This document shows positions 1 through 64,000 of a stretch of 64,000 nucleotides of DNA, piece after piece (within the stretch, counting starts at the first letter, position 1; each line of letters begins with the position of its first letter). Position numbers and translations under genes: made by a program. Under the pieces are notes generated by a model that worked only from the letters and a program-made list of their open reading frames with translations, was not told the DNA's origin and did not search any database. Source of the stretch: Octopus vulgaris (taxonomy: Eukaryota); NCBI GenBank assembly GCA_951406725.2, contig OX597822.1, positions 105,710,001 through 105,774,000 of the forward strand, in the 5' to 3' direction.

Positions 1-27150: not shown

Positions 27151-27625
27151 AATATTAAAAATTGAGCCGAGCTGAGCGATGATTTAAGATGGAAGATAAA
27201 GCATATTCAGACAGGTTGGGAAATTCATTGTTTTCCAACAGCAAGACTGTTTATACAATACTACTGGTGTTTGATTTGAGGTGTTAAGTTGAGCTTAGAT
27301 ACGTTTAATTCCTATTTTATTTCTTTTGAAATTTCCAGTCTGTTCAAATACAATTTATATTTCATCTACATCTCTTCAAAACTCCAGAGATAATTAAAAG
27401 CAGAATCCTTCGGTAGGAAAAGATGAAATCTCATCTCACTCGAAAGAAAGTTTCTTTTCGGAAAGTTAATTTGTAATTTTTTTCGCCGCCATATGAAAAG
27501 TAGCTCAAATTATATAAGTTTCCTTTCGTACTGTTATCTGCTGCAAGCTAAAACTAGTATTCTAGGCTTCTTGTATGGCCTCCATTAGTCAACATTGATA
27601 ATGCACCAGCATATTAATACCCAAA

Positions 27626-28039
27626 GCACAGGAGTGGCTGTGTGGTAAGTAGCTTGCTTACCAACCACATGGTCATGGATTCAGTCCCACTGCGTGCCAC
27701 CTTGGGCAAGTGTCTTCTACTATAGCCTCGGGCCGACCAAAGCCTTGTGAGTGGATTTGGTAGAAGGAAACTGGAAGACGCTCGTCGTATATGTATAAAT
27801 ATATGTGTGTGTATGCGTGTATATGTTTGTGTGTCCGTGTTTGCCCCCCCCCCCCCATATCGCTTACAACCGATGCTGGTGCGTTTACGTCCCCGTCACT
27901 TAGGTGTTCGGCAAAAGAGACCGATAGAATATGTACTATTTTTACCAGTAGAATATGTACTATTTTTACTCGACTAAAGGCGGTGCTCCAGCATGGCCGC
28001 GGTCAAATGACCGAAACAAGTAAAGTGGTAAAAGAGTAA
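27626..28039 (+). mobile_element. SINE-A with internal 24-bp tandem duplication
   Basis: Family match; tagaatatgtactatttttac occurs twice near 27925-27970. Confidence 0.92.
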
Positions 28040-28319
28040 GGCTTGCACATCCATTCAAGTTTTCTCTATTTGCACACCTCTGATATTTATCCACGAAAAA
28101 GGTAACAATACCACAATATTCCTTGGTCAGCCCTATAATACTACCAGAAATCCACTCCTCAGAATTATAACGTTTTCTATCGACAGAAAGAATGAAGGGG
28201 AAGTCGAATTCAATGGAATTTGAACTCAAAGCATAGAGAGTCGAAAGATATAGAACGTGAAATTCTCTCTCACGGTAACAAAACTGTCATTTTGCTACTG
28301 AGAAGTTTACGTTATTTTT

Positions 28320-28732
28320 ACCTATTTCTTTATTACCCACAAGGGGCTAAACATAGAAGGGACAAACAAGGACAGACATAGGTATTGAGTCGATTACATC
28401 GACCCCAGTGCGTAACTGGTACATAATTTATCGACCCCGAAAGGATGAAAGGTAAAGTCGACCTCGGCGCAATTTGAACTCAGAACGTAACGGCTGACGA
28501 AATACCTATTTCTTTATTACCCACAAGGGGCTAAACACAGAGGGGACAAACAAGGACAGACATAGGTATTAAGCTGATTACATCGACCCCAGTGCGTAAC
28601 TGGTACTTAATTTATCGACCCCGAAAGGATGAAAGGTAAAGTCGACCTCGGCGCAATTTGAACTCACAACGTAACGGCAGACGAAATACCGCTAAGTATT
28701 TCGCCCGACGTGCTAACGTTTCTACCAGCTTA
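28320..28732 (-). mobile_element. SINE-B dimer
   Basis: Two ~185-bp units sharing private variants (aaggtaaagtcg, ggcgcaatttg). Confidence 0.93.
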
Positions 28733-29151
28733 CCAATGTCCAATAGTGGAACATACCCCATCATTCTATATTCCCAAATTCTCCATAAAATTGCAAACAG
28801 ATTAAGTACTAGTATTCTAACACGGCATTATTAGATACGAATATTACAATTAATATTATTAATAATGTGATATTAATACAATATTAATACAATATTATAC
28901 CCATCTAATGAGTAATCTAAGATCGATCAGTGAAATAATATACTCATTTAATCAATTTGGTGTAATCGGTGATGCAATACTGCCTCGAGCTACACTGTAT
29001 GAGTCCAGGTTTGTTGTGGATTTTTCTTTTAATGCTTCGTTGCGTATCATATTTAATATCGTTTTTATTAAAAGCTATATATACACATACATACATGCAT
29101 ACATACATATATACACATACATATGCACATTCACACTATATATATTTATAA

Positions 29152-29201
<50 letters not shown>

Positions 29202-29296
29202 GTATGCACGTATGTACATATATGTATATATACACACACATATATGTTTTAGTGTAAATATATGCATTATATGTGTGTGTGTGTGTGTGCGTGTGT

Positions 29297-29331
<35 letters not shown>

Positions 29332-29511
29332 CATAGGCTCACACTGGTGTGAGTTGCTATTCAGCCCTTCAAAAATGTTCATATAAGAGACAACTTTCAT
29401 ACAGAGACAACTTTCGATATATATGTACTTCTGTGGAAAAGTTGCAAATCAGTTTCTCGTTTCCTTTCTTCGGATATACAGGATGTCACCAACTGAATAA
29501 ACAACATGAAG

Positions 29512-29898
29512 GTGGAGGCGCAATGGCCCAGTGGTTAGGGCAGCGGACTCGCGGTCATATGATCGCGGTTTCGATTCCCAGATCGGGCGTTGTGAGTGTT
29601 TATTGAGCGAAAACACCTAAAGCTCCACGAGGCTCTGGCAGGGGATGGTGGTGATCCCTGCTGTACTCTTTCACCACAACTTTCTCTCACTCTTACTTCC
29701 TGTTTCTGTTGTACCTGTATTTCAAAGGGCCGGCCTCGTCACTCTCTGTGTCACGCTGAATATCCCCGAGAACTGCGATAAGGGTACATGTGTCTATGGA
29801 GTGCTCAGCCACTTACACGTTAATTTCACGAGCAGGCTGTTCCGTTGATTCGGATCAACCGGAACTCTCATCGTCGTAACCGACGGAGTGCTTCCACC
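29512..29898 (+). mobile_element. SINE-C, tRNA-Arg(TCG)-like head, full length with 13-bp TSD
   Basis: A-box tggcccagtgg, anticodon arm gactcgcggtc, B-box gtttcgattccc; TSD aaacaacatgaag at 29499-29511 and 29899-29911. Confidence 0.95.
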
Positions 29899-30479
29899 AA
29901 ACAACATGAAGTACGAATCTAAACAAGTTAAATACGCTAACACGAAAACAAAAATGAAAACAGTACAAGTAACACAGAGAATGACCCTTCATCAATTGTC
30001 GGGTGTCTATCTACTCCTCATTTAGAACATTCAACAACAATATGTGTCTCCGAAGACAGTTGCTACTTGAATTTCAAAATAAAATTTTGGATTTATGGAG
30101 GGTCAAAGCTGGGAACAAAAACAGGACATTGGAGACATACAAGGAAACCTAACGAAAACAAACATGGAGGGACGTTAGACCAGAACAGGAGGGAAATAGT
30201 GAGCGCTGGGAGAAATATTTTCTTAGAGCGTCGTGCAGAAAAAGAAAGATGGACACGTATATACAGACACACACATTCATACTTACATGCAATATAAACA
30301 GTAAAGTTTGATTTATGACCAAACGCGCATGCGGAGTGATCTATATTACTAACAAATACAAATTTAGCCTTACCTTGATTAACCCTCAGCCTTCGGAGAG
30401 ATAGAAGATGGAACTTATTGGTTTTAGAATTCCGTAATCAATCCTCAAGAATTGCATCATTCCACGTTCCAAGTTGTAT

Positions 30480-31370
30480 CACTGTTTAGGACTAACTTAA
30501 CTGATGTTTATGACGAATTATTTTTGGTTCTCTCCCCTCAAGGACCATAAATATAATTTTACTGATGACATTGTGCAATAAATTTCAGGGTCAAGAAAAA
30601 GACATAATTCTCATGCACATTTTATTGTAAAGACGATTGTGCTAAATTCTAATTTTATAACAAATATTGCCCATCACGTCACATTTTCTTCTAAATTACT
30701 GACTTAATAACTATGCAATTTATACCAATTTCCACGATACCATAAATTTATTTTGCTCCCAAAGTCATATTAAATATGTCCATTGTAATTAATTCATAAA
30801 TATACAATGAATCGGCATGTTTGTTAGCATTATATAAAGTATTAACCTACATTTTAGTATTCACTTCGTTTATAAGACATCTTAGGTGTGTCACGCTTCA
30901 GGTTCCAATAGAAATCAGCCAGCATAGCTGGGCTTGATTTTTTCCTATTACATGTTTTCCGTTGACTCTATATCTTGATGAAACCTCTCTCCATGTTTAT
31001 CTCTCACATCTCCTGCATTCTCTGGGAAGAAGGACAGATGAAAATGAAGAAAGTGTATCTTCAGTGACATATTGCATCTGAGATCTTGGTAGCACTTGAT
31101 TAGGCCCTCCGCTATACTCTCTCGCTAGGTCACTTAGTGCTTTCCCAGAAGTCCTTTGCATTCATATCTGAATGCATACCAAGCTGCTAGCTCAGTTTCA
31201 TTCATTCACGCCTCAATTCTTCATCAGTTGTAAGCTGACGAATCTGAGGGCCTACGAATATGCCCTCTTTAATCTTGGCATAACTTATTTTAGGGATGAT
31301 CGTCTTGAGATTCTGGAAGTGGTGGCAAAATGAGTTTCTCCTTCTTAACTAGTGGCTCATGATTTTCATT
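30480..31370 (-). pseudogene. Chapaev3-like (CMC superfamily) DNA transposon remnant, transposase C-terminal half
   Basis: Minus strand 30885-31370 reads EPLVKKEKLILPPL..KIKEGIFVGPQIRQL..CNMSLKIHFLHFHLSFFPENAGDVRDKHGERFHQDI..MLADFYWNLKRD, with stops; candidate CACTG terminus at 30480. Family assigned from remembered motifs. Confidence 0.75.
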
Positions 31371-31373
31371 ATG

Positions 31374-31402
31374 GGTGGATGGATGGATAGATAGATAGAT
31401 AT

Positions 31403-31472
<70 letters not shown>

Positions 31473-31477
31473 TGATC

Positions 31478-31560
<83 letters not shown>

Positions 31561-31603
31561 GATGGATGGATGGATGGATGGATGGATGGATAGATAGATA
31601 GAT
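31374..31603. repeat. (GATA)n/(GATG)n microsatellite truncating the transposase
   Basis: Direct reading. Confidence 0.97.
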
Positions 31604-32741
31604 ACACATGTATTTATTATTATTTGTGTGTTTCTGTACACTAACAAATCGCCTGTTTAACAAAAAGGTACTATGAAATGTTTCGATTTTAGTGTGTACA
31701 TAGCATTCTGGGACAGAATCTTTTACAATAGCACCAGGGAGACTCCAAAGCTGAGTGAAATAGGAGAGACGAAAACCGTTATTACTTGTTATTAAACGAC
31801 CGTGCCTTATCACACACATTGTGATTGTATCAATTTGATTCTGCCTGATAGTTACATTAAGAGTATAGATATCTGTGGAATACTCAACCACTTGAAGCCA
31901 ATTCAATAAGCGAGTTATTTGGTTGCTTGAATGAGAGAATATCCATTGTCGAAAACAAGGGAGACCTACTTTTTATTTTCTACAGATGTATGTATGTTGC
32001 ATGCACATGCAATGTACTATAGATTTAATGTAAGCTAACAGTTTAATCTATGTTTGTCTAACTTTGTTAATCAGACAAAGATGTCAGTGCCGCTAACCTT
32101 TGTGGGCACGCCCTTATTTGTGAGATCGATACGGGGTCGATGTTCAGTTTAGCATATGCAGTTCGTTGTTTGCAGAAGAACCTGACCGATAAGCGGCTTC
32201 CAGAGAGTAGCAGTTTATCTGAGGGTTGGGTAGGGTTAAGTATTGGAAAACTATATACACTGGGCCAGAACGACCAGTAGAGGAGGAGGAGGAGGATGAG
32301 GAGGAGGATAATGTTCGCTGGGACTGGTTGGAGGTATCATGCAGCTACTAAGTTCAGGGAAAGAAATGCGTTTTTATTAGCAATAGAAGTGGTAGGAGGT
32401 GGAAGAGGATGAGGAGGATGAAGGGAAACAGGAGGAGGAGGAGGCGGAAACGGTTTATAGTGTGTTGGCGGATAAATATTTGGCAATGAATTGAGTGGAG
32501 TTTTTTTTTAATGCTATTTTTAATACAGTTAAATATGTGGTGTGTTAATGAAGCTGACGTACCATGTTTGTTATATGAATAATGAGTGGTGATATTGGCT
32601 AATGGAGATAGGTAGAATAACGAACAGAATTTGGCTTCTGGGAGAGGAACATCGGTATGGGAGAAGTGCAACAATCAAGCGCTACACGAATTGAAGTTAC
32701 TGTTGCTGTTGAGATTAGAAAGAAATAATTTTATATAACCG

Positions 32742-32972
32742 TTTCTTTATTACCCACAAGGGGCTAAACATAGAGGGGACAAACAAGGACAGACAAATGG
32801 TTTAAGTCGATTACATTGACCCCAGTGCGTAACTGGTACTTAATTTATCGACCCCGAAAGGATGAAAGGCAAAGTGGACCTGTGCCGGAATTTGAACTCA
32901 GAACGTAACGGCAGACAAAATACGGCTACGCATTTCGCCCGGCGTGCTAATGATTCTGCCAGCTCGCCGCCT
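32742..32972 (-). mobile_element. SINE-B monomer
   Basis: Full head, body and B2 tail; TSD-like ttttatat(a/t)ac on both sides. Confidence 0.93.
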
Positions 32973-33686
32973 TTTTATATTACGCTTATCAAATCAGAAC
33001 GAGATATAATTCAGAAAATGGTACCTACTGGAGGAAGCTATAGGGTAGAAATAGCGAACTGACTTACAGGGTTGATGGGAATAAAAGTGTTAAAGTCAGA
33101 TTCTAGTTGGAGGGAATCACCACCTTCTAGAGCGAAGTGGAACTACCGATTATAGACTGGAGAGCAGATATGAATGAGAGTTGGTAGATATTCCTTATCG
33201 AATAGGATTTTCAGTTTACAATGAACGTGCGCAATGTATATATTGAGTTCTACACAGGTTGTTAGTATCTCAATGCCTGCGTGTGTGTGTGTGAATAGTT
33301 CGTGGTTTTACTATTGTTCTGTAGTCTCAAGTTTTTATTTAATAGTGTGTGACATCAGAAAGATTTCGCTGCTATATCTCGCACAAAAAAAAATGTATAG
33401 TAGCTTATTTTTTGGATCGCTACTGCATGCGTACAATTTCATTTAGACTAATGTTTACTAATCACGAAATATTTGCTGTTCTTTCGTATCTACGGCCAGT
33501 TGCATCAAATAGCTCTGCTAATCAATGAATTTGTAAATATAGTATCAATATAAAAATAATTAATTGTTAATCAAATTATTAATGCCCAGCAAGGTTGTTT
33601 TCATCCGCTCACACGCAAATACTTCATACGACTTTCCTCTGCGTTGCACAATCTCAATGAAATATGTAATATTTTATGGAGATACA

Positions 33687-33900
33687 AGGCGACGAGCTGT
33701 CGGAATTGTTAGCACGCCAAGCACATTGCTTAGCGGCAAAATGTCCGTCTTTACTTTCTAAGTTCAAATTCCGTCTAGGTCGATTTTGCCTTTCATCCTT
33801 TCGGGGTTGATAACAAAAAGTCCCGCTTAAGTACTGGGGTTGATGTAATCAACTTATTCCATCCCCAAACTCGCTGGCTTTTTGCTAAAATTTGAAACCA
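33687..33900 (+). mobile_element. SINE-B, older B1-tailed copy
   Basis: ggcgacgagctg head, gcctttcatcctttcgggg core, aaaatttgaaacca tail. Confidence 0.85.
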
Positions 33901-34191
33901 GTATTTCATTGCTATGTTTTAAAAGACATGGAATCCTATTTTTTCCCCCTATATTAAATAGACACTTCTGAATTACAACTATGTGAAAATCAGTATTTAC
34001 TTGACTGATACTCAATATCAAAATGCTGTATAAGAACGTGTTGTTCATAGAATACTGGTTTGATAACTTTCACGAAGTTCTCCTCGAACAATCTTTAATT
34101 AACATAAAACAATAACCGCTCTCATTTTCTCTCGAAACTACCGTGTCTCTGAAACGCGAATCGTGTATCTCGTCTAGAAATATATTATTCG

Positions 34192-34404
34192 TTTCTTTAT
34201 TGCCCACAAGGGGCTAAGCATAGAGGGGACAAACAAGAATAGACAAACGGATAAAGTCGATTATATCGACCCTAGTGCGTAACTGCTACTTAATCTATCG
34301 ACCCCGAAAGGATGAAAGGCAAAGTCGACCTCGGCGGAATTTGAACTCAGAATACGGCTGCGCATTTCGCCCGGCGTGCTAACGATTCTGCCAGCTCGCC
34401 GCCT
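34192..34404 (-). mobile_element. SINE-B monomer with ~20-bp TSD
   Basis: Flanks tcgtctagaaatatattattcg / tcgtctagagatatgttatcg. Confidence 0.93.
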
Positions 34405-35610
34405 TGTCGTCTAGAGATATGTTATCGTACTGCCATTCAATCTACTCATGTCTCTCGTATCCAACCGTTCAAATGCGATTAAATTTATTGGGACCTTTTT
34501 ATAAGCAATAATGGTAGCTATTTTTGCATAGGCACATAAAAGGAACTGAATAAAACCTAAAATTATTATCTGATATTTGAAAAAGAAAAAGTTGGAGCAT
34601 TCAGTTAAGTTTTGACTGAATGTTATAGCAAGCAATATAATTTACATATAATACTGCCGTGTCCTTTTGTGTGTTTTTAAAACTTGCCGAGGTCAGTGTC
34701 GTCTCTAAAATTGCACCGAACACAAAAAAACAACAATTACCAATTGGTGAATTTATCATTGTACTTGCTATTACCACTTGGGGCGAGTACTATTAATGGC
34801 AGCAGTAATATTCACGAATTGTGACGATGAATAATTTAATTGCAAATAATGGGGTGGGTGCCATGATAAATATATTTCCCCACAACTATTTTATCATTGC
34901 TGTAAAATTACTTTCTGAACGTGTACTACTATCATATAAGACGAATATTTTTTTTTTATACTTGTAACTTTGGGAAACATTGTCGTCTCGGTTGTAGTTT
35001 TCGATGTATTCATATATGATGCATTTCTATAGAATTTTAGTAATTGAAAATATGTGTTATTGAATAAGCTCATTAGGTCAAACACCATATGGATTGGCAC
35101 AGTCTAAGATATAAAATGTAAAAGACGTTACGTGGCAAACTTTTGAAAATATTGCTGTCAGTCCATTGTCTTGGAAACGATTTACTGCCATTTGTGTCAA
35201 CCAATATAAAGCAGAGAATACCTAAAAATATGCTCTTCGGAATAAAACTGCAATAAAGTATAACCATCAAAACAACAGGAATCGCTTGGCGGTGTTTTCG
35301 ACAATAAAAGTCTTCATAACTAACGCAAGTAAATATAGAACAAGTCTAGACAGACTTGTAGAACCATGACATGATATATTTGTATTCCGTTTATTCTTGT
35401 TTTTTGTCATGCTTATTTTTGAGCCAGGAATGACAAAATTGCTACTCTTGTGACAGTTTTTTTTTTAGAAGTGGTGAGTTTTATAGAGACTTAAAGTTAT
35501 TTCACAATTGAGATAAGTGTGGTTTGAGTGTCATGTAATTGACACATCGCGGGTTTTTTTTAATTTTCATTTGGACATAATTTAAGGTGTTGAGTATGGT
35601 ATTAAATTAA

Positions 35611-36216
35611 AGGCGGCGAGCTGGCAGAATTGTTAGCGCGCCGAGCGAAATGCTTTGCGGTATTTCGTCTGCCGCTACGTTCTGAGTTCAAATTCCGCCG
35701 AGGTTGACTTTGCCTTTCATCCTTTGGAGTCGATAAATTAAGTACCAGTTACGCACTGGGGTCGATATAATCGACTTTATCCGTTTGTCTGTCCTTGTTT
35801 GTTCTCTCTGTGTTTAGACCCTTGTCGGTAGTAAAGAAAAAGGTATTTCGTCTGCCGCTACGTTCTGAGTTCAAATTCCGCCAAGGTCGACTTTGCCTTT
35901 CGTCCTTTCGGGTTCGATTAAATAAAGTACCAGTTACGCACTGGGGTCGATATAATCGACTTTATCCGTTTGTCTGTCCTTGTTTGTTCTCTCTGTGTTT
36001 AGACCCTTGTCGGTAGTAAAGAAAAAGGTATTTCGTCTGCCGCTACGTTCTGAGTTCAAATTCCGCCAAGGTCGACTGGGCCTTTCGTCCTTTCGGGTTC
36101 GATTAAATAAAGTACCAGTTACGCACTGTGGTCGATATAATCGACTTAATACCTATGTCTGTCCTTGTTTGTTCTCTCTGTGTTTAGCCCCTTGTGGGTA
36201 GTAAAGAAATAGGTAT
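35611..36216 (+). mobile_element. SINE-B trimer (periods 183, 185, 185 bp)
   Basis: ggtat junction motif at 35659, 35842, 36027, 36212; TSD-like ggtat(t/c)aaatt. Confidence 0.95.
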
Positions 36217-36548
36217 CAAATTTTTTCTACCGTCAATGAATCTACGTATTCATGTGTTTCATGATATAATTATATATGGAGCAAAATTAGGTGGGGAAAA
36301 ACTTGCTAACTAACTTAGATAAAATGCCTGATTAACTTTAGCTGTTTGGAGAGTAGTGAGGACGACTAAGACAATTGAGAACATTCTAGACCAGTGTTTC
36401 CCAAATTTTTTATTTTTTACCTATTGCCCTCTTTGTTTTTCAAACGATTACTCAATACCCTCTTCCTACGATTTCACAAAATTAAATACACCCCATACAC
36501 ACAAACACGCGCACATAAAGTACATATATATGTGTATGTATGTGTATG

Positions 36549-36586
<38 letters not shown>

Positions 36587-36725
36587 AATTCATCCTTTCG
36601 ACCCCGAAATTTTGAATTAATACATATATATTTTCTTTTTTAGCTTTTAAAATTTTCCATACACACATTTTCATTAAAATTTACCTTCAATTTAGCATTC
36701 TGCCTTTTTATAATTTTTCCTTGCC

Positions 36726-36815
<90 letters not shown>

Positions 36816-37775
36816 TGTGTGTGTGTGTGTAGCCACACACGATAACGTAACATTTGCAGTGACCGCTTTTATTGAAATACACACAAATTTTAACAATGTC
36901 AGTTTAATTTTTCTTTATTTCGCTTAGCTTATAATATATAATATACTTATTTCTTATAACTGGCATATATAGCTGCGATATATTCCGCTCTGTTAATTTA
37001 CCTATTTGCATTTTGGTTTAACAAACAGCTTATTATAGTAATATATTTATATCTTTCTTAAAGTTTAAAACGGAAACAAGAGACAAAACCAAGAAAAGCT
37101 GTGCAGATACATATAAGGCCTCACTACAGTTCTATTTCTTCCTACTACACAGAGTAAACATTATATCCTTCTCCACCACCCAATAACGACACCGCACTCT
37201 TTGAGAAGCACTGATCTATAGTTTTCAATATCTCAAATGAGATAACTTGAATATCATATCATAGCCTTTATAATATCGCTGGAGACAAATGAGATAATAG
37301 AGTGCGTGCGGTCGTAAATGTATCATGTAATTTAATTTCCTTATAATTCGATTTGCATTTCAAATCTTATCAGGATTGAATGTTCATTCATTTCATACTT
37401 GGTCATTGGCATAAATGTAAGAAGATCAATGCCATATGCTAAGTCTCTCTTTCATTACCTTAAGTCTATGCAACCGTGGCACTTGTATTTGTAATAACGC
37501 TATGCTAATTTTTCCGAAAGGTTTGGATTATTTATTCTGATAAAATCAGAGATTTACGCAGAATGAGAAATTACTATAGAAACTGGGATAATATAGAACC
37601 AGAAACATTGCAGCAATTACTTCAATGAGTAATAATTTCTATATTTGAGATGTAGATGAATACAAAATCATACCAGGAACTAAAGTGTTGATGAAATGTT
37701 AAAATATCCCGGTACTTCTCATTTTAGAAAATTAGATAACTGAAATCTAGGAAAATAGTATACAATAAAGTATTT

Positions 37776-38176
37776 GAATCTTTTCGGTTTGAACGGCAGT
37801 TTTTTCTAGCGGTGTCATATGAAATTGTCACCCATAATTATGACCCTAGTATCGATCTATTGCATTTCAATCTGTTTTAGGTTTAGGGTTAGGGGTGGGG
37901 GAAGGGTATCTTTTTTTCTTCGCAAATGTAAATAAACCCAACTGTTTCTTAAACGACACAGAATGTTTTTTTTACCTCAATAGACGTCAGTGATTGGTTG
38001 AAATTGCAGAAATTGAAGAAAAACAACAACAAATATCTTACAAACTATTGAATTTTCTCAATAAAGCCAAGAGAAAAAGATGTTTTATAAACACATTCTA
38101 CCAGTATACGAAGTTTAAAAGTGTTTAGTTACGTGGAAATTATTTTAAAAAACTGCCTTTCAAACCGAAAAGATCC
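37776..38176. mobile_element. 401-bp MITE with ~30-bp TIRs and 8-bp TSD
   Basis: TIR g(a/g)atcttttcggtttgaa(c/a)ggcagtttttt; TSD aagtattt at 37768-37775 and 38177-38184. Confidence 0.92.
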
Positions 38177-38924
38177 AAGTATTTTTTACACAACAATATG
38201 GTTTCTTTTGTCAGTTATTAAATCTGGTATTATAAACTTGATGGGAAAAAGGCACCCTATTCAATATATCCTTTGCAGCTAGGGCAACGTCATTCTGAAT
38301 TTCACGTCGAGACCACGTGACTTCTGGATGTGACGTGATTTCGCTGTATCCTAAAGATGTGTAGTATCAGGTCGTGCAGAATTTATGAAGAGAACTGCTT
38401 CAACGGAACGTTTTCGAAAGTTCGTAAGGTGATGTGTTCGTCTTAGTTTATACAGGTGACCTGTCGATCGGCTGAACACCATAGTCTGACTCTTCGCGGG
38501 AGTTAAAAGAGTCAATTCATTTTAAACATTCCAACGTCGTCTCCAATTTGAACATAACCCAAGAATTTCAATTTCTATCGGCTTCTTCCGACACTAATCT
38601 CGGAAACTTTGCAAAAATACAATGAAATCTCATGCCCCACACTCTAAAGGAATGATACAGAAACAAATACAATTCAGACAATGTAACACCACACTTATCA
38701 CATCAAGCAATATAAGCTGTATCAAATCCTGTTTTCTTTTTAATACAGAGAGTGTGCACTAATAGCTTGTTTATTATGTCTCGTGGGAAAAAAAATTCCT
38801 TTGCTATAAACATTTCAATTCACTTAACTACTGGGGAAATGAATAAAGTTTTCACATCTACTACTTATACTACTTAGTAAAAATTATATATATATGTATA
38901 TATATATATATATATACGTATATA

Positions 38925-39005
<81 letters not shown>

Positions 39006-39016
39006 GTATATATATG

Positions 39017-39051
<35 letters not shown>

Positions 39052-39080
39052 ATACATATATATGTATATATATTTATATA

Positions 39081-39113
<33 letters not shown>

Positions 39114-39297
39114 GTATATATATTTATATACATACATATATATATATATACAGGCGCATTCACACAACACACATACACCCGCACATACATACAGACAGAC
39201 ATATATATGCATGTATATACATGCATTTGTATACATATATATGTATATACATACATACACGCAGACACATATATATCTATATCTATATCTATATCTA

Positions 39298-39363
<66 letters not shown>

Positions 39364-40347
39364 CATGTATGTATACTCTGTTTATAACGATCTAAACTTG
39401 AGGAGTTAAGCCGCACTTATGTAGACGTTTCGATCTTGCAAAAGCGTAAACACAAGCAAAAACTGAATTATAGAGTTTAATCAATACCAATAAATCGAAT
39501 TCAATAGTTGTTCGAAGTTTTGGAAGAGATATTATCTCTCGAGATTGTGAAATTGAAGATTCTTGCAGAGGGTAAGTGAAAATCGACTATTAAACAACTA
39601 GTCCAGAACATCATTCTGCTTATCTCGTCAATAAGAGAACCACAGAGGACCAGGAGTAAAACCCTGTTAGATCTAGAATTTAAAATATAGAAGAACGAAC
39701 CTCAACTAGTTAATATATTTGATCCAGCGGTCTGCGGCCCCAGTCCAACTCCACCACGCTGGCAATAGTCTAATGTTAAACAATATTCTGGTAGAAAATT
39801 AAACAAACAAAGCAAAAGCTAAAAACAAAAGTATTTTGTCTGTTAATAAAATAAAAGAATATTTGAAGCTAGATAGAAGCGTTGCCAAGTTTTCTTCTGG
39901 CGCTATTTGCTCTTGTCTGAAAGCAAACTATGATACTAGAAAGTATCAGATTAATTCAGATCAGGTCATGTGAAAAGCTACTTGGTCAAGGATACACACA
40001 CACACACACGCACTCACACGAACTCACACACTCTCTCACACACACACACATACTCATACACACACCTTCACACATACGCACATAGATACGTAGGTACATA
40101 CACACACACGCACACACACACACATATATAGAATACGTTTACACTTTAGCAACAGAACTTTTTCAGCGTAAGATTATATGTATGTGCACGTCTGTGTGTC
40201 TGAGTTTATTTGTGTGTTCATGTGTTTGTAAATGCTTGTGTGTCTCTAAAATATTACACAATACAAATATATATATATATATATGCATATACAGGTACGC
40301 ATATATAGAGACAAAAACGTAATGTATATATATATATATGTAAATGT

Positions 40348-40392
<45 letters not shown>

Positions 40393-40397
40393 AATGT

Positions 40398-40446
<49 letters not shown>

Positions 40447-40490
40447 TGTACGTATATATTACATTCGTATATATTTGTCTAGATATATAC

Positions 40491-40547
<57 letters not shown>

Positions 40548-40610
40548 TATAAGCATATATATGTGTGCACATATAAATATATGCATATATGTGTGTATAG
40601 TGTGTGCAAA

Positions 40611-40658
<48 letters not shown>

Positions 40659-40943
40659 CATATATATCTATACTATGCCGTTTCAGACAGCAGGAGTTAA
40701 AAGTTTTTTGAGGTGTTAAACAAAAGAAGAAAAAAAAACCTGTAAACTATAACATGAAGTGAAATTTAAAAAACCAAGCAAAAAATAACATTAGTTTATT
40801 TTTTAAGTAAGAAAATTCAGATGATACAACAAAGGAAGACTACTGAATGCCCACGTCTATCATTTCCTTCTCCTTTTCTTCCGATACTCACACACACACA
40901 CACACACACACACACGAACATACATACACACACATATATATGT

Positions 40944-41012
<69 letters not shown>

Positions 41013-42218
41013 TATACATATATATATATACGTATATATACATATATATACATATATATATATATATATAATATATATATATACATATATAAGCATATAT
41101 ATATATATATGTATGTATATATACATACATATATTATGTGTTCGTGTTCGGTGTGTATGCGCAAGCACGTGTGAATATGTGTGTGTGTGTGTTTATATCA
41201 TTGTTTTGGCTTCTAAGCTCTGTCCGTATTTAATGTGATGCTAGCCTCTCATAACACCACTAATGCCAGTACTTTTAAATGAGTTTATCTTCCTAAATTT
41301 AACTATATAACATTATATGACTACATTTCTCTGTGTGTTAGTTGATGCGCGAGAAGTTATGAAAAGCAACGCAGTCGACTCTTGTGCAAGTAACAGCAAC
41401 GCAAGTGCTATGTAGCCATTAGGAATATCGATTTTTCATTTAGGCACACGGCCGTGGATTTATAGTTGTAGGAGATAGTACAGTTTTCCTACCTTTTAGG
41501 AAAGCGATATCAATGAGAGTAGAAATTCCTTAAAATAGTGATTGAATTGCTTATTACATAATTTACATAGCAGGTGTCTGAAAATTCCCTAATTTCTATA
41601 ATGATTTAGCTGGAAGATGTTCCTTGCGTCTGTGGAAGTAGAAGCTATATGTTTGTTTGCGTGATTGCGCTTTCCAAAGATTCTATCGGAGACGGTGCAT
41701 AGATCTACGTGTCGCTATTATCTCCGATTCGAGACAAACGATGGGAGCCACAATGAGGTCATTGAATATGCTAGAAATATTAACCAGATCTCGCTCCTCT
41801 CCCTAAAAATATTTTATATTCTTAAGAAATTGAAGGATACATTTGAACATGTAGTATTAGCTAAACTAATGGATAGTTTGTTTATGGATGAGATTACTTT
41901 GATAATAAGGTTTGTTTAATTAGGGCATAACAGCAACAACCACTAATTAACACGTCTGTCCTGAATTAACCCTGTGTTCGGTGTCAAATTTAAACATTCT
42001 CATTTCAGAGTAATACTGCTAGCCACTACAGATATATCAATACAACTTTCATAAATAAGGTATAATTATTCTGAAACCTAGAAAATATTTCATACCTAGA
42101 ATATTTGCTTATTTTGCACACATTTTACACACCTGAAACAACATGGAAACAACAAATAATCATATTTCGGAAGTGATCTACAAAAAAAAAAAGAAATAAT
42201 AAAAATTACAACAAATTA

Positions 42219-42646
42219 GGTGCAGGAGTGGCTGTGTGGTAAGTAGCTTGCTAACCAACCACATGGTTCCGGGTTCAGTCCCACTGCGTGGCATCTTGGG
42301 CAAGTGTCTTCTGCTATAGCCCCGGGCCGACCAATGCCTTTGTGAGTGGATTTGGTAGACGGAAACTGAAAGAAGCCTGTCGTATATATGTATATATATA
42401 TATATGTGTGTGTGTATATGTTTGTGTGTCTGTGTTTGTTCCCCTAGCATTGCTTGACAACCGATGCTGGTGTGTTTACGTCCCCGTCACTTAGCGGTTC
42501 GGCAAAAGAGACCGATAGAATAAGTACTGGGCGTACAAAGAATAAGTCCCGGAGTCGATTTGCTCGACTAAAGGCGGTGCTCCAGCACGGCCACACTCAA
42601 ATGACTGAAACAAGTAAAAGAGTAAAAGAGTAAAGAGTAAAGAGTA
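42219..42646 (+). mobile_element. SINE-A full length
   Basis: Family match with extended (aaagagt)n tail. Confidence 0.95.
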
Positions 42647-42749
42647 ATTAGGAAAACTTTAGTTACTGTTAATATACTTTACATTAGTAATACTCTTCAC
42701 TACAATCGTTTGATTAGGTTTCTCTCTGTGAATCTACTAATAGTAAATT

Positions 42750-43128
42750 CACAGGCGTGACTGTACGGTAAGAAGCTTGCTTCCCAACCACATGGTTCTG
42801 GGTTCAGTCCCACTGTGTGGAAACTTGAGCAAGTGTCTCTTTTGTTATAGTCTCGGGCCGCCCAAAGCCTTGTGAGTGGATTCGGTAGACAAAACTGAAA
42901 GAAGCCTGTTATATAAATTGGGGGGGGGCGTCTTTGTGCCTGTGTTTGTCCCCTGACAACCTGTGTTGGTATGTTTACGTCCTCGTATCTAGCGGTTCGG
43001 CCAAAGAGCTTGATAGAATAAGTACCAGGATTAAGTAAAAAGTACTGGGTTCGATTCATTCGGTTAAAAATTCTTCAACGTGGTGCCCCAGCATGGCTGT
43101 AGTCTAATGACCGAAACAGGTAAAAGAT
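42750..43128 (+). mobile_element. SINE-A, older diverged subfamily
   Basis: Head cttgcttcccaaccacatgg (tRNA-Gly-like CCC loop); tail ggtgccccagcatggc. Confidence 0.85.
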
Positions 43129-44174
43129 AATTAATAATAGATATGTTATCTCTATCAAAATCTGATTCTATTATTCTCAGCTCTTGAGACTATTATCCTT
43201 TCCGTAATCTCTGAATCATTGATGATTAGAACACTAAAACTTTTGAAATTCTACACCATCAATAATTTCTCCTTCACTATTGAAACTTTTAAAGGAACCA
43301 AATGTTTTGGCATTCAGAATTGGTTATACATTGATATAAGGGAGATGATGAAAACTATTCTATCGTCCATGATAAAATAAATAATTTTTATCTTTTATTT
43401 GTTTCAGTCATTGGACTGTGGTAATGCTTTGAAGGGTTTGGTCGAAGAATTTGGTCCTAGTACTGTTTGGGGGTCTCTTTTTCTAAAGCTTGCTGCCTTT
43501 TTTCTATCGGTCACTTACCCTACTGCTGTTATAAGGACGTAAATAAATTTTGAAAAAAAAAACAGTTGTCAAACAGCGGGTGGCGCATAAACAATTACAA
43601 AGATATATACAGGCACACACAGACACTTACACACACGTACACTCACACACTCTGTCTGTCTCTCTCTCTCTCTTTCACACACACACACATGCACACAAGC
43701 ACACAAACACACATGGACTAAACGTGGCTGACATGTCAAACGAGCCACTTGGTCACACAGCCATGATTGCGACTGTTTCCCAAAAAAAAAAGAAAAAGAA
43801 AGAGTTTGCAAACACGATTAACATCTATACAAATATTGTTAAGAATGTCTAACTTTTCTCTTCTCCATCAGAAGAAAGAGATACCTGTGGCTAAGCAACG
43901 ACGACAATAATAACAGTGACATCTCCTTATTCAAAATCTCATTGTTAAAACTGACATAAATTCGTATTCTGATGGTCAAGTTCTAATACTGGAGTATAAT
44001 TAAGGTAGCTCAGAATTTTGAAATATTTGTTTATAGCTTTCAATTTTGAAATCCAATTATTGTTTCTGATACGTATGGACAGAACTTAAAATCTGTATGA
44101 ATGAGACTTTCTTAAATAAATATATAAAGAGACACGAACACACACACAGAGATGAAATGGAAGAATGGAAAGAC

Positions 44175-44236
44175 TGATCGATCGATCGATCGATAGATAG
44201 ATAAATAGATAGATAGAGATAGATAGATAGATAAAC

Positions 44237-44305
<69 letters not shown>

Positions 44306-44396
44306 TATAGAAACACAGATAGAGATAGATAGATACATACATAGATACATAGATAAATAGATAGATAGATAGATAGATATATAGATAGATAGATAA

Positions 44397-44449
<53 letters not shown>

Positions 44450-44504
44450 CAGATAGATAGATAGATGGATGGATGGAGGGAGGGATAGATGGATGGATAG
44501 ATAT

Positions 44505-44598
<94 letters not shown>
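44175..44598. repeat. Compound (GATA)n microsatellite
   Basis: Direct reading. Confidence 0.97.
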
Positions 44599-45154
44599 CG
44601 GTAAAAGGTTACGCTATCGAAATCTGTTATAGTTCCATCTGTTGAATTATCAGAATTGCAATGAGGAACTAGGGAAAATATATTGCCTCCATATTGATAG
44701 CTAAAATTTGAGAAGTAGTGAAAGAAGGAGTAACAGAAAGAGTGTAGAGTAGGAGTAGATGAGAAAATATGAACAGGTGAGAGAGAAGAGGTGGTGTTTC
44801 AATGATATAGCTGATAAACGGATAATATTTTAAATAGCGATATAAAATTTAGAACATTTTCTTATTTGAGAAAATGTCTTACCTGAGAGAAATCCCATAA
44901 GTGTAGTGTGGTCTACGAATTTAACATTTTCACTAGTAAACTCTATTCACTGAGCATGATGGCAAATGGAAAGAGAAATTCTTCTCATCCAATAATGGGA
45001 GGTTTCAAGTTTAAAGTTATTTATTGCGCACCCGAAGACACCATATCTGGATAGTGTTTCGAAGGAAGTTAGCAGATAATCAATTGAAGCGTGGAAAGGT
45101 GTTTATAAGCCATTTAGGAAACAGACAAAACCGTTAGATTCACTTCAGCATATA

Positions 45155-45574
45155 CTCTCTCTTTTACTCTTTTTCACTTGTTTCAGTCATTTGACTGCGG
45201 CCATGCTGGAGCACCGCCTTTAGTCGAGCAAATCGACCCCGAGACTTATTCTTTTGTAAGCCCAGTACTTATTCTATCGGTCTCTTTTTGCCGAACCGCT
45301 AAGTGACGGGGACATAAGCACACCAGCATCGGTTGTCAAGCAATGCTAGGAGGACAAACACAGACACACAAACACACACACATACATATATATATATACA
45401 TATATATATACGACAGGCTTCTTTTAGTTTCCGTCTACCAAATCCACTCACAAAGGCATTGGTCGGCCTGGGGCTATAGCAGAAGCCACTTGCCCAAGGT
45501 GCCACGCAGTGGGACTGAACCCGGAACCATGTGGTTGGTTAGCAAGCTACTTACCACACAGCCACTCCTGTGCC
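45155..45574 (-). mobile_element. SINE-A inserted into the left arm of the fold-back
   Basis: Family match; short atata duplication at the junctions. Confidence 0.95.
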
Positions 45575-45658
45575 TATATAAATTTAATTTGTCAAAATAT
45601 TTTCGTCGCTTTGAGACCGCGACCTGTTCACAGACAAAACTGAGATGCAGCAAGAAGT

Positions 45659-45709
45659 TTTGTCAGTGAACAGGTTGCGGTCTCAAAGCGACGAAAATAT
45701 TTTGACAAA
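45659..45709 (+). ncRNA. Hammerhead ribozyme motif with G3:C8 core variant (inverted second copy at 45588-45638, minus strand)
   Basis: uuuguca-GUGAACA-g-guugc(ggucucaaa)gcgac-GAAA-auau-UU-ugacaaa. 7-bp stem I, 5-bp stem II, palindromic stem III. Confidence 0.7.
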
Positions 45710-46332
45710 TTAAATTTATATGTTGAAGTGAATCTAACGGTTTTTTGTGTTTCATAAATGGCTTATAAACACCTTCCACGCTGCAGTTGTTTTCGTTCCA
45801 GTACACGATCTCAGATCAAGTCACTCGCTATGCAAGTACATCTCCGTAATTAGCAGATACTATTTTATGAATCAGAAATACAGAACACAAAAACGCCGTT
45901 TGGTATTGTTTTTAATCTTTGACAAAACATTAATTAATATTTGATATAGTTTCAGGTTTTGGATATTACATTTTTTTTTAAATATCACCAACTCATATAT
46001 GCGCTACAAAATTGATTAGGAAATGTGTAAAGCTGTCCGAAACGTAATTTGAATGTGTCAACGAGTGTATACTTTTGAAGCCGAATTTCTGTTCACAGTG
46101 ACAAAGTAAATAATCCATTTGTAAGTAAGTAGATATCTCTTAAGATGCAGTTGTAAGTTTGCAACGATTCGATTAGAGAAGAATCACGAAGTCTGGTGCT
46201 TTTCATGCTGGATAATGATTGTGCATATTCACACACACTCATACCTCTCTCTACCTCTCTTCCTCTCCCTCTCCTTGTCTCTCTCCCCCTTTCTTTCCCC
46301 CTCTCTCCTCTTTCTCTCCCTCTCTCCCTCTC

Positions 46333-46366
<34 letters not shown>

Positions 46367-46397
46367 CTATGAGTGCGTGTATATATTATATATATAT

Positions 46398-46682
46398 AAG
46401 TTCAGCAAAATTTCGATTCAGATGAATATGGTACTTAAGTCAAAGGCACCAGAATTTTGTATGGTATTATCCATATAAATCAATGTGGTGATTATAACCA
46501 AAATAAGCAACAAATATATCCGAGGTAGAGTGGTACAATTGTTTCATGCAGGACGAGTTTAAAATGTGCATTGTCCGTTTGCTAGACTTTTTAAAACTGA
46601 TGTAATACTTACAGTGTTTAATAAAATGAAGTAGCATGAAACAATTGTACCACTCTACATCGGATATACTTGTTGCTTATTT

Positions 46683-46686
<4 letters not shown>
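46398..46686 (+). mobile_element. Longest copy of the fold-back repeat family, ~50-bp inverted arms containing hammerhead 3' halves
   Basis: caaaataagcaacaa..atatccga.gtagagtggtacaattgtttcatgc / gcatGAAAcaattgTAccactctac..cggatatacttgttgcttattttg. Confidence 0.85.
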
Positions 46687-46732
<46 letters not shown>

Positions 46733-47660
46733 GCACATATACATAAACGACACACACATGCTAGTCGGAGCATACGCATGGCACGTGTATCAAGAGCTTC
46801 TTACGCAAACATTTATATAAATATATGTATATATAAATGTAAGAGTGTGTGTGTATGTACGTTGGTAAAGATGGTGATCATTTGCCGGAAACCTGCAGGA
46901 CGAAAACAAAACCTGTCAATGTTTGGATAAATTCACTAGGATCATTGGCTACCCAGCAATTGTGAGTGAGAGACCCTAATCTTTTGGTTTAAACGTCTTT
47001 GTAAGAAAACTAAAACACTGATATCGCATTTGCGACTTCATGTGCATTCAATAATGTAGACTATATCTTCTCGCTGGGTAAATCCATACTGTCCTTGGGG
47101 AATGAGTGTGACTCTATGCAAAACCTTTCCTCTCTTCACAAAGCTTCATGCACTAACATCGTTTGATATTTAACATCGCCATTATATGTCTCATACTAAA
47201 GTTGGCCCTAAACGCAAAAAGCAAAACACTAAATGAGAAAAAATTTCACGAGAGAGTGAAGACGTGTATGATTGGCAAGCTCTCTGAACACCTGCTGTCA
47301 GAGGTGACCATCTTTGCCAACATTTTTTCCAAAAGCGTGCAAGTCCATTGAAGGCTTCTGAACCACATCTGTACTGTTCAGGGTTAAGAGAATAGTCAAC
47401 CATTATCATTGAACGGAATGGAGATGCCACCATCAAGTATGTATGTTGTTAGTCTCTGCGTGTTTATGTACGTGTATGTGTAGCGAATACTGAACTAAAA
47501 GTCTTCTGGTATTCCATTTCTGTGTAATTTCTCTTTAAAATATGAAAACAATTCTAAGGTAGTTTTTCACTCTATATTTTGAAATATATCTATTAAAAGT
47601 TCTGGCAAAAGAATGTTTTAATACTCAGAGCCACAATAATAAACCACATCAAATTGTGTG

Positions 47661-47709
<49 letters not shown>

Positions 47710-47808
47710 CATGTATGTATGTATATATAAATATGTATATATATATATATAAATATGTATATATGTATGTATGTATGTGTGTATATACATATATATATAT
47801 ATACATAT

Positions 47809-49128
47809 ACACACACGCATACGTCAAGATAACCAGCCCTCTTCCACACGAACATACGAACTTACTTATACACACTCATGCGCACCTTCGTTTTGGGGTC
47901 ACCACTTTATATATATATATATATACACACATATATCTACATATACTTATACATACAGACACACACACACACATATATATATATATTTATGGGGGGGGGG
48001 AGAATTCCCCAAAAGTAAAGACACTCGGGAAGTGAAAAAGTATTTAACGTTTCGAGCCTATGCTCTTCCACAGAAAGGAACACAGAAAGAAACAAGGAGA
48101 GAAAATAAAGAATGTGTAGAGGCTAGCGATCTATCATGGCGGATGCCGGACAGAAGACTCACACAGGAGAGCTAGGGAGAAGGGGAGGTAATATAGTAGT
48201 GGTGATCCCAAAACGAAGGTGCGCATGTGTGTGTATAAGAAAGTTTGTATGTTCGTGTGGAAGATGACTGGTGATCTTGACGTGTGCGTGTGTGTATGTG
48301 TAGATGTGAAAATGTGGGTCTGGGAAGTGGTCAGTACTGGTGTGTGCGTGGTAGTGTGTTGTGATGTGATGTGTTGTGTGGTATGGTGGTGTAAGGTGTA
48401 GTGGTATGTGGTGTGGTGTGATGGTGTTGGGCGGTCGTGGAGGCGAGAGTGGGGAAAGCAACGGTAAGGTGTGGGTTAGACTGAGGGTGGGGGTAGAGGT
48501 GGGTGTATGTGGGTGTTGGTGTAAGGGATGGGGTGGGATGAGGAAGTATAGAGAAGGTGTGGTGGAATATGTAGGGGTGGGGTAGACTTACGAGCGAGGT
48601 GTGATAATGAAGGGAGGAAGGAGAAGGTGGGTAGGAGTGAAGAGAAGTAGAAGTCGGAGCAAGAGAGGAAAGGTGGATGGGAGGAAGTAGGTGTGAGGGG
48701 GAGAGAGGCGAGGGTAGGAGAGTTGAGACACGTGGCGCAAAGGAGCGAAGAGACAAGCTTAGTCCTGTTCACGGCGCAAACGGGTGTCCGGATGGCTTCT
48801 GTGCAAGGACAATCCGAACACGGACAGGTGTTGCAAAGAATGACCGGTAGAGCGGAAATGACGCGAGAACGGGGTGTCATTGCCGAGTCGGATGTCTTGG
48901 AGGTTTTCTGCGAACCGGCCAGCCAGACGGCGACCCGTTTGCCCGGTGTATAGAGAAGGGAAGAGAGAGAGCAGGAGATACAATAGATGATATTGGTAGA
49001 AGTGCAGGTGAAGGAGTCGGTGATGTTGTAGTGTTGATGATGGGTGCCGATGAGGAGGGTGGTGTTGGATTGGTAAGGGCAAATACGGCAGAGTGGGCGG
49101 GAGCAGGGGAACGAGCCGGGTTGGGGGG
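47809..49128 (-). mobile_element. 5'-truncated Penelope-like element: GIY-YIG remnant, 3' UTR/pLTR with hammerhead (48042-48077), inverted partial copy
   Basis: GIY-YIG coding at 48720-49128; pLTR homologous to 21688-21875; 47809-47906 is an inverted copy of 48198-48295; abuts (TA)n. Confidence 0.88.
48720..49128 (-). pseudogene. PLE GIY-YIG endonuclease domain, frameshifted
   Basis: GSFPCSRPLCRICPY..SFTCTSTNIIYCISCSL / SLYTGQTGRRLAGRFAENLQDIR..PFSRHF..GHS..RLRREQ / LRSFAPR: Cys linker, IIY...YxG motifs, conserved R and E. Confidence 0.9.
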
Positions 49129-49892
49129 TTATATATATATACATATATATATATTGAACATTGTCCAACGTAGTCGATGGTATTCATTAGGGTTTGATAT
49201 TTTTATTAAATTTCTAATTCAGTACGTATAGATAGCTTTCAGAAAGCTTCAGAACACGATGAGTTTAGCTGTTTTCTGAAAATTATAATATAACAGGCCA
49301 CACGTCATGATGAACATTCGTGATGAATTCTTATGAAAAGGTATCTTAAACATACAAAAAAAGCGTTGTAATGCTTGACAAGTTTGCTACAGCAGTGGAC
49401 GCAGTGTATTCTGGTATTTACTGATACCTCTTTAATTCTTGATTTAGAATACTGCTTACGTCAACTTCGGCTTATATCCGTCTCTGGTCGATAAAACAAA
49501 ACTATGACCGAGCTCAGTAATATCATCTATATCTCTCTCTTCCCAAGACTGAGGACTGTGTCTATGTTAAAAATCAATATTTCAGATAGAAACAAAAGAA
49601 CATAGATAAATTTCATCGTTTTGAAGTTGCATGATTCCGTATGCATATGCACAGTCAGCAAACTGCTTTCTATCTTATGAAAATGCACAACTGTTCATGA
49701 ACGAATGGGGCCTAGCTTAATAAGAATCGGTTCATCTTCTAATAAAAAAAAAAAAAAATATTAAATTCTTTTTTATCCATTCGCTTTGGTGTTCTTGCTC
49801 TTTGATCTTCGATTTATTCCAATAATAGGTTTTTGAAATAGAATATACTGGTCTTATATAACGTCAGAATCTATTGTCTGTAAAAATACAGG

Positions 49893-49943
<51 letters not shown>

Positions 49944-50149
49944 CATGTATTCGGAGAAACGCCTACACTGTATATAGATCTACAGAATGTTAATTAAAAC
50001 CGACCGTAATTTGTTTAAGCACTTTATGTTACTAGTTTTCAATGATTCTATATTTAATGTACTAAAGCGTATTTCAGTCGAAACCTGGTATATTGTTATT
50101 TCCGATGAATAAAGTACGAAGTATACATTCACATACATGCATACATACA

Positions 50150-50244
<95 letters not shown>

Positions 50245-50390
50245 CCTTTCATACATACATACATATATATATATATATATGTATATATGTATATATATAT
50301 ATACTCACACACATATATATATGTATATATGTATATATATATATACACACACACACATATATATATGTATATATATATATACATACATAT

Positions 50391-50426
<36 letters not shown>

Positions 50427-50566
50427 CCTTTCATACATACATACATATATATATATATGTATATATGTATATATATATATACTCACACACATATATATAT
50501 GTATATATGTATATATATATATACACACACACACATATATATATGTATATATATATACATACATAT

Positions 50567-50598
<32 letters not shown>

Positions 50599-50700
50599 CC
50601 TTTCATACATACATATATATATATATATATGTATATATGTATATATATACTCACACACATATATATATATGTATATAGATACACACACACACATATATAT
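50245..50700. repeat. Higher-order tandem repeat of compound microsatellite units (182 and 172 bp)
   Basis: Anchor cctttcatac at 50245, 50427, 50599, with the same order of actcacacac/(TA)/(CA) blocks. Confidence 0.85.
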
Positions 50701-50703
50701 ATG

Positions 50704-50736
<33 letters not shown>

Positions 50737-51224
50737 ATTTATATATGTATATATATACACACATATTTATATATGTATATATATACACACATATGTATAT
50801 ATATATACACACATATTTATATATGTATATATATATACACATATGTATATATATACATACATATATATATATATAATATATATATCATATAGAATCCTAT
50901 TCTTTAACGTTGGCTAATATTCATAACAATACACGTATCTTCACAAATGGGGAAATGGGCCACACACATTTCTATTTTCATAGCATTGAAAATATGATAG
51001 GTAGAACACAGCATTGAGATTAGAGAGGCGCAAACAATGACAGATACCTAGAACCTATCCTAACACCAAGTTAATCACGTGAAAGTGAACGGAGTTGAAT
51101 ATGGAGATGCCAAGGCAGAAATGTAAATATATATTGATAACCTATTTTAATACCATAGGCTGCAGTTTTTGGTGGAATGAGGTAATAATAATTGGTTTCA
51201 ATTATTTCTTTTAGTTTTTTTTTT

Positions 51225-51623
51225 ATTCTCTTACCAGTTTCAGTTATTTTGACTGCGCCCATGCTGGAGCACCCCCCTTTAGTCAAATAAATCGATCTCA
51301 AGACATTCATTGTAAGCCTAGAACTTATTCTATCGCTAAGTTACGGGGACGTAAATACACCAACATTGGTTGTCAAGCGATGGGGGATGGACAAACACAC
51401 ACATACACACACATACACACACACACACACACATATATATATGTATGTATTTATGTATACGACGGGCATCTTTCAGTTTCCATCTACCAAATACACTCAG
51501 TAGGCTTTGGTCGAGCCGAGACTGAAGTAGAAGACACTTGCCCAAGGTACCACGCAGTGGGACTAAATTCCGGGACCGTGTGGTTGGGAAGCAAGCTTGT
51601 TGCCACAGAACCACTCCTGCACC
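51225..51623 (-). mobile_element. SINE-A, diverged copy
   Basis: Family match. Confidence 0.88.
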
Positions 51624-51826
51624 TCATAATTTTGATATATTCTCAAGAAAATTAAAAATAAGTGTGCTGGTACAATTGTGTTTTTATTGAGGTTGCTGTG
51701 GAATTGTATGCATTTAGTTTCGATCCCACTGCAGGTGAAGCTGGGTGAATGTATTATATTGCTGACCAAAGCCTTATAAGTGAAATTTGATGGAAAGTGT
51801 TGCGAGAATCTATCGCTCGCACACAC

Positions 51827-51906
<80 letters not shown>

Positions 51907-51945
51907 AGACAATAGAGATTATGGTGACTATTGTTCAACTTCAAA

Positions 51946-52532
51946 GGGCGGTGAGCTGGCAGAAAAGTTAGCGCGCTGGGCGAAATGCTTAGCGGTATTT
52001 CGTCTGTCTTTACGTTCTGAGTTCAAATTCCACCGAGGTCGACTTTGCCTTTCAACCTTTCGAGGTCAATAAATAAAGTACCAGTTTCGCACTGGAGTCG
52101 ATGTAACCGACTTAATACCTATGTCTGTCCTTGTTTGTCCCCCCTTGTGGGTAATAAAGAAATAGGTATTTCGTCTGTCGTTACGTTCTGAGTTCAAATT
52201 CCGCCGAGGTCGACTTTGCCTTTCATCCTTTCGAGGTCAATAAGTAAAGTACCAGTTTCGCACTGGAGTCGATATAATCGACTTAATCTCTTTGTCTGTC
52301 CTTGTTTGTCCCCTCTGTATTTAACCCCTTGTGGGTAATAAAGAAATAGGTATTTCGTCTGTCGTTACGTTCTGAGTTCAAATTCCGCCGAGTTCGACTT
52401 TGCCTTTCATCCTTTCGAGGTCAATAAATAAAGTACCAGTTTCGCACTGGAGTCGATATAATCGACTTAATCTCTTTGTCTGTCCTTGTTTGTCCCCTCT
52501 ATGTTTAGCCCCTTGTGGGTAGTAAAGAAATA
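51946..52532 (+). mobile_element. SINE-B trimer within one ~17-bp TSD
   Basis: tattgttcaacttcaaa (51929-51945) / tatggttcaacttccaa (52533-52549); all units share cgaggtcaat and gtttcgcactggag variants. Confidence 0.95.
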
Positions 52533-53788
52533 TATGGTTCAACTTCCAAATGTATTTCCTTTTAATATATAATGTCATACAGCATATCTTTACTGTTTTG
52601 ACGACCTACACGTGTTTCCACTGCATAGAGTATGAGCAGTTGCATATGCAACCGGGCATAATTTTCTGTGCAGATTCGTTCAAGTTCATTCTACTACCTT
52701 GGCTCAAAGCGAACTGAGTTCAGGTTAGTTCCTTATTGGTAAGAGTTCAATGGTAGTGAGGGAAGGTTGTTTTGAATCTGAAACGTGATCTTTTTGTAAA
52801 CCTGTTGCTAAATAGCCTCGAGATCCAGTGAGGCGAACACGGAATTACCCACCGAAGGAATTTAAAGTGAGAGTGGCAATTCCTAATAGTCATAGATGGT
52901 AAGTACTAATCGATGCAGTCAGCCGTAACCTAGATCATAACTAAGAGCTACCACGGTATCCGCCCAGACAATATATCCCTCTAATCTCACACACACATAC
53001 ACACACACAAACACATATATATATGTGTATGTATGTATGTATGTATGTATGTATGTATGTATGTATGTATGTATGTATATATGTATGTATGCATGTATGT
53101 GTACGATGGGCTAGGTTGAAATGATTCAAACATGTGTGTGGGCGTTCGTATGTTCCTATTTGTCTTCCGTTCTGTTTGCCGCAACTTGAAATCGATTCAG
53201 TCACAACCTAATGGTTTTCATCACTAATTTGGGTCAAAAACAAAACACAAATAGGCGGTTCGATACTCATAGATCAGTATATCGAACATCAAACTGCAAC
53301 GATCGACTACATCATTTGAAGGCGGAGCTTCATCATGGCCGCAATCCAATGACTGAACCAATGAAAATAAGGAAATGACAATTAATTAGAGAAGAACATG
53401 ATTACTAATTTCAGCAGTATGAATATGGAAATGTACACACATATATATATATACATACATACATACATACATACATACTTACATGTACATATTTATGTAT
53501 GTATATATGTATACATACATACATATATGTATGTATGTGTGCATGCATGTATCAGTCTGTCTGTAAGTATATATGTATGGTGTATATATGACTGTATGTA
53601 TATATGTCTGCCTTTTTCTCTGTCGGTATATATATATGTGTGTGTGTATGTGGGTGGGTGTGTGTGTGTGTGTATGTATGTATATGTATGTATGTATGTA
53701 TACGTATGTATGTAGTATGTTTGTGTAGGTCTGTCTGTCTGTATGTATGTATGCATGTATGCGTGTGTATATATGTTTGATGCACATC

Positions 53789-53840
<52 letters not shown>

Positions 53841-53874
53841 GTTATCATCATCATCATCATCATCATCAAAATTA

Positions 53875-54278
53875 AGGCTGCAAGCTGGCAGAATCGTTAA
53901 CACGCCGAACAAATTGCTTAGCAGTATTCCGTCCGTCTTTACATTCTGAGTTCAAATTCCGCCGAGGTGGACTTTGCCTTTGAAGCTTCAGGGTCGATTA
54001 AATAAATACCAGTACGCACTGGTGTCGATATAATCGACTTAATCGTGTGTCTGTCCTTGTTTGTCCCCTCTGTGTTTAGCCTCTTGTGGGTAGTAAAGAA
54101 ATAGAAATAGGTATTCCGCCCATGTCTACGTTCTGAGTACAAATTTCGCTGAGGTCGATTTTACTTTTCATCCTTTCGGGGTCGATAAACTAAGTACTAG
54201 TTGAACACTGGAGTCGATAAAATCAACTCATCCACTCCCCCGCACAAATTGTTGCCCATGTGGCAAAATTTGAAGCCA
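53875..54278 (+). mobile_element. SINE-B: head + B2 unit + older B1-tailed body
   Basis: Junction aaatagaaata|ggtattccg near 54108; ends aaaatttgaagcc(att)n. Confidence 0.88.
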
Positions 54279-54891
54279 TTATTATTATTATTATTACTAT
54301 TATTATTATTAGTTGTAGTTGTAGTAGTAGCAGCAGCAGTAGTAGTGGTAGTAGTAGCAGCTTTTTCCCTTGTATTGCAAGAATCCAAAAGACCAAGTGC
54401 TTCCTCGAAAGTGTTACCATTAAACGCCATATTAAACCGGTATGTCGTAAGCTCTACTGTGTAAAGCATATTATTCAGCAATTTTCAGTATATGAAGCCA
54501 TTTAAAGATGTATTTCTTCTTTGCAAGATCAGAAGGATAGCAATCTCGAATTTATTGCAAAATGATTAACCAGAATGCAAAGCGTCACTCGTTCACAGTG
54601 AAACATGATACTCTTTTGCTCTTCCTGTTGAGAAAATTGGCTCTGAATACAAGCTGAGCTGTATAATGTTATTAGGTAAATATTATTAGGTAAATATGAT
54701 TGGAAAATATGATTATTGGGCAAATATGGATGGAAACTCACCTGATAGTTAAATATTTGAGAATGTTTCGATTAAAAGGCATCTATTTTAACACATGTCA
54801 TTATATTTCATATAACGAAATATCAAGACACGTGTAAATGTATTGTTTTGAACCTGTAATAAACGCATATACACATGTGTATATATGTATG

Positions 54892-55222
<331 letters not shown>

Positions 55223-57269
55223 TGTATATATGTGTGTGTGTGTGTGCGTGTGTGTGTGTGTATGCATGTGTGTATGTGTGTGTGTGTCTGTGTATGTATA
55301 CACGTACCCACTCACACATACGAACACATATGTTATTGTGACTTGTTTCATTATGGCTAAAATATACGTATAAAACAAACATGGAGAAAGACGATGTAGT
55401 TCTATGTATAAACATTATCTTGTTTTGTATAAACGGAGAAAGGAGATTCTGTACGAATCAAAGCCTTTGTCTAATTCATTATCAAATATCATTGGAAATA
55501 AATAGACCCTTTCTGGTATCGAAACTGCAATTTGGGTTTAACTCTCGTATCCGTAGCCAAGTTCCTGGTGGGACTTATGTAATATTGGTAATAAAGACGT
55601 CAATGTGACAACGCTTTCTTTAACTGTTGTTTTATCAAAAGCTGACACTGAAGTTTATCGTATTTAACCAAAGTTTTTAATTCTTTTGCCTCTTATGTTA
55701 TTAAGCTCTACATCTTTACAAACGATAATGTTTTAGTTTTGTTATATTGATTGGAAAGAGATATTTATTGTCATACTTAAATTTTGCACTGTATATATAC
55801 ATTTAAACTCAATTTTGCTTTCGCTATCGTATCAATCATCTCAAAATAAATCCTATTTGTTTTATGAGATTTCTGCGATTTGATCCTTTTTGTATCAGAA
55901 TGAACACTTATCAAAATATCAGATGCTTTAATCCAATTGAACGTTCTTTTTTCTGTTCTTTTCAATACCGGATATAGCATTTGTTCAATCTCTTGTGTTC
56001 CCACAATTCATGTCAAAAAGATAGGAGAAACTTTGATTTTATAAAGGCACATGATATTGAAATATATTTCTAACAATTAATTGCTATTTCCTTGGCACAT
56101 GCGTTTCCAGCCAGCTCTACAATTACATTATCTTACGAGTATTTTTGCTTCGAAATATCGATTTCAGATACATCCCAGAGAGAGAAGAGGTTGTTATCAG
56201 ATCTTACCGGAAATTGTTTTCAACACATTATTAACATTACTAATGAATCACCAATTGTTTCTGTTGTAGTATTTGCTATTCAAAGATGAACAACTTGCGT
56301 AGGATATAATTTCATACATTTGGATCATTTATTATTGTAAATCGTTATGAGTGGAACAGCCAAGAGAATGAAAAGAGAATAAAGCATATGATACAGTAAA
56401 AATAGCAATGTCGATTGAAAAGTTTATGGCTCGGTGATGAATAAAAAAAAAAGATATGGGACCTTACTGGTAAACAGCTTCTCAATGCTTCACAGTTCAT
56501 AGTCCTCCACGTTTGAAATTCTGTCGATATCGGTAGTGCGGGTCATATCAAATATTTGACCATCGATTATACTTTTGAACTACAAACTTGTCAAGAATGA
56601 CCTTATCAAAAATTAACCTTGTCAAAATAATTTTATTGATATCATCGTTAATGTATTCAGTAGTTCATAGAATATGTTCAGAATCAATTGGACAGCTAAA
56701 GACTTATAGAAATAATTATTGACACATTGTTTGAATATATTTTCTTAATATTCTATAAAATCAATCATATCTCATTATCCGCGATTTAGATATTGCAAAT
56801 ACAGAGACCGGTGCTATCAATGCCACTCAAATATATTTGGAACCTAGATTAGAAACTAAGAATTTTTAGTAAAACGCCAATGAATCTTCTTTTTACATGA
56901 TTTATCATGCTCATTGTAAATGCAAAGATTAATTATACTATTCCACTGATTGAGAGATAATTGCTGACATATCGAATTGTAATTCTGAAATATATACATC
57001 TAACACGAAAAAATACATTTCCTCTAACGTACAACAGACACTTATGCTGTTCCAAATATATGTTATAGTGAGATAAGTTTTATTCCGAGTTAAGTATGTT
57101 TTATTCAGAGACAAACATAGGCGTCTTTCTCATATCAAAGGCTCGTTGTGGCCGATTAATAAAAGCTAAAAGTGAAGAAAGGGGTTTGGAATTATATACG
57201 CACCATGTGCTACTTTGCTTTACAAAAATGTTAGGAGGAATATTTGTTTCAAAAAGTTTTGTTTCAAAA

Positions 57270-57455
57270 ATTCCGGGGAGGGATTAAAGCGATTACAACG
57301 AACCCAGTGCTCAACTGGCACCTATTTTATCGACCACCCCCGGAAGAAATGAAAAATAAAGTCAACCCGGCCGAATTTGAATTCAGACCTTACAAAAGAT
57401 GGAATGTCGCTAAGCATTATTCTCGGTGTGCTAACGATTCTACCAACTTACCGCC
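57270..57455 (-). mobile_element. SINE-B, degenerate copy
   Basis: tatcgacc..ggaagaaatgaaaaataaagtcaacccggccgaatttgaa..gtgtgctaacgattctacc. Confidence 0.7.
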
Positions 57456-57499
57456 TAATGTTATGAGTAATATACCTATACATACATACATACACATAC

Positions 57500-57588
<89 letters not shown>

Positions 57589-57720
57589 CATATATATATA
57601 CATATACACATGCATATACATATATATACATACATACAAACTTGTCACAGTGTGATGACGGGAACATAGTAAGGATCATCCATCATCTCTTGTCAGATCG
57701 TAGCTTTTCCGTCCAGTATG

Positions 57721-57774
57721 TAATGCTGAAGAGGAGATAACTACTCCGAAATACATACAACTATGTATGCTTAG
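57721..57774 (+). ncRNA. Hammerhead-like motif with looped 6-bp stem III, probably inactive
   Basis: CUGAAGA-ggag(auaacua)cucc-GAAA-uacaua(caac)uaugua-UG; G at the cleavage position and poor stem I. Confidence 0.55.
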
Positions 57775-58161
57775 AACACGCTTTGAACTCATTCGATGTG
57801 TCTTCTGTGAGGAATTTTCTCCTTGACTAAAGGCAGTAAATGTTTTTCTTATGGGTTTGAATATACCTTTAGCATATTTAAGCTAGTAACAAGTTTGTTT
57901 TAATATACATTACTGCTTAGCGCTTCTACTCCGTATTTTATTCATGGAGAGCCACTAATTAGCGCAGCGCGGCGCAGTACGATGACGAAAATATAATAAA
58001 TGATACCCATCATCTCTTGTTTACTTGAGTAGTAGAACCACGTGCTCATTGAACTGTTGTGGCAGAGTATTCCATCAATGCGTGTAATCTTAATCGTAGA
58101 TCTCCAGCAAAATAAGCTTGAGTAAGCGTTTGGCATGTCTAAGCTATTGTAATATTTGTAG

Positions 58162-58556
58162 TGGATGGGATGGAAGCACTCCGTCGGTTACGACGACGAG
58201 GGTTCTGCTTGATCCGAATCAACGGAACAGCCTGCTCGTGAAATTAACGTGCAAGTGGCTGAGCACTCCACAGACACGTGTACCCTTAACCTAGTTCTCG
58301 GGGATATTCAGCGTGACACAGAGAGTGACAAGGCCGGCCCTTTGAAATACAGGTACAACAGAAACAGGAAGTAAGAGTGAGAGAAAGTTGTGGTGAAAGA
58401 GTACAGCAGGGATCACCACCATCCCCTGCCGGAGACTCGTGGAGCTTTTAGGTGTTTTCGCTCAATAAACACTCACAACGCCCGGTCTGGGAATCGAAAC
58501 CGCGATCCTATGACCGCGAGTCCGCTGCCCTAACCACTGGGCCATTGCGCCTCCAC
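58162..58556 (-). mobile_element. SINE-C full length
   Basis: Reverse complement of 29512-29898; TSD aatatt(t/a)gtag. Confidence 0.95.
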
Positions 58557-60500
58557 AATATTAGTAGAATCGATGCAGCATTTCTGCCAGTCTAGTTTCA
58601 CTCCAAATAAATGGGTTGGCTGAGTGCTAACGAAAGATAAATTTTCTCTAAAATGTCATATAGTGGCACTGAATCTGAGGGGTCGTGGTTGCAAAGCGAA
58701 CAATTAAAACCTGTGTTGACTACTCATGAAATGTTCTGAAGAATTGTCCAGCTTCTTATGTTACGATAAAACTACATTTGCTCAACTGTATGAATGGTTT
58801 TATGTACAGAGGGCGCTGTAAAATGTATACAATTGGTATGCCATTCATTGTTGACGTTGATGATGTAACTGAACAGGCGTTCGGGAACAGTTATACAAAT
58901 ATAGAATGAATATTTTTTTCCCTCCTGGGATTGATGCAATCTTTGTACTCTCTCCATCAAAACAGTCTTCTGTAAAAATTTCGGAAACATTATTGTTATT
59001 AACAGCAACAAACGCAGTAACTCAGTGATATTATTCAATGATGTTCATATAATGATGTTCTTTGATACAAACGAGGTATATTTGATACAATCGAGTCCCG
59101 GTACATCGCTAGATTTTATAGACCTCTGGACAGAAAAAAGAGAAACTCAACTCACAGACATTTGGAGGTAGACGTAAAAACAATGTATTACAGCTGATAC
59201 TACCACCGCCAATTTAACACAAACGGTTCGTCTACCCTAACAAACGTTATAATAAATATTTCTAACTTAAGGCCTCTCATTTTATGAAAAGGTAATTGTC
59301 ATTTATATCGACCTAGTTGCTTGATAGGTAAATATTTTAACCACACCGGAAATATGAAACGAAAATGCAAACAGTTTGAGATACGAAACCATACATTCTT
59401 TTTCGCCATGGCGAGATCGTTCGAATAATGATGCCATTTGAAGTATGACTAATTTGATTTCCTATCTAATACATATAGTAGGTTAACAGAATACACTTAG
59501 AAAGAAATTGTCGAGATACACGATGCACAATGAAAGAAAGCCATTATTAACACTAAGATGTTGGACTGACACTACTGACATTATTTCCCAGAACCCTTTC
59601 ATTTGACCAAAGTACTTCACTTGTGTCTATTGAAAAAGTAACAAACTCTTAGTCAACTATACTTGAATTCCAGAGCAAAATGTCAAACATTCATCGGTCA
59701 CGTGTTGGACAAACCTAAATAAATAAGAAGGAAAAGAAGCATAAATTTACGATTTCTACGCTGGAGACTTAACATTTTTTGCTGGAGTGATTATTTTGTT
59801 TATGTGAAAAAATCTAGGTTTTTATGAAACAAAATATGATTCTAATACAATATTACATATTACATACACATATACAAATGCACGCACACATAAACACACA
59901 TACACACGCATACACAGAAATAAACAGAACAGAGATGTATATATATTAAAGGTATATATAATTATATTTATACATGTAATTACAATAATAATGGCTCTAA
60001 CAGGTAGGGCCACAAGCTGAAGATAGAATTAGATTTATATACAAGCTAAATCTAATTTATTTTCCTCTAGACATTTGTGGATATGACTATGGATACGTGG
60101 TATTCGTACTAGTATGTGTAAATGTTAATTTCTATGTGCATTTGGTCGCACCATATTGAAGAGGGTCAGGAGTTTTTATTTTCTAAACCCGAAATCGATA
60201 TATTGCTAAACCTTTTTTATAAATCCTATTTGTTCACTTTCCTCGCTTTCAATACGTGCTAATGGAGCAAATAGCTGTAGTTCTTAGCGCTATTTGGCGT
60301 CTACCTCCGGCATGAGGCCCTACTTGTTAGAGCCCTTGTTATTGTAATTCTAACATGGAAAATTCATGTAGCAAAATTCCCGCTAGTAACAAGGATGTTG
60401 CGACCTATTCAAAAGTAGAAACTTCGGGTTAATGTGCAGTAATTTGTGTAGTATAAGTAAATAAATGGAGTTGAACGCAGGTGTTATTCAAATTCTTTTA

Positions 60501-60586
60501 CTTTCGACATATGTTTCGAAGACAACATTTGTTTTATTCCAAAGGAATAAACTGTGTAAAATAATATAATCTTCTCATCAGGAAAG
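60501..60586 (-). ncRNA. Type-I hammerhead ribozyme, canonical core, long structured loop II
   Basis: cuuuc-CUGAUGA-gaaga[~47 nt including uuuauucc-uuu-ggaauaaa]ucuuc-GAAA-cauaug-UC-gaaag; GUC triplet. Confidence 0.88.
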
Positions 60587-60661
60587 AAAGGGAACCTATC
60601 TCAACAACAATACATTATAACTATTTTGTTGTTGAGATAGGTGGTCACTCATCTGTATACA

Positions 60662-60694
<33 letters not shown>

Positions 60695-60743
60695 GCATGC
60701 ATTCATACATGCACACATACATACATGTATATTCTAACCTCGT

Positions 60744-61120
60744 CAGAAGTTTAGGTTTATACCTGTAATTATTGGGGCCCTATGATATGTAACATACTAC
60801 CTAAATAACAATCTTGAGAAATTAGGCTTCTCAAAACCAGAAAGGAGAAAGCTAATCCGAAGGCTACATACACAATCCATCACTGGAACTGTAAAAATCT
60901 ACAAAACTTCCCAGAAGTCTATCATATAAATATATATATGTAGATATGTAGCTCTATGCATGAAAATACGTACATAAAACAAAACATAAAAATTTGTACA
61001 TATACATATAAACAAACAAAAATACATCGTTGTTGATGTTGAAATGCCAGTGAATGAGCCTTGGAACCGGCTCTTTCTTAATTGGGAAGAACTCTTGAAA
61101 TAAAAATTTATAATGATATA
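60744..61120 (+). mobile_element. 3' end of an RLE-type (R4/NeSL-like) non-LTR retrotransposon in (CATA)n
   Basis: 60744-60929 reads KFRFIPVIIGAL*YVTYYLNNNLEKLGFSKPERRKLIRRLHTQSITGTVKIYK, the 'P.IIGALG...L..LG' RLE C-terminus. Confidence 0.7.
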
Positions 61121-61217
61121 CATACGTATGTACGCACGTACGTTCATACATATATACATACATACATACATACACACATAGATACACACATACATATATA
61201 CATACATACCTACGTAA

Positions 61218-61258
<41 letters not shown>

Positions 61259-61517
61259 AAGACAGCTGTTGATCTCTCAACTGTTACTCACAGTTATTTA
61301 CTTATTAATGAATATAAGCTAAGTATTTGTATCTTTTGTTTTACCCCCAAAACGTTTATGAGTCAGAGCCATTTATCATCGGAAAAGCATTGATTATGTT
61401 TTTATTATCGGCAGGAACATTACTTATCAGGATCTCAACAAACGCGGTCACGCAGTTGTGACTTCGGCACAGTTTTGAACATGATTCGTTTATCGCGTTA
61501 CTATTATTTCGTTAACC

Positions 61518-61665
61518 ATAGCTGTTCCTTTGCTCCAGAAGAAGAGTAGAATTCGCTAATCCGCGCAGTATGGGACGAAGGGTATAACAAAGCAGAAATA
61601 AATCGAAATCTTTCAGCGTAGAATGGGAGAAATGCGTTGCTGTTAAGAGACAATCTAAGAATGGA
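61518..61665 (+). pseudogene. Mariner transposase N-terminal fragment
   Basis: EE*NSLIRAVWDEGYNKAEINRNLSA*NGRNALL..EW resembles the mariner HTH 'EEQRSVIRFL..EG...AEI.R.L...YG..AL....VYEW'. Confidence 0.6.
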
Positions 61666-61988
61666 GTATATATACTTGTTCATTTAAGTGTAAAAGAAAA
61701 CAGTGAAAAATGCATTGACGCAATAAAGATATATAGTTGAATTGATGTCATTCGTTCGAAAATGGGGGATCACCCATTAGTACTCTGAATTACATCTTAT
61801 TATCATTTTTTTTACGATATAAAAATGTACACATGCAAGAAATACTGAGTAGCAATGGAATCTTGTCATTAACACAAAAAAGTATACATATATACATACA
61901 TACATACATACATGCATACATACATACATACATACATACATACAAACATACATACATACATACATGTATACGTACACAATGTGTGTGC

Positions 61989-62019
<31 letters not shown>

Positions 62020-62035
62020 CATATATATATATATA

Positions 62036-62187
62036 TCAGCAAAATTTAGATTCAGATGAATATGCTACTTAAGTTAAAGGCACCAGAATTTGGTATGGTA
62101 TTCTCCATATAAATAAAATGGGGTGATTATAATCAAAATAAGCAGCAAGGATATCCATACCTTGGATATCGATCTTGCTTATTTTGA
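62036..62187 (+). mobile_element. Intermediate copy of the fold-back repeat family
   Basis: Same 5' part as 46398; hairpin reduced to caaaataagca..gatatcca-tacct-tggatatc..tgcttattttg. Confidence 0.85.
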
Positions 62188-62245
62188 GTGCATATATATA
62201 TATGTGTGTGTGTGTGTGTGTCTCTGTGTGTATGTATATATATAC

Positions 62246-62288
<43 letters not shown>

Positions 62289-62293
62289 TATAC

Positions 62294-62362
<69 letters not shown>

Positions 62363-62728
62363 TATATGTATGTATGTATGAAAATATGTATATATGTACG
62401 TAAGGTTTGTATGTATGAAAAATATATTATTCTACACGGGTAGAAATATACAAAAATGAAGATGAAAATGCATTGCCAGGCTTTTAATTCTAAAGGCTTT
62501 ATATGCATGTTTCAAGAGTTATTGCTCTTTCATTAACACCGGATCCACACGGGGGCGTTGCTGATGGAAGAGTATGAAAAGCCTTTTAAATATATACCAT
62601 CAGTGCATTTTCAACTTGTATGCATGTATATCTACACATAAATATATATGTTTATATATATGCATGCACGTGTGTATGTGTGGGCTATTATTTATTCATT
62701 TTCTGTTGTGTTAAAACAAATGTTTGTC

Positions 62729-63090
62729 GGAGCACTGGGATAGATTGTGCCAAGGACTCCAAATTTGCCATCAAGATGTAGGACAAGATACTGTGATAGC
62801 TTGGGCTTCCGAGGCCCACATCTCTTCGATATCCTCCCAAAGAACCTAAGAGACCTGCATGGGGTGGATGCAGATGCCTTTAAAATGAAACTGGATCTCT
62901 TCTTGTCAGGTATCCCAGATGAACCAACTTCACGGCAGGAGGTGCAGATGAGGGCAGCTGCATCGAACTCTCTCATGCACCAAATGGCAATTGCTAAAAA
63001 ACATTCGTGAAGTAAAATCATGTAGCAACACCAAATGGCGGTGCCCCAGCATGGCCACAGCTTGTGAGCTGAAACTAGATAACTAAGATT
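62729..63090 (+). mobile_element. 5'-truncated CR1/L2-group LINE 3' end (ORF2 C-terminus plus 3' UTR)
   Basis: ORF 62747-63010 SLGFRGPHLFDILPKNLRDL..FKMKLDLFLSGIPDEP..AAASNSL; UTR ggcggtgccccagcatggccacagcttgtgagctgaaac. Confidence 0.85.
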
Positions 63091-63182
63091 TAAAAAATAG
63101 TCGTTGCTTCTCCACTCATGAGGAATTCTTTCAAATCATTTCTGAATATAATTTTCCTATTATATCACAACTTTATTTAACT

Positions 63183-63385
63183 GACAGAATCGTTAGCATG
63201 CCTGACAAACTAATTAGCGGCATTTCGTCCGTCTCTCGACGATCTGGGTTCAGATTCCAGCGTTGTCGTATTGGCCTTTCGTGGTAGAAAAAATAAGTTC
63301 CAGCTGAATACTAGAATCGATGTAATCGACTCCCCATTCTGCAACTCCTAATGATCATGGCTAGTGCCTATAATAGAAAAACCAA
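63183..63385 (+). mobile_element. SINE-B, degenerate B1-tailed copy
   Basis: cagaatcgttagcatgcc..gcggcatttcgtcc..gtgcctataatagaaa. Confidence 0.7.
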
Positions 63386-64000
63386 TTATTATTATTATTA
63401 TTATTATTAACTCACGGCTTATTTTGCTGGGTATGATGGAAAGTGTTAGCTGTCCACAACCAGCAGACTAAGGTGACACTTGTTTACTGGTCATGCTTCA
63501 AGAACTCTGCGAAGAATTCTTGCACCAATAATTTTTAGGCATGTTGGTAGTTGAGTGTTGATACTTCCAAGTGCACCAGTTACTATTGGTATCACGTCTA
63601 CTCTCTTCATTGACAACAACCTTCGTATTTCATTCTTCAAATCGGCATAGTTGTTTATTTTTTCTTCTTTGACATTGATCTTGTTGTCACATAGGCATGC
63701 TATATCGATTATCATACATGTTCTTTCTTTTTATTCACCACAACAATGTCCGGTTTCCGATGGACATTGGTCGGGTGATCGCACTGGATCATTGCATCCT
63801 ACAGGATTTTGTAATTTTCATGTTCAGTGACTCCTTCAGAGGTTCTTTCATACCACGTATTTGCGCTCTGTAGGCCTTGATTTCCACAAAGTACCCAATG
63901 GATCATCCTTGCCACATTCTCATGACGTCTTTCGCGTATTAGCGTTGTGCCAATTTCGGGCATTCGCTAACGATGTGCCATACCTTTTCACCCCTCTTAC
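63386..64000 (-). mobile_element. R4/Dong-type LINE 3' part: zinc knuckle and restriction-like endonuclease, (TAA)n tail; runs off the window
   Basis: WHIVSECPKLAQ..RRHENVARMIHW..RKPDIVVVNK..CMIIDIAC..EEKINNY..VIPIVTGALG; 3' UTR ends in (taa)n, consistent with Dong-type TAA targeting. Confidence 0.9.

What the first reader, a model, noticed from the sequence alone, without database searches (positions are those of the whole stretch)
45588..45709. Hammerhead ribozyme pair with a swapped G3:C8 catalytic-core base pair
Seen: both arms of the 45081-45789 fold-back contain a complete minimal type-I hammerhead layout (stem I uuuguca/ugacaaa, stem II gucgc/gcgac, GAAA, palindromic auau, UU cleavage dinucleotide). 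The core strand reads GUGAACA instead of CUGANGA; only positions 3 and 8 differ. Established: C3 and G8 form a Watson-Crick tertiary pair in the active hammerhead, and compensatory swaps can restore activity. Inference: a natural G3:C8 hammerhead of a PLE family that a standard CUGANGA search would miss. Caveat: the two arms derive from one template, so they are not independent evidence of conservation.
Basis: partly seen in the sequence, partly recalled or inferred. Interest (0 to 1): 0.85.

Follow-up and report, generated by a model that had tools for sequence, protein, structure and literature searches.

The report
Swapped-core hammerhead in octopus retroelements
A jumping-gene family present in roughly two thousand copies in this octopus genome carries a self-cutting-RNA (hammerhead) motif in which two normally fixed, paired core letters are swapped (C-G to G-C) while related families keep the usual letters, so it is likely a natural working variant that standard searches miss, although cutting is untested.

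Summary
The stretch is a short fold-back insertion of the terminal repeat (pLTR) of a Penelope-like retroelement, with a one-sided 60-nt tail and a 10-bp target-site duplication. GUGAACA is the family norm: 1,931 genome matches with positions 3 and 8 left open, 95 of the first 100 G3:C8, none C3:G8. The repeat lies behind RT/GIY-YIG frames, including a 1,025-codon open frame in a young subfamily. An older family keeps G3:C8 while position 7, loop II and helix III change. Related families with matching stems carry U3:G8 or C3:G8. So the pair covaries in nature. Corrections: an extra G follows A9; each arm has one stem defect; the arms lie on opposite strands and would zip into a hairpin, so this copy is probably inert. 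Cleavage is untested, no cleavage footprint was found, and the lineage tolerates other core changes (A9C, G3:G8). The papers I could read report natural U3:A8 and only engineered G3:C8; four key papers were unavailable. This scan noted G3:C8 earlier in phage and protist DNA (unchecked). Verdict: new variant of a known ribozyme.

The parts
45069..45078 (+). left target-site duplication (10 bp)
   Evidence: same 10 letters at 45850-45859
45081..45154 (-). outer part of the inverted pLTR arm, ending where the tail begins
   Evidence: matches 45717-45792 at 90%; continuous with 45576-45639 in uninterrupted copies L026, L029
45155..45575 (-). later insertion of an abundant dispersed repeat (SINE-like; label recalled) that splits the left arm
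   Evidence: at least 8 other copies in the window at 71-93%; absent at this place in other two-armed copies
45588..45638 (-). hammerhead motif of the inverted arm; G3 = 45631, C8 = 45626, U-U mismatch at 45632/45594, predicted cut between 45595 and 45594
45639..45647 (.). fold-back junction; the plus arm starts at the position of the predicted 3' splice site of longer copies
45659..45709 (+). minimal type-I hammerhead motif with G3:C8 (45666, 45671), extra G at 45673, stem II 45674-45678/45688-45692, palindromic helix III 45696-45701, predicted cut after 45702
45640..45789 (+). sense pLTR arm, 5'-truncated, 97% identical to the majority of 17 subfamily-A1 copies over 45650-45850
45790..45849 (+). 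60-nt tail present on one arm only (PLE tail signature)
   Evidence: tail described in PMC8557442 and PMC11167929
45850..45859 (+). right target-site duplication

Best explanation
This is a short fold-back insertion of a Penelope-like element's terminal repeat whose hammerhead motif has G at position 3 and C at position 8 across the family, a swap likely kept by selection because it would preserve the 3-8 base pair needed for self-cleavage of the source elements' RNA. Shown: the family-wide G3:C8 core, the link to RT/GIY-YIG frames, and U3:G8 or C3:G8 in related families. Inferred: in a transcript of a tandem or full-length element two sense copies (or two RNAs) pair through the palindrome AAUAUU to form helix III, G3 pairs with C8, and the RNA is cut after U17, probably slowly and with help from the element's protein. 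This particular copy is predicted to be inert, because its antisense arm would zip the whole motif into a hairpin.
For: Census with positions 3, 8 and 9b open: 1,931 exact matches, 0 controls; first 100 listed: G3 97, C8 98, G3:C8 95, C3:G8 0 (counted by eye). Copies reached without the core as query: G3:C8 in 26 of 30, 23 of 27 and 26 of 28. ORF link: GIY-YIG frame then repeat in L122, repeat then RT/EN fragments in L129, 1,025-codon open frame with YVDD and GIY-YIG (Pfam E 1.8e-05) about 1 kb before the motif in L191; 21 of 30 endonuclease-selected loci passed the descriptor downstream, all GTGAACA. Subfamily A2 (median 99% DNA identity among 15 copies) differs from A1 inside the motif only in loop II. 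Older family D (74% identical to the window arm) has G3:C8 in 29 of 44 and G8 in 0 of 44, with position 7 mostly C. Family C, same TGTCA/TGACA and GTYGC/GCGAC stems: U3:G8 20, C3:G8 5, U3:A8 4, other 7, C8 0 of 36. Family B (ORF 54% identical to A2): C3:G8 in 30 of 30. Stem changes between family majorities are compensatory at 10.4/11.4 (A vs B) and 10.3/11.3 (A vs E). An engineered C3G/G8C double mutant of a PLE hammerhead partly restores cleavage, with protein present (PMC11167929, passages). The G3 families have U17, which avoids a G3-C17 mispair (inference from PMC3884650, passage).
Against: No cleavage assay. RNA reads of one run show no pile-up of ends (table 6), though that library is poorly suited. 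Copies beginning at the cut site are few and not clearly enriched: 9 (20 minus 11 that carry the fold-back microhomology) against 4 and 3 at the neighbouring positions. The lineage tolerates other core changes: A9C in 29 of 30 family-B copies, U3:G8 in family C, and six G3:G8 copies clustered on contig C16 with different downstream flanks. G at 9b departs from the published H consensus. All G3:C8 families (A1, A2, D) form one clade, so the swap is one event. Homology between the A/D clade and the B/C/E clade outside the ribozyme was not detected by profile search (0 of 64 A/D copies with the C or B profile); it rests on the proteins and on the stems. The stem I covariation in D is weak (G-C in 7 of 25).
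Confidence: 0.68

Rival explanations
1. The fold is conserved, but for a non-catalytic role (binding of the element's protein, splicing or RNA packaging); the 3-8 pair is kept for folding and cleavage is negligible in vivo.
For: Hammerhead mutants did not affect insertion in vitro for an Anolis PLE, and no RNA ends were seen at its cut site (PMC11167929). PLE minimal hammerheads cleave weakly even as dimers (PMC4209133). No cleavage footprint here. A predicted splice acceptor sits 14 nt before stem I.
Against: All catalytic-core positions other than 3 and 8 are kept in A1, A2 and D, including G12 and an uncleavability-free U17; the 3-8 pair belongs to the active conformation (PMC3884650).
Confidence: 0.22
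2. The ribozyme is decaying in this lineage and G3:C8 is a chance double substitution carried along by successful source elements.
For: Several other core departures in relatives (A9C, U3:G8, G3:G8, possibly C3:A8). Copy number reflects a few source elements, not selection on each copy. The motif was noticed because it is a neat swap, which inflates its apparent improbability.
Against: Between A and D, about 26% of the repeat, position 7, loop II and helix III changed while G3, C8 and the other core letters did not. If two of 11 conserved core letters changed at random, hitting 3 and 8 with a Watson-Crick result is about 1 in 165 (my arithmetic: 55 pairs, 3 of 9 outcomes).
Confidence: 0.08
3. 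The locus is a microRNA-like or other functional host hairpin and the hammerhead look is incidental.
For: Very stable hairpin; Rfam microRNA models match it (best MIR841, 69.9 bits).
Against: All matches are far below the gathering scores (200 bits for MIR841). Fold-backs are routine in this family (an inverted arm within 1.5 kb in 18 of 29 and 10 of 29 loci) and in PLEs generally (PMC8557442). The motif is the same in single, non-inverted copies.
Confidence: 0.02

Closest known systems
Minimal type-I hammerheads (min-HHR) in pLTRs of metazoan Penelope-like elements (Cervera and de la Pena 2014, PMC4209133)
   Same: Position in the pLTR, type-I layout, extra nucleotide between 9 and 10.1, G10.1-C11.1, short palindromic helix III suited to dimers, occurrence as single or inverted copies, intron end just before helix I as in Drosophila virilis Penelope (predicted here).
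   Different: Core is GUGANCAG rather than CUGANGAH. The supplement alignment rows I saw show C3:G8, U3:A8 and U3:G8, none G3:C8. Position 9b is G.
Natural U3:A8 hammerhead core variants (Perreault et al. 2011, PMC3088659; Schistosoma PLEs, PMC4209133)
   Same: Natural covariation of the 3-8 tertiary pair.
   Different: U3:A8 is two transitions and keeps pyrimidine-purine order; G3:C8 is two transversions and flips the pair.
Engineered C3G/G8C double mutants (Anolis Poseidon PLE hammerhead, PMC11167929; G3-C8 variant mentioned in PMC3884650)
   Same: Identical swap; partial rescue of cleavage reported.
   Different: Those are laboratory mutants; this one is the wild type of a transposing family.
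Nematis/Neptune-type EN+ Penelope-like elements (PMC8557442)
   Same: RT followed by a CX3CxxC linker and C-terminal GIY-YIG; one-sided tail; inverted 5'-truncated copies; frequent (TA)n flanks. The short linker resembles the Nematis rows of that paper's Fig. S2 (by eye).
   Different: No tree with named references was built, so the clade is not fixed. The tail is 60 nt rather than 30-40 nt.

Membership tests
PLE minimal type-I hammerhead | Three-way layout with stem I closing the ends and stem II starting G10.1-C11.1 | tested here: met
PLE minimal type-I hammerhead | Core U4 G5 A6 A9, G12 A13 A14, A15.1-U16.1, H17 | tested here: met
   sequence
PLE minimal type-I hammerhead | Literal C3 and G8 (CUGANGA) | tested here: not met
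   G3 and C8 in 95 of 100 listed copies; this is the variant feature
PLE minimal type-I hammerhead | Watson-Crick complementarity of positions 3 and 8, covarying among relatives | tested here: met
   G:C in A1, A2, D; C:G in B; U:G or C:G in C
PLE minimal type-I hammerhead | Unpaired nucleotide between 9 and 10.1 (consensus H) | tested here: inconclusive
   present, but G in 99 of 100; G also in B, C, D
PLE minimal type-I hammerhead | Short palindromic helix III | tested here: met
   AAUAUU in A, AAUU in D; the duplex alone is marginal, -0.2 kcal/mol
PLE minimal type-I hammerhead | Self-cleavage after position 17 | not testable with these tools
   indirect footprints inconclusive
Rfam hammerhead families | Match to a curated covariance model | tested here: not met
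   no hammerhead among the 150 of 217 rows shown for 40000-52000, nor among all 28 rows for 8 short loci that include conventional-core relatives; the models do not see these minimal forms at all
Penelope-like element (EN+) | RT and C-terminal GIY-YIG endonuclease in one frame | tested here: met
   L191 1,025-codon frame, Pfam GIY-YIG above cut-off; RT read from the YVDD motif and 54% identity to family B, whose fragment hits RVT_1 below cut-off; not present in the window itself
Penelope-like element (EN+) | pLTR in direct or inverted arrangement with one-sided tail | tested here: met
Penelope-like element (EN+) | Retained spliceosomal intron in the pLTR | tested here: inconclusive
   branch-point-like CTAAC and acceptor in 158 exact copies; no donor or spliced joint found
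Nematis clade | Phylogenetic placement with named Nematis RT/EN | not tested
   linker resemblance only

The most novel reading that the evidence does not exclude
Octopuses carry a lineage of Penelope-like elements in which the hammerhead's 3-8 pair has been sampled in nature as C:G, U:G, U:A and G:C on nearly the same stems, and the G3:C8 form is a catalytically active wild type that has been transposing for a long time, up to young intact elements. It would be the first animal G3:C8 hammerhead that I could find described, a natural allelic series for testing what PLE hammerheads do, and a sign that CUGANGA-based searches miss whole high-copy families.
Probability: 0.45. Interest if true: 0.68.

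Novelty: new variant of a known kind. Interest (0 to 1): 0.55.

Why it matters
The function of hammerheads in Penelope-like elements is still open. A compensated transversion swap that is fixed in a young, intact family is evidence that the active-state 3-8 pair is under selection in these elements. The related families give ready-made natural controls (C:G, U:G, G:C, G:G) on matching stems. It also shows that descriptors fixed to CUGANGA undercount ribozymes: about two thousand copies here. It does not change the known chemistry, since the swap was already shown to work partly in engineered RNAs.

Tried and rejected
Rfam scans found no hammerhead model match, also not for conventional-core relatives. 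A 7.2-kb tandem on contig C17 (L059-L061) was checked as a possible full element; the unit holds LINE-like fragments and no PLE frame of 120 codons or more was seen, so it is a local duplication. An ORF fragment 1.8 kb before the motif in L032 resembles the Hydra clade and is separated by other repeats; not used as linkage. An upstream probe turned out to be the end of a Tc1-like transposon. Cleavage footprint in genomic copies: 20 copies start at the cut site, 11 of them with the letters expected from a fold-back junction through stem I; neighbours gave 4 (one before) and 3 (one after); two and three after gave 100 and 31 but are confounded by a subfamily with a 2-nt insertion: inconclusive. 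Among 48 arms from 29 loci, 5' ends were spread from -83 to +10, with 2 at the cut. No RNA holder was listed for the stretch. One raw RNA run showed no end pile-up. A metagenome scan gave one hit, inside what reads as a bacterial protein-coding gene, without hammerhead stems: chance. The first alignment had three rows with wrong coordinates and was redone; automatic alignment misplaces stem II across families, so pair counts were made per family. The 3:8 counts for C and D come from loci chosen with position 3 constrained and were not used; two searches were used instead. No phylogenetic tree was built. Papers not held: Lunse et al. 2017 (PMC5785218), Hammann et al. 2012 (PMC3334697), Seehafer et al. 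2011 (PMC3004062), Przybilski and Hammann 2007 (PMC1986816), Martick and Scott 2006 (PMC4447102).

Full report
Observation. On the plus strand, 45659-45709 reads stem I UUUGUCA, core GUGAACA, one extra G, stem II GUUGC with loop GGUCUCAAA and GCGAC, then GAA, the palindrome AAUAUU, U17 (45702) and UGACAAA. The minus strand holds the same layout at 45638-45588. A descriptor allowing five 3:8 pairs found 1 hit in the window and 0 in each of 10 shuffles. Single arms do not fold better than shuffles (z -1.6, -1.1); both arms together form a hairpin of -102.6 kcal/mol.

Host and family. The window lies in a 2.8-Gb genome. A protein labelled Octopus vulgaris by its source is 98% identical to a retroelement frame from this genome, so the host is an octopus. 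A 161-base probe gave 2,110 candidates. A pattern with positions 3, 8 and 9b open matched 1,931 times, controls 0; of the first 100 listed in contig order, 97 have G3, 98 have C8, 95 both, none C3:G8 (counted by eye). Copies reached through the downstream flank, the upstream splice signal or the endonuclease gave G3:C8 in 26 of 30, 23 of 27 and 26 of 28.

Anatomy of the insertion. The unit runs 45081-45849 between two copies of a 10-bp target duplication (45069-45078, 45850-45859). The left arm is inverted and split by a later repeat at 45155-45575. The right arm carries 60 extra bases at its end. An inverted 5'-truncated copy and a one-sided tail are the described signature of Penelope-like elements (PMC8557442, passages). 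An inverted arm was present in 18 of 29 and 10 of 29 other loci. Longer copies have a branch-point-like CTAAC and an acceptor-like end 14 bases before stem I (158 exact copies), as in Drosophila virilis Penelope, where the intron ends at helix I (PMC4209133); I found no donor, so the intron is predicted only.

Link to the coding region. L122 has a GIY-YIG frame, a microsatellite-rich stretch and then the motif on one strand; L129 has the repeat followed by broken RT and endonuclease frames. A search with that endonuclease found a second subfamily, A2, about 88% identical in protein, with frames up to 1,025 codons and median 99% DNA identity among 15 copies. 21 of the 30 loci returned passed the descriptor downstream of the frame, all with GTGAACA. 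Inside the motif A2 differs from A1 only in loop II. The RT-linker-GIY-YIG order and the short cysteine linker resemble the Nematis rows in the supplement of PMC8557442 (by eye); no tree was built. The window itself holds no such frame.

Covariation. Family D is older, 74% identical to the window arm, and homologous to A outside the motif (profile hits 17 of 17 A1 and 22 of 22 A2 copies, 0 shuffles). With 3, 7 and 8 open it gave G3:C8 29, G3:U8 8, A3:C8 4, other 3 of 44, never G8, and position 7 is mostly C. Its loop II and helix III differ. Family C has the same inner stems but U3:G8 20, C3:G8 5, U3:A8 4, other 7 of 36, never C8. Family B, found by protein, has C3:G8 in 30 of 30; its frame is 54% identical to A2 and its repeat is homologous to C outside the motif (29 of 30). 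Stem II changes between family majorities are compensatory. Limits: the profile search did not bridge the A/D and B/C/E groups outside the motif (0 of 64); no frame was found beside C or D copies in the short loci held; and the swap is a single event shared by A1, A2 and D.

Other species and RNA. Runs under six organism labels hold the stretch. Laying four runs of four labels on a family copy at 82% likeness, neither position 3 nor 8 appears among the 40 best-supported differences shown, out of 124; majority changes elsewhere do appear, so G3:C8 is probably the majority there too, but 84 rows were hidden. One raw RNA run laid 1,753 reads in both directions, so family copies are transcribed in that species; this says nothing about this locus, and no pile-up of ends was listed.

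Mechanism. Shown: layout, fixation, ORF link, covariation. From the literature: C3 and G8 pair in the active fold (PMC3884650, passages); PLE minimal hammerheads work weakly and as dimers (PMC4209133, parts 1-2 of 4; PMC6765202, section 11 part 2); single C3G or G8C changes kill a PLE hammerhead, the double change partly rescues it, and protein is needed (PMC11167929, passages). Inferred: source-element transcripts pair through AAUAUU, form G3:C8 and are cut after U17. This copy would be locked in its hairpin. Against an essential role: A9C in 29 of 30 family-B copies; six G3:G8 copies near each other on contig C16 with different downstream flanks (these loci were picked because they cluster); and no clear excess of copies starting at the cut site, 9 against 4 and 3.

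Novelty. Ten searches of the held library found no report of a natural G3:C8 hammerhead. PMC3088659 (passages and section 8) and PMC4209133 report natural U3:A8. The alignment rows seen in the supplement of PMC4209133 (file 2, search and part 2 of 3; file 1 not readable) and the motif table in the supplement of PMC8557442 show no G3:C8 core. PMC10085705 and PMC6155905 (passages) and bioRxiv 2026.07.22.740005 (passage) added nothing on it. Lunse 2017, Hammann 2012, Seehafer 2011, Przybilski 2007 and Martick 2006 were not held; the first three and their supplements could already list such a variant. Earlier notes of this scan describe G3:C8 in phages and in protist PLE tails (unchecked, not counted as support); none matches this sequence.

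Verdict. A real, family-wide, probably selected core variant of a known ribozyme in a known kind of element, unusually well controlled by its relatives, with activity untested. New variant of a known kind; interest 0.55.

Noticed in passing
L128:3900-3955, L131-L160, L193, L194: Family B, a young PLE family with frames up to 1,271 codons, has core CUGAUGCG: A9 is replaced by C in 29 of 30 copies. A second fixed core variant.
   Followed up: partly
L211, L265, L266, L268: Family E: four copies with A at position 8 and C, C, U or A at position 3; possibly a U3:A8 or mismatched lineage. Too few copies to call.
   Followed up: partly
L122, L123, L124, L125 (contig C16, 4.8-9.3 Mb): Six copies with G3:G8 and a shared loop variant, with different downstream flanks, clustered on one contig; many intron-bearing copies also cluster there.
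   Followed up: partly
L047, L057, L065: In three fold-back insertions one arm has C8 and the other G8, so the two arms may come from different templates or position 8 mutates repeatedly.
   Followed up: no
window 45639-45647; L003-L030: Many short copies begin within a few bases of the predicted splice acceptor, 11 of them with GAG before ATG instead of CAG; perhaps a spliced template or a stop point for reverse transcription. No donor found.
   Followed up: partly
(85 of 100 matches): A subfamily has two extra bases at the end of the 3' strand of stem I, like family D.
   Followed up: no
window 46497-46686: A second inverted-repeat element about 700 bases downstream (Rfam MIR807 model, 56 bits, below cut-off); probably another fold-back or miniature transposon.
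   Followed up: no
window 46088-46105 (minus strand): A short stretch resembling stem I plus the GUGAACAG core with two extra bases, but without stem II or GAAA partner; likely chance or a remnant.
   Followed up: no
L128:6215-6260: A further hammerhead-like motif with a conventional CUGACGA core and a 4-bp stem II, belonging to an unrelated repeat.
   Followed up: no
L032:4500-5150: Broken frame resembling Hydra-clade PLEs, unrelated to the motif 1.8 kb downstream.
   Followed up: partly
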